Under the pieces are notes generated by a model that did not search any database, was not told the DNA's origin, and worked only from the letters and a program-made list of their open reading frames with translations. A program made the translations under genes and the position numbers. This document shows positions 1-64,000 of a stretch of 64,000 nucleotides of DNA, piece by piece (position 1 is the first letter of the stretch; the number at the start of each line of letters is the position of its first letter). Source of the DNA: a virus. Location of the stretch: the IMG/VR virus record IMGVR_UViG_3300045741_000389, positions 4,802 through 68,801 of that record, one strand, 5' to 3'.

Positions 1-2
1 CC

Positions 3-407
3 AACACGAACCTCCAGGCGGGTTCGATGGCCAACGCGGGCGCGCAGATCGGCTCGGCTGCTTCCGACCAGGCCGCACAACGCTACGGCGCACTGGGGCA
101 GCTCGGACAGCAGCTCGGCTACCAGGATGCCGGCGCGCTGGGTACGATCGGCGGCCAGCAGCAGCAGCTTGGGCAGCAGGGTCTGGACATCGGCTACCAG
201 AACTTCCTCACACAGCAGGGGTGGAACTGGAATACACTCAACAACCTCAACTCGGTGCTGCGCGGTATGCAGCTACCCACCTCGCAGACTCAGGTCAGCA
301 ACAATCCGTACGGCAATGTAGGTACTTCGCCGCTGCAGTGGGCTGGCGCTCTGCTCGGGGCAGGTACCGCCAACACCCAGCCGGCCACGCAACGTACGGG
401 TCCGTAA
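3..407 (+). CDS. Virion/ejection-type protein, 3' part (open at window start)
   Basis: Frame is open from position 3. Gln/Gly/Ala-rich text (QQQQQLGQQGLDIGYQNFL..Q) is typical of podophage pilot/ejection proteins. Followed by an AGGAG RBS for the next gene. Confidence 0.6.
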   Translation, partial: NTNLQAGSMANAGAQIGSAASDQAAQRYGALGQLGQQLGYQDAGALGTIGGQQQQLGQQGLDIGYQNFLTQQGWNWNTLNNLNSVLRGMQLPTSQTQVSNNPYGNVGTSPLQWAGALLGAGTANTQPATQRTGP

Positions 408-419
408 GGAGACAGCAGC

Positions 420-1952
420 ATGGCGCTCGAGGATCTCAGCCTCAGCAACGAGCGGTCACAAGACCCCACTCAGGCCAGTGGGCTGGCTTCGCTGCGCGAA
501 CTGGCCTACAGCGGGAAGCTGCCGCAGATGTCGCTCAGCATGCTCCCGCAGAACATCGTCGACCCGGCTGCCAAGTGGGAAGGGTTTGCGGCCGGCGCGC
601 TGAGGCCGGCCACGGGCGGGTTCGGTGAGGCGATGAGCAATGCGTTCGGCGCACTGGCCGAGGGCCGCAATCGCGAAGCAGAGCTTCAGGCCAAGTACCT
701 GCCGCTGGTTGCCCAGGCGCTGCTGCAGCGTCAGCTTCAGGCGGCGCATATTGCGCAGATGCAGTGGAAGTTGTCCGGCGAGTTCGATCAGTCCGGTGTC
801 TCCGCGCTGACTCCTCTGCTGACCAAGGAGGGAGACATCACCGGTGCTGACGTGGCCCAGGCGCTGGGCGGTGCGGTGCAGCGCGGACTGATTCCACCCG
901 AGAGCGCACGCCAGCTCTACGCTACTCTTCCGACCACAGACCCCAACGCGCTCCGCGATGCACTCAACCGACTGACTATCGGCAAGCTCGACTCTGCCGG
1001 TCAGCGCGGCGCAGTGACGCCCAAGGTCAGCCTCGAGGACACAGGTGAAGTCAAGCAGCCCATCGCGACGCCGCCGGGCCAGCCCGGCCAGAGCGGCCCT
1101 GTCGGCGCGGCGATACCTAAGCGCCTCACCCCAGGCGAGGTACTGGGCGCCAAGAAAGTGGAGAAGGATCAGGCTGGCAACCCGGTGGTGGTCGACACAC
1201 TCAAGGGTACGCAGGGCTTCCCCAGCCCGACGTCCGACGCCCCACCGCGCCAGACCGTGGCTGGCGGTCAGTTCGCCAAGGAGGAGGGTCAGCGCTACTC
1301 GAAGTACGCGACCGAGCTGGGCAGCCAGCTCTCCGCCATGCGGGGCATGCAGCAGCGAATCGGAGAGATGCGGCAGTACGCCACCACCTTCCAGCCCGGC
1401 GCCACCGCCGAGGCGCGGCTGCAACTGGGCCGCTGGGTCAAGGATGTGGGTGTGACCGTGGGGTTGTCACCCGAGCAGGCGGACGCTATCGGGCAGAAGA
1501 TCGCTGGCGGTGACATCAGCAGCGCGCAAGCGTTCAAGAAGCTGGCCGCCCAGGGCGCCATGGAAGCGCTCAAGTCGGCGATGCAAACGGGCTCCGGTGC
1601 CGGCGCCGGCCGGATCACACAGGCCGAGTTCGCCATCTTCCTGCGCAACAACCCGGACATCGCGAGCGACCCGCAAGCGCTCGACAAGATGTTCAACTTC
1701 ATCACGAAACAGTACCAGACAACCTCGGTCGAACAGCACGAGTTCAGCCAGTACGTCAAAGAGCGCAACGGCGACCCCACAGGCTGGGACGCGGCGTGGG
1801 ACCAGCGCGCCAAGGAGCTGGGTTTCGTAGCGCCGGCCAAGGAAGACCGCACCGCCAAGGGCTCGCCCGGCAAGCCTTCCAAGACGCCGATCGGCACCAG
1901 CGCCAGTGGCAGGCGAATGAAGCTCACGAACGAAGGGTGGGTGTATGAGTAA
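420..1952 (+). CDS. Putative internal virion (ejectosome) protein
   Basis: 510 aa, helical and Ala/Gln-rich, with a strong RBS. Position at the end of the structural arm. Confidence 0.55.
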   Translation: MALEDLSLSNERSQDPTQASGLASLRELAYSGKLPQMSLSMLPQNIVDPAAKWEGFAAGALRPATGGFGEAMSNAFGALAEGRNREAELQAKYLPLVAQALLQRQLQAAHIAQMQWKLSGEFDQSGVSALTPLLTKEGDITGADVAQALGGAVQRGLIPPESARQLYATLPTTDPNALRDALNRLTIGKLDSAGQRGAVTPKVSLEDTGEVKQPIATPPGQPGQSGPVGAAIPKRLTPGEVLGAKKVEKDQAGNPVVVDTLKGTQGFPSPTSDAPPRQTVAGGQFAKEEGQRYSKYATELGSQLSAMRGMQQRIGEMRQYATTFQPGATAEARLQLGRWVKDVGVTVGLSPEQADAIGQKIAGGDISSAQAFKKLAAQGAMEALKSAMQTGSGAGAGRITQAEFAIFLRNNPDIASDPQALDKMFNFITKQYQTTSVEQHEFSQYVKERNGDPTGWDAAWDQRAKELGFVAPAKEDRTAKGSPGKPSKTPIGTSASGRRMKLTNEGWVYE

Positions 1953-3873
1953 CAAGCTGGTCCCACTCGAGGATCTACCGCCCGAAGCCCGGGTGCAGGT
2001 CACCCCAGATCACCCCGCGTTCAAGCTGTACGCCGCGCAGGTTGAGCAGCAAGCAGGGCTCGAGCCCGGCACGCTGACAGACCCCCGAAGTGCGGTATTC
2101 AAGTTCAAACCCGGCACTGACATCATCGGAATGCTGCCGGCCATCGCGGCCGAGGCCAAGCAGAGTGGCCAACAACCCACCGGCGCAGGGGCGGGGCGTG
2201 GCACCGTCAATCCTCCTGCGGTAACACCCACCGATCCGCGCGCTGCTGCCAACGCACAGCTGCTCGATGAGGCTGGTCCCGTCGGGCGCTACATGATCGG
2301 CCTCGGCAAGACGCTGACGGACCCCTACCACGGCATTCGGCAGCGGCTGAACATGGAGTCTTCTGCGGATGCTGACGAGCGTGCGGCGCGTGATCAGGCT
2401 ATCGACAATACCACCGGCGGGTCTTTCGGCGAGCTCAGCGGCAGTGCGGCGCAGATGGCGCTCATTAGCCGGCTGCTCGGCCGCGCAGCCACTCCGACCA
2501 AGCCCGGCTTCGGCATCAAAAATCAATACGTCAATGCTGGGACAACTGGTGGGCTCTACGGGTTGGCTCAGCCAACGGAGACCGGCACGAGCCCTCTGAC
2601 GGTCTCGGGCATCAACGCACTGGCGGGCGCTGGCGGCCAGCTCGCGGCGCAAGGCATCGGCACACTGGTGCGGCCGGCCACGGCCTACGCTTCCAACGCG
2701 ATTAAGGCGCTGGCCGACAAAGCCGAGCAGTACGGCATTCCGCTCCGCGCCGCCGACATCAGCCCCAGCCTGACACTGGCAGGCCTGCAGAAGGTTTTCG
2801 ACTACCTACCGTTCAGCGGGGGCACCACTCAGCGCGCCGAGGCGAGCAAAGGGTTCAACAAGGCGCTGGCCAAGACGATGGGCGAGGACTCGGACGACCT
2901 CCTCGCTGCGCTGCGCAATGCCCGCACTCGAAACAGCGCCACCTACGACGACCTGGCTTCGCGCAACACGATTCAGATGGCTCCCGGAGAAGCGCAGGAC
3001 CTGATTCGTGCGCGGGACCTCTACGCTCGCTCGGACACTTCGCCCAAACGTTCGACCACCAAGGGGCTGACCAACTACCTGAACAACCTGTTCGACCCCA
3101 CCAACGGCCACGGCGCGCTGGATCCGAAGACCGGTTTCTTCAACATCACCGGAGCCAAGTACAAGGAGCTGCGCTCCGAGGCAGGGCAGTTGGCCAAGAA
3201 GGCCGCAGCCGACAACGACGGAAAATTGGCCAGCTTCTACGGCAAGGTCAAAGAAACGCTTGACGAGTCCATGCGCCGCTCGCCCGGCGTCAGCGCGGAG
3301 GACAAGGCGGCCTACGCCACTGCCGACAAGCAGTGGGGCAACATGCGCACGCTCGAGAACCTGGCGCCCAAGGACGCCAGCGGAGACCTGGACTTCGGAA
3401 AGCTCGCCAGCGTGCTGATGGGTAAGTCGGCCGGCAACGTGTACAACCGGAATGCGATGATCTACGGCACGGGAGACCAGACGTTGCCCGAGATCGCCCG
3501 CGTTGGCACCACGTTCTTGAACCGGGGCACTCAACCCAAGTGGTCTCAGTACACGCGGAAGGCCGGCGAGCTGGCCCCGAAGGTGATTGCCCCGCCGGCC
3601 CTCGCAGGCGGCCTCTACGCGCTCAACGCACAGGACCACGAGCACGGCAGCGGGGATCCGATGACCGAGACGCTCAGCGAGCTGGGCGCACTGAGTGTCG
3701 CCTCGGCGCTGGGCGGCCGAGCACTGAACAGCCAGTGGTTCCGGCGAGGCGCCCCAGCTTACGTCAACAACGCCGCTGCGCTCGCCGAGCGCAACCTGGG
3801 CGCGCGGTTCCTGCCGGCCGCACTGTTCGACGAGAAGCTCGCCTCCACCCCAGGGACACCGGAGGGTAAGTGA
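1945..3873 (+). CDS. Putative DNA ejection/transfer protein
   Basis: 642 aa, overlaps the upstream stop. Gly/Ala-rich hydrophobic stretches resemble P22 gp16/gp20-class ejection proteins. Confidence 0.55.
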   Translation: MSNKLVPLEDLPPEARVQVTPDHPAFKLYAAQVEQQAGLEPGTLTDPRSAVFKFKPGTDIIGMLPAIAAEAKQSGQQPTGAGAGRGTVNPPAVTPTDPRAAANAQLLDEAGPVGRYMIGLGKTLTDPYHGIRQRLNMESSADADERAARDQAIDNTTGGSFGELSGSAAQMALISRLLGRAATPTKPGFGIKNQYVNAGTTGGLYGLAQPTETGTSPLTVSGINALAGAGGQLAAQGIGTLVRPATAYASNAIKALADKAEQYGIPLRAADISPSLTLAGLQKVFDYLPFSGGTTQRAEASKGFNKALAKTMGEDSDDLLAALRNARTRNSATYDDLASRNTIQMAPGEAQDLIRARDLYARSDTSPKRSTTKGLTNYLNNLFDPTNGHGALDPKTGFFNITGAKYKELRSEAGQLAKKAAADNDGKLASFYGKVKETLDESMRRSPGVSAEDKAAYATADKQWGNMRTLENLAPKDASGDLDFGKLASVLMGKSAGNVYNRNAMIYGTGDQTLPEIARVGTTFLNRGTQPKWSQYTRKAGELAPKVIAPPALAGGLYALNAQDHEHGSGDPMTETLSELGALSVASALGGRALNSQWFRRGAPAYVNNAAALAERNLGARFLPAALFDEKLASTPGTPEGK

Positions 3874-4931
3874 GCGCGCTCGAAGCCCTGGCCGCTGCGC
3901 TCGAGGAGCTGAGCGCCAAGACCGCCAGCAAGGCGGAGTTTGTCCCCGCTGCGCGGCGAGTGGGCGAGGTGTTCAGTCAAGCGGCCAAGGATCGGCCGGA
4001 CATGTTCCTCCGTGGCCCAGGCTTCGCTGACAGCCCGGCCGGGCTGAGCAAACAGTTCGGCACCAGCGGGCCACTGAACTATGCCAGCAAAGATCCGATG
4101 GACGAGCAGCTCTACCACTACTTCGTCAATTCGGATCCTCAGGCTGTGAGCCGACCGGATCGCTCTTCGTTGTGGGGCATTATCCACTCTGGCCCCAGTA
4201 TGCTGAAGATGGCCGGGAACGGCACAGCCCCCAGCAGCGTCATTCAGGCCGCGATGTCCAAGCGTAACCCGCTGCGACCGACCGGGGAGTACCACAGCTG
4301 GGACACGATGAGCGCCAACCGCAGCTCAGGAGAGGGCACGAAGCTCTACGCGACTGCGTTCGGTCACCTGGCCAACAACCCAGACGCTTACAACTTCACC
4401 GACGGTCTGAGCGCGATCAATCGCTATCGCCGAAACCTGAACATGGCCAGCGCAATCGAGAGGGATCCCAGCCTGGCCGACCGCATTGTCATGTCTTCCA
4501 GCCAGCTGAACAAGGGGCCTCATGACTTCAATGTGCGAGACTACCACGACATGGCGCCGGAGGAGAAGCTCGGGGCGCTGCACCTCCTGGGCGCCCAGCA
4601 GGCGATCGACGGCATGATCTCCGGAGTGCGCAGCGCGAAGGGTGCCGCCGTCAACCCGATGCTGTCTCGCTCGGCGAGACACGATGCAGAGCGCACCGCC
4701 AACGCGCTGGACTTCATCGCACCGTATGCCATGAAGCCCGAGGCAACGCCCAGCACGCTCGGTGCGATGTTCGATGCCTACCGACGCGCGCCGATGGCAC
4801 CAGACAACCCCGTGGGCGTGAACACCTTGCGCAAGCAGGCGCTGGTGCGGCAGATACTCCAAGGCGCTAAGTTCGACGACCTTGGAGAGATGTTCACTGG
4901 GCTTGAGTATCGACGAGGTGGCCGCGTCTAG
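3870..4931 (+). CDS. Hypothetical protein ending in YRRGGRV motif
   Basis: GTGA overlap with the previous stop; 353 aa; last gene of the + arm. Confidence 0.7.
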   Translation: MSALEALAAALEELSAKTASKAEFVPAARRVGEVFSQAAKDRPDMFLRGPGFADSPAGLSKQFGTSGPLNYASKDPMDEQLYHYFVNSDPQAVSRPDRSSLWGIIHSGPSMLKMAGNGTAPSSVIQAAMSKRNPLRPTGEYHSWDTMSANRSSGEGTKLYATAFGHLANNPDAYNFTDGLSAINRYRRNLNMASAIERDPSLADRIVMSSSQLNKGPHDFNVRDYHDMAPEEKLGALHLLGAQQAIDGMISGVRSAKGAAVNPMLSRSARHDAERTANALDFIAPYAMKPEATPSTLGAMFDAYRRAPMAPDNPVGVNTLRKQALVRQILQGAKFDDLGEMFTGLEYRRGGRV

Positions 4932-5341
4932 AGGATGCGCCCGCGCGGCAACGAGTTGATGAACTCGTCGAGGTTGGAGATGAATTTCTGGATCGCCTCT
5001 CCCGTGCGCATCGCGAACGCCGCGCGCAGCAGCCGGCGCTCGTCGCGGTCGAAGTTGCCGTCGCAGCAGAAGCGGAGCACGAAACCTTCCTCGTAGTCCG
5101 TCAGCGCGTCGCCGAGCGGAGCGAACTTGTCGGTCAGCTCTCCCATCTTCGCGGCGTAGTGCCGCGCCTTCAGCAGGTCTTCCACGCCGTTCTTGGCGCG
5201 CCAGCGGCTGAGGTACTTGGTGACCTGGCCGACGAAGTAGTTGTTACCGGTCCGGGCGACGACATCCCAGTGCTGGAGGTCTTCGCTCTTGTAGTGGGTG
5301 CCACCCACTTGGTATTCGTTGGCGCTACGGGATTCTGTCAT
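4928..5341 (-). CDS. DUF3310-family protein (nucleotide kinase-like)
   Basis: ANEYQVGGTHYK, KYLSRWRAKNGVEDLLKARHY signature; start trimmed to MTESRS. Confidence 0.75.
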   Translation of the reverse strand: MTESRSANEYQVGGTHYKSEDLQHWDVVARTGNNYFVGQVTKYLSRWRAKNGVEDLLKARHYAAKMGELTDKFAPLGDALTDYEEGFVLRFCCDGNFDRDERRLLRAAFAMRTGEAIQKFISNLDEFINSLPRGRIL

Positions 5342-5843
5342 AGAGATCCTTGAGGTGTTGAACGAGGAATGGAGTGGCGAGCGGCTTGTCCGGCAGCTCT
5401 TCGATGTACTCGAGATAGCGGTTGAAGGCGCCCTCCAGCAGTTGGTTGCCCTGCAGACGCTCGGCGTAGCAGTAGTAGGCGCCACTGAGCCGGTCGGCGA
5501 CGTCGAGGACGAGGGCTTCCCACGGAGACAGCTGCACCACAGGCAGACCCGTGTGGGCGAGCAAGGAGTCTTGCTCCAGCTGCTCGAGACGGTCGTTCAG
5601 CTCCTTCGAAGCGCGCTTGACGGGGGAGGGGACATCTCCCGTCCAGCGCTCGCCCATGTCGTGCTGGAGCGCGGCGAGCATTAGCTCCTTTCGGACGTTG
5701 CCGCCCATCAGCATGTAGCACAGCAGCGCCACCTGCCACGAGTGGGCGGCAACGTCCTGTCGGTTGATCACCTTTCGGGTGTGGAAGCGCACGGTGTCGC
5801 CGGTGCTGAGCGCTTCGAGCATCTGCTTCGGAGTGAACTTCAC
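5325..5843 (-). CDS. HD-domain hydrolase (YfbR-like 5'-deoxynucleotidase / dNTP pool editing)
   Basis: RFH..QDVAAHSWQV, ALQHDMGE..TGDVPSPVK, ADRL motifs; GTG start overlaps the stop of the upstream gene. Confidence 0.8.
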   Translation of the reverse strand: MKFTPKQMLEALSTGDTVRFHTRKVINRQDVAAHSWQVALLCYMLMGGNVRKELMLAALQHDMGERWTGDVPSPVKRASKELNDRLEQLEQDSLLAHTGLPVVQLSPWEALVLDVADRLSGAYYCYAERLQGNQLLEGAFNRYLEYIEELPDKPLATPFLVQHLKDLYDRIP

Positions 5844-6856
5844 TTGGCCTTCTCCGCGCGGCGCTGGAGCCACTCGAGCGCCGCCACTGCCCAGTCGTTC
5901 TTGAAATCTAGTCTGGAGCTGTGAAAGTAGACCAAAGCGTCGGCAGGGCCATTCTTTTTATACAAAGAATGAACCTCGCACAGTGGGGCTGCTACATCAC
6001 GCAAAAATCCTGCGGTTGTTGGAAAGACTCCTCCGTCACAGGAGACGAAGGTGGACACCTCAGCCAGCCACTGCCGCCAAGGAACGCCACCGCACAGCGG
6101 CTCGACCTTCGCGCCGAAAGGGTAGCGATCGTCGGTGAGCATGCCCTGCGGCATCGTGCACAGCTTCACCACATCCGCGCGCTCGGAGTAGATGTGGAAG
6201 TTGTTACTCACCTGAAACATGCGTCCCGCCGGCACGCCGATGGCGTAGGCCACGAACTCGAGCAGGAAGGCGAAATGCGCCGCGTTCGCCCCGTAGGCAC
6301 CCCACACCACATCGTTGCTGCGGCACAGCACCGTCATGTCCAGTGCGCCGTTCGTGATGCCGAAGTAGATGTGCGTGTTGCACGGGACATCCTTGGATTG
6401 TGGGCCGCCGTCGGCGCCCAGCGACACCAGGTCACCCAGCGGAGCCCACATGTTGAGCACTGCGCGCCGCGTGTTGGGCGAAGCGCGCAGCAGCTCGACC
6501 ACCTCGATGAGCTGGTCGGTGCCGAAGAAGCGGCGCCACCTGTAGCCGTAGGCTCCCCACTGCGTCTTGCCGTCGTCAGAGAACTCGGCCATACGGCTGA
6601 CGAACGGTGTGAGCTTCGAGATGTCGTTGCTGCCGGCCAGCATCCACAGCCCCTCGAACATGTGGAAGAACGGGTTGGCGTCCCTGTGCTTGGAGAACAG
6701 CACGCGCTCCAGCGGCCGGCTGTAAACAGTCGTTACAGGCTCCGGCGCGCGCAGCACCGGGCCGTTGCGGCTGTCCTCCTTGATGCCACTCTGCGCCAGG
6801 AGTGCGAGGCCCTGAGGGAGTGCGTGGTTGACGTTGCGGACACGAATGACTTGCAT
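5840..6856 (-). CDS. Thymidylate synthase homologue, probable dUMP hydroxymethylase
   Basis: DVPCN catalytic Cys, CRSNDVVWG..AN (Asn at the dU-specificity position), NFHIY; sits in a 5-hmdU modification neighbourhood. Confidence 0.88.
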   Translation of the reverse strand: MQVIRVRNVNHALPQGLALLAQSGIKEDSRNGPVLRAPEPVTTVYSRPLERVLFSKHRDANPFFHMFEGLWMLAGSNDISKLTPFVSRMAEFSDDGKTQWGAYGYRWRRFFGTDQLIEVVELLRASPNTRRAVLNMWAPLGDLVSLGADGGPQSKDVPCNTHIYFGITNGALDMTVLCRSNDVVWGAYGANAAHFAFLLEFVAYAIGVPAGRMFQVSNNFHIYSERADVVKLCTMPQGMLTDDRYPFGAKVEPLCGGVPWRQWLAEVSTFVSCDGGVFPTTAGFLRDVAAPLCEVHSLYKKNGPADALVYFHSSRLDFKNDWAVAALEWLQRRAEKAK

Positions 6857-6858
6857 CT

Positions 6859-7764
6859 TCAGACTCCTGGAAAGCGTTGGCGGCTGTAGCCGCGAATGTA
6901 CTTACTAAACTCGCAGAGGCAGTTCTGTAAGTTTTGCGCGTCGAGCGGTTGCCACCCGGGCGGCAGCACACCGTTGATCTCTTCTCGGAGCCACTGCAGC
7001 TCAGCGAGCCACTGGTGCGCTCGCCACCTCTGCTCCGCTGGCAGCCCCTTCACCAGGCTGAGCCCACGAAGCGAGCCCGGCCCTGGAGCGGCCCAGGTGT
7101 GAAAGTCGGGCGTCGACCCCATGAACCACTTAACGTCGGCCACTACCTGAGCAGCCATGAAGGAGCCCAGCCCCTTCTGGTTCATCAATCTGTCGTGGAA
7201 GTGTTCAAGTAGTTCACCACGCCGAGCGCGCAGCAGTTCGCGCTGCTTCCACGCAGGGGAGAAGACGTACTTGGAGAGGTAGGCTGCTTTCGACAACCCC
7301 TTGCCGCCTGGGATCGTCTGGTTGATCATGTAGGCGGAGCTGAACACCTTGGGGAGTTGCTCCGCCACCCACTCCATGTCTTTGTTGAAGTCTTCGGCGT
7401 TCCACGGCAGCGGCAGCCCAATCTGCTCCAGCGTGGTGTGCAGGTTGATGTGTCGAGCCACAAAGCTGAGGAACCAGAGATCTTCCTCCGCAGCGTTGGG
7501 AGCGAGCCAGTTGTCGAACAGCCACTCCGTCTCGCGGTCCAGCTCGCGATAGACGTTAGTGAACCGATAGCTCTGCAGCATCGCGTCCTCGGTCCAGGGC
7601 TTGGGCAGCCCGGCCGCACGGCGGAGGTAGACGTTGTGCCGCTCGACGATAAAGTCGCGCAGCCGCTGCCACTCAGGGAAGAGTTTTCTCCCAGCGGGTG
7701 TAAGGGCGGGGAGCTTTCTGCCCGTAAACACCTTCGCCGACTTTGCGATAACCGCAGGATGCAT
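6859..7764 (-). CDS. 5-hmdU DNA kinase helical domain (aGPT-Pplase1 family)
   Basis: ERHNVYLRR..PWTED..LQSYRFTNVYRELDRET, GLGSFMAAQVVAD, GPGSLRGL, QNCLCEFSKY. True start is uncertain because of a 92-nt overlap with the GNAT. Confidence 0.82.
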   Translation of the reverse strand: MHPAVIAKSAKVFTGRKLPALTPAGRKLFPEWQRLRDFIVERHNVYLRRAAGLPKPWTEDAMLQSYRFTNVYRELDRETEWLFDNWLAPNAAEEDLWFLSFVARHINLHTTLEQIGLPLPWNAEDFNKDMEWVAEQLPKVFSSAYMINQTIPGGKGLSKAAYLSKYVFSPAWKQRELLRARRGELLEHFHDRLMNQKGLGSFMAAQVVADVKWFMGSTPDFHTWAAPGPGSLRGLSLVKGLPAEQRWRAHQWLAELQWLREEINGVLPPGWQPLDAQNLQNCLCEFSKYIRGYSRQRFPGV

Positions 7765-8140
7765 AGAATTTCATTCCCTCTTCGTTGGAGTGCTCGCAGC
7801 TGAGCTGGATGCGCTTGTGAGGGGAGCTTGCCAGCGCCCAGGCCAGCAGTTTGGCGCCGATCCCGAGACCATGCCAAGCCGAGGCCACACCCATGTAGTG
7901 GATGACCGAGTAGGGCCGGCTCTTCAGGCGCAGATGCTTGACGTAGACGAAGCCGACGACGCGACCCAGCTCGAGCGCCACCCCCACCTCACCCTTCTTG
8001 TAGGTCTCGCGGATGGAGTCGCGGAAGAAGCGGTGGCTGGTGAAGTCGCGAGTGTAGCGCGACTGCCGGGCGATCTCGCAGATCGCAAGGTCGTGCTCGT
8101 TGTAGTCAGCCTTCTCGATTCGTAGGCGGCTCTTACCCAT
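7673..8140 (-). CDS. GNAT acetyltransferase (candidate DNA aminomethyl-dU acetylase)
   Basis: MGVASAWHGLGIGAKLL (motif A) and NEEGMKFYASCGY (motif B). Confidence 0.85.
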   Translation of the reverse strand: MGKSRLRIEKADYNEHDLAICEIARQSRYTRDFTSHRFFRDSIRETYKKGEVGVALELGRVVGFVYVKHLRLKSRPYSVIHYMGVASAWHGLGIGAKLLAWALASSPHKRIQLSCEHSNEEGMKFYASCGYRKVGEGVYGQKAPRPYTRWEKTLP

Positions 8141-8750
8141 GCTTGGGCTCCCTCTTGAGCTCGACGCCGAACAGACTGAGCACTTCGCGCACCGGCCGCT
8201 TGTGATTGATCATCACGCACTCGTGGCCGTACTCCTCGGCAATCTTGCGCTGGCTCGCGTGGGCCGCCTTGTACTTCTGCTCGGTGTTGACGGGGTTGAC
8301 TGGCTCCATCACGCCGCGCGCTCGGCGCCGGGCGTTGACGCGCTCCAGGCAGGTCTCGAGCGGAGTGTCGAGGAGGGCGAAGACTACCTTGTGCTTCCAG
8401 GTGTCACGCAGCTCGCCGAGCTTGCGGCCGACGGAACCGTAGCCGCCGCTGATCAGGAGACCTTCGAACAACACATCGCCCAGTCTCGCATACTTGCTGA
8501 TCAGAGGCGGCAGGATGTTCTTGTAGTCGGTGATCGCGTCACAACCGCCGCACGGGGAGGTGTAGGGACCAATGATGAAAAGTGGAGTCAGGAGCCCTGT
8601 GGCTTTGGTGTAGAGCTTGTACACCAGTGGGCGGTTGCCTCGTACTCCGAAGCGCTCGACCACCTCATAGTCATTGTTGGCCAGCAGCCAGTGCACCACC
8701 GTGCTCTTGCCCGCGCCCGAGGTTCCGCGAAGGTTGACGATCGTGCTCAT
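8133..8750 (-). CDS. P-loop kinase, 5-hmdU DNA kinase catalytic subunit
   Basis: IVNLRGTSGAGKST Walker A, GGCD, VLFEG, LDTPLETCLERVNARR; AGGAG upstream of ATG 8750. Confidence 0.82.
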   Translation of the reverse strand: MSTIVNLRGTSGAGKSTVVHWLLANNDYEVVERFGVRGNRPLVYKLYTKATGLLTPLFIIGPYTSPCGGCDAITDYKNILPPLISKYARLGDVLFEGLLISGGYGSVGRKLGELRDTWKHKVVFALLDTPLETCLERVNARRRARGVMEPVNPVNTEQKYKAAHASQRKIAEEYGHECVMINHKRPVREVLSLFGVELKREPKHG

Positions 8751-8982
8751 GCTGCCCTGCTCCTGCAATAATCTGGCAAAGGAACTCCGAAGTGTTCTTG
8801 ACGTTCAGCGCGGAAAGTGCCATGCCGCGCCGCTTATCGACCGCGTCGCGCTTGATGCCGAGCTTGTCGGCAATCTCGTTACTCTCCAGTCCCTCCACCA
8901 CCAGGCGCATCACCACCAGCAGCTTAGGGCTGAGTAGTCCGTGCGTTAAGCGGCGAAACGTGGCTTCGTTCTCGGGGGTCAT
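8671..8982 (-). CDS. Stand-alone LuxR-type helix-turn-helix protein
   Basis: LSPKLLVVMRLVVEGLESNEIADKLGIKRDAVDKRR..ALSALNVKN matches the LuxR C-terminal HTH; ATGA-coupled to the upstream gene. Confidence 0.7.
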   Translation of the reverse strand: MTPENEATFRRLTHGLLSPKLLVVMRLVVEGLESNEIADKLGIKRDAVDKRRGMALSALNVKNTSEFLCQIIAGAGQHEHDRQPSRNLGRGQEHGGALAAGQQ

Positions 8983-9800
8983 AGTGCCTCCACGAACTTC
9001 TGCGCGTAGAGCGCAGCCAGGAGTGTGCCGTTCTTCGCCCCGCCGGTGGCAACCCACGTGCTGGGCGACACCTGAGCGAAATAGCCTTTCTTGTGGCCTT
9101 CCACGTAAGGCCGCGCGCCCACCTGCACGCGCACCGGGCCACCGTTCAGCCCGAACAGCCGCCGGCCACGCTCGACGGTCTCCTGCTCGCGGCGGGCGTG
9201 TTCGCGCTCCCAGGTTTTGGTGACCAGCGCTGTACCGTCGCCCATCCACACGATGCTGGGGCGAATCTGGAAGGCCACCGCTTGCCGGTACGGGGCGTAC
9301 ACGTGGAGTCGTGGGTGTTCGAGCTTGTCTTTCTGAAACAGTACGGAGGCGCCCCAGAGCGCGCGAATGGGCGGCATCTTGATCAGGTTCATCGATTCGA
9401 TGCCAGCCGCCACCAGCACCTTGCCGCGCAGGGTCATGTTGGAGCCCTTGGAGTCAACATGCACCTCTCCATCGTCCACACTGGTAACGACTCCCGCGAC
9501 GTCCGTGGCGACAATAACGTCCCGGGGGTCGACCCGGTGGGCGTTGAACGTCAGACCCAGGTGCGTCTTGAACGCCAGTGGGTGGACCTTGAACAACGAG
9601 TTGAGCACCTTGCCGGCCGTTGCGATCTCTTCCGAGTCGAGCGAGGTCACCCAGCTCGGGGCCATCACGCAGCCGGAAGCCTTGCTGGCCGCCCACGGCC
9701 GCGCCGCGTCGACGACCGTCACCTTGTGGCCGGCACGGTGCGCAAGCTGCGCCGCGATGGAGCCGAACAAGCCGGCTCCGACGATAATCACCTTGGCCAT
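8979..9800 (-). CDS. FAD-dependent oxidoreductase (glycine oxidase/DAO-like)
   Basis: VIIVGAGLFG Rossmann motif, AS.ASG, VLVAAG, GARPY, ATGGAKNG. Confidence 0.88.
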   Translation of the reverse strand: MAKVIIVGAGLFGSIAAQLAHRAGHKVTVVDAARPWAASKASGCVMAPSWVTSLDSEEIATAGKVLNSLFKVHPLAFKTHLGLTFNAHRVDPRDVIVATDVAGVVTSVDDGEVHVDSKGSNMTLRGKVLVAAGIESMNLIKMPPIRALWGASVLFQKDKLEHPRLHVYAPYRQAVAFQIRPSIVWMGDGTALVTKTWEREHARREQETVERGRRLFGLNGGPVRVQVGARPYVEGHKKGYFAQVSPSTWVATGGAKNGTLLAALYAQKFVEAL

Positions 9801-10678
9801 CAGGCCTCCTTGTTGACAACTCGCGGCGGCAGCGCCGCCTTCAGCTCCTGCGCGGTGTCGCCCCAGCCCTCCAGCCCGTGGCCGACTTCGTCGATGTCCT
9901 TACCCACGTGGTAGTGGCCCTTGTAGTAGGACTTGTACTTGCAGAGGATCGTCTCGATCTCCTGCACGTTCACGAGGCGGTTCTTGTCGGGCGGGGCCTT
10001 CGCCTTTTTGCCGCGCCAGAGGGCGACCAGCTCGGCGACGACCTTCTTCAGCTCGCCGTCCGTGACGGGGTAGGTCCACGGCTTCTGCCCGTTGGCCGCC
10101 GGCTGCGCAGGGGCCAGCTCGGTCGCCCACGCCAGCGCCGCACCCTGCCGGGGATCCTTGTAGATGCCCAGCTCGCAGTTGCTGAAGTCCACCGGGTGAC
10201 CGAGCACACGTTCTCCCATGTCGGCGATCTTGAACGCGATCCACTCGCCGAAGCCCCTGTGCTCGCGAGCACGGGCGGAGACGCCACCGAAAGTGGGCTG
10301 CGCGCCGTCGTGTGGCTTGTACAGGTAGTCAACGAAGCTGGCCGCACCCTTGGGGTAGCGCTGCGTCAGCTCCAGCACCGCGCTCGTGGCCTGGGCGCCT
10401 CGGAAGTGCCGGCGCTCCGCCGCGCGGGGCCAGCGCTCGCCGAGCTTGATGCGCGGGGACTCCTCGTTGAGGGCCGCTTGCATCATACGCTCCCAGAACG
10501 CCTTCGGCGTCTTGGCTTCGGAGATGTAGGCCGCTGCCCCCAGGCTGTAGAAGCACCAGTAGGCGGTGAGAAGTTGGGCCAGCTGCGACCCGATGATGCG
10601 CGACTTGTAGATCGCTACGTACACAGGATCCAGGTCCTGTGTACGTAGGAGGGCGTCGCCAAACTCGACGAGTTTCAT
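9800..10678 (-). CDS. Amino acid:DNA transferase (aGPT-Pplase2/AADT family)
   Basis: DLDPVY, AYWCFY, ERRHFRG, GFGEWIAFKIADMGERV, QEIETILCKYKS..GHY.VGKDI. Confidence 0.85.
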   Translation of the reverse strand: MKLVEFGDALLRTQDLDPVYVAIYKSRIIGSQLAQLLTAYWCFYSLGAAAYISEAKTPKAFWERMMQAALNEESPRIKLGERWPRAAERRHFRGAQATSAVLELTQRYPKGAASFVDYLYKPHDGAQPTFGGVSARAREHRGFGEWIAFKIADMGERVLGHPVDFSNCELGIYKDPRQGAALAWATELAPAQPAANGQKPWTYPVTDGELKKVVAELVALWRGKKAKAPPDKNRLVNVQEIETILCKYKSYYKGHYHVGKDIDEVGHGLEGWGDTAQELKAALPPRVVNKEA

Positions 10679-10721
10679 GCGAAACTCCAGTTGAGGGTTA
10701 CAGACCCGGCGCCGCCGGTGC

Positions 10722-11408
10722 TCAGGCTTGGGCGAAGATGCCCTTGCCGGTGCAGTAGTAGAAGTAGCGCAGCGACTTGGCCTCGTCGACCTCGTCGGAG
10801 ATCATCTTCTTCACGATCTTGTCGCGGGTGAACGTGCCCATCTTCTGCGCGGCGGCGACGTAGTCGGCCAGGAAGCCGCGCTTGACGCTGGCGGTGTCGC
10901 CCACCTTGTAGGTGGAGTCGTCGTCGCGCGGACGGCCGCGCTTGGGGGCTTCGGCTTCCTTCTTGCTGGCCTTCTTGGCCGGCGCCGGGGCGGCCTTGGC
11001 GCTCTTCTTGGCGGCGGGCGGGGTCTTCTTGGCCGGGTTGGCCTTGGCAGCCTTCTTGGCCGGCGCCGAGCTGGCGCCTTCTTCTTGCGTGCTCATGTCG
11101 TCTTCTTCCTTCATGGGTTGCTGGATCGAGCTTAGTTTGCTCTCCTCCGTCCGGAGGATCCGCTCCAGGTGCTCGCGAGCCTGGGGCTGTACGCTCTGCA
11201 GCTCGGCGCGGAAAAGGAATTTCTCCGCAGCGCGCTTCAGGGGGTAGTTGGGAATGGGAGTATACGTCGACTCGAATTCCCGGTTGTGCATTTTCTGAAT
11301 GCTGAGATCGCCGGCCAACATCGGTATGAGTTTCGTCCACGTATGGCCGCGAGCGACACGAATCGCAGTGTGGCGGTTGTAGTCTTGAAACACCCCGTAG
11401 TCCGACAT
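10722..11408 (-). CDS. Histone H1-like Lys/Ala-rich DNA-binding protein with AT-hook
   Basis: PAKKAAK-type repeats and a KRGRPR AT-hook; has its own promoter and GAAGGAG RBS. Confidence 0.7.
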   Translation of the reverse strand: MSDYGVFQDYNRHTAIRVARGHTWTKLIPMLAGDLSIQKMHNREFESTYTPIPNYPLKRAAEKFLFRAELQSVQPQAREHLERILRTEESKLSSIQQPMKEEDDMSTQEEGASSAPAKKAAKANPAKKTPPAAKKSAKAAPAPAKKASKKEAEAPKRGRPRDDDSTYKVGDTASVKRGFLADYVAAAQKMGTFTRDKIVKKMISDEVDEAKSLRYFYYCTGKGIFAQA

Positions 11409-11432
11409 TCGAAGCTCCTTCAGGCTGACTCA

Positions 11433-11462
11433 AGTATACATGCGTATTATGTTTCAACGCAA
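11433..11462 (-). promoter_or_regulatory. Sigma70-like promoter driving the DNA modification operon
   Basis: TTGCGT-N18-TATACT on the - strand, upstream of the RBS and ATG at 11408. Confidence 0.7.
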
Positions 11463-12995
11463 CTTAAATGCCTGAAGCAGAGAGCGTTGCTGACGGTCCT
11501 TCCGAAACTTGTCGTAGTAGACCGACTCGTCGACGGTATCTCGAGCTATGAGGTGGTAGACGAACACACGCTTCGCCTTGGAGCCCTGGCGCCGCAGCCG
11601 CCGGTTGAACTGATCGTAAAGCTCGAAATCCCAGGTGTTGCTGTACCAGAGGATGTGGTTGGCGGAGGACTCCTGCAGGTTCAGCCCGTGGCCGACGGAC
11701 TGAGGGTGTGCAATTAGGATGTTTAGCTCGCCCGCGTTCCACTGCTTCTCCAGCTCCAGTGCGCGCTTGTCCGAGGTGCCTCGGCTGATGTTGGGGGTGT
11801 CTTTGCCGAAGCGCTTCAGCATGCGCTCCAGCTCGTGGTGGAACTCGTAGGCAACGAAAAGCTGGTGGCCCTGCAGCTCCTCGATGAGATCTTCCATCAT
11901 CTCCAGCTTCTCATCGTGCAGCTCCGTGTACTTGCGCGGGCCACTGCGCGGCATGCCGGTCTCGGGGTCGATGAGGTCGTGGTACATGGCGCCGGAGGTA
12001 ATCTGGCGGCACTTCTGCGAAACCGTGCTGGCCTTGCGCGCCGTGAACACCTCGCCGCTCTTCAGCGACAGCATCATCTGCTCCTGCATCTCCTCGTACA
12101 TGGCCCAGGTGTCCTCCGACATCTCGAACCGCAGAGGGATGGGCATCAGCTCGGGCAGCTTGAGGTAGTCGTCGCCGTCCAGCCGCAGCGCGGTGGAACG
12201 CAGCCGGTAGAAGATCTGCTGCTCCGCCTCGGGCTTCGGCACCAGCGGAGGGAAGTCGTCCTTGTCGTGCCTCGGAATAGCGTCGAAGAACGCTCGGCGG
12301 TAGTGGGTGATATACTGCCCCAACGAGCGCCCCAGGTCCAGCGCGTAGACCTGCCCAAACAGCCCGAGCAGGTTGTTGGCGGCGGGGGAGCCTGTAAGAC
12401 CCCAGCGGCGAGCGAAGCGGCCGAGGTACTTCTTAAGCCGCTTGTGGCGCCCGGTCTGCGAGTTGCGCATCTTCGACAGCTCGTCGAATATCAGGATGTC
12501 CGCGCGCGAGAAGATGCGTGCGATGCGCGGCAGCCACTTGGCCTCACGCGCCTTGTACTCCGCACGCTTCTTGGCGCGCTCCTCCTTGTTGCGAATGCGC
12601 ACCAGGTTGGGCTCGGGCTCGCCGAACAGCCACTCGAGGCCGTCGTAGGTGACCACGTAGATGTCGTGGTCCTCCTGAAGCACCTTGTCCTTGTGCGGCC
12701 CGTGCAGCAGGCCCACGCTCAGCCCGGCGAAGTCAGCCCATTTCTTCTGCTCGGCGGGCCAGACGCTTATCGCGGGCCGCCGAGGTGCTACGACGAGCGC
12801 GCCTTTGGCGAGCTTCTTCGACAGCAGAATCTTCACGGCCGCGTAGGAGATACTCGTCTTCCCCATGCCCGGGTCTAGGAACAGCGCGGCGGCGTCTCGG
12901 CTCACCAGCCACTTTACCGCGCGCTTCATGTAGTCGTGCGGCGTCCAGGGCTTTGTGGAAGAGTCTTTTGAAGTCTTCGCTGCTCGCGATGGCAT
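11454..12995 (-). CDS. SNF2-family helicase
   Basis: LFLDPGMGKT, IFDELS, LTGSP, GHGLNLQ, QFNRRLRRQG. Confidence 0.92.
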   Translation of the reverse strand: MPSRAAKTSKDSSTKPWTPHDYMKRAVKWLVSRDAAALFLDPGMGKTSISYAAVKILLSKKLAKGALVVAPRRPAISVWPAEQKKWADFAGLSVGLLHGPHKDKVLQEDHDIYVVTYDGLEWLFGEPEPNLVRIRNKEERAKKRAEYKAREAKWLPRIARIFSRADILIFDELSKMRNSQTGRHKRLKKYLGRFARRWGLTGSPAANNLLGLFGQVYALDLGRSLGQYITHYRRAFFDAIPRHDKDDFPPLVPKPEAEQQIFYRLRSTALRLDGDDYLKLPELMPIPLRFEMSEDTWAMYEEMQEQMMLSLKSGEVFTARKASTVSQKCRQITSGAMYHDLIDPETGMPRSGPRKYTELHDEKLEMMEDLIEELQGHQLFVAYEFHHELERMLKRFGKDTPNISRGTSDKRALELEKQWNAGELNILIAHPQSVGHGLNLQESSANHILWYSNTWDFELYDQFNRRLRRQGSKAKRVFVYHLIARDTVDESVYYDKFRKDRQQRSLLQAFKLR

Positions 12996-13218
12996 AAACG
13001 GGGTGTCCTTTGCGGGCCAGCCGCCCAGCGACCAAGGGCTGCTGCGGTTCGAACTTAGAGCTGCCGGTGGGCGCCTTGAACTCTACCAGGAGCAGCGCGC
13101 TGGCCGGCAGGAAGAACGCTCGGTCGGGCCAGCCGGTCTCGTACAGGTGGACGGACTCGATGCCGTGCTTCTTGGCGTACCGAGCGCAGCGACTCTCGAA
13201 GTCAGCTTCACTTCCCAC
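12733..13218 (-). CDS. VRR-NUC nuclease
   Basis: SEADFE..GWPDR..LVEFKAP..Q motif set. The reading frame runs on inside the helicase gene; start is inferred. Confidence 0.72.
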   Translation of the reverse strand: MGSEADFESRCARYAKKHGIESVHLYETGWPDRAFFLPASALLLVEFKAPTGSSKFEPQQPLVAGRLARKGHPVYAIASSEDFKRLFHKALDAARLHEARGKVAGEPRRRRAVPRPGHGEDEYLLRGREDSAVEEARQRRARRSTSAARDKRLARRAEEMG

Positions 13219-13483
13219 TTGACATGGTTGCCAGACAGCGCCGCGCCACGGCTGGCGACTCTCTCCACTGAATCTCTTTCGCTCCTGCCTGTACAGCCAG
13301 CGCACGCTTCGACAACGCGATGTCGTAGTGCGGCCAGCGCGTCACTGGGGGGCCTTGGTACCAACGCCGCGCCACGCCGATCTTGTCGGCCATCGCATGC
13401 AGTTCCTCCAGGGTGTCGGCCACCATATGGCACATCACCATCCGGCCGTAGCCCGCGCGCATGTCGTCCACATAGACAGCCAT
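13208..13483 (-). CDS. DUF4031-family protein
   Basis: MAVYVDD..MCHMVADTLEELHAMADKIG..RRWYQ..HYDI..KRALAV. Confidence 0.82.
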   Translation of the reverse strand: MAVYVDDMRAGYGRMVMCHMVADTLEELHAMADKIGVARRWYQGPPVTRWPHYDIALSKRALAVQAGAKEIQWRESPAVARRCLATMSSGK

Positions 13484-13851
13484 CACGCCCTCAGCATCAC
13501 CGGCTGCGCCGCTTCGTGCTTGATCACTCGGAATCCCAGCTTCAGGTAGAAGTTGACCAGCTGCTCCGCATCCATCTTGTTCTTGCTGCGGCCGTAGGGG
13601 TTGACGTACAAGAAGACCGGCCACTTCTTCTCGTCCGCATAGTTCAGTGCAATCTGGCACACGCGCCGACTGAACCCCTGCCCGCGCAGCGCGGGGGTGG
13701 TGTAGACGTCCACGAGCCGCACGCCGTGCTCGTTGTACCATCCTGGCACGGCGGACAGGATTGCCTGAGCCCAGGCGCGGCCCACTCCGAGCCGCACGTA
13801 CATCAGTGTGTGGCCTGGAGTGTTGAGCTCAAGCAGAGTCGGAACGCGCAT
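13483..13851 (-). CDS. GNAT acetyltransferase
   Basis: VYTTPALRGQGFSR and LVNFYLKLGF motifs. Confidence 0.82.
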   Translation of the reverse strand: MRVPTLLELNTPGHTLMYVRLGVGRAWAQAILSAVPGWYNEHGVRLVDVYTTPALRGQGFSRRVCQIALNYADEKKWPVFLYVNPYGRSKNKMDAEQLVNFYLKLGFRVIKHEAAQPVMLRA

Positions 13852-13857
13852 GGAGGG

Positions 13858-14394
13858 TTACCAGCGTCCAGTGGGGTCCAGCTCGTTGAGGTACTGCACC
13901 GCGTTGAGCGCCTGAGCTTTGGCGTCGTAGAGCGCGTGGTGCGGCACCTCAGGCTTGTGCATCGGTCGGCACGACAGCGGCAGGTTCTTGAGCGTACGGA
14001 AGCACCGGTTGTTGTACTTGCCCCAGGGCGCGTTGAGCGCCGCCGCGTCGTAGACGGCACGCAAGATCGGGTTGTCGAAGTCCGACCCGTTGCCCCACAT
14101 CAGCAGCTTGCCGGGCGAGGCCACCCCCGCGCAGAACGCAGTGAACAGCTGCAACCCCTCGCGCAGCGGCGTCTGCTCCTCGTCGAACACGCGGCGCGCG
14201 GCCGGGGATTGCTTGGCCCACCATGCCACCGTGTCGGGGTCCTCCACCAGCCCGGTTGCCACTTGATCCTCGTGGCTCAGCACGGTGTAGAACTCCGCGC
14301 CGACGCCGGTCGGACCGAAGGCGACGGCGCCGATGGAAAGGACGACGCACCCGGGCTTGGTGCCCAGGGTCTCGAGGTCGAGCATGACGTTCAC
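13858..14394 (-). CDS. DEDDh 3'-5' exonuclease (Rv2179c/exonuclease VIII-like)
   Basis: VMLDLETLG, WGNGSDFD, HHALYDA. Confidence 0.85.
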   Translation of the reverse strand: MNVMLDLETLGTKPGCVVLSIGAVAFGPTGVGAEFYTVLSHEDQVATGLVEDPDTVAWWAKQSPAARRVFDEEQTPLREGLQLFTAFCAGVASPGKLLMWGNGSDFDNPILRAVYDAAALNAPWGKYNNRCFRTLKNLPLSCRPMHKPEVPHHALYDAKAQALNAVQYLNELDPTGRW

Positions 14395-14552
14395 GGACCC
14401 TCCCGCGAAACGCTCATGAGGATCGCGATCAACGCGCCGAGGTTCAGCCCCAGGAGCTCGTAGGTGCCGGGAATCGCGGCGGTGTGGTCGAGCAGTCCGA
14501 AGAAAAACATGATGTTGATCGACAAGGTGACCAGTGCGGTGAAGGTCCTCAT
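14391..14552 (-). CDS. Small two-helix membrane protein
   Basis: MRTFTALVTLSINIMFFFGLL..LLGLNLGALIAILMSV; stop/start overlaps on both sides. Confidence 0.6.
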   Translation of the reverse strand: MRTFTALVTLSINIMFFFGLLDHTAAIPGTYELLGLNLGALIAILMSVSREGP

Positions 14553-15091
14553 TGCAGCTGCTCCTTCGGCACTTCCTCGACGGGCTGGACCGGCGGGGGC
14601 TGGTAGAGCTGCCAGTCGGAGGCGAGCAGGTCGGTCTGACTCACGAGCCAGGGAACCAGCGCCTGGTCGGCGGTCTTCATGACCAGCCACGGGTGCAACT
14701 GCAGGCCGTCTTCGCCCGACACGTCGAGCTGGGCCGACCAGTGGGTGACCACCGTGACCCACATGCCCTTGCCGTTCCACCCTGCGCGCTGCACGCGGCG
14801 GCCGGCAGCGATCAACAGCAGCGCGGTGGCGAAGCCGAAGCTGCGGTACTCGCGCGCCAGCATCATCACCGGCAGCCCCAGATGCGCGCGCCAGTGCATC
14901 TGCTGGTTCTGCGTCAGCCCCGGGCTGGCGTCGGCGTACAGCTGCTCCATCTGGCTCTGCAGCTGGTTGATGGCACCGGTGTAGTTCGAATGCACCCGCT
15001 GCAACAGCAGGTGCTCAGCCTCCAGCGCCGCGTGCTTCTCCTTCAGCTCGTCGTGCTGGATGACCAGCTCGTGGATGTCGATGTCGCTCAT
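14549..15091 (-). CDS. DUF2829 / Tad2-like protein with N-terminal coiled coil
   Basis: FATALLLIAAGRRVQRAGWNGKGMWV..PWLVMKTAD..VPWLVSQTDLLASDW; start at MSDIDIHE. Confidence 0.8.
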   Translation of the reverse strand: MSDIDIHELVIQHDELKEKHAALEAEHLLLQRVHSNYTGAINQLQSQMEQLYADASPGLTQNQQMHWRAHLGLPVMMLAREYRSFGFATALLLIAAGRRVQRAGWNGKGMWVTVVTHWSAQLDVSGEDGLQLHPWLVMKTADQALVPWLVSQTDLLASDWQLYQPPPVQPVEEVPKEQLQ

Positions 15092-15102
15092 GAATAACTC
15101 CG

Positions 15103-15807
15103 TCAGAATTTGCAAGGGCCGTCTTTGCTCTTGCTGTAGTGGCACCACCGGCACGCGTCGCCGGGGGTGGGCTTGAACGTGGTGTCCTGGAACATCGGCT
15201 TCACCCGGGCTTCCCACTTCTTCTTGAGCGCGGGAACGTCCTTGCGAAAGAACTCGATCTCGCGCTCCTCTGGGTTCGGGTAGATGACGCCCTCGTCGAT
15301 GTACCACAGGCGCGGGCTGGCCGCCTGCACGGAAGGCATCTGCAGCAGCGCCGACACTCCGTACAGCTCGAGCTGAAGCTCGTACTCGGCGTTCTTCTCG
15401 GCGCGCATCTTGCCGGTCTTGTAGTCGATCGGCACTACGACGCTGTGCTCTTCGTGCACATAGGCAACGTCGAGCTTGACGCGGAGCCAGCAGTGGTCCC
15501 AGTTGTTCCAGGTGGTGAGATCCCACTTGTTGGTGAAGGCCCAGTTCTCCTCCACCACCTTGACCTTCTGCTTCTTGAGCGCGGCGAACTCAGCCTTGAA
15601 CGCGCCCAGCTCCTTGGCCAGCTTCGCCGTCTTGCCGGACACGTAGTCCTCGGCCAGCTTGTGAATCGCCGTGCCACGATCCATGGCGGCGTTCTTGGGC
15701 TCGGGCGTCTTCAGGATGTGCTTGAACCGAAAGTACGCCGGGCACTTGCGGTAGTCGCTCCAGCGGCTGAAGGACCAGCTGGTAAGCACAGGTTTGGCTA
15801 TTGGCAT
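15103..15807 (-). CDS. PD-(D/E)XK Cas4/RecB-like exonuclease
   Basis: WSFSR..KCP, RGTAIH, KLDV..IDYKTGK, QLELY, CRWC..C. Confidence 0.85.
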   Translation of the reverse strand: MPIAKPVLTSWSFSRWSDYRKCPAYFRFKHILKTPEPKNAAMDRGTAIHKLAEDYVSGKTAKLAKELGAFKAEFAALKKQKVKVVEENWAFTNKWDLTTWNNWDHCWLRVKLDVAYVHEEHSVVVPIDYKTGKMRAEKNAEYELQLELYGVSALLQMPSVQAASPRLWYIDEGVIYPNPEEREIEFFRKDVPALKKKWEARVKPMFQDTTFKPTPGDACRWCHYSKSKDGPCKF

Positions 15808-17793
15808 CTAGCGGATTCCCCATCGTGAGAGGTCCGGCTTCGGCTCTTTGAGCTCAACCAGATCCCCAAGCGTCGGACCTATTTCGCCGTCCGATATTAG
15901 CGGAACGTCCAGCTCAATCGACATCATCGCCTCGCGCAGTATCAGCATCTCACGCTTCAGGGCTGCCGCCGGTGCGCTGATGTCGTTCTCGTCGTAGACG
16001 GTCAGCAGCAGCCGACCCTCTTTCCGGACGTCGTAGTAGCGGATGATAGACTCTTTCGTCACATCAGCGGCAGATCCCTGGATGAGGTAGTTCAGCAGCT
16101 TGTACTCGAAGCGGCGGAGGATGTCGTCGATGACCCTCGGCGGCTCCACGTAGTACTCGCGCCCACCCCAGGTCCGAATGGGGAGACCTCGGTTGGAGCG
16201 CTTCTTGATGCTGTCGCTCAGCCGCTTCATGCCGGGCACGGCCGACATCTGCGCGTCGCGAATGGCGCGGACTTCCTCGACAGTCTTGTTCAGCTTCTCT
16301 GCTAGGGAGCCTATGCCCTGGCCGTAGATGTAGCCGAAGTTGAGCGTCTTGGTAACAGAGCGCCCCACATCCAACCCGATAGACTGCTCGATAGAGGCGC
16401 GCACGAACTCGTGAACGTCGAGGCGTGGGTCGGCGATGTAAGCCTGCAGCAGCGCGCCTTCAATGCCGTCCACTCCGTCTTCGAAGTGCGCCAGCAGCCG
16501 CAACTCCTGCTGGTTGTAGTCGCGGCGCCCCACCTTGTGCTTCTTCTCGTCCGGCAGGATGTAGCGCCGCACTGCCGGTAGCGGCACTACGCCCGGGATG
16601 TGCTTGGGGTAGGCGTACTCGCTCACCCCGCCCTCCTTGAACGGCTTGGCCATGTTCAGGAAGTTGGGATCCTGGCTGCTCGGGCGGCCAGTGCGAGTGC
16701 CGCCGGTGTCGCCTTCCCCCTTCGTCTGCCGCACCTGATTCCAGGTGGTGTGCATGCGGCCGCTGGCGCCGTGGTGCTGCCAGGGGCGAATGAAGGTCTC
16801 TAGGGTCGTCGCGCACCGCTGCCGATAGCTGTAAGCGGCGGCCACCTTGCTGTCGTTGAAGTGGTCGAGCTTCAGGTTCTTCTTGCTGACACTGAGCCTG
16901 CCGGTCTTGGTGCGGTGCCACTCGCTAACAGCGCCGGCCTTGTCCAGCGCCTTGGCCACTTCGGCATCCTTGTCGAAGTCCAGACCCGGCGCCTTGAGTG
17001 CTTTGCGCAACCAGGCGTCCGCCTTGCTCTGCGCATCTTCGAAAATCTTCTGGTCTCGCTCGAGCCCAGGCAGGTCCACGCGGATGCCGATACGCTCGTT
17101 CTCGAGGAAGATGGGCATCACCTTGCGCTCGCGGTCGTACGCTTCACGCATGCCACGCGTGACCGTCACCTCTTCGAACAGCATGCGGAACAGCTTTAGC
17201 GTGCGCGCCACGTCCCCGTTGCCGTAGGGCTCGACGATCTTGCCTGGTACGTAGCTGATGAACGCACCGGCGTCCTTCTCCGTGATCTTGGGCTTCTGCG
17301 TGCCAGGCTTCAGCTCGCGCAGGATCTCGAGCACTTCGGGAAACTCAGCGATCAGCTGATCCTGGTGTGAGATCACCCAGTCGTCCACCACATCGCGCTC
17401 GGCGCGTGGCATGTTGAGCAGACGCTCCGCCGCCGGCTTCAGCCCCAGCTGGCGCTGGTGGGGGTCGTGGAGGAAGAGCAGGTACATGACATCGTGCCGA
17501 CGATGCCACGGCGGGAGAGGCAGCCCGAAGTGCGTCTCCGCTACATCCAGGTCGAACTTCTCGTTGAACACCACCAGCGGCGTCTCGTCGGAGATCTCCG
17601 CCCAGGCAGCCTTCAGCACGTTGCGCGCTGTCAGCAGATTGCAGTTGTTGCCGCCGGTCTTGTGCCCCCACGCGTAGAACTTGGGGGTGCGCTCGCGAGG
17701 GAGCTGGAGCGAGAAGCTGACGGGCTTAGGTGGGTAGTGCGCCGGGCGAGAACGGATGGGCTCCGTCTCGAAGTCGAGGACGATTGGCTTCAC
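15808..17793 (-). CDS. Family A DNA polymerase
   Basis: Exo I DFET, TRTGRPSS.DPNFLN, motif A DYNQQELRLLAH, motif B KTLNFGYIYG, LIQGSAAD, motif C VYDE; GTGA-coupled start. Confidence 0.95.
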   Translation of the reverse strand: MKPIVLDFETEPIRSRPAHYPPKPVSFSLQLPRERTPKFYAWGHKTGGNNCNLLTARNVLKAAWAEISDETPLVVFNEKFDLDVAETHFGLPLPPWHRRHDVMYLLFLHDPHQRQLGLKPAAERLLNMPRAERDVVDDWVISHQDQLIAEFPEVLEILRELKPGTQKPKITEKDAGAFISYVPGKIVEPYGNGDVARTLKLFRMLFEEVTVTRGMREAYDRERKVMPIFLENERIGIRVDLPGLERDQKIFEDAQSKADAWLRKALKAPGLDFDKDAEVAKALDKAGAVSEWHRTKTGRLSVSKKNLKLDHFNDSKVAAAYSYRQRCATTLETFIRPWQHHGASGRMHTTWNQVRQTKGEGDTGGTRTGRPSSQDPNFLNMAKPFKEGGVSEYAYPKHIPGVVPLPAVRRYILPDEKKHKVGRRDYNQQELRLLAHFEDGVDGIEGALLQAYIADPRLDVHEFVRASIEQSIGLDVGRSVTKTLNFGYIYGQGIGSLAEKLNKTVEEVRAIRDAQMSAVPGMKRLSDSIKKRSNRGLPIRTWGGREYYVEPPRVIDDILRRFEYKLLNYLIQGSAADVTKESIIRYYDVRKEGRLLLTVYDENDISAPAAALKREMLILREAMMSIELDVPLISDGEIGPTLGDLVELKEPKPDLSRWGIR

Positions 17794-18023
17794 GCTGCAC
17801 TGGCGGGGTGTTTGTCGTTGAACTCTTCGGCCTTGGCGCGCGCCGCCTTCCACGCCTCGGCAAAGGTGCGCGCAGTGTCAGCCCAGAGCGGGTGGGTCTC
17901 CGGCCGGCCACGGGCGTACACCTCCCACCCGCCAGTGGCGCGGGCACGGTAGACGAACTTGCCCAGAACCCCCGTTGCGCTCAGGCAGCGGGGGTCCGGA
18001 GGTGTAACAGCCAGCGTGGACAT
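17790..18023 (-). CDS. Hypothetical protein
   Basis: 77 aa, coupled to both neighbours. Confidence 0.6.
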   Translation of the reverse strand: MSTLAVTPPDPRCLSATGVLGKFVYRARATGGWEVYARGRPETHPLWADTARTFAEAWKAARAKAEEFNDKHPASAA

Positions 18024-18622
18024 CAGAGCGTGTCGTGTACGTAGTACGCGTACGGCGAGCCCTTGGGTTCGCTACCTTGGCCGAACAGATAGGCTTTGCT
18101 CGCTGGCAGAGCGTTGACCACGATGCCGCGCTTCACGACGATGCGCTGCCGGCTGGCCAGCAGGTCGTGGGTGCCGTCCAGGAAGTGGCCGATACCGAAA
18201 AAGGCGCACTCGCCCACCTTGAACGTCTTCAAGCCCTGGTCGGCTGCCGGCGGACAGGGCGGCACGTGGTCGTCGATGAACTTGGCGGGCTCGGTCGCGT
18301 AGGGCAGCCCCAGTTCCGCTTGGGCGAACGCCTCACGATAAACCCGGGCGGCGATGTCCTCGCACGGGTATCTGTTAATCTTGACGTAGACCTTCGGCTG
18401 GTCGCTCGCCGTCTTGCACTCGCCGAGGTCGGGGTCGTAGAAGAGCTTGCCGTCGTCCAACTGCACGAGCAGGGCGCCGGTCGCGTCGAAGCGTAGCACC
18501 GTCTCCTTCGGCAGCCGGTCGGCCGACCGGCGCACCTCCTCGGGCCGCACGTTGACCCGCGCGCCCAGGGTGAGCGGCAGGTCGTCGGGAAGGCGGCTGA
18601 GCCGCTGCAGCAGCGCGCTCAT
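18023..18622 (-). CDS. Hypothetical protein
   Basis: 199 aa, coupled to both neighbours. Confidence 0.7.
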   Translation of the reverse strand: MSALLQRLSRLPDDLPLTLGARVNVRPEEVRRSADRLPKETVLRFDATGALLVQLDDGKLFYDPDLGECKTASDQPKVYVKINRYPCEDIAARVYREAFAQAELGLPYATEPAKFIDDHVPPCPPAADQGLKTFKVGECAFFGIGHFLDGTHDLLASRQRIVVKRGIVVNALPASKAYLFGQGSEPKGSPYAYYVHDTL

Positions 18623-18909
18623 GCGCCCTCCGCCGGGAACAGCTCGGTCAGCACCAGCTCGAGCTGGTCCTTTTGCCGGCGCAGCAGCGCGGCGGCGTCC
18701 ATCGACTCGAGCAGCTTGTCGAAGTCGATCGGGTAGACCGAGCCCAGCTCGACCACGCGCTGCTCGGCCTCGGCGATCTTGCTCTCGAGCTGGGCCACGC
18801 GGGTCTGCGCCTGCAGCCGCATCTCCCGGGCGCGCATCGGCGCCATCGTGTCGCGCAGCTGCTCCTTGCCCAGCTTCACCAGCTCGGCGTACTTCTGCTT
18901 GAACATCAT
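18619..18909 (-). CDS. Coiled-coil hypothetical protein
   Basis: AAAGGA RBS before MMFKQKY; heptad pattern. Confidence 0.7.
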   Translation of the reverse strand: MMFKQKYAELVKLGKEQLRDTMAPMRAREMRLQAQTRVAQLESKIAEAEQRVVELGSVYPIDFDKLLESMDAAALLRRQKDQLELVLTELFPAEGA

Positions 18910-19171
18910 GATCAGGATTCCTTTCACATCAACGGGCACAGAAGAATGCGCTTGTCGTGAGCCGGTGCCACCGGCGGCTTCGCGGGCAAAGGGTAAGGCT
19001 GCTGGAGTAGACCGAGTCTTGAGCTGTACACCTCATCTTGGCAGTGTCGGTGTGCCAACTCTTCTTGGTAGCGGTACATCAGCTTCTGATGCTGACGCTC
19101 AAGCTCAAGCATCAGCTGCCCCGGGGTCTGAGATTGCGTTGCCATGGCCTCAGTCTACCTTATTCAGCAGC

Positions 19172-20032
19172 TCAGTACTTGGCCTTCTTGGCCGGCGCGC
19201 CCTTGGCGACCACCTTCTTGGCCGGCGGAGCCTTCTTCGCCGCCGCGCCGCGCGCAGGCTTCTGCTCTTCTTCCATCTTGTCGGGGTACGGCGCCTGCAG
19301 CGCGTTCATCGCCTGCTTCACCTTCGACTGCATCGCCTCGTAGGTCGCCTGGTCGAACTGCACCAGCTCCTGGAACTCGAACTCGATGCGGAACTGCGAC
19401 TTGTCGTCGTCGTGCAGGCTGATCTCGGTGACCACGCCCCACGGGGGCCGCCTCATGTCCTCGTTCACCTTGTGGACATACTTGGCCCAGTTGTTCGTCG
19501 ACATCACCGGCACCTTCAGCAGCCGCATGTCGGCGGAGCCCAGGTCCTCGATAGCGTCGGCGGCGATGACGATCAGGCGGCGCACGTTCTTGCACGCCTT
19601 GCCACGCCCACGTTCGGCGGAGCCCATCTTGTTGAACGGGCACTCGTCGCAGGAAGCGGCCTGCTTGTCTGCGGCTTTCTCGTGCGGCGCCATGCCCTCG
19701 TCGGGCTTGTCCTTGGTCGGATCGCCCAGCGCGTAGCAGTCGGGCGGCGCGGGGTTCTTGGGGTCGAAGTCGCCGGAGAAGTACTGGTTCTCGTGCAGCG
19801 AGCCGAGCACGATGCAGGAGAGGGCGTTGCCTTCCACCGGCTCGTCGTCGATCTTCATCACGCCGTTGCGCGTACTGATGGTCTTGACGCCCTGGATCTG
19901 TTCGGTCTTGGCAACCGCTTTGGCCGCCGCTGCCATCTCCTCTTCCCACACCGTCAGGGCGCGGTTCGCGGAGGGCTTGGGTGCGGACTTGGCCGCAGGC
20001 TTAATGGGAATGGTCTTCTTGGCAGTCGGCAT
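19172..20032 (-). CDS. Probable ssDNA-binding/annealing protein
   Basis: ENQYF..P.CYA, C.ECPFN..GS..RGKACKNVRRL motif in a replication module; Lys/Ala-rich termini. Confidence 0.6.
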   Translation of the reverse strand: MPTAKKTIPIKPAAKSAPKPSANRALTVWEEEMAAAAKAVAKTEQIQGVKTISTRNGVMKIDDEPVEGNALSCIVLGSLHENQYFSGDFDPKNPAPPDCYALGDPTKDKPDEGMAPHEKAADKQAASCDECPFNKMGSAERGRGKACKNVRRLIVIAADAIEDLGSADMRLLKVPVMSTNNWAKYVHKVNEDMRRPPWGVVTEISLHDDDKSQFRIEFEFQELVQFDQATYEAMQSKVKQAMNALQAPYPDKMEEEQKPARGAAAKKAPPAKKVVAKGAPAKKAKY

Positions 20033-20056
20033 GTAGGGCTCCGAAGTCAGCAGTTG

Positions 20057-20216
20057 GAAGGTTGAAAGTTAGAGCGTGTCTGCCCACGCTGCCTCACCAC
20101 TCGTCGGCAGACTATTCGTGCCCCAGGTGACGGGGCCTTCTGCCACTGCCGTGGCCGGAGCCTTGATGGCCTCAACTCCGGTGAACCTTCTAGGGTCGGG
20201 TCGGGTTTCAGCCCGA
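20057..20216 (-). promoter_or_regulatory. Densely structured 5' leader / candidate ncRNA
   Basis: Nested inverted repeats: 20057-63/20184-90, 20073-78/20085-90, 20078-84/20106-12, 20120-24/20132-36, 20142-46/20151-55, 20155-60/20176-81. Confidence 0.45.
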
Positions 20217-20250
20217 GTAACCCAGTGCCAAGGGTTCCAGACTGAGCAGT

Positions 20251-20931
20251 CTACTCCTGCTCCGCAGCTCCGCGCAACGCCCAGCGCTCTCCTCGCCGCT
20301 CCAGCCACTCGGGCGGAGCGCGCCGCGTCCAGGCGAGCAGCCACTGCTTGGCTTCCACGTAGAAGCGTCGGTAGCTGGCTGCGGTGTCGTACTCGTCTCC
20401 CGCCGACACGGTCAGCTCCTCGGGCATTACCGGCGGTGGCTGTGTCTGCTCACCCTCGGGCAGCTTGGGTGGAGGGCATTCGAGCGTGTAGAGCACGGAG
20501 AGTGTGGCGTGCTGCCGCTTGTAGCGGTGTTGGTACTCGTAGGCTAGCTCCACCCCCAGGCGCCACAGCCACTCGTAGTTGCCCGTGCTCTCCCCGGCCC
20601 AGAGCGCGCAGGGGTGGTTCACGTGCGTCTTCTTGTAGATGCGCTGCCGACCCAGGTGCGCATGCCACACACCCAGCTCGTCGTTCGGTGGGCCGACGAG
20701 GTTGCCTTCGTACGCAGTGTCGAGATTCCACTCGACGGTCACCAGTTCGGGCTGCACCACCTGCCAGACGGTGGAGAGCAGCTGAGCCGTCTCCGTCACC
20801 ATCTTTACCACGTGCTTGTCGCAGTGGTAGCGCGCCGCGACGGCGGGGTCATGGTCGAGGTAGAAGATGTTCACCGGCGACTCCTCGCCCCACCGCTCGC
20901 GGTACTCGACAGTGGCCAGCCACTCGCTCAC
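20251..20931 (-). CDS. Pyrimidine-dimer DNA glycosylase / endonuclease V-like protein
   Basis: NIFYLDHDP..AARYHCDKHVVKM..ETAQLLST, YKKTHVNHPCALW, EYQHRY, P.WL. Confidence 0.78.
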   Translation of the reverse strand: MSEWLATVEYRERWGEESPVNIFYLDHDPAVAARYHCDKHVVKMVTETAQLLSTVWQVVQPELVTVEWNLDTAYEGNLVGPPNDELGVWHAHLGRQRIYKKTHVNHPCALWAGESTGNYEWLWRLGVELAYEYQHRYKRQHATLSVLYTLECPPPKLPEGEQTQPPPVMPEELTVSAGDEYDTAASYRRFYVEAKQWLLAWTRRAPPEWLERRGERWALRGAAEQE

Positions 20932-21362
20932 AGCTTGTTCAGGCTGACGTCGACAATGGTGAACGACTCGACGCCCGGCACCTTGACGCCGGAGTCCCAC
21001 AGCTCCTTGAGCAGCTCCTCGCCCAGCCGGCGCTGCAGCAGCGCGAACATCTCGAGCTTCTTCGCGCCGGTGTTCTTCTCGGCGTGCTTCAGGATGAACT
21101 GGTAGACCTTGTCCCAGTCCTTGACCTGGGGGATCTCCTTGGTCACGACGGTGACGCGGGCCACCTTGCCGCTGATGCCGCTCGCGTCGCCCTTGGGCAG
21201 CTCAGCGATCAGTTTCTCCTTGATTGCCGTCTCGAGCTTCTTCTGGGATTCAACGACTTTCTGGTCTGCGAGCCGGCCCTGGCGGGTCTCGTACAGCAGG
21301 TCGGCGCAGGCGGCCAGGCTCTTGGGCAGCTTGGCGGGGACTTCTTTGGGGGTCAGAGACAT
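20928..21362 (-). CDS. Conserved phage protein of replication modules
   Basis: PQVKDWDKVYQFI..LLQRRL..VPGVE; strong RBS and its own promoter. Confidence 0.75.
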   Translation of the reverse strand: MSLTPKEVPAKLPKSLAACADLLYETRQGRLADQKVVESQKKLETAIKEKLIAELPKGDASGISGKVARVTVVTKEIPQVKDWDKVYQFILKHAEKNTGAKKLEMFALLQRRLGEELLKELWDSGVKVPGVESFTIVDVSLNKL

Positions 21363-21391
21363 GAATGGGCTCCTTGTGTCAGAAGGAACCC

Positions 21392-21421
21392 ATTCTACTC
21401 GACATCGCCAGAAAGGCGCAA
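21392..21421 (-). promoter_or_regulatory. Sigma70-like promoter of the replication operon
   Basis: TTGCGC-N18-TAGAAT on the - strand. Confidence 0.68.
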
Positions 21422-21667
21422 TTAGGTCAGCGGGGCCAGCAAGAGCAGCCGACTCGGGCGCGGCGCGCAGTAGCCGAACTGCCCCAGCCGCTGCGCCGCT
21501 TCCAGCTCATCGATCACGTTGAGCGCCACAGCGCAGGTGTGCTCGATCGACCAGCCGGTGGCGTACCCGCTGGGATCCATGTACCGGTAGAGCGTCGGCT
21601 CTTGGCTGAGTCGAAGCACGCTGAAGTGCTGCAACGCCTCGCGCAACCCTGGGGGCCAGACCTTCAT
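21422..21667 (-). CDS. Hypothetical protein
   Basis: 81 aa, ATGA-coupled to the upstream gene. Confidence 0.5.
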   Translation of the reverse strand: MKVWPPGLREALQHFSVLRLSQEPTLYRYMDPSGYATGWSIEHTCAVALNVIDELEAAQRLGQFGYCAPRPSRLLLLAPLT

Positions 21668-21858
21668 GATTCCTTCATCAAAACCAACTCAGGTTCAGTG
21701 AACGATTCCTCACGCAGCCGGGTCTTAGCATCAAACCAGACGCAGACAACCCGCCCGGCTGGGTGGTTGGCAAACCACGACCGTGAGGGAGGTTCGACGA
21801 ACCTCACGGTCATGGCGGGGCCGCCTGACTGTAGACGGCAGATGTCCCCGACCTTCAC
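21664..21858 (-). CDS. YodC/DUF2158-family small protein
   Basis: KVGDICRLQSGGPAMTV..VVCVWFD..F.EPEL. Confidence 0.8.
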   Translation of the reverse strand: MKVGDICRLQSGGPAMTVRFVEPPSRSWFANHPAGRVVCVWFDAKTRLREESFTEPELVLMKES

Positions 21859-23291
21859 AGCGCCTCAGCCAACGCCACGTAGTCGAGCACAGCCGGCGCC
21901 CAGCCGCTGATGGTGGTCCAGGCTTTGGCGTTACCGACGCCCTTCGAGTACGACGCCACGTTCATCACGTAGCCTCGGCCCAGCGGCGGCGCGATGCCGT
22001 CGTTGCTCTGCTCGTCGGTGATCACCAGCGTGCGGTCGGCCGTGGTCCGACGCTTCAGCTCGCGCAGCGCGGCGGCCAGCATCGTGCCAGAGTGCGGTTG
22101 GCTCTCGCGCAACATCCGGGCGAGCGTGAACCCACGGAACTGAGGGTTGAGGAACACCAGGTTGTTGCTGAATGTCCACACCTCGGCCGACTCGCACGCC
22201 TCGCGCGCCAGCATGGCCAGTCCCTCGGCCGCGTCCAGGCGCAGCGTCGCGAGCTGGTCGCTCCGGCCCTTGCCCTGCGCCAGCGCGGTGTTCATCGAGC
22301 CAGAGACGTCGACGAGGATAACCGTCTTGCCCGGCAGCTTGACCCGGCCCTCGACGGCGCGCAGCATCAGCGGCTCGAGCATGCCCTCGGACCAGGGGCA
22401 CACGCGCGCAGCCGTGCGGAACTGGAAGGGCAGGATGCCGTCCAGCTTGCCCTTGAGCGCCAGGTCCTGGCCGTACTCGGTCAGCAGCCTGTGGCTGACG
22501 CCCAGCTCGTCCATCTTGCGCAGGTTACGCAGCCACGCCAGCCCGCCCAGCTTGGCGCTGGCCAACAGATCCTCGAACACCGCGCGCCGCTCGGCGTCGC
22601 CCTTGGCGGCCGACAGCTTGACCTCCCAGGTCTCGGGGGCGGGGAGCTCGTTCTCACAGAGCTGATCGAGCACTGAGCCTGGCGAACGGAGCACCTTGCC
22701 GGCGCCCAGCACCTTGCCGGCCTTGTCCTTGTAGACGCGACCCTTGAAGTCACTCGCCTCGAACCCGTCCTTGGCTCGTGACGGGTGCGTCAGGAACGCA
22801 ACGTCGCGCAGCTTGACCTCGGCCGACTGGTGGTCGTTCTTGGCCAAGGCGTAGCCATCGAACCGCGCGAAGGCAGCAGCCAGGCCCTTCTTGAGCTGGG
22901 CCGGCAGCGTCTTCTTGCCGTCGTTCGTGGCCCAGTACAGCTGCACCAGCTCGGCCAACTGGTCGGCGCGGGTGCAGATCTGGGGGATGAGGTCCTTGAC
23001 CGTGGCCGGGCCGGGGTTGCGCCCCGGGTGCCGCAGCAGCTCACGCAGCAGGAGCAGCGGCACGTGGCGCAGCTGGTGCACCGTCCGCGCCTCGACGGCC
23101 ACGGCCGCGACGAAGTCGTAGGGGCACAGAGACACGAGCCGTTGAATGCGCGCGGCGGTGGTCTCGCCGTTTTCGTAGAAGCTGTCCTCCCACAGGAGGC
23201 AACAGGCAACGGTGCGCCGCAGCTCGAGCATCGCCTCGGCGGTGGTCTTCACCGGCGCCACCTTGACTTCCTTCTTCGCGTTCAGCTTCAT
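21855..23291 (-). CDS. rsr: Ro60-related TROVE domain RNA-binding protein
   Basis: TROVE motifs (LWEDSFYE, RADQLAE, F.RFD.Y.LAK, VKLRDV.FLTHP, PETWE, LRNLR, LPFQF) plus a C-terminal vWA MIDAS (VDVSGSM, VITDEQ). Confidence 0.92.
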   Translation of the reverse strand: MKLNAKKEVKVAPVKTTAEAMLELRRTVACCLLWEDSFYENGETTAARIQRLVSLCPYDFVAAVAVEARTVHQLRHVPLLLLRELLRHPGRNPGPATVKDLIPQICTRADQLAELVQLYWATNDGKKTLPAQLKKGLAAAFARFDGYALAKNDHQSAEVKLRDVAFLTHPSRAKDGFEASDFKGRVYKDKAGKVLGAGKVLRSPGSVLDQLCENELPAPETWEVKLSAAKGDAERRAVFEDLLASAKLGGLAWLRNLRKMDELGVSHRLLTEYGQDLALKGKLDGILPFQFRTAARVCPWSEGMLEPLMLRAVEGRVKLPGKTVILVDVSGSMNTALAQGKGRSDQLATLRLDAAEGLAMLAREACESAEVWTFSNNLVFLNPQFRGFTLARMLRESQPHSGTMLAAALRELKRRTTADRTLVITDEQSNDGIAPPLGRGYVMNVASYSKGVGNAKAWTTISGWAPAVLDYVALAEAL

Positions 23292-23312
23292 GTCGAAGCT
23301 CTCCTTCTTCCC

Positions 23313-23437
23313 TCTGACGGGATCAAGTTGACGGTGAAACCCCTACCGACAGGGACCCTTGGCGGTCCGGGTTATGCGCCCGGCTCCAAGGATTGGACTC
23401 GAACCAACGATGCAGCACCGTCGTTCGCCACGTCAGA
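23313..23437 (-). ncRNA. Y RNA-like unit 1 (YrlA-type: T arm, closed acceptor-like stem, D-like arm)
   Basis: Terminal stem UCUGACG/CGUCAGA; GGCGAACG matches the GNCGAANG Y RNA motif; 3' CUUGAUCC; T arm GUUGG-UUCGAGU-CCAAU. Confidence 0.8.
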
Positions 23438-23447
23438 AAGAATTGTA

Positions 23448-23575
23448 GCGGGGATCAGGCCGATCGGGCAACGCGCGCGTCCTAACCACTAGACGACGAC
23501 ACCCGGAGGGTGCCGGCAGGATTCGAACCTGCGTTTCGCCCTTGGATGGGAAGTAACCCGTTCTATCGCCACCGC
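23448..23575 (-). ncRNA. Y RNA-like unit 2 with permuted tRNA module (UCC-containing loop)
   Basis: UGGCGAUA..CUGAUCC stem; T arm GCAGG-UUCGAAU-CCUGC; acceptor CGGCACC/GGUGUCG closed by a loop; D arm GUCUAGUGGUUAGGAC. Confidence 0.82.
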
Positions 23576-23585
23576 AAACTCTTAC

Positions 23586-23654
23586 TGACGAGGATCAAGT
23601 TGCCCGCCGGGCGTCTACACCCAATGAAGAACCGGCTGGCCAGCGCCATCGTCA
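23586..23654 (-). ncRNA. Y RNA-like unit 3 (minimal, 69 nt)
   Basis: UGACGA/UCGUCA closing stem, UGGCG..CUUGAUCC, inner stem GCCGG/CCGGC; no tRNA module. Confidence 0.72.
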
Positions 23655-23665
23655 AACTCTCTCAC

Positions 23666-23789
23666 CGAGCGGGATCAAGGCTGCTACGGGTCTTTGACCT
23701 GGGGATCGAACCCACTCCGGTTGCCCGGCGCTCCTTCAGCTGGCCCCTGAGGGATGGTAGGGAAGGAACCGTCGCATACGCCACGCTCG
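23666..23789 (-). ncRNA. Y RNA-like unit 4 (T arm plus extra hairpins)
   Basis: CGAGCG/CGCUCG closing stem, UGGCG..CUUGAUCC; CCGG-GCAA-CCGG hairpin; UGGG-UUCGAUC-CCCA T arm. Confidence 0.75.
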
Positions 23790-23798
23790 AATACGTTC

Positions 23799-23934
23799 AG
23801 GTGGGGATCAGGACGATCGGGCACGTTAGTGCTCTACCAACTGAGCTACAGTACCCCTTACGGAGCACTGACAGGGCTCGAACCTGCGACCACTCGATTA
23901 CAAGTCGAAGTAACCCGGTCTATCGCCACCACCT
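23799..23934 (-). ncRNA. Y RNA-like unit 5 carrying a complete circularly permuted tRNA-Thr(UGU)-like cloverleaf
   Basis: Order on the RNA: anticodon arm UUCGA-CUUGUAA-UCGAG, UGGUC, T arm, acceptor stem capped by GUAA, UA, D arm GCUCAGUUGGUAGAGC. All of it sits inside the Ro-type stem. Confidence 0.85.
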
Positions 23935-24035
23935 AAGAGGAGTCGCCCGCTCGGGGTCTGTGTCTGGACGCGAGAAGAGGAGGAAGCCGAGAAAACCCCA
24001 CAACCCTTGTCCACGAGCGAGCGACTCGTCTTAGG
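23932..24035 (-). ncRNA. Long hairpin RNA within the array (divergent unit 6)
   Basis: About 24-bp imperfect stem (CCUAAGA.GAGUCGC.CGCUCG) enclosing a pyrimidine-rich loop; degenerate UGGAC../CAGACC in place of UGGCG/UUGAUCC. Confidence 0.55.
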
Positions 24036-24037
24036 TC

Positions 24038-24108
24038 TCGCCGGGGATCAACGTGGCTGCGGGGAGTCGTCTTAGAAGGAGGAACCCGCTGCCGAGCGCC
24101 ACCGGCGA
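24038..24108 (-). ncRNA. Y RNA-like unit 7 (minimal, promoter-proximal)
   Basis: UCGCCGG/CCGGCGA closing stem, UGGCG..UUGAUCC, inner GGCAGCGGG/CCCGCAGCC. Confidence 0.72.
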
Positions 24109-24114
24109 AGCCGA

Positions 24115-24144
24115 ACTATACAGGCGGTCCTCAGTGAACCGCAA
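24115..24144 (-). promoter_or_regulatory. Sigma70-like promoter of the Y RNA array-rsr operon
   Basis: TTGCGG-N18-TATAGT; the predicted start 6-7 nt downstream coincides with the 5' end of unit 7. Confidence 0.7.
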
Positions 24145-24433
24145 CCCCCGTTTCTGCCGCCTTGACAGGCACCGAGCGCTTCTGGTTGTCGGGGCCGGAG
24201 CCGTAGTGGATCTCGATGCCGTTCTTGACGACGCGCAGCGCGTACAGCGGCACCATCGTCATGCGGTCGTACACCACCGCCTTGGCATACTCCTTCAGGA
24301 ACAGCCGCACCACGGAAGCGCGGATTGCGCCCACCTCGGCACTCGCCGCCGAGCGCATCGCGACCGCGTCGAGCGGATCGTGAACGCTGAAGAAGTAGTG
24401 GACGCCGTAGCGCCGCTTGATGTCCTGGGTCAT
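24131..24433 (-). CDS. Hypothetical protein
   Basis: AAAGGAG RBS, 100 aa. Confidence 0.72.
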   Translation of the reverse strand: MTQDIKRRYGVHYFFSVHDPLDAVAMRSAASAEVGAIRASVVRLFLKEYAKAVVYDRMTMVPLYALRVVKNGIEIHYGSGPDNQKRSVPVKAAETGVAVH

Positions 24434-24470
24434 GTGTCTGGCTCCTTTCAGGGTTGAGCCGTCAGTCTCT

Positions 24471-24689
24471 TTATTTCAAGCGTCCGCGCCAATGCCGATT
24501 GTGCTCGAGCGCGGCCCACCAGGGGCTCTTGGGAGAAGCAAACCAGCGGCCGGCTTCCCACCACAGCCGCACGTGTACCCACACGCCGCGCACCGGGTTG
24601 TGCCACTTGGTGTCGTACCACCCGCGCCGCGCAGGAATGTGGTTCTTGGAGAAGAACCACGGGCTCAGAGCTTCTTGATCTCGGCGCAT
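24471..24689 (-). CDS. Trp/Arg-rich hypothetical protein
   Basis: 72 aa, co-oriented with neighbours; P.RRGWY..LWW..RW pattern. Confidence 0.5.
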   Translation of the reverse strand: MRRDQEALSPWFFSKNHIPARRGWYDTKWHNPVRGVWVHVRLWWEAGRWFASPKSPWWAALEHNRHWRGRLK

Positions 24690-24768
24690 ATCGCTTTCAA
24701 CCTCGCAAGTGTGCGGTCGCGCTCCGCTGTGCGCGGCTGCGCCTGTACTTTACGAACGTGTCGGAGGA

Positions 24769-25119
24769 CTACTTGGAGCGCTTTAGCGAGAGGGCTTTGT
24801 TCGCCACTAGGCCATTGCCCTTGCATGTCGTACACCTCTGTGGCGGGGCCTTGGTGAACCCCCGCTGCATCTTGATTGCACCCTCGCCACGACAGGTCAT
24901 GCAGACGTACGGCAGCTCCGAGCGCAGCGCGGCGCGGTACAGCTTCACCGCTGCCTTGTCCGTCAGCACTGCGTACGCCGCGTTCACCGCTGCCATCTTC
25001 TCTGCATCCCCACCCTCGCGGTCAGGATGGAGCAGTCGCGCCTTCTCGCGGCGCAACGCGCTCAGCTCTTCGGCTGTGTTGCTGGCGTGCGCGCCGAGCA
25101 ATTCGTAGTGGGTGGACAT
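24769..25119 (-). CDS. Mini DnaJ: J-domain plus two CxxCxGxG repeats
   Basis: HYELLG..LLHPDREGG..VNAAYAVL; CMTCRGEG and CTTCKGNG. Confidence 0.85.
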   Translation of the reverse strand: MSTHYELLGAHASNTAEELSALRREKARLLHPDREGGDAEKMAAVNAAYAVLTDKAAVKLYRAALRSELPYVCMTCRGEGAIKMQRGFTKAPPQRCTTCKGNGLVANKALSLKRSK

Positions 25120-25628
25120 CAGTAACTGTCACGCGAAGGAGGGCTCGGCTCAGGCGAAGGGCTCGGCTCAGGCGAAGGGGTGGGCGCAGGGGACCCCCAT
25201 TCGCCTGTGGCTCCTGCGCCGGAGAAATCGCCCCCTCCGCCGCTCTTGAACGGTTCCGGCGCCACCGGCGTCAACGCATCGGAAGGCACCCAGTGCACCG
25301 GCCCCTCGGGCGTCGCCGGAGCAGTTCCTGTGTTGTACCAGACGTTCTGCGCATCGTCGTCACGCACTGAGTGGCGAGGCTTCGGTGCGGGCGAGGTGGG
25401 AAAGGGCCACTCACGCCGTCCTCGGTGCACCGGGGAAGCCTGTATGCGCAACCACTCGCGCCGCGTCTCTTCAAGCATGCGCTGCTTGCGCATCTGCAGA
25501 GCTTGCCGCTCCACCTCCAGCTCAGCTGCGCGCGCCGCGTTGCGCTTGGCCTCGCGAACGACGAGCACAGCCCAGATGCCGAAGACGACAGCAGCGATGA
25601 ACACGACGAGCCAAGCGGCTTCAGACAT
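25119..25628 (-). CDS. Membrane-anchored protein with GGGGDFSGAGATGEW tail
   Basis: N-terminal TM helix, coiled coil, Gly-rich motif and Pro/Ser tail. Confidence 0.75.
   Translation of the reverse strand: MSEAAWLVVFIAAVVFGIWAVLVVREAKRNAARAAELEVERQALQMRKQRMLEETRREWLRIQASPVHRGRREWPFPTSPAPKPRHSVRDDDAQNVWYNTGTAPATPEGPVHWVPSDALTPVAPEPFKSGGGGDFSGAGATGEWGSPAPTPSPEPSPSPEPSPPSRDSY
25140..25178. repeat. 18-bp tandem repeat (about 2 copies) encoding PSPEPS
   Basis: agggctcggctcaggcga occurs twice in tandem. Confidence 0.75.
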
Positions 25629-25815
25629 GACGAACTCCTTTCGGTTGCAGGTAGCGAAGACGGCGCAGCTGGAGCTGGAGGTACCACCGCGCGTGGGGAT
25701 CCCGCCGGAGCGGCAGGTAGTGGCGGACGAGCATGCGCAGTTTCTCGCGCTCGTTCTGCTCGCTGACAGCGATGCGCAGCGCTGTGACGACTGTGCTGAG
25801 ATTGGGGGCCTTCAC
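25621..25815 (-). CDS. Hypothetical basic protein
   Basis: 64 aa, overlaps both neighbours. Confidence 0.55.
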   Translation of the reverse strand: MKAPNLSTVVTALRIAVSEQNEREKLRMLVRHYLPLRRDPHARWYLQLQLRRLRYLQPKGVRHV

Positions 25816-26510
25816 GTTGCGATCCTCCGCGCCTCGGGCACCGTACCCTCGCCCACGCCCCGGTGCACGGAGTGCTTGGAGCCCTCTTCGACGCCGCGCT
25901 GGTAGTCGTCCATCGTGCCGATGCGCTTCGTCGGGTCGTAAGGCTTCTTGTCCGGGTTCGTCATGCGGTCCTTCACGCCCAGCGCAATCGCCTCCTTCTG
26001 CGCAGGCTCGAGCACCAGCTCGGTGATCTGCTTGTGGATCGTGACGGTGAAACCGACGAGGAAGGTTTCACCCGAGGCCATCTTCTGCCCGCGCGTCAGG
26101 TACGGATTCAGCGTGGCGACGTACCGCGCCCGCGCCTTCACCGCGTTGCGGTGGATCACCTCGTACGCATAGGTGCAGGTCTCCACCTGCCCGTTCAGGC
26201 CGACGAAGACGATCTCGGCCAGCATGCGGCCGGTCTTCCAGTAGTGGATGAAGTACGAGCAGCCGAAAGCACGCCCGAGGATGACGGCCAGCGCCAGCTC
26301 CCACACGGCCGGGCGGCGCCAGGAGCCGGTCTTGGCACGGCCCTCGCCGACCTCCGCCTTGTGCACCGAGCCCATGCTGATGTTGTGCTCGCGCATCAAC
26401 GCCTGCGCCTGCCGGAGCGCCATTGCGGCCATGTTCGGATCCGCACGGTCGTCGGCGGAAAGGGCGAGGCACTTCTTGATCTTCTGGATGATGCGGTCGT
26501 TGTCGTTCAC
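25812..26510 (-). CDS. DUF2786-domain protein
   Basis: RIIQKIKKCLALS..A.MALRQAQALMREHNI; GTGA-coupled start. Confidence 0.8.
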   Translation of the reverse strand: MNDNDRIIQKIKKCLALSADDRADPNMAAMALRQAQALMREHNISMGSVHKAEVGEGRAKTGSWRRPAVWELALAVILGRAFGCSYFIHYWKTGRMLAEIVFVGLNGQVETCTYAYEVIHRNAVKARARYVATLNPYLTRGQKMASGETFLVGFTVTIHKQITELVLEPAQKEAIALGVKDRMTNPDKKPYDPTKRIGTMDDYQRGVEEGSKHSVHRGVGEGTVPEARRIAT

Positions 26511-26746
26511 AGCACATCCTCCGCCTTGCGCACACCCTTGGCCACCAGATGCCCAAACGCGAGTGCCGCGCCGGAACTGTTGAACTCCGGCTTCTGCAGC
26601 TTCTTGTTGACGACAGCGCGGTACACATCGTCGCCGAAGGTGACTGACTCGTAGACCGCCTTGCTTTCGAAAGCCCCACACGCGGGGCACCGTTCGTCGC
26701 TGGGCTTCAGCGCTGCGTGGCAGTGGAAGCAGACAAACCGTTTCAT
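26507..26746 (-). CDS. Zinc-ribbon protein
   Basis: CFHC..CPACG; GAAGGAG RBS. Confidence 0.7.
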   Translation of the reverse strand: MKRFVCFHCHAALKPSDERCPACGAFESKAVYESVTFGDDVYRAVVNKKLQKPEFNSSGAALAFGHLVAKGVRKAEDVL

Positions 26747-26823
26747 CTCGGCTCCTTCAGGGTTGGGAGGGTATTGTGTGAGTCCTCGTCAGCCCGGAGC
26801 AAGGCCCCGGGCCGGCGGGGAAG

Positions 26824-27906
26824 TTAGGCGGCCACCAGCTTCAGCAGGTCGCCGGCTTGCGTCTCGAGCGCCACGCGCTCCATCTGCCACGGGACCGAGC
26901 GAGCCAGCGCGGTGACGGCGGTGACGGCGTCCCACAGCGTTTCCACCGGGCGCTGCTCGTCCGCCTGATGCGCCTGCTGGATGCGCTCGACCATCTTCGC
27001 GCCGAAGCGCTTCTCGAGGAAGGCTTCCACGTTCTCGATCTTCTGCTTCTGCGCAGCGAGCAGGGCGGACTGAATGCCGGCCACCGAGCTGTCCGCGTAG
27101 GCGGTCAGCGCCGGAGCGATCTCACGCAGGAACCGGTCGGGCGCAGCGGAGGTGTGGCGGATGCTGATCTCCTGGATCTCCTCCGCACCCCAGACGATGC
27201 GGTTCATGCACACGTAGTCGAAGAGGAACGACTTGACATTCAGCGAGCAGGCGCCCACTTCCGACTGCCACAGGAAGAACCCGCGCGCCAGCGCACCGGT
27301 CTTGCCGTCGCGGCGGTTGGGCAGTTCGATGCGGTTCTTCTCGTCCGCCAGGAAGACGAACATGTCGCGGTCGCCCGCGTACAGCGTGGTGTTCGCCTTG
27401 GTGATGGGGACGTCCTTGCCGAACTCCCCCGGCACCTTGAAGCGGCCAGTGGCGCCGTCGCCGAAGCGCTCGACGAGGGAGTCGATGACGTCCGCATTCC
27501 AGATGCGCCCGTAGCCGGCACCGGTCGCCGCGCGCAGGCCCATCTCCTTGTCGAGCAGCAGCTTGGTGTCCTGCGCCGACTTGGAGTACAGGCCGTAGTT
27601 GATCAGGTCGGCCGCGAGCGAGGAGGGCAGCTCACGCAGGTACTGGGCCGGCGCCGGGCGGGCGAGGTAGCACAGCTGGTTGAAGGCCCAGTAGGTCGGC
27701 GTGTAGCCGACGCCCGCCTCGCCCACGATCTTCAGGCCCTTGTTGTCCTCGTCCGCCAGCGCGTGGATCGTGTGGGTGTTGACGGTGGCTTCCTTCGACC
27801 GGGCGCGCAGCGCGGCGAAGTGCGCCTGCATCTCGGTGAGGCTGGTGAAGCGCTCGTCGTCCGGGCGCGACGCCCACTGGGCGGAGGCTTGGGTCAGGAT
27901 GGTCAT
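26824..27906 (-). CDS. DUF932-family protein
   Basis: WASRPDDERF, LYAGDRDMFVFL, GFFLWQSEVG, YVCMNRIVWG..IRH. Confidence 0.75.
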   Translation of the reverse strand: MTILTQASAQWASRPDDERFTSLTEMQAHFAALRARSKEATVNTHTIHALADEDNKGLKIVGEAGVGYTPTYWAFNQLCYLARPAPAQYLRELPSSLAADLINYGLYSKSAQDTKLLLDKEMGLRAATGAGYGRIWNADVIDSLVERFGDGATGRFKVPGEFGKDVPITKANTTLYAGDRDMFVFLADEKNRIELPNRRDGKTGALARGFFLWQSEVGACSLNVKSFLFDYVCMNRIVWGAEEIQEISIRHTSAAPDRFLREIAPALTAYADSSVAGIQSALLAAQKQKIENVEAFLEKRFGAKMVERIQQAHQADEQRPVETLWDAVTAVTALARSVPWQMERVALETQAGDLLKLVAA

Positions 27907-27955
27907 TTGGGGCTCCTTCGGGGTTCAGGGTTAGTAGCAAGACGCTACAGGAGTG

Positions 27956-27985
27956 ATTCTGCCCATCTCCTCGTCGGCTGGGCAA
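27956..27985 (-). promoter_or_regulatory. Putative sigma70-like early promoter
   Basis: TTGCCC-N18-CAGAAT, same geometry as the other - strand promoters. Confidence 0.5.
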
Positions 27986-27997
27986 AAAGTTGTGAGA

Positions 27998-28276
27998 TCA
28001 GAACGGGACGTCGTCGAAGCAGGGCATCGCGCCGAAGTCCACCACCTCGCCGTCGCACACGATGACGTACTGCTCGATCTTCCCGCCGGTGAGCACACCC
28101 ACCGTGCGCGCCCACACGTCGTGCTCGGGGTGGCCTTCCAGCTGGGGGCCGCTCTCGGGTCCGCCCACATCTTCCCAGTGGGCTTCCACGTGCTCGCACA
28201 CGAACCCGAGGGCAGCCAGCAGGCGGGCATCGCTGCGCCGGAACGGCAGCGGGCGGACGAAAGGCTTTGTGAACAT
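27998..28276 (-). CDS. Hypothetical acidic protein
   Basis: AAGGAG RBS, 92 aa. Confidence 0.68.
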   Translation of the reverse strand: MFTKPFVRPLPFRRSDARLLAALGFVCEHVEAHWEDVGGPESGPQLEGHPEHDVWARTVGVLTGGKIEQYVIVCDGEVVDFGAMPCFDDVPF

Positions 28277-28357
28277 GAGCTCTCCTTGTAAGGGCTATCG
28301 TCGCACCTCGATTCAGGGTCGAGGAGCGACCGCAGCCCTCAGCTGCGGAAGGGGCGC

Positions 28358-28885
28358 TCAGGCAGCGACGACCACGCCGTGGCGCTTGGCCCAGTAGAAG
28401 TGCGACAGGCTGTTCACCTCACCGCCACACGCCTTGCAGAAGTCCGGGCGGGTGAAGGCGCCACCCTTCTTGGCCAGCTTGGTGACCGCTTCGTAGATCG
28501 CGCCGCGCTTCACCTTGCTGGTGTCGCCCAGCTTGTACTCGGTCTTGTCGGCGTCGTGGGCCGGCGTGGCCGCCTTCGTCGCCTTCGCGGTCGGGCGCTT
28601 CGTGCCGGCGGCAGGCACCACGCGCACGGTCGCGCCAGCAGCGGTCTTCAGCGTCGCCGCACCGTTGGCGACCTGGACCTTGCCCTGGCGGGCAGGCAGA
28701 GCAGGGGCGCTGGCCAGCTTGGCCGCCTCGGCCGCTACCGCTTCGATCTCGTCGATCAGGGCGGTGACGCGCTTCTCGGCGGTGGCGCGGTCGGCGAACT
28801 TCTTGACCGGCGCCTTCTTGTTGTGCTTGTTGTAGAAGGCGACCAGGTCGGCGGTCGAGGCGGTCTTGACTTCGGTCTTCAGCAT
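28358..28885 (-). CDS. Lys/Ala-rich putative DNA-binding protein, paralogous to 10722-11408
   Basis: TAAGGAG RBS; C-terminal YKLGDTSKVKRG..FTR..SL.HFYW similar to the other copy. Confidence 0.75.
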   Translation of the reverse strand: MLKTEVKTASTADLVAFYNKHNKKAPVKKFADRATAEKRVTALIDEIEAVAAEAAKLASAPALPARQGKVQVANGAATLKTAAGATVRVVPAAGTKRPTAKATKAATPAHDADKTEYKLGDTSKVKRGAIYEAVTKLAKKGGAFTRPDFCKACGGEVNSLSHFYWAKRHGVVVAA

Positions 28886-28987
28886 TTCAGGCTCCTTAGG
28901 GTTGACGATCAGGGTGACTAGATCATCGTCCTTTTGCCTGAAGTGGGCAATACCCTTACTGATTGGTAAGGATTAGCCCGAAGACCT

Positions 28988-29335
28988 CTACTGCACCCGG
29001 CTCGGCGTCTCCGGAGGGGCCTCGAGCCACCGTACCAGGAGCGTAGAGGCGTCGGAGTCGTACCGGTAGGCTATCCCCCCCAGCGCTTCCTCCGGCGCTC
29101 CCTCGGCCTCGAGCCGCTTGGCGAGGGTGAGGTCGAGCGCCACCTCGGTAGTACCGTGCTTCTGCCGGAGCAGCTCACACAGCACGCCGCGCAGCCACGC
29201 TGGGTTGTCGAGCGGGCGCGACTCCAGCAGGGCAGCGAACCCAGCATCGATGCGGGCGCGGATGTACTCTTCTAGGCACTTACCATCGGAGCAGGCGGAA
29301 GGTGTGGCGCAAGCGGCGCAGCGTTCCGTGCTCAT
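28988..29335 (-). CDS. Hypothetical protein with Cys cluster
   Basis: CAAC..C...C at the N-terminus; ATGA-coupled. Confidence 0.6.
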   Translation of the reverse strand: MSTERCAACATPSACSDGKCLEEYIRARIDAGFAALLESRPLDNPAWLRGVLCELLRQKHGTTEVALDLTLAKRLEAEGAPEEALGGIAYRYDSDASTLLVRWLEAPPETPSRVQ

Positions 29336-29628
29336 ACATTCACCCCGCGCGAGCGCAGCCACACCCCCAGCTCATCGCACCCCTGGCGCAGCAGCAGGTA
29401 CGCCGCGCGCACGCGCTCGGTCTGCCCGGAGGGGAGCGCTTCGTCCAGGTGGTGCGCGCCGCGCTGAATGCGCAGCTGCGCAGTGGCGTAGTCGAACACC
29501 TCCGTGCCGTGCGGTCGCAGGTCGAGCGTGGCGCGCTCGTGGCGCAACTCGTACGCCTTGGTGTCCTGCTGGCGTGCGAGGTCCTCGGTATGGTCGTCGA
29601 AGCGTTGCTTCAGTGGTAGCATGATCAT
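29332..29628 (-). CDS. Hypothetical protein
   Basis: Follows the primase-helicase directly. Confidence 0.6.
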   Translation of the reverse strand: MIMLPLKQRFDDHTEDLARQQDTKAYELRHERATLDLRPHGTEVFDYATAQLRIQRGAHHLDEALPSGQTERVRAAYLLLRQGCDELGVWLRSRGVNV

Positions 29629-29629
29629 C

Positions 29630-31657
29630 TCAGTACTTGTCCTTTCTGTTCAGATTCGGGTGTGTCTCGTTGTAGTGATCGCACGCCTGTTTCCACGTGG
29701 CGCGCTCCCACTTTGCCCAGTTCCGCACAACGTAGGCCATGCGCATTGTGCCGTCGCTCAGCCGCAGCTTGCTGCCCGTGGCCGGCGGGCGGAACCCTGC
29801 GCGCTTCAGCTCGCGCGCCAGCGCGTTCACTGTCGTGCGCTTGGCTCCCGTGGGATCGTAGAGCATGTGCAGCTCGGGCGCGGTGACCAAGTCGCCCTTC
29901 AGCCCAGCTTTCTCCAGCAGCACGTCCCCATTGTCACGCAGATCGCGCACCCACGCACCCAGATCGCTCTTGCCCAGCTCCAGCATCTCCTGTTTACCAC
30001 GCGTGTCCGGCGCCGGCGCCTGTGGATCGAATCCACTCGTGTCCACCTTGAGCAGGTGCGCCCACAGCGCGGCGATTCCTACAGCCGAGTCGCGCCAGCG
30101 CACGTAGTTCTTGTAGGCCAGGAACTTGCCTGCCATCACCTCGTGAATGAAGAAGCGTCGGTCGCCGTCGTCCATGTAGAACGTGTCGGGGTCGTTCGCT
30201 GTATACAAATAGTTGATGGTGTCGCGGATGGAGTAGCTGGGAATGTACTTGATATCGAGCCGCACGGTCTTCTGCGTGACCAGGGTCATGATGCGCCGCA
30301 TCAGCTTGCGGTCGCCCTTTGCGACAATGTCGTCCCCCAGCACGAACTGTTTGTCCTGCGCCCACTCGAGCCGGGGATTCTCCAGGTCAACGTCGTGAAT
30401 CTCGCTGCTGTTCTTGCTGCCGTACAGGCGCATCAGCGTGTGGCCGACCAGTGTCTTCCCACTCCCGTGTGTGATGCCCCAGAGCAGCACGGCCGTGGCC
30501 AGCTTGGCGCCCGGGTTCTGCACGGGGTACGCACACCAGCATTCGAACCAGTGGCGGGAGGCAGCGTCCGTCCCGAACAAGTGGTCGAGCAGGTCGCTCC
30601 AGGGCTGTACGTCGCCCGCAGTGGGCTCCGGCACTCCCCAGCCTTCCCAGGTGTTGAGGTAGCCGTCCTCGTTCACCTCGGGGCCTCCAGGCTCGTACAC
30701 GAGCCCTCGGCACTCACTGCGGTGCTCCCACTCGATCCATGCCTTGGCCGCCGGTACCTTGACCATCTGCGCCGCCCCACGCGCTGAGGTCCGCGTCTCC
30801 CAGTAGTGCACATTGGCGAACGCGTGGTCCTTGAACGCGGAAGGGGTGAGCCGCTGGCGGAGGTCGCGGTCCCACACCAGGCCCGGGTCGCGCACGTAGA
30901 CGCAACGCCTGCTCAGGTCGTGGAGGGCTGCGCTGCTGTTGTACTCGAACGCTTCCTCGAGCACTTCGCTCTGCAGCGAGTCGATGCCGTGCAGCACGAT
31001 GTAGTCGTCCAGCCCTGTCTTCGTCGCCTCGTCGCGCGACGGCATGCGAGCGATCCACACCTGTGCTCCGCGCTCCAGCAGACGGCGGGCGAGTCGCGCC
31101 TCGGCCGCGACGATGTCGGGGTTGGTAGCGGCGTCGGAGTCGTAGACGATGTATACCGTGCGCCCAGCCCACTCGAACCACTCGAAGCCTTCCAGCAGCG
31201 GTGTGCCGTTCTTCGCGGACTGAAAGCACCACACGCCGCCGAGCCCGATGGTGGGCAGCCCGTGCTTGGTTGCGCACGCGCTCTTGAGCTCACCCTCGGT
31301 AATTAGAAGCGGAATCTCCTTGTCGTTCGCAATACCATTCCAGTCCACGAACGGAGGCAGGTAGAGCTCATTGGTTGTATGGGGCGGCTGCCCATATCTC
31401 ATTGCTTTCTTGCTCGTCTGCTTGCTGAACCCGGTGCGCGTGTCCTCCATGTAGCGCACGCGAAAGAACTTCGTTATGCGCCCGTTGAGGTCGAAGTAGG
31501 GAATCTTGAACCCTGCCACCGCAGCAGGTAGCTTGGCCTGCTTGCACTGCTCGGCTGTGAAGGGCTCGATGCGCAGTAGCTCGGCGTCCTCGGGGTCGAG
31601 CGCTGAGCCTGCTAGCTTCGTAAGGGTGGCAGGGGATAGCTTCGGTCTGCGTGCCAT
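29630..31657 (-). CDS. Primase-helicase (DUF3854 Toprim + SF3 helicase)
   Basis: LITEGELKS, GLGGVW, IVYDSD, KTGLDDY; GITHGSGKT Walker A; LGDD; TAN..DRRF. Confidence 0.9.
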   Translation of the reverse strand: MARRPKLSPATLTKLAGSALDPEDAELLRIEPFTAEQCKQAKLPAAVAGFKIPYFDLNGRITKFFRVRYMEDTRTGFSKQTSKKAMRYGQPPHTTNELYLPPFVDWNGIANDKEIPLLITEGELKSACATKHGLPTIGLGGVWCFQSAKNGTPLLEGFEWFEWAGRTVYIVYDSDAATNPDIVAAEARLARRLLERGAQVWIARMPSRDEATKTGLDDYIVLHGIDSLQSEVLEEAFEYNSSAALHDLSRRCVYVRDPGLVWDRDLRQRLTPSAFKDHAFANVHYWETRTSARGAAQMVKVPAAKAWIEWEHRSECRGLVYEPGGPEVNEDGYLNTWEGWGVPEPTAGDVQPWSDLLDHLFGTDAASRHWFECWCAYPVQNPGAKLATAVLLWGITHGSGKTLVGHTLMRLYGSKNSSEIHDVDLENPRLEWAQDKQFVLGDDIVAKGDRKLMRRIMTLVTQKTVRLDIKYIPSYSIRDTINYLYTANDPDTFYMDDGDRRFFIHEVMAGKFLAYKNYVRWRDSAVGIAALWAHLLKVDTSGFDPQAPAPDTRGKQEMLELGKSDLGAWVRDLRDNGDVLLEKAGLKGDLVTAPELHMLYDPTGAKRTTVNALARELKRAGFRPPATGSKLRLSDGTMRMAYVVRNWAKWERATWKQACDHYNETHPNLNRKDKY

Positions 31658-31682
31658 GTGCTCGTTCGTTCAGGGTAGGCTC

Positions 31683-31824
31683 TCTTCACATGTGCGCTGG
31701 CCCCTCGGCGCTTCACAGCGGGGATGCAACGCGTGCGTGGTTTTATCCATTGACCTGCAGGGTGGACGTTGAGACGGGAAAGAGAGGAGGACCCTGCAAT
31801 TACGATCCAGCGCACATGTGAAGA
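31683..31824. repeat. 18-bp perfect inverted repeat upstream of primase-helicase
   Basis: tcttcacatgtgcgctgg (31683-31700) and its reverse complement (31807-31824), each containing the palindrome CACATGTG. Confidence 0.8.
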
Positions 31825-32542
31825 AAGGCTCGGAGCAAACAGCCGCTTGGCGCGCAGCACGGAAGGAAAAAGGAGCAAACCCTTCCGCACGGTCACCCCC
31901 TGAATAGGTCAGCGCGCCGCGCACTGAGTGCTCCGAGCGGGGCGCAGTTTGCCCTGTTTCCAGGCCTGCAAGCAAGTCGACGCATTTGAGCGGTTGAATA
32001 TGTGAGAGCAGTTACCGTGTTTGCGCGAACCAGCAGAACTGAACCAGTCTCTGTAATCTACGCGCTGCGTTGTGAGAACTTGGTACAAAGAAACCGTGCA
32101 TTTACGCGGGTTGCCACGTGGTTGACTGCGTTCTTGGGGCTGCGCGCTGCGAGCTGAGTTTGCCGATTAGTATTGGTTCCCTGTGCGCGGTTTGTACTCT
32201 CCTCTACTCTGACTCTTCTACCTTCCCTTTACGGTAGTAAAGAAAGAAGGAACTCAGAACTACGCGCCGCGTTTTTGCCTTGGTGGCGGGCCAGTTGCTG
32301 TTCAAAATGCTACTTCCGAATCCCTCCAGAACTATCTCACAGGAAAACGTGCGTAAGTCTCACACGCATTCGCACCATGACGCGTTTGTACCATCGCACA
32401 AAGAACCACGTACCTTGGTAGCGTTCACTGTAATGGAGAACACGATGTTTACCGATTAGAGCTGAAAACCACACGTCTAAAAAGTTAGTCTATTGGGGCA
32501 AATCAAAAAGCCTCTGTATCGGAACCACGCAGATCGTCGTAA

Positions 32543-33025
32543 GTGGATGCCAACCAATTAGGCTTGCTCATCAAAATTTTCAGGGCGCAGAATAACGCGC
32601 GTGAATCTCACAAATCAGGCAGCCCCTCCGTGACGCGCATTCAACGTCCTGCGCTCTTCGTCACAGACATCCCCGGTGTGTATCGCAATCGCTCCGGGGT
32701 TTTCTGCAATGAGAAGGGTGTGTCGCTGTCGTTCGCTGAGCTGAAGGAAGCGGACGCTGAGCGCTGGGTCGAAGTGCTCGGCCACGCACCGACGTCGCCT
32801 GCTGAGCTGCTGAAGGGCATCGCGCTCGACCCACGCGCGCCGTTCGATGTGCGCATGAAGGCGGCCCAGCAGGCTGCTCCGTACTACGACATGCGCATGC
32901 CGTTGCGCATCGACGGCAACGTGAAGACCAACACGGGCCTGGACATGGCTGCGCTGGCGAAGATGAGCAAGGAGAAGCGCGAGTCGCTGCTCAAGCTGCT
33001 CAAGGAAGCAGGAGTGGAGCTGTGA
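32543..33025 (+). CDS. Probable terminase small subunit
   Basis: SPAELLKGIALD..VRMKAAQQAAPYY motif upstream of TerL; true start may be GTG 32630. Confidence 0.6.
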   Translation: MDANQLGLLIKIFRAQNNARESHKSGSPSVTRIQRPALFVTDIPGVYRNRSGVFCNEKGVSLSFAELKEADAERWVEVLGHAPTSPAELLKGIALDPRAPFDVRMKAAQQAAPYYDMRMPLRIDGNVKTNTGLDMAALAKMSKEKRESLLKLLKEAGVEL

Positions 33026-33207
33026 GCGCAGAGCACTTCGTGCCACAGCCCGGCGCTGTGCGCTACTTCGACGAGGAGCGCAACACCTGGCAGTGTGCTA
33101 ACCCGCGTGACATGATGTTCAGCACTGTGACCATGCTCGCCACGGAGTACTGGGCGGACAGCTGGCGCCCCATCTTCGACAACGCTGACAGCGAGGTTGA
33201 GAAGTGA
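33022..33207 (+). CDS. Hypothetical protein
   Basis: GTGA-coupled on both sides. Confidence 0.6.
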   Translation: MSAEHFVPQPGAVRYFDEERNTWQCANPRDMMFSTVTMLATEYWADSWRPIFDNADSEVEK

Positions 33208-34844
33208 CACCCGACGTTGCGCAGATCGCAGCGCGTGGTGGCGTGCTCAACCTGCGCAGCATGGCGCTGCAGATTGAGGCCTCGCTGCTCAGTGAGTCGC
33301 TCTACGAGTTTGCGAAGGCAGCGTGGCACATCGTCGAGCCAGGCGTTGCGTTCCGCGACAACTGGCACCTTCACGTGATCTGCTCCCACCTCGAGGCAGT
33401 CAGCCACGGGGTGATTCGCAACCTGATTATCAACATCCCGCCACGCAGCATGAAGTCGCTGCTGGTCAGCGTGCTGTGGCCTGCGTGGCAGTGGACCTGG
33501 AAGCCTACGCACAAGTGGCTGTTCAGCAGCTACGGGCAGGCGCTGGCCACGCGCGACGCGCTGAAGACGCGGCGCCTGCTGCAGAGCACGTGGTACCAAG
33601 AGCGCTGGGGTGCGCTGAGCGAGTGGGAGCAGCGCTTCAAGCTCACCGGCGACCAGAACCAGAAGATGCGCTACGAGAACGACCGCCTCGGCTACCGCAT
33701 CAGCACCTCGGTCGGCGGGCTCGGCACTGGCGAAGGTGGCGACACCGTGGTGGTGGACGACCCACACAACGTCGAGGAAGCGGAGTCCGACGCTGTGCGT
33801 GAGAGCACGTGCACGTGGTGGTTCGAGACGATGAGCACACGGGGCAACGACCCCGAGCGCGTGGCGAAGGTGATCGTGATGCAGCGTGTGCACGAGAAGG
33901 ACCTCACTGCGCAGTGCCTGGAGCGCGGTGGCTACGACCACCTGTGCCTCCCCATGGAGTACGAGTCGGACCACCCGACGCTGAGCAGCACCGCCCTCGG
34001 CTTCAAGGACCCTCGCAAGGACGAGGGAGCGCTTCTCTGGCCTGGGCGCTTCACGGCCAAGGCACTAGCTGACCTGAAGACCAGCCTCGGCGAGTACGGC
34101 ACGGCCGGCCAGCTGCAGCAGCGCCCCACGCCGCGCGGCGGCGGCATGTTCAAGAAGGAGCACCTGAAGTTGTGGCCTGCGGACAAGGAGCTGCCGGGCC
34201 TGCTCTTCGTGCTGCAGAGCTACGACACCGCGTTCACCGACAAGACCACCAACGACCCGTGCGCTGCAATCTCGCTTGGCGTTTTCGAGCTCAACGGTAA
34301 GCGTCGGCTGCTGCTGATGGACGCGTGGAGCGATTGGCTGCGCTACTCCGCGCTGCGCCGCCGCGTGGTCAAGGACTGGGGTACGCGGTACGGTGGCGAT
34401 GCGAAACAGCGCGTGCCGCCGCGCAGGCCCGACGCGCTGCTGGTGGAGAACAAGAGCAGCGGCATCAGCATCATTCAGGACCTCCACGAAGCCAGCATCC
34501 CCGCACAGAAGTACAACCCTGGCGACGCAGACAAGACCGCACGGGCCGAGCGCGTGATGCCGTTGTATGAGATGGGCGTGCTCTACGTGCCCGAGACCAA
34601 GCAGGCCAAGCCCGGAGCGCGCTGGATCGAGACTTTTGCCACGTGGGCTCAGCCCTTCGTGACACAGCTAACGAAGTTCGCTCCCGGTGTGTCGGGGCAC
34701 GACGACTACGTGGACACGTTGACACAAGCGCTGATCTTCTTGAAGGACGGCGGATGGCTCGACAGCCCGGAAGGGTACGTCGACGACGAGGAGCCTTCGG
34801 CCGCGTACGGCACGAAGCGCAAGAGCAACCCTTACGGAGAGTGA
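33204..34844 (+). CDS. terL: Terminase large subunit
   Basis: INIPPRSMKS Walker A, GTGEGGD..VVDDPH, MQRVHEKD, QSYDTA, VENKSSG, HDDYVDTLTQ. Confidence 0.95.
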   Translation: MTPDVAQIAARGGVLNLRSMALQIEASLLSESLYEFAKAAWHIVEPGVAFRDNWHLHVICSHLEAVSHGVIRNLIINIPPRSMKSLLVSVLWPAWQWTWKPTHKWLFSSYGQALATRDALKTRRLLQSTWYQERWGALSEWEQRFKLTGDQNQKMRYENDRLGYRISTSVGGLGTGEGGDTVVVDDPHNVEEAESDAVRESTCTWWFETMSTRGNDPERVAKVIVMQRVHEKDLTAQCLERGGYDHLCLPMEYESDHPTLSSTALGFKDPRKDEGALLWPGRFTAKALADLKTSLGEYGTAGQLQQRPTPRGGGMFKKEHLKLWPADKELPGLLFVLQSYDTAFTDKTTNDPCAAISLGVFELNGKRRLLLMDAWSDWLRYSALRRRVVKDWGTRYGGDAKQRVPPRRPDALLVENKSSGISIIQDLHEASIPAQKYNPGDADKTARAERVMPLYEMGVLYVPETKQAKPGARWIETFATWAQPFVTQLTKFAPGVSGHDDYVDTLTQALIFLKDGGWLDSPEGYVDDEEPSAAYGTKRKSNPYGE

Positions 34845-34846
34845 GT

Positions 34847-35542
34847 ATGAAAGACTTCGGTGCCTGGTTCAACGAGCTGCAGCCTCCGCCCGGGGTGCAG
34901 CAGGCCGAGCAGACGCGCGCGGCGCAGGGTGCGGCGAGCTGGGTCGTCAACGACCCCTACCTCAGTGTCGACGCACTGATGGGTGGCTGCTTGGCGCCGG
35001 GTCAGCTCATTTCCTGCGTGGCGCAGCAGCAGCAGTACGATCTGTTCTTTCAGCCGCAGACGCCTCGACCCCGCGAGCGCGCGCACGTGGTACTGCACGG
35101 CGACGCGCTCAGCCCGCAGGTGTTCAACGAGGAATGCACCTTCGACGACGTCAGCCGCTGGCTGCAGCGCGCAGTGGCGCAGCGCTGGGAGGTCTACCCG
35201 ATGGACATGGTCAGCGCGAGCCAGCCCATGAAGGTCCCCAGCGGCTGCCCCGTCGAGGTGCACGCCCAGACCTTCGGGCTGCTCACGGCGCTCGATAACG
35301 CCAAGCAGGCCACGTCCTGGGCCGCGCTGCAGCTGGCGCAACGTCTCTGGGGTGATTTGCAGAACGCGTGGCCCGTGGGCATGTTGGTGCTGTGGCGCAC
35401 GCGGCCGCAGGTCCTCTACGACAAGTTGACTGGTCATCTTGGCATCCGGCTGCGTCTGGCAGGCTGGCAGCCACCCCAGAGCGGATGCCGCGTGCACGTT
35501 GCCGAAGGCGAACGCTTCCCCACCATCAAGGACCTCGCATGA
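34847..35542 (+). CDS. Hypothetical protein
   Basis: Starts just after the TerL stop; coupled to the next gene. Confidence 0.65.
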   Translation: MKDFGAWFNELQPPPGVQQAEQTRAAQGAASWVVNDPYLSVDALMGGCLAPGQLISCVAQQQQYDLFFQPQTPRPRERAHVVLHGDALSPQVFNEECTFDDVSRWLQRAVAQRWEVYPMDMVSASQPMKVPSGCPVEVHAQTFGLLTALDNAKQATSWAALQLAQRLWGDLQNAWPVGMLVLWRTRPQVLYDKLTGHLGIRLRLAGWQPPQSGCRVHVAEGERFPTIKDLA

Positions 35543-35808
35543 CCACTCCTAGCATCGGTCGTACCGTCATCTATCGCTGGAACCAATCGACCAACGGCGC
35601 TGACCGACACCCTGCCGTGATCACGCGCGTGTGGGGGCCTGCGATGGTCAACCTGATGGTTTTCTTCGACGCCGCTGTACCACGCCCTGAGACCTCGGTC
35701 ACGCTATTCAACGATGAGTGGGAAGCGGACGAGTACATCAAGCAGCGGCTCGAGCACGAAGGGCCAAGCGCCGCGTACCGTTGCGCACACTTCCCGACGA
35801 AGGTGTGA
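35539..35808 (+). CDS. Conserved small phage protein
   Basis: PSIGRTVIY..PAVITRVW..VNL.VF.D motif. Confidence 0.72.
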   Translation: MTTPSIGRTVIYRWNQSTNGADRHPAVITRVWGPAMVNLMVFFDAAVPRPETSVTLFNDEWEADEYIKQRLEHEGPSAAYRCAHFPTKV

Positions 35809-35810
35809 CC

Positions 35811-35876
35811 ATGAATGTCTTCTGGGCCTTCGTGCTCATCCTCTTCCTCGGCTGGCTCAACGACGTACTGTCATGA
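35811..35876 (+). CDS. 21-aa hydrophobic micro-peptide
   Basis: MNVFWAFVLILFLGWLNDVLS; AAGGTG upstream; ATGA overlap with the next gene; fills the gap exactly. Confidence 0.55.
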   Translation: MNVFWAFVLILFLGWLNDVLS

Positions 35877-36379
35877 CCTCCGTGCGCGTCCCCGGCTCGC
35901 TGAGCGCCATGGGCTACCTGGGGTGCTTCACCCCGGCCACGCTTCCGTTGGCTTCGAACTACCCGCTGCAGTTCGTGTTCATCGAGAAGACGGCAGGCTC
36001 TTCGCTCGGTGACTTCTACTACTCCGACGGCGTGCGCTGGGTGTCGGCCACGGGCCTGGCCTTCGCGTGGCGTGACACCGCACTAACTTCGGAGACGTTG
36101 GGCACCTCGGACCTGAACAACGGCATCAACTTCACTGCTGGCAGCGCCGTGACGCTGACGATACCGAACGACTCAGTGCTCACCACGGCGCAGGACGGCG
36201 ACTCGGTGCTGCTGCTGCAGAGCGGCGCAGCGCAGGTCAGCGTGGCAGCGGGCGCAGGCACCACGCTGCTGGTGCGCACCGCGCTGGGTGGATCGAAGAC
36301 GGCTGGGCAGTACGCAATCGCAACGCTGATCAAGAAGGGCGCCAGCACCTGGGTGCTCTGCGGGGACATCAGCGGATGA
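35873..36379 (+). CDS. Virion appendage/fibre-associated protein
   Basis: AVTLTIP..LLQSGAAQVSV..GQYA.ATLIK..WVL.GD beta-sandwich motif common in fibre modules. Confidence 0.6.
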   Translation: MTSVRVPGSLSAMGYLGCFTPATLPLASNYPLQFVFIEKTAGSSLGDFYYSDGVRWVSATGLAFAWRDTALTSETLGTSDLNNGINFTAGSAVTLTIPNDSVLTTAQDGDSVLLLQSGAAQVSVAAGAGTTLLVRTALGGSKTAGQYAIATLIKKGASTWVLCGDISG

Positions 36380-37107
36380 ACGGGCTGGCGACTCGGGCCG
36401 GTGCACGCATCCCCCACGCGGGGGACCGCTATGGCTCGGACGTCATCCTACTCTGGCACGGCGAGGGCACGAATGGCGGCACGACGATCACCGACTCGTC
36501 GCTGTTCAACCACAACCCGCCGACGACGCAGATCGCAGTCACCACCAGCACCACGCAGTTCAAGTACGGGTTGGCTTCAGCTGCGTTCAACGCGGGGAGC
36601 GGCAGCTTCGCCGAGTACACCGCCACCAGCGAGTGGCTCGACGGCACGAAGGACTGGACCAAGGAGGGGTGGATCTACCCCACGGCGGTCGACGCCACGC
36701 GGCGCAGCATCTTCGACTTCCGCTTCGATGGCTCGGGCAGCGGCACCGCGTTTGCCATGGACTTCATCGCTGGCGCGTTGCGCTTCGAGATTGGAGTGGG
36801 GAGCAGCCTCTTCAGTATCACCGGCACCGCTCCCACCGTCAACACCTGGCAGCACGTGGCCTTCGTACGCGACGGCAACTCGCTGCGCTACTACCTGAAC
36901 GGTGTGCAGCAGGCGTCTCGCAGCGACCTGGCCGGGGGCTCCATGAACGACAAGTCGGCGACCGCCAAGGTGCGCATCGGTCGCCGCAACGACGGTGCAC
37001 AGAACTACGATGGATGGATGGACGAGGTGCGCTTCACTCGTAACATCTGCCGCTACCCCGGAGGTACCACCTTCACCCCGCCGAGCGGGCCATTCCCTAA
37101 TCCATGA
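36376..37107 (+). CDS. LamG/concanavalin A-like carbohydrate-binding protein
   Basis: DWT.EGWIY, NTWQHVAFVRDG..YLNG, G.MDEVRFT..RY. Confidence 0.85.
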   Translation: MNGLATRAGARIPHAGDRYGSDVILLWHGEGTNGGTTITDSSLFNHNPPTTQIAVTTSTTQFKYGLASAAFNAGSGSFAEYTATSEWLDGTKDWTKEGWIYPTAVDATRRSIFDFRFDGSGSGTAFAMDFIAGALRFEIGVGSSLFSITGTAPTVNTWQHVAFVRDGNSLRYYLNGVQQASRSDLAGGSMNDKSATAKVRIGRRNDGAQNYDGWMDEVRFTRNICRYPGGTTFTPPSGPFPNP

Positions 37108-37334
37108 TCGCTATGACCAGCATGACCAGCAACCCAGACAGTGGGGCGTTACCCTTGGACGGCGCGCCAGACCTCAACGAAGACGAGCGTCTGGCGTTGC
37201 GCCGGCTGCTACGTGACCAGGAACGCAACACCTGGGCGCTGCGTCAGGCGCGGTGGATTGTGCCCGTTATTGTCAGCATGGTGATCGGCGTCTATCACTT
37301 CATTGACTGGTTGGTCAAGCACTACAAGCCATGA
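37104..37334 (+). CDS. Small single-TM protein (holin-like)
   Basis: C-terminal WIVPVIVSMVIGVYHFIDWLV helix. Confidence 0.45.
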   Translation: MIAMTSMTSNPDSGALPLDGAPDLNEDERLALRRLLRDQERNTWALRQARWIVPVIVSMVIGVYHFIDWLVKHYKP

Positions 37335-38047
37335 GCATGCCCAAGATCTACGCCTTGTGGGCGCTGCGCCTGATCCTCGTTGTGTTGGTGCTTGCGCTGC
37401 TGCTACCGTTGCATGCGTTGGCATGGTGCACGATGCCGCCGCCGGCCAATCCGTCTCCCCTTCCGCCCGTGCAAGTCGCGTTCAGCCCCGTCATGTGCTG
37501 GCCGTCTGCGGCGGGCATCAGTGGCAGCGGGCGCGGTTACCTGCAGAAGGACATCCCTGCCGTGCCCGGCGCCACCGCGATGGGTGGATCGGCGTGGGGG
37601 TGGTGGTGCCAGAAACCCGACCTCACATGGGCACCGCAGAGCATTGCGTGCCTGGACAAGTATTGCCCGGCCACCGCACTTGTTGCAGTGCGATCCGCGC
37701 TGGCGGCCTCGTCTCCCGGTGCCGCTGTGCAGGCGATGATCGACACCTATTCGGTCAAGGTCACTGACTGGTCCGAGATCAACGACTACAACTGCCTGCA
37801 TGTGAACATGCTGGCGGCGCTGCAGGCCACGAAGCCCGACGCTGCTGCGCCGACCGTCTACAAGGTGCCTCCGGGTGGTAGTGCAGTCTACCCTCTGGTG
37901 AACGGCAAGCCGGGGTTGGCAATCGCTGGCAAGCGCGCGCCGGGCAGCGCACTGTGCGGGACGCCGCTGGTGGCCGCATACGGGTTCACCTACGGACCCT
38001 ACACGGGCAGTGCACCCAACGAGGTGGCGGTCTGCCAGAAGCAATGA
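37331..38047 (+). CDS. Secreted Cys-rich protein
   Basis: Signal peptide ending LHALA; 8 Cys. Confidence 0.65.
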   Translation: MSMPKIYALWALRLILVVLVLALLLPLHALAWCTMPPPANPSPLPPVQVAFSPVMCWPSAAGISGSGRGYLQKDIPAVPGATAMGGSAWGWWCQKPDLTWAPQSIACLDKYCPATALVAVRSALAASSPGAAVQAMIDTYSVKVTDWSEINDYNCLHVNMLAALQATKPDAAAPTVYKVPPGGSAVYPLVNGKPGLAIAGKRAPGSALCGTPLVAAYGFTYGPYTGSAPNEVAVCQKQ

Positions 38048-38436
38048 ACGTCGATATCACGATCAACCACGTGGTCACTGCGCCGGGGCTCGAGGCGCTG
38101 CTGACTTCTTTCAATCTCGGGCTGCAAGGACTTCGCATGGACATCGCTACCCTCACCACCCAACTGCAGGCTGCTGCTGCCGAACTGAAGACAGCCAACG
38201 CCACGCTCGGTGCCACCAACCTCGTGCTCGACAAGGTCACCGACGAGGAGACCGGCCTGTTGGTCAAGATCCAGACTCTGACCGATCTGCTGGGTACCGC
38301 GCAGACCCTGCCGCCCGAGACCCAGGCTGCGTTGGCCGATGTGGTCACCACCGTCGCTGACATCAAGGCCAGCGTCGCCGCCAACGCGGCCAAGGCCGGC
38401 GCCGCCGACGCCCTGGTGCCCGACACGCCGGTCTGA
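38044..38436 (+). CDS. Coiled-coil hypothetical protein
   Basis: ATGA-coupled; Ala/Thr/Leu-rich helix. Confidence 0.65.
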   Translation: MNVDITINHVVTAPGLEALLTSFNLGLQGLRMDIATLTTQLQAAAAELKTANATLGATNLVLDKVTDEETGLLVKIQTLTDLLGTAQTLPPETQAALADVVTTVADIKASVAANAAKAGAADALVPDTPV

Positions 38437-38450
38437 GCGAGTGAGCTGAG

Positions 38451-41400
38451 ATGCCCAGCAAGAGCGCCGCGCAGCACCGCTTGATGGAAGCGGTAGCCCA
38501 TGACCCTGGCTTCGCCAAACGGGTGGGCATCTCACAGTCTGTGGGGCGTGATTTTGCTGCGGCGGACCGAGCGCGCGGCTACGCAGGTGGTGGACTGGTT
38601 GAAAGCGCGCTCGAAGCGCTGGCCAAGATGCGCCGCGCGGAGCCGTTGGCAGCCGAAGCCGGCGCCACTGCGCTCAAGCTCCCGCCCAAGGAGTCTGCCG
38701 GTGCGCTGACGCAGCTGCTGCGCTCGCTGCCCGAGCGTGCAGGAAAGCTGGCCGCTGAAGGAGTCAGGCGCGGCGTTGAGGAAGGTCGGGGACCGCTGGC
38801 GGCGCTCAGGACCACGGTGGCGCCCCACTACGCGGTGAGGCCCAAGGGTGGCAACTTCAACGACCTGAACCTCGGCACGTATCTGGGCAACGAGGACATG
38901 CGTGTCCCCGAGACCAAGTACGACCCTCCGTGGGGCACACACACCAACATCACACTCGGCGAAGGCGGCACTCGCAGCAAGTCCACCTCTGCCTGGGCCG
39001 AGACGCAGCTGGCCAACTACCTGCGCAAGGAGATTGGCAGCCCTTCGGACCCGCTGCTTCAGGTGGAGAAGGAGTACCCAGGGCTGCACCTTCCGCCCGA
39101 CGCGCTCGAGCCGGGCAGCACTTCGCACCGTGATGCGGAGCATGTGAATCGAACAATCGACGCTCTCAAATCCAGCAATTACATGCCTGTCAATGGGCGC
39201 TACGATGCGCACGCCAAGTCTCACATGGGGCTGACGGGCGAGCCGCTGACGCCGTGGGGGCGTTACAGCGACATCAGCCTGAAGTCGGAGTATCCCGACC
39301 AACACCTGATGAACGACGTGAGCCAAGCGATGGACACGGGGACGTACCCGGAGGACATGGGTTGGCAGGCTGAGCGTCACCTGAAGCTGAACAGTACGCC
39401 GGCTGCGCAACTGCAAGAGCTGCTCAAGAATCCTGAGAACGCCTTCCTGAAGAAGTACGAGTGGCTGATCAACGCGGATCCCAAGACGAAGATCTGGGGT
39501 CTGCGCAACGAGAGCACCGACTCGCTGGGCTTCAGCCACGTGCTGGATTACCTTGAAGCGGCCCAACTGGCGCACGGCATGGGGAAGCAAGTAGCGCCCG
39601 AAGCGTTGCAGTTGCTGCGAAACGACCCCAACGCGCTGCGCGACGTAGGTCCTCAGGTTGGCAACGCGCTTCGTCTTCACGACGCGGGTCTTTCCATCGA
39701 CCCCGACAGCCTGAAGCGCCTCTCCGTCGCCGACGCAGTGCGCAGGACTGCGCAGTGGAACGAAATTCTGGCCAATCAAGGCATTCAAGGCAACGCGGAC
39801 CTTGCGCGTGGCATTGCCAGGGTTCACAAGGAGTACCCTGAGGGCATGCGTTGGGTGGAGCTGGGCAAGCCAGAGACGAAGGAGCTGCCTGAAGGCTACA
39901 AGGTGGTGGAGTACACGCCAGGGCGGTTCGCTGTGCAGAGCCCGGTTAACGGATATATCACGGCTGCGGATACAGCTGAGGAGGCCCTTAAGCGTGGTCT
40001 AGAACACATCGCTGAGCAGGATCTGGAAGTCGGCCTCAACGCCGAGGGCTCCGCAATGGGCCACTGTGTGGGCGGCTACTGCGACGATGTGGCCAGTCGA
40101 GGCACGAAGATCTACTCGCTGCGCGATAAGAACAACAACCCGCACGTGACGGTGGAGGTGCGAGGTGGTCGCCCAGAGACGCAGCCTGAGATGGAAGAAC
40201 TGGACGACTTCATCGGGTTGAACTCGCCCTACGAGCGCGAAGCTCAGGCTCGGCTGGGCGACGACGCCAAGCCTATCGACTGGCTGCGTGACGTGGCTGC
40301 CAACCACCCCTTTCCCATCACTCGGCGTGATGCTGCAGACAGGTTGAAGCAGTACGAAGCACAACCTGCGAACATCATACAGATCAAGGGCAAGTCCAAC
40401 GCCGCGCCGGTGGAGAAGTACCTCCCGTACGTCCAGGACTTTGTGAAGAGTGGGCAGTGGGGCCGTGTGGGTGATCTGCAGAACAGTGGACTTAACCACG
40501 TGGCAGACTCGGCGACACTTGGGCCGTTGACGATCAAGCCGGGTTATTACACTGACGCTGAGCTGGCCGACCTGGCGCGTCAGTCAAACACCAACGCCAC
40601 GCCGGAAGGGATTCAGAACTGGGTTGATATGGTCAAGCGGCGCGGGCGGGTCGGCTTCGCCGAAGGTGGCTCAGTGCCCAGCCTCGAAGAGCTGCGCGCT
40701 CGGGGCGAAGAGACCGCACGCAATCGGCAATCTCCCGGTCTGCTGAACACGCTCAAGTTCCTGGCTGATTCCGTCACCAACGTCGGCCGTGGCGTGGTCG
40801 GCGCCACCGGGGGCATGCCTGGTGAGCTTGAGCGCCTGGGCGTGGCGGCTGGGCACTACGCAGCGGCGCCGAAGCATCCTGAAGGCCGCATTGCCGGCGC
40901 GCTCGAAGCGTTGCACAAGGCGGGTCAGGACAAGATGCTTTTCCCGTCGATCAGTGAGGTCACTCACGCACTACCCCAGGGTACGCGGCTGCTGGGCGCT
41001 CCGGAGCCCGAGTACAACGCTCTCACCTCCCTCGGCGAATTCGCCCCTTTGCCCCCTGCTGCTGCTTACCGAGCGGTCAAGCCAGTAGTCGGCGCTGCGG
41101 GCAAGCTAGCTGCTGAGGGGATCAGGCGAGGCGTCGAGGAAGGACGCGGACCGCTTGGGTTGCTTCAAAAGACTTTGTCACCCAACTACGCCATAAGACC
41201 CAGGGGCGGCAACTACCACGACAAGTCGCTCGACACCTACCTCGGCCACATCATGCCCGAGGGCGCTGGGCCGGACGACCCCACCAACAAGTGGCTGCTG
41301 ACTCAGCTGCGCAACTACATTCGCAAGGATCTGGGCTCGCCGACCGACCCGCTGCTGCAGGTTGAGAAGGAGTATCCGAATCTGCATCTGCCTGAAGGTC

Positions 41401-43094
41401 AGTTGGCAGTGGATTTCGACATAGAGCACATCAATCAGGTGCTCGCTGGCCGTGCTCGCCCGCGCAGCCCGACACTAAAACGAATTGCAAATGAGCACAA
41501 AGCGCTGACCACTGAGCCGATGACGCCGTGGGGCATGCACAGCACGGCCGAGAGCGCAATCTATCGCTCGCCGTACAGCTACGCGGAGAACTCAACAGGC
41601 GCGCTGAGCGACTATGCAGAGTATCTACCAGGCAGCCCTTTGCGCAAGCAAGTAGAAGCTCAGAAAGACCCTGCCGCAACGGAAGCTTTCATTCAGGAAG
41701 CACTGAGCAACGCGAAAGAGAACGGCGACAACTTGCCTGAGTGGTTGCTTCGTGCGCCGGAGGAGACCAAGTTCTACGGGATCAACGACCCGTATGAAGA
41801 CACGCTGGGCTTCGGTCACGTGAAGGACTACCTGCAGGCGGCGCAGGCGCCGTACAGGCAACTTCGCAGGCTTGACTTGCACAACGAGACTGACCAAGAA
41901 CTTGTCGATATGGTGCGTCAGGAAGGCCGCCAGGCGATGCTGCCTTTCCCTCCGCGAGACATGGAGCAGTGGCAGCAGTTGATGCACTCCGGGCTCGATT
42001 TGGAGCCCGAGCAGCTCAACAGGCTGTCCGTCGCCGACGCCGTGCGCCGCACCGCCCAGTGGAACGAGCTGCTGGCCAATCAAGGTCAGGCGAACGAGGA
42101 CTTGGCCCGGGGCATCACTCGTGTGCACAAGGAGTACCCTGAGGGCATGCGGTGGGTGGAGTTGGGGCAGCCGACGCTGACCGAGCTTCCTGACCGCATG
42201 GAGGTTCAGCCGGTGCAGCAGGGCGGCTACACCGTTGGTAAGAAGGGCGAGAAACCACCCATTGCCGCATCAATCACGCATCAAACGCCGGAGGAGGCTG
42301 TCCAGAACTGGCTGAGCCGCTACGGCAAGAACTTCGCGCGTGAGGAACTCAACGCTGGCCTCAACGCCGAGGGTCAAGCGATGGGCCACTGCGCCGGGAC
42401 CTACTGCGACGATGTGGCCAGTCGAGGCACGAAGATCTACTCGCTGCGCGATAAGAACAACAACCCTCACGTGACGATGGAGGTGAGGCCTGGTCAAGTG
42501 AAGGTCCGTAACGCCGATCTTTGGAAGTACGCCTCGCCTGAAGAGCGGTCTCAGTTGTTGAATCAATACCCCGGGGTTGATTGGGAGAATTCAGAAGGCA
42601 CAATCGGCCAGGCTACTCGCTGGGTGCAGAACAACATGCCTGAGCTTTACAAGCAGACGGTCACCTCGCTTGGAGAGCCTGTACACGACATCATCCAAAT
42701 CAAGGGCAAGTCCAACGCCGCGCCGGTGGAGAAATATCTCCCTTACGTCCAGGACTTTGTGAAGAGTGGGCAGTGGGGCAGAGTGGGGGAGCTGAGCAAC
42801 GCTGGACTGGTCGACATAGGGAACTGGAAAAGTAGTCTCCTCGGAACTGACCGAGGGATCGCCGACCGAGCTGCTGTCGAGCGGTCCTGGGCTCATCTAT
42901 TCGAGCCGCTTGGCCGATATCCTCAGGCAAACCAGCTGGACGAGATCGCGAAGCAGCTGGGAATGCCCAACAACAGGTATCGGTTCGACGAGCTGGCTGA
43001 CTATCTCAGCAAGTTCCAGATTCCAGACAGCTACGCCACTGGCGGCTCGGTGCAGCCGGTGGTAAGATCCTGGCCGTTTCCCCTCGGGAGTTGA
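38451..43094 (+). CDS. Large polyvalent protein with two PcfJ-like modules (internal duplication)
   Basis: Two copies of LNAEG.AMGHC.G.YC..IYSLRD..PHVT.EV..I.QIKGKSN; gene lies between terminase and portal. Confidence 0.8.
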   Translation: MPSKSAAQHRLMEAVAHDPGFAKRVGISQSVGRDFAAADRARGYAGGGLVESALEALAKMRRAEPLAAEAGATALKLPPKESAGALTQLLRSLPERAGKLAAEGVRRGVEEGRGPLAALRTTVAPHYAVRPKGGNFNDLNLGTYLGNEDMRVPETKYDPPWGTHTNITLGEGGTRSKSTSAWAETQLANYLRKEIGSPSDPLLQVEKEYPGLHLPPDALEPGSTSHRDAEHVNRTIDALKSSNYMPVNGRYDAHAKSHMGLTGEPLTPWGRYSDISLKSEYPDQHLMNDVSQAMDTGTYPEDMGWQAERHLKLNSTPAAQLQELLKNPENAFLKKYEWLINADPKTKIWGLRNESTDSLGFSHVLDYLEAAQLAHGMGKQVAPEALQLLRNDPNALRDVGPQVGNALRLHDAGLSIDPDSLKRLSVADAVRRTAQWNEILANQGIQGNADLARGIARVHKEYPEGMRWVELGKPETKELPEGYKVVEYTPGRFAVQSPVNGYITAADTAEEALKRGLEHIAEQDLEVGLNAEGSAMGHCVGGYCDDVASRGTKIYSLRDKNNNPHVTVEVRGGRPETQPEMEELDDFIGLNSPYEREAQARLGDDAKPIDWLRDVAANHPFPITRRDAADRLKQYEAQPANIIQIKGKSNAAPVEKYLPYVQDFVKSGQWGRVGDLQNSGLNHVADSATLGPLTIKPGYYTDAELADLARQSNTNATPEGIQNWVDMVKRRGRVGFAEGGSVPSLEELRARGEETARNRQSPGLLNTLKFLADSVTNVGRGVVGATGGMPGELERLGVAAGHYAAAPKHPEGRIAGALEALHKAGQDKMLFPSISEVTHALPQGTRLLGAPEPEYNALTSLGEFAPLPPAAAYRAVKPVVGAAGKLAAEGIRRGVEEGRGPLGLLQKTLSPNYAIRPRGGNYHDKSLDTYLGHIMPEGAGPDDPTNKWLLTQLRNYIRKDLGSPTDPLLQVEKEYPNLHLPEGQLAVDFDIEHINQVLAGRARPRSPTLKRIANEHKALTTEPMTPWGMHSTAESAIYRSPYSYAENSTGALSDYAEYLPGSPLRKQVEAQKDPAATEAFIQEALSNAKENGDNLPEWLLRAPEETKFYGINDPYEDTLGFGHVKDYLQAAQAPYRQLRRLDLHNETDQELVDMVRQEGRQAMLPFPPRDMEQWQQLMHSGLDLEPEQLNRLSVADAVRRTAQWNELLANQGQANEDLARGITRVHKEYPEGMRWVELGQPTLTELPDRMEVQPVQQGGYTVGKKGEKPPIAASITHQTPEEAVQNWLSRYGKNFAREELNAGLNAEGQAMGHCAGTYCDDVASRGTKIYSLRDKNNNPHVTMEVRPGQVKVRNADLWKYASPEERSQLLNQYPGVDWENSEGTIGQATRWVQNNMPELYKQTVTSLGEPVHDIIQIKGKSNAAPVEKYLPYVQDFVKSGQWGRVGELSNAGLVDIGNWKSSLLGTDRGIADRAAVERSWAHLFEPLGRYPQANQLDEIAKQLGMPNNRYRFDELADYLSKFQIPDSYATGGSVQPVVRSWPFPLGS
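40076..42466 (+). repeat. 66-bp identical direct repeat within the duplicated module
   Basis: 40076-40141 equals 42401-42466; further near-identical blocks near 39820-39870/42120-42170 and 40383-40462/42699-42779. Confidence 0.85.
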
Positions 43095-43097
43095 CAC

Positions 43098-46010
43098 ATG
43101 GGCATGGGCAACAGCGGCGCGAGCCGCCTCAATCAGCAGCTCGGTGACCAGGAGAGCGAAGAGCGCGAGCGCGCCATGCCGGCCGCGCTGCCGCTGGGCG
43201 ACGACGAGCCGATGCCACTGCCCGAGGTGACGGAGAACGACGACGGCTCCGCTTCGGCACTGCTGCCGCCCGACGCAGCGCTGGATGTACAAGAGCAGGA
43301 CGACGGCTCCGCCGTGATCAAGGATGCGGACGACGACGCGCCGAACGATCCCAACGTCAAGTTCGACGAAAACCTGGCCAAGAAGGTCGACAAAGCGATT
43401 CTGACGCGCATCGCGCGGGATCTGCTCGAGTCCATCGAACGCGACAAGGACTCACGCAAGAAGCGCGACGAGCAGTACGCCGAGGGCATCAAGCGCACGG
43501 GCCTGGGCAACGACGCGCCCGGCGGCGCGAGCTTCGACGGCGCCAGCAAGGTGGTGCACCCTGCGCTGGTCGAAGGTTGCGTGGACTTCGCCGCGAGGGC
43601 GATGAAGGAGCTGTTCCCCGCCAGCGGCCCGGTCAAGAGTCACATTGTCGGCGAATCTACCAAGGCCAAGCTGCGCAAGGCGGACCGCAAGGCCAGCTAC
43701 ATGAACTGGCAGTGCACGACTCAGATCCGCGAGTACCGACGCGAGCTGGAAGTGCTGCTGACGCAACTGCCGCTGGGTGGTGGGCAGTACCTGAAGTTCT
43801 GGTACGACAGCCGGTGGGAGCGCATTCGCACTGAGTTCGTCGCAATCGACCACCTGCTGCTACCCTTCGAGGCCACCAGCCTCGACACAGCCGAGCGCAT
43901 CACGCACGTGCAGCTGCTGACGCGCCAGATTTTTCAGGAGCGCATCGACAGCGATGTGTACGTCGAGCCGAAGTCGATGGTCGACCCTTCGCTGCGCCCG
44001 GATGCCACCAAGTCCTCACAGGCGGCGGCAGTCGTCGAAGGCGCCGAGGACATGGGGTTCAACGAGGACGGACAGCGCACGGTGTACGAAACGCTGGTGC
44101 AGCTCGACCTGGAAGGTGAGGACAAGCTCGCCAAGGAACGCACCGCTCCCTACGTCGTGGCCATCGACGAGGTCACGCAGGAAGTGATGGCGCTCTACCG
44201 CAACTGGGACGAGAAGGACCAGGACCGGATGGAGGCGCTGCCCTGGTTCGTCGAGTTCCCGTTCATCCCCTGGCGTGGCGCCTATCCGATTGGCCTCACC
44301 CACTTGATTGGTGGTCTGGCCGCCGCCTCCACCGGCGCGCTGCGGGCGCTGCTGGACGCCGCCCTGATCAACAACATGCCGGGCGCGGTGAAGCTCAAGG
44401 CGGCGGGCAGCCGCAACGCCGGGCAGGACATTCCCATCGAGCCTACCAACGTCACCGAGCTGGAGGCGGGGCCAGGCATCGACGACATTCGCAAGCTCGT
44501 GATGCCTATCCCGTTCAACCCGCCCAGCGCGGTGTTGTTTCAACTGCTGGAGTGGGTGACACAGCAGGCCAAGGGAGTGGTGGCGACGGCCGAAGAGCGC
44601 ATTGCGGACGCTTCCAACAACATGCCGGTGGGCACGGCGTTGGCGCTCATCGAGCAGGGCAGCATCACCTTCAGTGCCATTCACGGCCGGCTGCACCATG
44701 CGCAGAAGCAGGCCCTGTCGATCATCCACCGACTGGACGCCAAGCACCTGCAGGACCAAGAGGTGGTGGAAGAGCTGGGCGGGTTGGAGGTCAGCCGCGC
44801 AGACTTCCAGGGGCCGATGGATATCGAGCCCGTCAGCGACCCCAACATCTTCAGCGACGCGCAGCGCTACGCGCAGATCCAGGCGGCAGTGCAGCTCGCT
44901 TCTTCTCCGCTGTTCGCCCCGCTGTTCAAACCGCCCGAGCTGGCCAAGCGCGCGTTGCAGCTGCTCAAGCTGCCGTCCTACCAGGATGTGCTCGCGGTGC
45001 CGGCGGACCCAGAAGAGCTGGACCCCATCGGTGAGAACGTCGCCGCCACCGATCCGCAGAAAAGCCTCAAGTCGTTCGACGGACAGGACCACCTCGCCCA
45101 CCTGAAGGTGCACCTGTCCTTCATGACCAGCCCTATCTTCTGCGCCAACCCGCTGATGGCACAGCCGGCGCTGGGCGTGCTGCTCAACCACTGCAAGGAG
45201 CACCTGATTCAGCTCTACGCCGAGCACAGCAGCGCGGCGGCGAAGGCGCAGATGGTGGTGCACAAGATGAGCGGGTCAATCGAAGGTGCCGAGGTGGACG
45301 GCGTGGCGCTGGCGGAGCAGCAGCTTGCGCAGATGATCGGGCCGTTGATGCCGATGCTCCAGCAGGCCCAGCAGCTCGCGCAGCAATTCGCGCCCAAGCC
45401 GCAGGGCGATCCGACCAAGATGGCCGAGGCGCAGATCGAAGCGCAGGCCAAGCAGCAGTCGGACGCGATGAAGGCGCAGCTCGAACAGGCCAAGCTGTCT
45501 CAGCAGGCGCAGAGCGATCAGGCCGACCGGCAGCTCGAGCAGGTGAAGCTGCAACTGGATACGCAGGCGGCGCAGATGGCCGACGCGCTGTCGCGCTGGG
45601 ACACGCAGATGGAGATGATGACCAGCCGAGCCAACGCGGCCACTGCGGCGCAAGAAGGCGAGGCGCAGCGTCAACTCCAGCTCGTGCTGCAGCAGCAGAA
45701 GGAAGACAGCGCACAGGCACTGGCCGAGTACAACGGCAAACTCCAGGTGCTGCTCGAGCAGATCAAGCAAGGCAACGAAGATGCACGAGCTGCACGAGAA
45801 GAAGAACGCGCGGAACGTGAAACGGCGCGCGAGCAGAAGGCTTCGCAGGCCGACACGGTTGCACCGCTGCTGGAGCGGCACGGACAGACGATGGATCAAC
45901 TGTCCAAGACGATGGATGCGCTAGCCAAGCACATCACCACTCCGAAACAACCACGCAAGCTGCGCGTCGTGCGCAACGCTGACGGCTCACTAGAAGGGCA
46001 TGCGGAATGA
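43098..46010 (+). CDS. Portal protein with long Gln/Ala-rich C-terminal barrel
   Basis: F.GAS.VVHP.L.E, ELFPASGPVK, Y.IGL.HLIGGL..A.TGALRALLD, PVGT.LALIEQG, PVSDPNIFS; P22-like coiled tail. Confidence 0.88.
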   Translation: MGMGNSGASRLNQQLGDQESEERERAMPAALPLGDDEPMPLPEVTENDDGSASALLPPDAALDVQEQDDGSAVIKDADDDAPNDPNVKFDENLAKKVDKAILTRIARDLLESIERDKDSRKKRDEQYAEGIKRTGLGNDAPGGASFDGASKVVHPALVEGCVDFAARAMKELFPASGPVKSHIVGESTKAKLRKADRKASYMNWQCTTQIREYRRELEVLLTQLPLGGGQYLKFWYDSRWERIRTEFVAIDHLLLPFEATSLDTAERITHVQLLTRQIFQERIDSDVYVEPKSMVDPSLRPDATKSSQAAAVVEGAEDMGFNEDGQRTVYETLVQLDLEGEDKLAKERTAPYVVAIDEVTQEVMALYRNWDEKDQDRMEALPWFVEFPFIPWRGAYPIGLTHLIGGLAAASTGALRALLDAALINNMPGAVKLKAAGSRNAGQDIPIEPTNVTELEAGPGIDDIRKLVMPIPFNPPSAVLFQLLEWVTQQAKGVVATAEERIADASNNMPVGTALALIEQGSITFSAIHGRLHHAQKQALSIIHRLDAKHLQDQEVVEELGGLEVSRADFQGPMDIEPVSDPNIFSDAQRYAQIQAAVQLASSPLFAPLFKPPELAKRALQLLKLPSYQDVLAVPADPEELDPIGENVAATDPQKSLKSFDGQDHLAHLKVHLSFMTSPIFCANPLMAQPALGVLLNHCKEHLIQLYAEHSSAAAKAQMVVHKMSGSIEGAEVDGVALAEQQLAQMIGPLMPMLQQAQQLAQQFAPKPQGDPTKMAEAQIEAQAKQQSDAMKAQLEQAKLSQQAQSDQADRQLEQVKLQLDTQAAQMADALSRWDTQMEMMTSRANAATAAQEGEAQRQLQLVLQQQKEDSAQALAEYNGKLQVLLEQIKQGNEDARAAREEERAERETAREQKASQADTVAPLLERHGQTMDQLSKTMDALAKHITTPKQPRKLRVVRNADGSLEGHAE

Positions 46011-46360
46011 GCGACAACACCGTACTCCCGCCTGGTGGTGGCGGGGACACCGTTCGTACCGTCGATCGCGGCGGCGTCAAGACTCAGGTCGTGGCGCTGG
46101 ATGTCGGCGGGGAGTCCGGCCCGGAAAATCTCGGCACCCAGGCGCTACCGGTCGATGAGCGCCAGCTGGCGTTGCGGTTCGACAACAGCGCTTCCCCTGT
46201 GCTTTACTACGGCGAGGCTGCGCCAGGCAGTCTGACCTCAGCGGCTGCGTGGCGCATCCAGCGAATCGACACCACCACGGGGGTGGTCGTGGCCTGGGCG
46301 GGCGGCGCGGCAACCTTCACCCAGGTGTGGGACAACCGGGCCGCGCTGGCCTACAGCTGA
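46007..46360 (+). CDS. Small virion protein
   Basis: YYGEAAPGS.TS.A.WRIQRI..WDNRA.L.YS motif seen next to phage fibre genes. Confidence 0.65.
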   Translation: MSDNTVLPPGGGGDTVRTVDRGGVKTQVVALDVGGESGPENLGTQALPVDERQLALRFDNSASPVLYYGEAAPGSLTSAAAWRIQRIDTTTGVVVAWAGGAATFTQVWDNRAALAYS

Positions 46361-46370
46361 AGGATCGTCT

Positions 46371-49300
46371 ATGAGCGGTCTCGCTCTCGTCACACTGCTC
46401 AACTCGCTGGTCATCCTGACCGGTGGCCCGGCCATCAGCGCCGGCACGCAGTCGCAGGTCACCGGTACGGTGGTGTTCAGCAACTCGAACGGAGTCACGT
46501 TCGGGCTCAGCAACGGCACCCTGACGGCTTCGGTCGCGGGTGGCGGCGGCAGCCCCTTCACGGCCGGGGTCAGCACCGGCGGCAACACGCTGGGCAACAC
46601 CGGTACGGTGAGCAACCGGCTGGTGCTGGCTGGCAGCAACAACATCACGCTGAGCCAGTCGACCGACGCCAACGGCGCGACGGTCGTGATCAGCGGTGCC
46701 AACACGGCCGCCCAGTCGGTCCAGACCCAGAACATGGTCTCGGTGCAGGGCAGCACCGGGAACATCAGTTTCGCCAATTCGAACGGAATCACGTTCGGCG
46801 GCAACAACTCGACCGTCACGGCGAGCTACACGGTTCCCAACACGGCAGGGTTGATCAGCGCGCTGCGGGTGAGCGCAGGCACGACGAGTGGCGACCAGAC
46901 CGGGCTGACGTTCGCCAACTCGAACGGCGTGACCTTCGGGCTCAACGCCGGTACGCTCACCGCCAGCTATACGGTACCCACGCAGACCGTGCAGCCGGTG
47001 GCCGCCAGCGGGTCGAACGGCTCGTTCAACTTCTCGACTCTTAGCTTCGGCGCCAGCAACGGCGCGAGCTTCTACTCGACCAACGGGTCGATGGTGGTCA
47101 GCTACACCGTGCCCAACGTGCCGGCGCAGACCGTGCAGACGCTGGGCGCCTACGCGGTTGGCAACACGACCGGGCAGAGCAGTTCGACGACGTTCGATGC
47201 CCGCACGCTCAGCATCCAAGGCGCGGGCGCAGCTTCGGTGGGGTACAGCAACGGATCGCTGATCATCAGCGCACCCAACGCTGCTGCCGGCAACGTGACC
47301 ATCAGCGCCGGCACGGCCAGCGCCGGCCTGGCCTCGCTCGTCTTCAGCAACAGCAACGGCGTCAGCTTCGGCCTCAACGGCAGCACCATCACCGCCAGCG
47401 CGGTGGGTGTGGGCGATGGTGGCAACGTCATCGCGGCCGGTACGCAGACCGCCACCAGCCTGGGCACAGTCAAGTTCGCTGATTCCAACGGCATCAGCTT
47501 CGGGCTGTCGGGGTCGACCCAGCTGACCGCGAGCTACACGGTACCGAGCACGGCTGGGCTGCTGAGCGCGGTGAACATCAGTGCCGGCACCACCAGCCAG
47601 AATCTCTCGGCGCTGACACTGAGCAACTCGAATGGCATCAGCTTCGGGCTGAACGGCAGCGTCGTCACGGCCAGCTACACGGTGCCGACGCAGTCCACTC
47701 AGCCGGTGGCGGTCAGCGGGTCGAACGGCTCGTTCGCCTTCTCGACCCTGAGTCTGGGCGGCAGCAACGGCGCGAGTTTCTACACCACGAACGGCTCGGT
47801 GGTGGTGAGCTACACGGTGCCGTCGACGGCCGGGCTGCTGAGCGCGATCAACCTCAGTGCAGGTACCACCAGCCAGAATCTCTCGGCGTTCACGCTCAGC
47901 AATTCGAACGGCATCAGCTTCGGCCTCAACGGCAGCGTCGTCACGGCGAGCTACACCGTACCAACACAGACCGTCCAGACCCAGAATGTGGTAGTGCCGT
48001 CTGCTGGCACTCAGACGGCCACCAGTGGCACGGCGGTGTTCAGCAATTCGAACGGCATCTCGTTCGGGATGAGCAACAGCAGCGTCATCACCGCTAGCTA
48101 CACCGTGCCGTCAACGGCCGGGCTGCTCAGCGCGGTGAACCTGAGCGCGGGCACCACCAGCCAGAACCTGAGCCAGTTCGTCTTCAGCAACAGCAACGGC
48201 ATCAGCTTCGGCCTCAACGGGTCAACCGTCACGGCAAGCTACACGGTGCCGACGCAGACGGCCCAGACCCTGGGCCTGTACGCCTCGAGCCAGACGACCG
48301 GGCAGAGCAGCTCGAGCACGGTCGATGCGCGCTCGTTCTCGATCGTGGGCCAGGGCAACATCTCGGTCGGCCTGTCGGCTGGCAGCTTCATCATCAGCCA
48401 GACCGGCGGCGCAGGCGGTGGTGCCGCCATCAGCGCGGGCGCGAACAGCCAGAACACCGGCACGGTCAACTTCGCCAACAGCAACGGCGTCACCTTCGGG
48501 TTGAGCAACAACGGGACGATGACGGCCAGCGTGGCTTCGCAGTCCAATCAGACCGAGGGGCTGTACGCGCTGGGCAACACCACTGGTGCTAGCTCAAGCA
48601 GCACGGTCGACGCCCGCTCGGTGTCGTGGCAGTTCACCGGCGGCATTTCCGGTGGGTGGTCGAACGGTTCGATGCAGATCAGCGGGCCGTCCCTGACGAG
48701 CTTGAGCGTGACCGGCGCGCTGTCGGCCAGCTCGAACGGCAGCACGATCAGCCTGGGTGTGGGTACCGTGACGGTATCGGCGACTAGCAATACCACCCAG
48801 GCCAGTTCCGGTACGGTCAACCTGAATGGGTTGATCTTCCAAGGAGCGGGCGCGGCTTCGGTCGGCGTCTCGAATGGATCGATCGTGATCAGCGCGCCCA
48901 ACGCTGGTGCGGGCAACATCACGATCAGCGCGGGTGCCAACTCGTCTGGGCTGGCGTCGGTCATTTTCTCGAACAGCAACGGCGTCAGCTTCGGCCTCGG
49001 CGCAGGCTCGGTCATCACGGCGTCTGTCGTCGGTGGAGGTGGTATCGGAGCTGGCTTGTCCACGATGGGCAACACTGCTGGCACCACCGGCATGGTTACG
49101 ACCGGCAATGTGGTGTTTGTGGGTTCTGGGCCAATCAGCCTGAGTCAATCGAGCAGTGGGTCAAACGCGACCATCAGCTTCAATGCGCCGGCGACCTCGA
49201 GCCTGTCAGCCACGGGCAACGCTTCTATCTCGACGAACGGCAGCACGATCAGCCTCGGGGCCAACGCGGCGGCGGTCAGCATCAGCGGGAACAGTACCAG

Positions 49301-50273
49301 CGCGGGCGGCGGCTACAGCAACGTCAGCAGTGGTACGGTGGTGCTGGCAGGCTCAAACAACATCACCCTGAGCCAGAACGGTGCTTCGATCAGTATATTG
49401 GGCGCGGTGGGGAGCGGTACGGCCATCACCGGTAACGCATCCATCACGCTGAATTCGGCAGGGCTCTCGTTTAACGGCTCCGGTCTGGCAGGTACAAACA
49501 CGGCCAAGACCGGCGGCGCTGCGTTCACCCTGAACAGCTCCGGTTTGTCGTTCAACGGGTCGTCGCTGGCTGGCACAGGAACCAGCGTGGCGTCGGCCAC
49601 CGGACAATACTCTCTGGTCTTGAACAGCACCGGACTGACACTCTCAGTTCCGTACATGACGCGCGCCATCTGGCCGCAGGGCAACAACTTCACGGCAATC
49701 ACGGCGCCAACGCTTGCTTCGGCCTCGTTCCGCTACATCGAAGTGATGGCGCCTCTCACGGCGACACGGCTCGATGCGCTGGTTTCCATGTCGTTCAGCA
49801 CCTCGGGTGGTGCGGGGACGCAGACCTACCAGTTCAGCCAGTACGCGGTGATCTATACCCGCAACGGCGCGTCGCTGTCTTCTCTTTCTAGCGGATCCAC
49901 GCAGACCACCTACACGCTAGCGTCGAACAGCGCCGGCCAGACCCAGCTCACGCAAGCGGCCGTCCGGCCGGTGTCGGTGCCGGTCAACGTGAACATGGCG
50001 CCGGGCGAGTATTACGTGGGCTTCAACATCGTCACAGCGAACACGGCTGGCTCGGCGACCTTCTCCATGATGGGCGGTAACGACCTCCAGACCGCAGCGA
50101 ACTATGCTGAGTTCTCGGCGCAGACAAACAACTCGACAAACCTTTGGGGGGCGTGGGGTGTGTACAACGCCGCAAGTACCGGCCTGCCGGCGAGCGTTTC
50201 CGTTGCGAGCATCAACCAGACGGGGACCGGGCTGGGCGCAGCGAACATCGCCATCGTTCTTAGGAACGCCTGA
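46371..50273 (+). CDS. Giant Ser/Thr/Gly/Asn-rich repetitive fibre-like protein
   Basis: 1300 aa, more than 10 repeats of SAGT..FSNSNG(I/V)(S/T)FGLNGS.VTASYTVP; very few charged residues. Confidence 0.8.
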   Translation: MSGLALVTLLNSLVILTGGPAISAGTQSQVTGTVVFSNSNGVTFGLSNGTLTASVAGGGGSPFTAGVSTGGNTLGNTGTVSNRLVLAGSNNITLSQSTDANGATVVISGANTAAQSVQTQNMVSVQGSTGNISFANSNGITFGGNNSTVTASYTVPNTAGLISALRVSAGTTSGDQTGLTFANSNGVTFGLNAGTLTASYTVPTQTVQPVAASGSNGSFNFSTLSFGASNGASFYSTNGSMVVSYTVPNVPAQTVQTLGAYAVGNTTGQSSSTTFDARTLSIQGAGAASVGYSNGSLIISAPNAAAGNVTISAGTASAGLASLVFSNSNGVSFGLNGSTITASAVGVGDGGNVIAAGTQTATSLGTVKFADSNGISFGLSGSTQLTASYTVPSTAGLLSAVNISAGTTSQNLSALTLSNSNGISFGLNGSVVTASYTVPTQSTQPVAVSGSNGSFAFSTLSLGGSNGASFYTTNGSVVVSYTVPSTAGLLSAINLSAGTTSQNLSAFTLSNSNGISFGLNGSVVTASYTVPTQTVQTQNVVVPSAGTQTATSGTAVFSNSNGISFGMSNSSVITASYTVPSTAGLLSAVNLSAGTTSQNLSQFVFSNSNGISFGLNGSTVTASYTVPTQTAQTLGLYASSQTTGQSSSSTVDARSFSIVGQGNISVGLSAGSFIISQTGGAGGGAAISAGANSQNTGTVNFANSNGVTFGLSNNGTMTASVASQSNQTEGLYALGNTTGASSSSTVDARSVSWQFTGGISGGWSNGSMQISGPSLTSLSVTGALSASSNGSTISLGVGTVTVSATSNTTQASSGTVNLNGLIFQGAGAASVGVSNGSIVISAPNAGAGNITISAGANSSGLASVIFSNSNGVSFGLGAGSVITASVVGGGGIGAGLSTMGNTAGTTGMVTTGNVVFVGSGPISLSQSSSGSNATISFNAPATSSLSATGNASISTNGSTISLGANAAAVSISGNSTSAGGGYSNVSSGTVVLAGSNNITLSQNGASISILGAVGSGTAITGNASITLNSAGLSFNGSGLAGTNTAKTGGAAFTLNSSGLSFNGSSLAGTGTSVASATGQYSLVLNSTGLTLSVPYMTRAIWPQGNNFTAITAPTLASASFRYIEVMAPLTATRLDALVSMSFSTSGGAGTQTYQFSQYAVIYTRNGASLSSLSSGSTQTTYTLASNSAGQTQLTQAAVRPVSVPVNVNMAPGEYYVGFNIVTANTAGSATFSMMGGNDLQTAANYAEFSAQTNNSTNLWGAWGVYNAASTGLPASVSVASINQTGTGLGAANIAIVLRNA

Positions 50274-51406
50274 TGGCATACAATCTTGGTTGGCTTTCAA
50301 ACTCACCGATTCCGGCTTGGATCGGGCCTGTCAATCAGTGGACGGGCATCAACAGTAGTTCGCTTACTGGCAGCGGCGTCGGCTGGTCCGGGACCGCTCC
50401 TGGCGGAACAGGCAACTACGCTGAGGTCATCGACTCGTGGGGCGATATGATCGTCAACACGAAGGGCCTCTACATCGGTGCCAACTTCGTGAGCGGCGTC
50501 TTCTTGGTTGTCCATGGCGGCGGGCACGGAAACTATGCGGGCGATGAGGTGTACGCCTTTGGCCCTCTGGACGGTAACTCGCCAAGTTGGTCGCGTCTGC
50601 GTGATCCTGCAATTCCAGCGCCGTCCGGTGTTGGCGAGGACGGGTCAGGAAACCCGGTCTCGACGCACACCTACCAGTCGATGGTGTACATCGGCAACGG
50701 CGCAAACAACGGAATGCTGCGTATTGGCGGGGCCGCCACCTACCCGAGCGCGGGCTCGACTCTGCTGTCGCATTACTACGACTTCACCGTCGCCAGCCCA
50801 AACACGAATCAGCCTTGGAGCAAAAAAGCCGATGCTCTTGGCCCTGCCGATGTTTGCGCACTTGATCCGGTCAACAACAATATCTGGAGCCACTCGCACA
50901 ACCTGGGCGGCAACGGCAACAACGTCCAGTTCTACAGCGTCGGGAGCAACACATACGACAGCGTTGGCTTCAAGAGCCCAAGCTTCGGTTCGCTGACGGC
51001 TTCAAGCGCTATTGACTACACGCGCAACGTGTGGGCCATCTATGGCGACAGCGGGTTGAACTTCCTCACCACGCAGGCGAGTTTCTCGGGCTTTTCGGCC
51101 GACTACACGACGCCAACGGTGAGTGGCACGGCGCCCAACTCGGGAGGTCGCAAGGGCATTTTGTATGACCCTGTGGACGATCAATTCGTCGTGTGGGACG
51201 ACGGCGGCAAGAAGCTGTGGTTTTTGAAAAACACGGCTGGCTCATGGGCTTGGACAAACACGACGCCAGCGAGCGGTGCGATACCCGGTGCGGCCGCTGC
51301 GTCTGGAATTTTCGGGAAATTCCGCTACGCTGTGATAGGCGGCGCTCGCGGTTATCTCTTGCTTCCGTCTTCCGGCTCTAACGTCTTCTTCTACAGGGCT
51401 GGGTAA
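50273..51406 (+). CDS. Beta-propeller-like protein
   Basis: GGGHGNYAGDEVY, PVSTHTYQ motif, repeated beta strands. Confidence 0.6.
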   Translation: MAYNLGWLSNSPIPAWIGPVNQWTGINSSSLTGSGVGWSGTAPGGTGNYAEVIDSWGDMIVNTKGLYIGANFVSGVFLVVHGGGHGNYAGDEVYAFGPLDGNSPSWSRLRDPAIPAPSGVGEDGSGNPVSTHTYQSMVYIGNGANNGMLRIGGAATYPSAGSTLLSHYYDFTVASPNTNQPWSKKADALGPADVCALDPVNNNIWSHSHNLGGNGNNVQFYSVGSNTYDSVGFKSPSFGSLTASSAIDYTRNVWAIYGDSGLNFLTTQASFSGFSADYTTPTVSGTAPNSGGRKGILYDPVDDQFVVWDDGGKKLWFLKNTAGSWAWTNTTPASGAIPGAAAASGIFGKFRYAVIGGARGYLLLPSSGSNVFFYRAG

Positions 51407-52074
51407 TGGCAATTACTCAGGACGGCAGTCAGGCGCAGGGCACAACCAGCGTAACGCGCACGTTCACGGCTGGCGCGCTTGGCGTTCTGCATTGCAAGTG
51501 GGAAGGCGGCGCGACACCTTCGACCAGTTTCAGCGACGGCACGAATACGTGGACGCGCCTGGGATTCGCCAACAGCACGCAAAGCGGAAGCCAGCCGGGT
51601 AACGCGATCTTTTACTGCCTGTCGATGACGTCAGGCTCTAGAACGATTACTCCGACGTTTTCCGCTGGTACGCCGACGTTTCAGCGCACCGAGTGCGAGT
51701 CGTTCATATCCGGCACCGGATCATGGGTAACTGATCTAGGCTTTGTATCGTCCGAAGATAACGGCGGCGGCGGAGGCGGGCACACCTATACCATGGCGGC
51801 CAATACCGTCGCGGCGAACAGCGTCTCAGTCTTTTGCGTCTCTGAGTTCAACTCGCTTGCAACACTGACAAGCACGGGCGGTTCTCCGGCTTTCACGGTC
51901 ACGGCGGGTATCAACGCTGACAGCTTCATGGTGTGGCTTATCTCGGCCACATCCCAGTCGGTCACCCCGGGCGCAACGGTTGCAAGCGGGTGGACTCGCG
52001 CCGTAGAATCTTCAGCATCATTCAAAGAAGATACAGGCATTTCAAACAATCAACTGGCCTGGATCAAGGCATGA
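51406..52074 (+). CDS. Ser/Thr-rich virion-associated beta protein
   Basis: 222 aa, coupled to both neighbours. Confidence 0.6.
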   Translation: MAITQDGSQAQGTTSVTRTFTAGALGVLHCKWEGGATPSTSFSDGTNTWTRLGFANSTQSGSQPGNAIFYCLSMTSGSRTITPTFSAGTPTFQRTECESFISGTGSWVTDLGFVSSEDNGGGGGGHTYTMAANTVAANSVSVFCVSEFNSLATLTSTGGSPAFTVTAGINADSFMVWLISATSQSVTPGATVASGWTRAVESSASFKEDTGISNNQLAWIKA

Positions 52075-52796
52075 AACCTCAGCTCTTCTCCCCCTCCGTG
52101 GCGGGGTACCACAACGACCACATCGAAGAGACGCAAATCCGCCTGATGAAAGGTGGCAGCTGGAAGATGCAGCGCGTCGTGGTGGTGATCCCAGCCGGCG
52201 CCACCATCCCTTCGAAAGCGTATCTGACGCACCGCTCACTCTACTTTCCGCCCAACCAGCCCAGCCACTGGGTGCTGGCGCAGGGTTACGAGGTTGGCGA
52301 GGCGTACTCCAATGCACTCGAGGCGATCCTCGCAGAGCCGACGCTGACCGAGTGGGAGTACCTGCTCACCATTGAGCACGACAACCTGCCGCCGGCCGAC
52401 GGCGTGGTCAAGCTGATCACACAGATGGAAGCGCACCCGGAGTTCGCCTGCATCGGTGGGCTCTACTTCACCAAGGGTGAGGGCGGTGTGGCGCAGATCT
52501 GGGGCGATCCCAAGGACCCCAACCTCAACTTCCGCCCGCAGGTGCCTGACATCAACGGCGGCCTGGTCGAGTGCTGCGGTACTGGCATGGGGTTCAACCT
52601 CTGGCGACTCAGCATGTTCAAGGATCCCAAGCTGCGCCGGCCCTGGTTCAAGACGCTGAACGGCGCCGAGGGCACGGGCATCGGCACCCAGGACCTGTAC
52701 TTCTGGGGTGACGCCCGCAAGTACGGCTACCGTTGCGCGATCGACTGCTCGGTTAAGGTCGGGCACTATGACGTCAAAGAAGACCTCGTCTGGTAA
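52071..52796 (+). CDS. GT-A fold glycosyltransferase-like protein
   Basis: YLLTIEHDNL (DxD variant), IGGLYF.K, GTGMGF.L..MF, QDLYF..ARKYGY..DCSVKVGH. Confidence 0.72.
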   Translation: MKPQLFSPSVAGYHNDHIEETQIRLMKGGSWKMQRVVVVIPAGATIPSKAYLTHRSLYFPPNQPSHWVLAQGYEVGEAYSNALEAILAEPTLTEWEYLLTIEHDNLPPADGVVKLITQMEAHPEFACIGGLYFTKGEGGVAQIWGDPKDPNLNFRPQVPDINGGLVECCGTGMGFNLWRLSMFKDPKLRRPWFKTLNGAEGTGIGTQDLYFWGDARKYGYRCAIDCSVKVGHYDVKEDLVW

Positions 52797-52814
52797 GACA
52801 AAGAAAGGGCAACC

Positions 52815-53438
52815 GTGAAGCTCGACATCGGGTGTGGGAAGAACAAGAAGGCCGGCTTCGTCGGCATCGATCAGTACGCCATGGACGGCGTCGATGGGGT
52901 GTGTGATCTGGGAGGTGCGCGCTGGATTTTTCGAGATGTTGCTGGGTTGCCGGCGGATTGTCTCGAACCTGAACATGAGCCATTCGCAGGCTACCAAGGG
53001 TTGATGCTCAAGGACAACGTCGTCGAAGAAGTGCACTGCTCGCACTTCTTGGAGCACCTGAGCGGCCTGCAGCGCGTCTATTTCTTCAACGAGTTGTACC
53101 GCATCATGAAGCCGGGTGCGAAGGGCTTGTTCATCATTCCGCACTGGGCCAGCAATCGCGCCTACGGCGATCCCACCCACGCCTGGCCGCCGGTGTCCGA
53201 GATGTCGTTCTACTACCTGAAACGGGAGTGGCGTCTGGACCAGGGCAACGCGCCACATACCGACGTCAAGTGGAACCCGAATGGCTTCTCGTGCGACTTC
53301 GAGGTGACCTGGGGCTACGCGCTGCACCCGCTCATCGCACCGCGTCACCCCGAAGCGCAGCAGTGGATGCTGCAGTTCTACAAGGAGGCGGCGCAAGACA
53401 CGCACGCCACCGTGACCAAGCTGCCGTTGCCGAAGTAG
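52815..53438 (+). CDS. Class I SAM-dependent methyltransferase
   Basis: KLDIGCG, SHFLEHL, ELYRIMKPG, DPTH. Confidence 0.88.
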   Translation: MKLDIGCGKNKKAGFVGIDQYAMDGVDGVCDLGGARWIFRDVAGLPADCLEPEHEPFAGYQGLMLKDNVVEEVHCSHFLEHLSGLQRVYFFNELYRIMKPGAKGLFIIPHWASNRAYGDPTHAWPPVSEMSFYYLKREWRLDQGNAPHTDVKWNPNGFSCDFEVTWGYALHPLIAPRHPEAQQWMLQFYKEAAQDTHATVTKLPLPK

Positions 53439-53444
53439 CTTTTC

Positions 53445-53909
53445 ATGGCCATCTCGTTGCTCCTGTACCGAGGCGGAGGCTCCGTGCAAACGGCGCACTC
53501 CGGCAACGTGCGCCTTTGGCTGATGGAGCTGTACGAGAAAGAGTTTGCTCAGGTTGAGCAGCGGCGTCGCGCGGAAGAACAAGGGTCTGCTCCTGCTGCA
53601 AAAGCTGCCGCTACTTCGAAGATCATAGCTCGAGAAGTGCGGCGTGAGATTCAACCGAAAATGCCGCCACCTGCCGTTGTCGAAGCTCGCAAAGAGCCCG
53701 CCCGGATTGTGGAGGTAAAGTCCGTTCCTTACGCAGCTCAGCGGCGGGCCGCAGCGGAGAAGCTGACCAAACAGATTCTGGCAGAGCTGGCGGCGCCGAA
53801 AGCGTTCCCGAAGATTCATGTTGTCGACTACGCGGCTGAACGTAAAGCCGCGTTCGAACGTGAGGAAGAAGAGCTCACTTTCCTCATGCTTTTGTCTGAG
53901 CTCGACTAG
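53445..53909 (+). CDS. Hypothetical protein
   Basis: 154 aa ending EEEELTFLMLL. Confidence 0.68.
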   Translation: MAISLLLYRGGGSVQTAHSGNVRLWLMELYEKEFAQVEQRRRAEEQGSAPAAKAAATSKIIAREVRREIQPKMPPPAVVEARKEPARIVEVKSVPYAAQRRAAAEKLTKQILAELAAPKAFPKIHVVDYAAERKAAFEREEEELTFLMLLSELD

Positions 53910-53918
53910 GAGAGCCAA

Positions 53919-54110
53919 ATGGCGGACTCGAAACTGATCCCTCAACACAAGCGTCTGGCCTCGGGAGCCGGCCCGGCCGGTCTCGGGTTTAAGAAGGGTG
54001 GCTCCGTCAAGGCGCCGCCGTCCAAGCCCACCCCGGGTGCAGTCAATCCGCTGCTGGGCTCGAAGATGAGCAACGGCATTCCCGGTATGAAGAAGGGTGG
54101 CAAGTGCTGA
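53919..54110 (+). CDS. Small basic protein with two KKGG motifs
   Basis: AGGAG RBS; FKKGGSV and MKKGGKC. Confidence 0.75.
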   Translation: MADSKLIPQHKRLASGAGPAGLGFKKGGSVKAPPSKPTPGAVNPLLGSKMSNGIPGMKKGGKC

Positions 54111-54283
54111 GAAGCGTAGCCGCCGTCCAGCGAGTTGTCGAAGAGCAGCTCGAGCAGCTCAGAGTCAGTGTGTTCGAGCAACCCCCGAGTGACTGGGCTG
54201 GCTTTCAGAATCTTCTGGGCCGATACCAGGCACTTTCCAACCTCCGTGCGGAGGTGATCAATGAAGAGGAAACGGAACCATGA
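54104..54283 (+). CDS. Small helical protein (59 aa, below ORF-track cutoff)
   Basis: VLRSVAAVQRVVEEQLEQLRVSVFEQPPSDWAGFQNLLGRYQAL..; overlaps both neighbours. Confidence 0.6.
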   Translation: MLRSVAAVQRVVEEQLEQLRVSVFEQPPSDWAGFQNLLGRYQALSNLRAEVINEEETEP

Positions 54284-54465
54284 AGTTCAACGTGAAATTC
54301 CCCGATGGGCACGAAGAGCTGTGCGCACACAGCGCCGGCTCGCCCGAGCAGCTCGCCTCCTCCGGTTTCGGGCGCAAGCTCGACGAGATGGAAGCCGAGG
54401 GCTTCGAGATCAAGGTGGCCGAAGAGCTGGCCGCCGAAGCCAGCAGCGACAGCTCGCAGAGCTGA
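54280..54465 (+). CDS. Small acidic protein
   Basis: GAGG RBS, ATGA overlap. Confidence 0.6.
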   Translation: MKFNVKFPDGHEELCAHSAGSPEQLASSGFGRKLDEMEAEGFEIKVAEELAAEASSDSSQS

Positions 54466-54543
54466 TCGAGGCGCTCCAACAAGGTTGTTGGCCTGTGCGA
54501 AGCGAGCAGGTTCTCTCGCTTCTTTGAAATAAGGGGTTGCCGA

Positions 54544-54975
54544 ATGGCATCCGACAGCTATCTGACAGGGTTCGTTCAGCTTTCGATGGAAGCCGCGTTC
54601 CCGCCCGCTCCCGTGCCGGTGGAGCCCTTCGGAGGCCGCGTCGTCGTTCAGGTGATGCGTCTCAGCGGCAAGACCGCCGGTGGCATCCAGTTGGTCTCCG
54701 ACACGCGTGACACCGTCAAGTGGAATCTGCAGGTCGCCAAACTGGTGGCTGTGGGGCCGCTGGCGTTCAAGAACCGCGAAACGGCACAACCCTGGCCCGA
54801 AGGAGTCTGGGCGAAGGTGGGGGACTTCGTTCGCATCCCGCGCTGGGATGGCGACCGGGTCGAGGTGAAGGTCAAGGACAGCGACGAGCCGATCATCTTC
54901 ATCACGATGAACGACTCTCAGCTCCTGGGTCGTGTCCTCGGCGACCCACGCGAACAGCTGATCTACGAGCTTTGA
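54544..54975 (+). CDS. GroES-like co-chaperonin
   Basis: PFGGRVVVQ..KTAGGIQL..KLVAVGP..KVGDFV..MND..LLG. Confidence 0.85.
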   Translation: MASDSYLTGFVQLSMEAAFPPAPVPVEPFGGRVVVQVMRLSGKTAGGIQLVSDTRDTVKWNLQVAKLVAVGPLAFKNRETAQPWPEGVWAKVGDFVRIPRWDGDRVEVKVKDSDEPIIFITMNDSQLLGRVLGDPREQLIYEL

Positions 54976-54987
54976 AAGGAAGCTGCA

Positions 54988-56034
54988 ATGGCCAACAATG
55001 AAGACCGCCCGCTGACCATCGAAGAGCTGCAAGACGGCTCTGTGACGGTCGTCGACCCGCTGGAGCCCCAGGCGCCGAACACCCAAGGTGGTGGCGACCT
55101 GGCGGACCATGCGGACGACAGCGAACTGGATGCCCCCGCCGCGCCCGGCGGTGCGGAGCACCCCGAAGACGCCGCTGCGCTGGCCGGCGCGACCTCGGAC
55201 GCCGAGCGCGAAGCCATCCGCGAGCGCCGCCGGCAGGAACGCCGAGACAAGAAGGAAGCGGCGAAGCAGCGCGAGCAGTGGTTCAAGGATCAGCTGTCGC
55301 AGCGCGATCGCCTGATCCAGGAGATGAGTGAACGGCTGCGCGGCGTGGAAGATCGCACCATTCAGGCCGATCTGGTACAGCTCGACACCGCTATCCAGCG
55401 GGCGGACGGCGCACACCAGTACTACAAGAACATGGTGGCCGAAGCTACCAAGAAGCAAGACGGCAACGCTGTCGCCGAAGCGACCGAGGGCATGCTCCGC
55501 GCACGTGGGGAAGCCGAGCGGCTCAAGGCGGTGAAGCAGCAGGTGTCGGTGGCCGGCGCCCCGAAAGCGGCCACGGCTCCGCCGGACCCTGTCGTCGTCA
55601 GCAACGCGCAGGCCTGGGCCAATCGGAACAGCTGGTACGTGCACAACGGCGCGGACATGGACTCGCGCATCGCGCTGGCCATCGACCAGGACTTGGCTCG
55701 TACGCACGATCCGAGGCTGCCCAGCTACTGGGAGGAGTTCGACAAGCGTGTGGCGCAGTACCTGCCCCACCGCGCCCAGAAGAGCTATACTCCCGGCAGC
55801 CCCTCCGGTGAGCCGTCTACGACTGGTCGCTCGCCCGTAGCAGGAGGAGGCCGCAGTGCCGCAGGAGCTGGTGGAAGCTCCGCAGCAGGCAAAAGCGGCA
55901 ACTCCTACACGCTATCGGCTGAGCGCGTCAAGGCTCTGAAGGACGCTGGCATCTGGGATGACCCAGTGGCTCGCGCCGATGCGATCCGCCGTTACCGCGA
56001 CTACGACCGCCAACAGACGAGCGCTCGCTCGTAA
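54988..56034 (+). CDS. Capsid scaffolding protein
   Basis: Acidic N-terminus, long coiled coil, WANRNSWY, C-terminal LSAERVKALKDAG.W; upstream of the capsid genes. Confidence 0.7.
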   Translation: MANNEDRPLTIEELQDGSVTVVDPLEPQAPNTQGGGDLADHADDSELDAPAAPGGAEHPEDAAALAGATSDAEREAIRERRRQERRDKKEAAKQREQWFKDQLSQRDRLIQEMSERLRGVEDRTIQADLVQLDTAIQRADGAHQYYKNMVAEATKKQDGNAVAEATEGMLRARGEAERLKAVKQQVSVAGAPKAATAPPDPVVVSNAQAWANRNSWYVHNGADMDSRIALAIDQDLARTHDPRLPSYWEEFDKRVAQYLPHRAQKSYTPGSPSGEPSTTGRSPVAGGGRSAAGAGGSSAAGKSGNSYTLSAERVKALKDAGIWDDPVARADAIRRYRDYDRQQTSARS

Positions 56035-56049
56035 CCCGGAGACGAAGCA

Positions 56050-56634
56050 ATGGCAACCAAGAAGACCCCCGGTGACGCGCGTCTGCGCGAAGACCTGGTT
56101 CGTGGCGACCGTGCTGGCCGTGCTCCGCGTGGTGAAGTCGAAAATGCGGAGCGTGAAGTATCGGAGCTGATGTCGGACGCCGAGCTGCGTGCGTCCATTC
56201 GCAGCGAGTTCACGCAAGAAGCCCTCCCGGCCATCAAGGCTCCTCCCGGCTGGCACTACTGCTGGTTGATCAACGGTTCTTCGTACGACCCGATTCAGAA
56301 GCGCATGCGCATCGGCTACCAGCCGGTCACGTACAGCGAGTTGGTCGACATGGGCTACAAGAACTTCGACCAGTACAAGGTCACCGGAGGCGACTTCGAC
56401 GGCATGGTGTCCTGCAACGAGATGCTCCTGTTCAAGATCACGCAGGAGCGCTACCAGGTCATCATGAGCGAGTTCCACCACTACATGCCTCTCGAAGAAG
56501 AGAAGGCGATTCGCGAGCGTGTGGAATCTGCGGCAGTCGAAGACCGCACGGGGAAGAAACTGCTCACTATCGACAAGGAAGACGAAGGCCTCAAGGACCT
56601 CGGCAAAGAGCCGGCGCTGAGCCCGTTCGTCTGA
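56050..56634 (+). CDS. Conserved head-module protein
   Basis: LP..PGWHYCW..R..GY.PV..MLLFKI. Confidence 0.65.
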   Translation: MATKKTPGDARLREDLVRGDRAGRAPRGEVENAEREVSELMSDAELRASIRSEFTQEALPAIKAPPGWHYCWLINGSSYDPIQKRMRIGYQPVTYSELVDMGYKNFDQYKVTGGDFDGMVSCNEMLLFKITQERYQVIMSEFHHYMPLEEEKAIRERVESAAVEDRTGKKLLTIDKEDEGLKDLGKEPALSPFV

Positions 56635-56662
56635 CGATCAGCAACCATTCGGAGAACCACAG

Positions 56663-57226
56663 ATGAGCGCCTCTTCGGCACCCTTCGGTTTCCGACCCGC
56701 CTACTTCCCCACCGGTCTGGACCGGGCCAAGAAGTACGCCGTCGCGTCCGCCTACAACACCGCGATGTACAAGGGTCAACCCGTCATCCTCAACACCAAC
56801 GGCACCGTCACGGTAGGCACGGCAGCAGCCGACCTGCTGGGCATCGCAGCCGGCTTCGAGTACATCGACACCCAAGGCAAGCCCTGGGTGAGCACCTTCT
56901 GGCCCGCCAGCCAGGCCGCACTGTCTGGCACCGTGCCGATCGCCTGGGTCTACGACGACCCTGGCATCGTCTACGAGGTGCAGTCCGATGGCAGCATCGC
57001 GCAGACCGCCGTGGGTGACCAGGCTGACGTCAGCAACGTGGGCAACAACTCGAACGGCCTCTCCACCTGCACGCTCAGCGCGACGCTGGCCGGTGCCGGT
57101 GTGCAGGCGCAGTTCCGCATCGTCGGCTTCAACCAGAACGTCGACAACGCCCCCGGCGACGCCTTCACCATCGTTCAGGTGCAGCTGGCCCGCAGCCAGT
57201 TCATCTCGAACAAGGTCGCCATCTAA
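56663..57226 (+). CDS. Capsid decoration/cement protein
   Basis: APFGFRPA, V.DDP..YEVQ; immediately upstream of the MCP. Confidence 0.7.
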   Translation: MSASSAPFGFRPAYFPTGLDRAKKYAVASAYNTAMYKGQPVILNTNGTVTVGTAAADLLGIAAGFEYIDTQGKPWVSTFWPASQAALSGTVPIAWVYDDPGIVYEVQSDGSIAQTAVGDQADVSNVGNNSNGLSTCTLSATLAGAGVQAQFRIVGFNQNVDNAPGDAFTIVQVQLARSQFISNKVAI

Positions 57227-57241
57227 GGGAGCAACAGCATC

Positions 57242-58267
57242 ATGAAGATCTTCACCTCCCTCTTCGCAGCCCTCGCGCTGGTGTTCACCGGCCTGGGCAA
57301 CCGCCTCCACGCAGCCCTCCTCGGCTACCTGCACAGCGCCGGTCTGGTGCTGGGCGCTGCGCCCATGCGCTCGACCGACTTCCGTGCCATCGTCGAACCG
57401 ATCCTGAACAAGGCGTTCGACGGCGTGTACGACCAGCGCAAGGATGAGTACAAGCAGGTGTTCGCGGAAGAGACCGGCATTGCGCGGTCCTACCAAGAAG
57501 AGCCTGTGCTGTACGGCTTCCCGGCGGCGCCCGAGCTGCCGGACGGCATGCCGGTTACGTACCAACAAGGTGGCGTGCTCTACCAGAAGCGCTACCTCTA
57601 CAAGGTGTACGGCCTGGCCTTCGCGCTCACCAAGGTGCTCGTGGAAGACGGCGACGCGGTGCGCATCGGCAATACCTACTCGAAGCACCTCGCGCAGTCG
57701 ATGATCGAGACGCTCGAGACGGTGACCGCCAACGTGCTGAACCGCGCCTTCAACGCCAGCTACCTCGGCGGCGACGGCGTGAGTCTGACGAACGCCAGCC
57801 ACCCGATCGTCGGCGGCACGTTCAGCAACATCCTGGCCACCCCGGCTGCGCTGTCGCAGACCTCGCTGGAGCAGATGCTGATCCAGATCCGCCAAGCGGT
57901 GGACAACAACGGCAAGAAGATCCGGCTGTCGCCCAAGAAGCTGATCATCGCGCCGGGCAACGTGTTCCAAGCCGAGGTGCTGCTGAAGAGCGTGCTGCGC
58001 GCCGGCACCAACAACAACGACATCAACCCCGTCAAGTCGATGGGCGCGCTGTCGAACGACCCGGCCACGCTGAGCCGCCTGACGTCCGCCACGGCGTGGT
58101 GGATCCAGACCGACGCGCAGAACGGCCTGAAGGTGCTGTGGCGCCGCCGCATCGACGGCGGCATGGAAGGCGACTTCGAGACCGACTCGATGCGGTACAA
58201 GAAGACGGCCCGCTGGGCTGAAGGCTGGACCGATCCCCGCTGCGCCTACGGCACGCAGGGCGCCTGA
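57242..58267 (+). CDS. Major capsid protein (HK97 fold, Mu gpT-like family)
   Basis: YGLAFALT..VEDG, GGDGVSL..SHP, PKKLII.P, NNDINP, AWWIQTD, GWTDPR..YG. Confidence 0.88.
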   Translation: MKIFTSLFAALALVFTGLGNRLHAALLGYLHSAGLVLGAAPMRSTDFRAIVEPILNKAFDGVYDQRKDEYKQVFAEETGIARSYQEEPVLYGFPAAPELPDGMPVTYQQGGVLYQKRYLYKVYGLAFALTKVLVEDGDAVRIGNTYSKHLAQSMIETLETVTANVLNRAFNASYLGGDGVSLTNASHPIVGGTFSNILATPAALSQTSLEQMLIQIRQAVDNNGKKIRLSPKKLIIAPGNVFQAEVLLKSVLRAGTNNNDINPVKSMGALSNDPATLSRLTSATAWWIQTDAQNGLKVLWRRRIDGGMEGDFETDSMRYKKTARWAEGWTDPRCAYGTQGA

Positions 58268-58283
58268 ACGACCGACCGACGAC

Positions 58284-58315
58284 AGGCGCTCCTCAGCTCC
58301 GGCCGGGGAGCGCCT
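58284..58315 (+). terminator. GC-rich hairpin after MCP (terminator or stabiliser)
   Basis: aggcgctcc/ggagcgcct stem; no U tract follows. Confidence 0.4.
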
Positions 58316-58336
58316 AGTCACATCAGGAGCTACTAC

Positions 58337-59071
58337 ATGCGAATCTCAGACGACCTCTTCATGGGCAACGCCTACGGGCCCAACCCGCCCGACGCGAACC
58401 CTGCGCCGATGGAGGCGGGGGTTGGCCCGATGGGCCGCGTCTACGTCTACGACATCGTTCCGCTGACTCTGCAGGCCGCTGGCCTGGCCAGTTCGCAGAA
58501 CCCAGGCTCGGGTGGCAGCTTCACGCTGACGGCCGGTACGGGCGTCACGGCGGTGGTCGATGCGTTCGGTACCACGCGCTACGTGCTCGACGTACCGCGC
58601 TGTGTAACCATCACGGCAGCCGGCGCCAACACGGCTCAGTACAAGGTCACCGGCTACGACGCCTACGGCCAACTGATGACGCAGGACCTCGCGGCACCGA
58701 GCACCAGCACGGTGGCCACGACCAAGGCGTTCAAGTCCATCATCAGCGTCACCAACCGCAACGCGACGGCCGGCACCAACGGCCTGACCGTCGGCTTCAA
58801 CGACAAGCTGGGGCTCCCGGTGCGCGTCACCAACGCCGGCTACATCGTCAAGGTGGCCTGGAACAGTGCGCTGGCGCAAGACGCGGGCACTTTCGTTGCT
58901 GCCGACACGACCGACCCCGCCACTGCGTCCACGACCGATGTGCGCGGCTGCTACACGCCGTCGAGCGCGGCGGACGGCACCAAGCGCCTGGTCATGGCCA
59001 TCGCGCTCCCGGGCGCGGCCGTCGGGCCGCAGTCGACCCGGGCAGGGGCCTTCGGCGTCACGCAGGCGTAG
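58337..59071 (+). CDS. Virion structural protein
   Basis: AGGAG RBS; Thr/Ala-rich beta protein following the MCP. Confidence 0.7.
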   Translation: MRISDDLFMGNAYGPNPPDANPAPMEAGVGPMGRVYVYDIVPLTLQAAGLASSQNPGSGGSFTLTAGTGVTAVVDAFGTTRYVLDVPRCVTITAAGANTAQYKVTGYDAYGQLMTQDLAAPSTSTVATTKAFKSIISVTNRNATAGTNGLTVGFNDKLGLPVRVTNAGYIVKVAWNSALAQDAGTFVAADTTDPATASTTDVRGCYTPSSAADGTKRLVMAIALPGAAVGPQSTRAGAFGVTQA

Positions 59072-59077
59072 CGCGCC

Positions 59078-59392
59078 ATGCGTACCGCGCAGGTCGCTGT
59101 CACGGGGGTGGCCGCCTCGGCGTGGTTGCCGCTGGATCCGTACACCGACGCCTTCCCTGACGGCTTGTTCGTCAAGGTCGGCGCCGGCTGTACGCTGACG
59201 CTCCAGGGTACTGCCGACGATGTGTTCGACCCTACCGTCACGCCCGTGGCATTCAACTTCGGGGCGCCCTTCTCAGCTATCGCTGCCAATGCAGCCGGCC
59301 AGCTGCCGTTCGCCTGCAAGGCGGTGCGGATCAACCAGACGGCTGGCGCCGCGCAGAGCACGCTGCAAGTGGTGACCAAGGGTCTGCAGTAG
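59078..59392 (+). CDS. Virion structural protein
   Basis: 104 aa beta-rich protein in the head-tail block. Confidence 0.65.
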   Translation: MRTAQVAVTGVAASAWLPLDPYTDAFPDGLFVKVGAGCTLTLQGTADDVFDPTVTPVAFNFGAPFSAIAANAAGQLPFACKAVRINQTAGAAQSTLQVVTKGLQ

Positions 59393-59395
59393 GTC

Positions 59396-60421
59396 ATGAC
59401 GACCTCGGGCGTCATCGGGGTCACTTCGCTCGACACGGCTCAGATCATCGAGCTGGCCGTGGCCGAGTGCGGCGGCCCCGCTCTCGTTGCTTCGCTGACG
59501 GGCGAGACGGTCAATCGCGCCCGGCAGAAGCTCTTTTTGCTGCTGGTGGCACTCACCAACCGGGGGTTAAACCTCTGGTGCCAGAAGAAGTACGTCAAGC
59601 CCATTGTCGCAGGCTACGACAAGGTCAGCCTCGAGCCCGAGGTGGTAGACCTGCTGAACGCCTCGGCGCGTCAGGCCACCTACACCGCCGCCACCTCGAT
59701 CGACGGTGCCAACAACGCAGCGATCTACGACGCCGGCACCGCCACAGTGGTGGCCGGAGCCAGCGCGGTGGTAGCGTACAGCGACGACTACGTGGTCGAC
59801 CTGTACAGCTCGCCGGACAGCTTCGTCTGGACCAAGGTAGGCTCAGCTCAGTTCAGCAAGGTGGTGCCCAGCGCGGACAGCAAGTACCTGGGCGTCGATG
59901 CCGATCAGCGCGTGAGCGCTCGGTACTGGAAGGTGGTTGCCACCCCCAGCGCCCCTGCGTTGCTGAACAGCATCACGAGCGCCGTTTTTGCGTACAACTG
60001 GAGCGACCTGCCGATGAGCAGGTTCAACCGGGACACCTACGCCTCGCAGCCGCAGAAGTTGTCGCAGACGCAGAACATTACGCTGCAGTACTTCTTCGAC
60101 AAGCAGACGCCACGCCCGGTGCTCTGGCTTTGGCCCACCACCGCCACCGACGGCCTTCAGTTGATTCTGTGGGTGCAGCGACAGATTCAAGATGTCGGCG
60201 ACCTGACGAACACGCTGGACATACCTTCGCGCTGGTTGAACGCGATCATCTATTCGTTGGCTCGCGACATCTACCTCGGGCTGCCGGCCGCCGTGAAATC
60301 CCCCAACCTCTTCGACACTCTGAAGACTCAGGCCGAGTACTGGATGGGGCAGGCGGAAGCGGCGGAGACCGACGGTTCGGCTACGCGGTTCGTCTTCAGT
60401 CTTCGGCCTTATACGAGGTAA
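59396..60421 (+). CDS. Head-tail adaptor-like protein
   Basis: NRGLNLW, R.NRD.Y..P.K, LWLWP, IQDVG..LDIP.RW..AI..LA. Confidence 0.65.
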   Translation: MTTSGVIGVTSLDTAQIIELAVAECGGPALVASLTGETVNRARQKLFLLLVALTNRGLNLWCQKKYVKPIVAGYDKVSLEPEVVDLLNASARQATYTAATSIDGANNAAIYDAGTATVVAGASAVVAYSDDYVVDLYSSPDSFVWTKVGSAQFSKVVPSADSKYLGVDADQRVSARYWKVVATPSAPALLNSITSAVFAYNWSDLPMSRFNRDTYASQPQKLSQTQNITLQYFFDKQTPRPVLWLWPTTATDGLQLILWVQRQIQDVGDLTNTLDIPSRWLNAIIYSLARDIYLGLPAAVKSPNLFDTLKTQAEYWMGQAEAAETDGSATRFVFSLRPYTR

Positions 60422-60426
60422 GCAGC

Positions 60427-60654
60427 ATGCCTCGATATCTCGACACTCGAGGCAAGTCGGTTCTCTCGGTTGCCATCTGCGATCGCTGCCGACTGAAACT
60501 ACCGTACACAGATCTGGCGCCGGACGGCAACTCACCTGGGTTGCGCGTCTGTAAAGAGTGCAACGATCAGTACGATCCGTGGCGGCTCCCGGCGCGGCGC
60601 ACCGAGGACATCACGCTTCCCAACCCGCGCCCTGACGAGCCTCTGACCTCATGA
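60427..60654 (+). CDS. Small zinc-binding protein
   Basis: AICDRC..GLRVCKEC.D..DP..PRPD. Confidence 0.72.
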   Translation: MPRYLDTRGKSVLSVAICDRCRLKLPYTDLAPDGNSPGLRVCKECNDQYDPWRLPARRTEDITLPNPRPDEPLTS

Positions 60655-63020
60655 GCTACACCGACCCCTTCGGCGGCAGCACGGTTCAGCCCGCGCAGGT
60701 CGCTTATCGCGCTGTCACACTGACGGCCGACGTCAGCTTGTCCTGGCCCGACACGGCGATCGACGCCAACTACGTGGCACGCATCATGGCGGTCACCGCC
60801 TCGAGTGGCGGTCTCAGCATGTTGATGCCGGACGCGCGGGGTGTGTCGCCCGGCTACGACGTCATTTTCACCAACCCTGGAGCCAACACCTACACGGTGA
60901 AGGACAATGCGGGCGGCGTTATCTGCACCGTACCGTCCGGCGTCAGCCAATACGTCTACGTCACCGTCAACACGACCGCTGCCGGTGTCTGGGCCACGCT
61001 GCAATTCGGCTCGCTGACCAGTGCAGTCACGGCAGCCTCCCTCATCGGCCCCGGCATCGGCGCCAGTGGCAGCACGCTATACGGCAAGCTCGCAGTGGCC
61101 AGCGTCTCGGTTTCATTCACCTCGACGGTGGTCGACCGCGCCAAGCTCTTCATCTGGACCGGTGGAGTGGGGGCGCTGACGCTGCCCCTGAGCGTGACGG
61201 CCGGCAGCGACTACTTCTTCGCCGTGGCCAACCAGGGCAGCGGCTCGATCACTATCACCTGCGCCGGTGCCGACACACTTGACGGCGCCGCCACCTTGGT
61301 GCTGGGCATTGGCGAGAGCTGTTACCTCGCGGCTGACGGCGGTACCAAGTGGGTGTCGGTGGGGCGCGGTCGCACTTCGGCGTTCAACTTCACCCAGCTG
61401 GCCAAGGTCATCAGCACCGGCACCGTCACGCTGACCCTCGCTGAGGCCCAGAACGTCGTGCAGAAGTACACGGGCGTCCTGGTCGGCAATGTGAACGTCG
61501 TGCTGCCATCGACCGTCCAGGTCTACTACGTCAGCAACCAGACCTCCGGCGCGTTCAACGTCACCTTCAAGACGGCCGGCGTCGGCACTTCCGTGGTCGT
61601 TCCCACCGGACAGAACGCGGTGCTCTTCTGCGACGGTACCAACGTGCTGAATGCCAGCACGACGGTCTCGGGGATCAGCGCGCTGACCATGTCACCGGGC
61701 TCGGTCTCGGTGCCGTCGATCAACTTCACAACCGGCGCCTCCACCGGCATCTACTCCTCGGCCAGTGACGTCTTCGATATCGCCACGGCTGGCGTCAACC
61801 GGATCCGCGTCGACGCCAGCGGCAATGTCGGCATCGGCGGGGTGCCTGCCTCCAAGCTGCAGATCGGCTCCGGAGTCACCAACGAAAAGATCGTGGTCAA
61901 GGGTACCGTGGCCGATGCTGAATTCGGCAACGACGGTACCGGCGTACGGTATGGTACCACCAACGCAGCGCCGGTCTACCTGGTCACCAACGGCGCGGAG
62001 CGGATGCGGGTCGATTCCAGCGGCAACGTCGGCATTGCCACCACCAATCCGCTGAGCAAGCTGCAGATCGGCACTGGCGTTGCAGACAACAAGATGGTGA
62101 TCAAGGGGACGGTGACGGACGCCGAGTTCGGCAACGACGCCACCGGGGTGAGAGTGGGAACCCCCAACAACGGCCCGGTCTACTTCATCACCAACAGCTC
62201 GGAACGTCTGCGAATCGATGCGGCGGGCCGGCTGCTGCTCGGCCGTACAGTGGACTCTGGGCTGGGCTTCTTTCAGGTCAACGATTCGGTCGGCAGCATC
62301 GCTGACCTGGCTTCCAGTTTCGCTGGTACTTCCATTGCCCGCGTGCGTAACTCTGGCGCTCAAACCACGGGCATCGCGGTTCAGAACTCAGCAACCGGCA
62401 CAACCAACACCGACGGGACGCGGCTGCTGATTGACTCGTCCGGCAATGGTTTTCTGTCCCAGGCCGAGGCGGCGGCGCTCATCTTCGAGACCTCTGCCAC
62501 CGAGCGGGTCCGTATCGACGCCAACGGGCTGGTGGGGATCGGGCTCATTCCCAGCGCCGGTCAGGGCCTGCTGCAGCTCCTCGGCTCAGCCTCGGGCGGC
62601 ATCAAGCTCGGCAACACGAACAACGCGACGGCGACGGTGCTGGACTGGTACGAGGAGGGCACGTTCACTCCTACGGCGGGGGTCACTGGCGCGACGTACT
62701 CGGTGCAGAACGGCATATTCACCCGCATCGGCAACAAGGTGAAGTTCGTCATCGAACTCACTTGGACCGGTGGAACCAACGGCGCCACGGTTGCCCCTGC
62801 GAGTCTCCCTTACACTCCAAAATCCAACATTCAAATGCTGGTGGTTGGCGCCAACCAGTCCAATTCGTCGTTTACCTGGACCGGCACCCTGGTGGCTTGG
62901 CTGAACGGCGGCACCACAATCAACGTAGCAGCCTCTGCGTCTGGCGGCACCTGGTTCAGCCTGCTCAACCCCAACGCTGGTACGAAAGACCTCTACATCA
63001 GCGGGGAGTACCTGGTATGA
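60651..63020 (+). CDS. Tail fibre protein
   Basis: Repeated ERMR(I/V)DSSGNVGI modules, a tandemly duplicated ~65-aa unit (about 61790-62230), C-terminal LD.YEEGTFTP..TRIGN.V. Confidence 0.85.
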   Translation: MSYTDPFGGSTVQPAQVAYRAVTLTADVSLSWPDTAIDANYVARIMAVTASSGGLSMLMPDARGVSPGYDVIFTNPGANTYTVKDNAGGVICTVPSGVSQYVYVTVNTTAAGVWATLQFGSLTSAVTAASLIGPGIGASGSTLYGKLAVASVSVSFTSTVVDRAKLFIWTGGVGALTLPLSVTAGSDYFFAVANQGSGSITITCAGADTLDGAATLVLGIGESCYLAADGGTKWVSVGRGRTSAFNFTQLAKVISTGTVTLTLAEAQNVVQKYTGVLVGNVNVVLPSTVQVYYVSNQTSGAFNVTFKTAGVGTSVVVPTGQNAVLFCDGTNVLNASTTVSGISALTMSPGSVSVPSINFTTGASTGIYSSASDVFDIATAGVNRIRVDASGNVGIGGVPASKLQIGSGVTNEKIVVKGTVADAEFGNDGTGVRYGTTNAAPVYLVTNGAERMRVDSSGNVGIATTNPLSKLQIGTGVADNKMVIKGTVTDAEFGNDATGVRVGTPNNGPVYFITNSSERLRIDAAGRLLLGRTVDSGLGFFQVNDSVGSIADLASSFAGTSIARVRNSGAQTTGIAVQNSATGTTNTDGTRLLIDSSGNGFLSQAEAAALIFETSATERVRIDANGLVGIGLIPSAGQGLLQLLGSASGGIKLGNTNNATATVLDWYEEGTFTPTAGVTGATYSVQNGIFTRIGNKVKFVIELTWTGGTNGATVAPASLPYTPKSNIQMLVVGANQSNSSFTWTGTLVAWLNGGTTINVAASASGGTWFSLLNPNAGTKDLYISGEYLV

Positions 63021-63394
63021 AATGGTACCTGATCGCGCTGCTGGCGCTGCTACCTACGCTAGCCTGCGGCGAGGAGCTGGGCAACATGCCGCCCGACAAC
63101 TGGGGCGGCCGCCACGCGCATCTGGGTTACTCCGCCATCATGGGGTTGACCTTCCCCGAGCTGCTTCAGAGCCGCACTTGGGGTGGGGTGGCCTGCGGCG
63201 GCATCGGCGTGTGGAAAGAGTGGAAAGACTACCGCAAGCAGACGCCCGGCTACCGTCATGGTTTGTTCAGTCGCAACGACCTCAAGATGGACGCACTGGG
63301 CTGCGGCCTAGGACTGCTGGGTAACACCGGCATGCACGTGGTCTTCGGCCCGGCGGGCGGGGCGCGTCTGGGTTATAGCTGGGAGTTGAAGTGA
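63017..63394 (+). CDS. YfiM-like exported/membrane protein
   Basis: Signal peptide with LAC; H..S..G..KEW.D..FS.NDL.MD..G pattern. Confidence 0.5.
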   Translation: MKWYLIALLALLPTLACGEELGNMPPDNWGGRHAHLGYSAIMGLTFPELLQSRTWGGVACGGIGVWKEWKDYRKQTPGYRHGLFSRNDLKMDALGCGLGLLGNTGMHVVFGPAGGARLGYSWELK

Positions 63395-64000
63395 CCGCCG
63401 CCGCTACCCTCACCTACGACACGCTGGTCAGCGACGTCAAGAGCTACACCGAGCGACCCAACGACGACAAGCTGGCCGACCAGCTACCGCGCCTGATCAT
63501 GCTAGCCGAGAACCGCATCGCCACTGCGCTGCGCATCTTGGGTGTTCGCAAGGTGGGTCAGGGCAACTTCAACGCGGGGGATCCCGTACTGGTCAAGCCG
63601 GCCCTCTGGCGCGTGTCGGAGAGCTTTCGCTACCAGACGGCGGCCGGTGCCTGGCAGGATCTCTACCTGCGCACGTATGAGTACTGCCGGCAGTTCTGGC
63701 CCAACCCCAGCACGAAAACAAGCGCGCCGCGCTACTACGCCGACTACGACTTCGACCACTTCTTCATCGTCGGGACGCCGCTGACCGCACTGGCGTTCGA
63801 GCTTACCTACGTGGCGCGGCTCGAGCCGCTCAGCTCTTCGGCGCAGGCCAACTGGTACACCTCCAACGCGCCGCAGCTGCTGCTGGCGGCCACGCTGCTC
63901 GAAACCGAGATCTGGCTCAAGAATCAGACCCGAGTGGCCCAGCGCCAGCAGGCATACGAGGAAGCACTAGGTTCGTTCAAGTCACAGGACGCTCAGCGCG
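63391..64000 (+). CDS. Tail adaptor/connector protein (partial, runs off window)
   Basis: GTGA-coupled; LTYDTLVSDVKSYTER..LPRLIMLAENRIA..PRYYADYD..NAPQLLL.ATLLE. Confidence 0.7.
   Translation, partial: MTAAATLTYDTLVSDVKSYTERPNDDKLADQLPRLIMLAENRIATALRILGVRKVGQGNFNAGDPVLVKPALWRVSESFRYQTAAGAWQDLYLRTYEYCRQFWPNPSTKTSAPRYYADYDFDHFFIVGTPLTALAFELTYVARLEPLSSSAQANWYTSNAPQLLLAATLLETEIWLKNQTRVAQRQQAYEEALGSFKSQDAQR

What the first reader, a model, noticed from the sequence alone, without database searches (positions are those of the whole stretch)
23799..23934. Y RNA carrying a complete circularly permuted tRNA with an intact Thr(UGU) anticodon arm
Seen on the - strand, in order: Ro stem 5' strand; anticodon arm UUCGA-CU UGU AA-UCGAG (anticodon at 23900-902); variable loop UGGUC; T arm GCAGG-UUCGAGC-CCUGU; acceptor 3' strand CAGUGCU; CC-GUAA-GG cap; acceptor 5' strand GGUACUG; U8-A9; D arm GCUC-AGUUGGUA-GAGC; A26; Ro stem 3' strand. 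All four tRNA arms are present. The chain is opened at the 26/27 junction and the acceptor end is sealed by a GNRA tetraloop with no CCA. Known: in described YrlA RNAs the Ro-binding stem replaces the anticodon arm. Inference: this unchargeable but anticodon-complete mimic could be a decoy for anticodon nucleases or other tRNA-targeting defence toxins, or a sink for ThrRS or t6A enzymes. It could also be a precursor processed into a real tRNA, as with permuted tRNA genes.
Basis: partly seen in the sequence, partly recalled or inferred. Interest (0 to 1): 0.88.

Follow-up and report, generated by a model that had tools for sequence, protein, structure and literature searches.

The report
Phage Y RNA carrying whole tRNA mimic
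A phage small RNA that partners the Ro60 protein carries a complete but sealed, rearranged tRNA look-alike, anticodon loop included; many phages and soil bacteria have the same design, and it may serve as bait for enzymes that attack tRNAs.

Summary
Window 23799-23934 (- strand) reads: Ro-stem 5' strand, UUAC, a 5-bp/7-nt anticodon hairpin (UGU at 23902-23900), UGGUC, T arm, a 9-bp acceptor hairpin capped by GUAA, UA, D arm, A26, linker, Ro-stem 3' strand. Re-permuted in silico, ARAGORN calls it tRNA-Thr(UGU).

It is one of six tandem Y-like RNAs directly upstream of a Ro60/TROVE gene in a 68.8-kb phage genome.

The design is widespread: more than 119 viral contigs and 80 cellular Ro loci, mostly Acidobacteriota. 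Across homologues:
- the hairpin stem covaries and the loop is usually 7 nt;
- the loop follows tRNA rules (U33, R37, G36 paired with G37);
- nucleotides 26 and 44 covary as in tRNA;
- positions 34-35 are the most variable; in seven 96%-identical orthologues, anticodon plus nt 37 switch as a block.

The hairpin sits where Chen et al. 2014 drew the "V" stem-loop of YrlA. So this is a YrlA-class Y RNA with a re-read, under-appreciated feature, not a new RNA class.

The acceptor end shows no charging signals, so a real tRNA precursor is unlikely. Function is untested. The best guess is a Ro60-bound decoy or competitive inhibitor for anticodon-loop-directed enzymes.

The parts
23914..23933 (-). 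Ro-binding stem, 5' strand (GGUGGUGGCGAUAGACCGGG). It holds GGCGAUAG, close to the published GNCGAAN0-1G motif.
   Evidence: Read. It pairs with 23800-23821. The Ro-proximal helix covaries in homologues (helix 2). The motif is quoted from Chen 2014, section 6.
23910..23913 (-). UUAC linker, the conserved 'YUAY' of YrlA RNAs
   Evidence: [quoted passage not shown] GTTAC was fixed by the patterns. In cellular loci it reads GTTAC, GATAC or GTTCC.
23893..23909 (-). Anticodon arm: stem UUCGA/UCGAG, loop C32 U33 U34 G35 U36 A37 A38 (anticodon UGU at 23902-23900)
   Evidence: All 5 stem pairs change on both sides in 77 distinct homologues, with 92.8% of cells paired. 64 of 76 loops are 7 nt. The Rfam tRNA model aligns this arm as an anticodon arm.
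23888..23892 (-). Variable loop UGGUC (U44 to C48)
   Evidence: Position 44 covaries with 26, and 48 with 15.
23871..23887 (-). T arm GCAGG-UUCGAGC-CCUGU
   Evidence: The helix covaries and 99.7% of cells are paired.
23849..23870 (-). Closed acceptor hairpin: 7 acceptor pairs plus 2 extra pairs, capped by a GUAA tetraloop (23861-23858). No CCA.
   Evidence: The helix covaries (helix 5). Its length varies from 4 to 9 bp among homologues.
23830..23848 (-). U8 A9, D arm GCUC-AGUUGGUA-GAGC, A26
   Evidence: G15:C48 and A26-U44 are consistent with tRNA tertiary pairs.
23800..23829 (-). Linker CUAACGUG, then the Ro-binding stem 3' strand (CCCGAUCGUCCUGAUCCCCACC)
   Evidence: The 3' signature UGAUCC is shared by all six units of the array.
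23444..23578 (-). Second tRNA-bearing Y RNA of the array. It has a Gly/Glu-type D arm and an imperfect anticodon-like hairpin around CCA; ARAGORN miscalls it tRNA-Trp.
   Evidence: YrlA 21.2 bits, full length; R1 54.4 bits.
21855..23291 (-). Ro60/Rsr homologue (TROVE plus vWA), the presumed protein partner
   Evidence: Pfam TROVE E=1.1e-8. phrog_850 'RNA-binding protein' E=5.4e-30. Homologues lie on the same strand next to the units in 32 of 42 viral loci and in all 80 cellular loci, which were selected by Ro.

Best explanation
SHOWN: This is a YrlA-class Y RNA of a phage. It is transcribed from a tandem array of six Y-like RNAs just upstream of the phage's Ro60 gene. Its 5' and 3' ends form the Ro60-binding stem. 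Its distal module is a complete, covalently closed tRNA look-alike.

INFERRED FROM COVARIATION: The hairpin that the literature calls the 'V' stem-loop is an anticodon arm sitting in its native place. It probably stacks under the D stem through a 26-44 pair. The Ro stem hangs off the 26/27 break by two single-stranded linkers.

INFERRED FUNCTION: The RNA is not charged. Bound to Ro60, it presents a genuine anticodon loop, probably modified at position 37, to proteins that read tRNA anticodon loops. The most likely role is a decoy or competitive inhibitor for anticodon-loop-directed nucleases or toxins in phage-host and inter-bacterial conflicts. On this view the anticodon triplet sets which enzyme is baited, and several units per array cover several targets.
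For: Identity:
- A TROVE gene lies 508 nt downstream on the same strand.
- Rfam YrlA matches model positions 24-84 at E=1.4e-5.
- Ro is the only neighbour conserved across loci: 89 of 152 loci, with the next family in 12.

Hairpin is real:
- In 77 distinct units from contigs found without fixing the distal stem, all 5 pairs show double-sided changes. The inner two pairs have no unpaired cell (GC 34, CG 24, UA 5, AU 2; and AU 28, CG 25, UA 11, GC 2).
- 64 of 76 loops are 7 nt.

tRNA rules in 70 distinct stem-loops:
- U33 in 69, R37 in 70, Y32 in 67, A38 in 61.
- G37 goes with G36: 14, 2, 3 and 51 in the four cells, Fisher p=3.8e-10.

Native placement:
- G26-A44 in 44 units, A26-U44 in 27, G-U in 7, A-A in 2 (p=1e-12). 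This holds within both Levitt classes.
- 15:48 is GC in 59, AU in 29, AC in 2.

Whole-tRNA likeness:
- ARAGORN calls the expected anticodon in 89 of 97 re-permuted units.
- The closest E. coli sequences are tRNA-Lys genes, 85.7% over 35 nt in most listed rows, 88.6% in the best.

Anticodon matters:
- Positions 34 and 35 have the highest entropy, 1.76 and 1.87 bits.
- In seven orthologous acidobacterial units of 96% identity, 6 of the 16 variable columns lie in the loop. GUU-A switches to CAG-G or CGG-G as a block: 4 of 8 differences between L169 and L170.

Not a charged tRNA: the acceptor is sealed and variable.

Decoy precedent:
- Hughes 2020 proposes YrlA as a competitive inhibitor of an anticodon nuclease (passage).
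- PARIS AriB cuts tRNA-Lys(UUU), Thr(UGU) and Asn(GUU), with determinants U36AAUC, U39 and U16 (abstract and sections 22-23).
- This unit has U36AAUC followed by G41, and U16 U17.
- GUU and UGU are the commonest triplets, 17 each of 118.
Against: - No experiment bears on function, and no RNA data set holds this phage.
- Thermodynamic folding does not favour the hairpin.
- 5 of 70 distinct loops start with A34, which is rare in real bacterial tRNAs. This fits drift as well as mimicry.
- Many sister units lack the hairpin or have odd loops. Only 27 of 115 units in loci reached solely by the stem-free pattern are perfect 5/7/5 in the strict register. Only 50 of 125 cellular matches have 7-nt loops.
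- The UAAUC site belongs to one stem subclass. UUCGA/UCGAG is 3 of those 27.
- No defence, anti-defence or RNA-repair gene is linked. The phage has no RtcB, no Rnl2-type ligase and no tRNA. Second-tier neighbours are unrelated. RtcB occurs in 1 of 5 acidobacterial genomes and not beside Ro.
- All association tests ignore phylogeny.
- The alignments behind searches were fitted to the model.
Confidence: 0.4

Rival explanations
1. Plain YrlA scaffold. The hairpin is only the structural 'V' stem-loop of the published model, and the triplet drifts neutrally. The RNA just tethers or gates Ro60 with an exoribonuclease such as PNPase. Nothing reads the anticodon.
For: - Published model of YrlA (Chen 2014, section 6).
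- RYPER-type complexes, including a phage Ro60 with host PNPase (passages).
- Unnatural A34 triplets in 5 of 70 loops.
- Sister units lack the hairpin (L001:2513-2645, L002:2523-2658). The window's own second unit has an imperfect one.
- The hairpin is weak thermodynamically.
Against: - A purely structural hairpin does not explain conserved Y32, U33, R37 and A38, or the G36-G37 coupling.
- It does not explain the block switch of anticodon plus nt 37 in 96%-identical orthologues.
- A 5-nt class-I variable loop follows the hairpin, and 26-44 covary. Both fit an anticodon arm, not a variable arm.
Confidence: 0.25
2. Adaptor or guide. The anticodon loop selects a specific partner (an aminoacyl-tRNA synthetase, a modification enzyme, or a tRNA or mRNA through loop-loop or codon pairing). 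That partner is brought to Ro60 and its nuclease, or the enzyme is titrated as a sink.
For: - The same loop rules and anticodon switching as above.
- The body type follows the anticodon class in some units: Gly(UCC) and Glu(CUC/UUC) loops sit on GUCU...GGAC-type D arms with 4-nt variable loops.
- YrlA is a substrate of TruB and DusA in Salmonella (Chen 2014 passages).
Against: - Class-II identities (Ser, Leu, Tyr anticodons) sit on class-I bodies, so whole-tRNA identity mimicry is incomplete.
- No partner gene is linked.
- A 3-nt guide is weak.
Confidence: 0.15
3. Precursor of a working tRNA. RNase P and 3' trimming open the acceptor cap, CCA is added, and the two-piece or religated molecule is charged and used in translation.
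For: - M. smegmatis YrlA, which has a 7-bp acceptor stem, is cut by RNase P and gains CCA in vivo (Chen 2014, section 8 passages).
- All four arms are present, and re-permuted units pass ARAGORN (89 of 97).
- The phage has no ordinary tRNA gene.
Against: - The acceptor helix is 4-9 bp, 9 bp here. 37 of 55 simple hairpins end in tetraloops, including UUCG and GNRA.
- 1:72, 2:71, 3:70 and 73 are not conserved within an anticodon class.
- Ser, Leu and Tyr anticodons lack long variable arms.
- The Ro stem would remain attached at 26/27.
- No ligase gene is present.
Confidence: 0.07
4. Chance resemblance, or a decayed tRNA gene next to a Y RNA.
For: Rfam gathering thresholds report nothing in the window.
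Against: The same permuted order recurs in 42 and then at least 119 viral contigs and in 80 cellular loci, with covariation in every helix.
Confidence: 0.01

Closest known systems
YrlA (Y RNA-like A), Rfam RF02553; Chen et al. 2014 (PMC4201824); Salmonella structure, Wang et al. 2018 preprint (10.1101/312249)
   Same: - Encoded just upstream of Ro60 on the same strand.
- The 5' and 3' ends form the Ro stem, with a GNCGAA-like motif.
- YUAY, T arm, closed acceptor stem-loop and D arm come in this order.
- Levitt 15:48 covaries.
- A stem-loop ('V') upstream of T is described for many members.
   Different: - Here and in relatives that stem-loop has every mark of an anticodon arm: 5 bp, 7-nt loop, U33, R37, the 36-37 rule, a 5-nt variable loop after it, and 26-44 coupling.
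- The solved Salmonella RNA has no such loop, and its Ro-proximal stem takes the anticodon-stem position.
- The Rfam model has no hairpin there and scores this unit 35.2 bits against a gathering score of 69. It reaches gathering in 0 of 17 related loci.
Deinococcus radiodurans Yrn1
   Same: A Ro60-bound Y RNA that can be drawn with a potential 'anticodon arm' of 5 bp (Chen 2014, section 6).
   Different: There the loop is 6 nt, the D arm is doubtful, the arms have a different orientation, and no V arm is present. The authors consider it independently evolved.
Phage-encoded tRNAs that overcome tRNA-targeting defences (T5 tRNA-Lys, Thr and Asn against PARIS AriB; Belukhina et al. 2025, PMC12409363)
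   Same: Phage-borne RNAs with the anticodon arms of the targeted tRNA species. The window unit carries UGU and U36AAUC.
   Different: Those are ordinary chargeable tRNAs that replace cleaved host tRNAs. This RNA is sealed at the acceptor end, opened at 26/27 and tied to Ro60. It could only act as bait or inhibitor, and no test has been done.
Circularly permuted tRNA genes of the red alga Cyanidioschyzon merolae
   Same: The 3' half of the tRNA is encoded upstream of the 5' half.
   Different: As recalled, those precursors are circularised and processed into normal tRNAs. Here the acceptor ends are joined by a short stable tetraloop, the termini form a protein-binding stem, and no maturation signals are conserved.

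Membership tests
YrlA-type bacterial/phage Y RNA | Encoded within about 4 kb of a Ro60/TROVE gene, on the same strand | tested here: met
   The unit lies at 23799-23934 (-). The TROVE ORF is at 21855-23291 (-). The criterion is quoted from Chen 2014, section 5.
YrlA-type bacterial/phage Y RNA | GNCGAAN0-1G motif near the 5' end (putative Ro contact) | tested here: inconclusive
   The window has GGCGAUAG at 23927-23920, matching 7 of 8 positions. Relatives read GGCGAAGA, GGCGUAGA or GGUGUAGA.
YrlA-type bacterial/phage Y RNA | Conserved T-like and D-like stem-loops with an acceptor-like stem-loop between them; YUAY upstream | tested here: met
   Rfam alignment to model positions 24-84. Covariation of the T, acceptor and D helices. 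UUAC at 23913-23910.
YrlA-type bacterial/phage Y RNA | Reaches the gathering score of Rfam RF02553 (69 bits) | tested here: not met
   35.2 bits, a partial match. 0 of 17 related loci reach it. The model lacks the hairpin and has a different Ro-stem consensus. This is a limit of the model rather than of kinship.
YrlA-type bacterial/phage Y RNA | Bound by Ro60/Rsr in vivo | not testable with these tools
   No RNA or binding data exist for this phage.
Functional tRNA | Cloverleaf with four arms, 7-nt anticodon loop and conserved tertiary pairs | tested here: met
   Met only after circular re-permutation: ARAGORN calls tRNA-Thr(tgt). G15:C48 and A26-U44 are present.
Functional tRNA | Free 5' and 3' acceptor ends with discriminator and CCA (encoded or addable), and conserved synthetase identity pairs | tested here: not met
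   The acceptor is sealed by 2 extra pairs plus GUAA. Helix length is 4-9 bp, and 1:72, 2:71 and 73 are not conserved within an anticodon class. The Rfam tRNA model scores 18 bits against a gathering score of 29 on the native order.
Permuted tRNA gene (processed to a normal tRNA) | Conserved processing signals at the permutation junction and at the acceptor ends | tested here: inconclusive
   No conserved acceptor-end signal was found. The termini form the Ro stem. Processing itself cannot be tested without RNA data.

The most novel reading that the evidence does not exclude
Ro60-Y RNA arrays, in phages and in bacteria such as Acidobacteriota, are sets of re-targetable anticodon-loop decoys. 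Each sealed tRNA mimic baits one class of anticodon-directed nuclease or toxin. Its specificity is reset by swapping the anticodon together with nucleotide 37. This would finally give the YrlA tRNA-like domain its function.
Probability: 0.3. Interest if true: 0.85.

Novelty: new variant of a known kind. Interest (0 to 1): 0.62.

Why it matters
What the tRNA-like domain of bacterial Y RNAs is for has been open since 2014. The solved example lacks an anticodon loop, so the domain has been treated as a three-armed mimic with an unknown partner.

The data here change that picture:
- A large, mostly unannotated or mis-annotated subfamily carries a full anticodon arm that obeys tRNA loop rules. Rfam's YrlA model misses these RNAs, and GenBank labels one 'tRNA-Thr'.
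- The triplet turns over quickly, even as a block with nucleotide 37.
- Whatever reads these RNAs therefore probably reads the anticodon loop.

That makes the competitive-inhibitor or decoy idea directly testable with known tRNA-targeting defence nucleases. It also ties Ro60 RNPs to the current picture of tRNAs as a main battleground between phages and bacteria.

A practical consequence: annotation pipelines can call these RNAs as tRNAs, so phage and metagenome tRNA counts may include them.

Tried and rejected
- **Single-sequence folding** did not recover the cloverleaf. The anticodon 5' strand UUCGA can mispair with the T loop. I relied on comparative evidence instead.
- **Brute-force re-permutation** over all cut points with ARAGORN was noisy. 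I replaced it with a rule-based parse.
- **Three-register hairpin test** (118 of 161) has a 26% shuffle background. I therefore give the strict-register figure.
- **Pairing of UUAC with CUAA** at the junction was considered. The 5' side was fixed by my search patterns, so covariation could not be judged.
- **Gene-neighbourhood clustering** found no partner other than Ro.
- **RNA-repair and tRNA genes:** RtcB, Rnl2-type ligase and tRNA searches of the phage were negative. RtcB was found in 1 of 5 acidobacterial genomes and not beside Ro.
- **Promoter and terminator scan** gave nothing useful.
- **The look-up of sequencing runs**: no RNA holder listed.
- **Literature:**
  - Searches (6 papers; 13 papers) turned up no description of a full anticodon arm in YrlA.
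  - The two Wolin-lab reviews (PMC10870794, PMC6047535) are not held.
  - Supplements are closed. Supplemental Fig. S1 and the tables of Chen 2014 may already show these hairpins.
- **The PARIS link** is only a lead. The UAAUC site belongs to one stem subclass.
Full report
**1. What is in the sequence**

Read on the - strand, window 23934-23799 gives these elements in order:
- a 5' strand GGUGGUGGCGAUAGACCGGG
- UUAC
- a hairpin UUCGA-CUUGUAA-UCGAG, with UGU at 23902-23900
- UGGUC
- the T arm GCAGG-UUCGAGC-CCUGU
- a 9-bp hairpin CAGUGCUCC-GUAA-GGGGUACUG
- UA
- the D arm GCUC-AGUUGGUA-GAGC
- A
- CUAACGUG
- a 3' strand CCCGAUCGUCCUGAUCCCCACC that pairs back to the 5' end

Standard annotation tools see little here:
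- ARAGORN on the native sequence finds no tRNA at this place. Its only call in the window, 'tRNA-Trp' at 23508-23573, lies inside a sister unit.
- Rfam at gathering thresholds reports nothing in the whole window.
- In E-value mode Rfam gives YrlA at 35.2 bits (gathering 69), E=1.4e-5, over model positions 24-84, which are the T arm, acceptor and D arm.
- The tRNA model gives 18 bits and aligns the hairpin, UGGUC and the T arm as anticodon arm, variable loop and T arm.
- After circular re-permutation in a script, ARAGORN calls a 76-nt tRNA-Thr(tgt).

**2. Setting**

The window is part of a 68,801-bp virus record rated complete by CheckV.
- The ORF at 21855-23291 (-) is a Ro60 homologue. Pfam TROVE gives E=1.1e-8 with a sub-threshold vWA-type (VWA_CoxE) hit. 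phrog_850 gives E=5.4e-30.
- Between it and the preceding gene lie six tandem units. Each is closed by a terminal stem with RUGGCG near the 5' end and UGAUCC near the 3' end.
- Their coordinates are 24108-24037, 23935-23797 (the finding), 23790-23664, 23655-23584, 23578-23444 and 23437-23312.
- No convincing promoters or terminators separate them. This fits co-transcription and processing, as reported for M. smegmatis (Chen 2014, passage), but that is inference.
- The phage has no RtcB, no Rnl2-type ligase and no canonical tRNA.

**3. Relatives**

- blastn against cultured phages found 11 Xanthomonas/Xylella phage records matching 23914-23826 at about 79%.
- In phages Tabio and 10KY502B the match is the last unit of a similar array in front of a TROVE gene.
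- The hairpin there is identical except for the triplet: GUU in Tabio, UGU in 10KY502B. GenBank annotates the latter as 'tRNA-Thr'.
- The exact hairpin context, with NNN for the triplet, occurs in 42 IMG/VR contigs. 32 of these 42 loci have a Ro ORF on the same strand (phmmer E<1e-5). Most of the rest are short loci.
- A covariance model (R1) built from 32 units found further units in the same loci (137 matches at E<=1 in 38 sources) and 78 matches at E<=1e-7 in 100 new loci.
- A Ro protein profile retrieved 80 cellular loci, mostly Acidobacteriota on large contigs. R1 found 125 matches there, all upstream of Ro and on its strand.
- The design is therefore not phage-specific.
- Rfam's YrlA model reaches its gathering score in 0 of 17 such loci. 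The tRNA model marginally hits 5 units in their native order, which explains the mis-annotation.

**4. Is the hairpin real, and is it an anticodon arm?**

*Covariation*
- In the first, stem-fixed set the hairpin could not vary. The T, acceptor, D and Ro-proximal helices covary strongly: 93.0% of cells paired against 74.1% in shuffles, covariation score 0.583 against 0.195, 0 of 500 shuffles as high.
- In the independent set A3 (77 distinct rows) all five hairpin pairs show changes on both sides and 92.8% of cells pair. The two distal pairs never fail. That alignment was fitted to the model.

*Alignment-free check*
- 68 of 161 distinct units have a perfect 5-bp stem and a 7-nt loop in the strict register. 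Shuffles gave a mean of 2.0 and a maximum of 8.
- In loci reached only by the stem-free pattern the count is 27 of 115, spread over 11 different stem sequences.

*Loop length*
- The loop is 7 nt in 64 of 76 rows of A3. Two of those rows are partial, tRNA-like matches.
- It is 7 nt in 50 of 125 cellular matches.

*Loop composition*
- Over 70 distinct stem-loops: U33 in 69, purine 37 in 70, pyrimidine 32 in 67, A38 in 61.
- G37 accompanies G36: 14 with both, 2 with G36 only, 3 with G37 only, 51 with neither; Fisher p=3.8e-10.
- That is the pattern of real tRNAs: A37 after U36, G37 after G36.

*Flanking and tertiary features*
- The hairpin is followed by a class-I variable loop ([A/U]GGUC).
- The nucleotide after the D stem covaries with the first variable-loop nucleotide: G26-A44 in 44 units, A26-U44 in 27, G-U in 7, A-A in 2 (p=1e-12). 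This holds within both Levitt classes.
- 15:48 is G:C in 59, A:U in 29, A:C in 2.
- In tRNA the 26-44 pair sits between the D stem and the anticodon stem. I therefore infer that the hairpin occupies the anticodon-arm position and that the Ro stem is tethered at the 26/27 break by UUAC and by about 8 nt (CUAACGUG).

*Whole-tRNA likeness and caveats*
- Re-permuted units are called with the expected anticodon in 89 of 97 cases.
- None of these tests corrects for shared ancestry.
- Single-sequence energetics argue the other way.

**5. What varies**

- Positions 34 and 35 are the most variable of the 39-nt anticodon-to-T segment, at 1.76 and 1.87 bits. Position 36 is U-biased.
- Among the 41 closest pairs, 32 of 105 differences fall in the triplet, against 8.1 expected if uniform.
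- 38 different triplets occur among 118 units. GUU and UGU lead with 17 each, then GCU with 9 (loose criterion).
- The clearest case is seven orthologous acidobacterial units of 96% mean identity. 16 of 137 columns vary, and 6 of them lie in the loop. L169 and L170 differ at 8 positions, 4 of which are the anticodon plus nt 37 (GUU-A against CAG-G). Others carry CGG-G.
- Four adjacent changes that keep the 36-37 rule, in an otherwise nearly fixed RNA, look like selected re-targeting rather than drift.
- Body and anticodon match only in part. UCC, CUC and UUC loops sit on GUCU...GGAC-type D arms with 4-nt variable loops, as Gly and Glu tRNAs do. Ser, Leu and Tyr anticodons sit on class-I bodies.

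**6. The acceptor end**

- The outer helix is 4-9 bp, most often 6-8.
- 37 of 55 simple hairpins end in tetraloops. UUCG and GNRA tetraloops (GCAA, GUAA, GAAA) are the commonest types.
- Pairs 1:72, 2:71 and 3:70 and nucleotide 73 are not conserved within an anticodon class.
- No CCA is encoded.
- M. smegmatis YrlA can be opened by RNase P and receive CCA (Chen 2014), so opening cannot be excluded. But nothing here suggests charging.

**7. Relation to the literature**

I read sections 5 and 6 of Chen et al. 2014 in full, and other passages by search.
- YrlA RNAs have T, D and acceptor-like stem-loops.
- A conserved YUAY begins the V loop.
- That is the position of the present hairpin (UUAC, then the hairpin).
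- A sense primer in their Methods shows that the M. smegmatis RNA reads ACUUC-UAAUG-GAAUGGUC there, a 3-bp, 5-nt-loop remnant.

Passages read in other papers:
- The Salmonella structure paper states that YrlA 'lacks the anticodon loop'.
- Hughes et al. 2020 suggest that the YrlA tRNA-like domain might be 'a competitive inhibitor' of an anticodon nuclease.
- A phage Ro60 binds two phage Y-like RNAs and host PNPase.
- Belukhina et al. 2025 (abstract, sections 22-23) show that PARIS AriB cuts tRNA-Lys(UUU), Thr(UGU) and Asn(GUU). U36AAUC, U39 and U16 are the determinants.
- The window unit has U36AAUC followed by G41, and U16 U17. Its nearest E. coli relatives are tRNA-Lys genes.
- This is a lead only. 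The UCGAG stem is one subclass (3 of 27 in the unbiased strict set).

Limits of the literature check:
- My two searches found no paper describing a full anticodon arm in YrlA.
- Two reviews are not held and supplements are closed.
- The claim of novelty is therefore limited to what I could read.

**8. Verdict**

- The RNA is a YrlA-class Y RNA whose 'V' stem-loop is, by every comparative test available here, a genuine anticodon arm.
- The subfamily is large, occurs in phages and bacteria, and is poorly captured by Rfam.
- It is not a new kind of RNA, and part of the functional idea is already in print.
- The loop rules, the 26-44 coupling and the block switching of anticodon plus nt 37 appear to be new. 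They point to an anticodon-reading partner.
- I put a decoy or inhibitor role at about 0.4, a plain scaffold at 0.25, an adaptor or sink at 0.15 and a tRNA precursor at 0.07.

Noticed in passing
window 24108-23312 (- strand): Six tandem Y-like units lie upstream of the Ro gene. All have RUGGCG near the 5' end and UGAUCC near the 3' end. Two are 72-nt minimal units (24108-24037, 23655-23584). Two are about 126-nt units with only a T-arm-like hairpin (23790-23664, 23437-23312). About 100 nt (24036-23936) carry no motif.
   Followed up: partly
window 23444-23578 (- strand): The second tRNA-bearing unit has a Gly/Glu-type D arm (GUCU...GGAC) and an imperfect hairpin that reads as either a 6-nt or a 7-nt loop around CCA. 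ARAGORN reports part of it as a D-armless 'tRNA-Trp' (23508-23573).
   Followed up: partly
L002 2985-3052 (Xanthomonas phage 10KY502B, OQ622092.1): GenBank annotates the native-order Y RNA as tRNA-Thr. Rfam's tRNA model also marginally passes its gathering score on 5 such units (L002, L169, L227, L046, L007). Phage and metagenome tRNA counts may therefore include Y RNAs.
   Followed up: partly
L015 8922-9081 and L030 5422-5579: Variant units keep the Ro stem, anticodon arm and T arm but have no recognisable D arm. Something else follows the T arm.
   Followed up: no
window 23905-23909 and 23878-23882: The anticodon-stem 5' strand UUCGA repeats the T-loop sequence UUCGA. The UUC belongs to a GGUUACUUC motif shared by nearly all units, including those without a hairpin. 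The predicted MFE structure pairs the anticodon-hairpin region with the T-arm region instead of forming the hairpin.
   Followed up: partly
L161-L240 (cellular Ro loci, mostly Acidobacteriota): Chromosomal loci carry one to five R1 matches (E<=0.001) each, upstream of Ro. RtcB was present in only 1 of 5 genomes checked and not beside Ro, unlike the Salmonella rsr-yrlBA-rtcBA operon.
   Followed up: partly
window 25812-27906 (- strand): The upstream genes carry DUF2786/DUF7168 and DUF932 domains, both often seen on mobile elements. Their relation to the Ro module is unknown.
   Followed up: no
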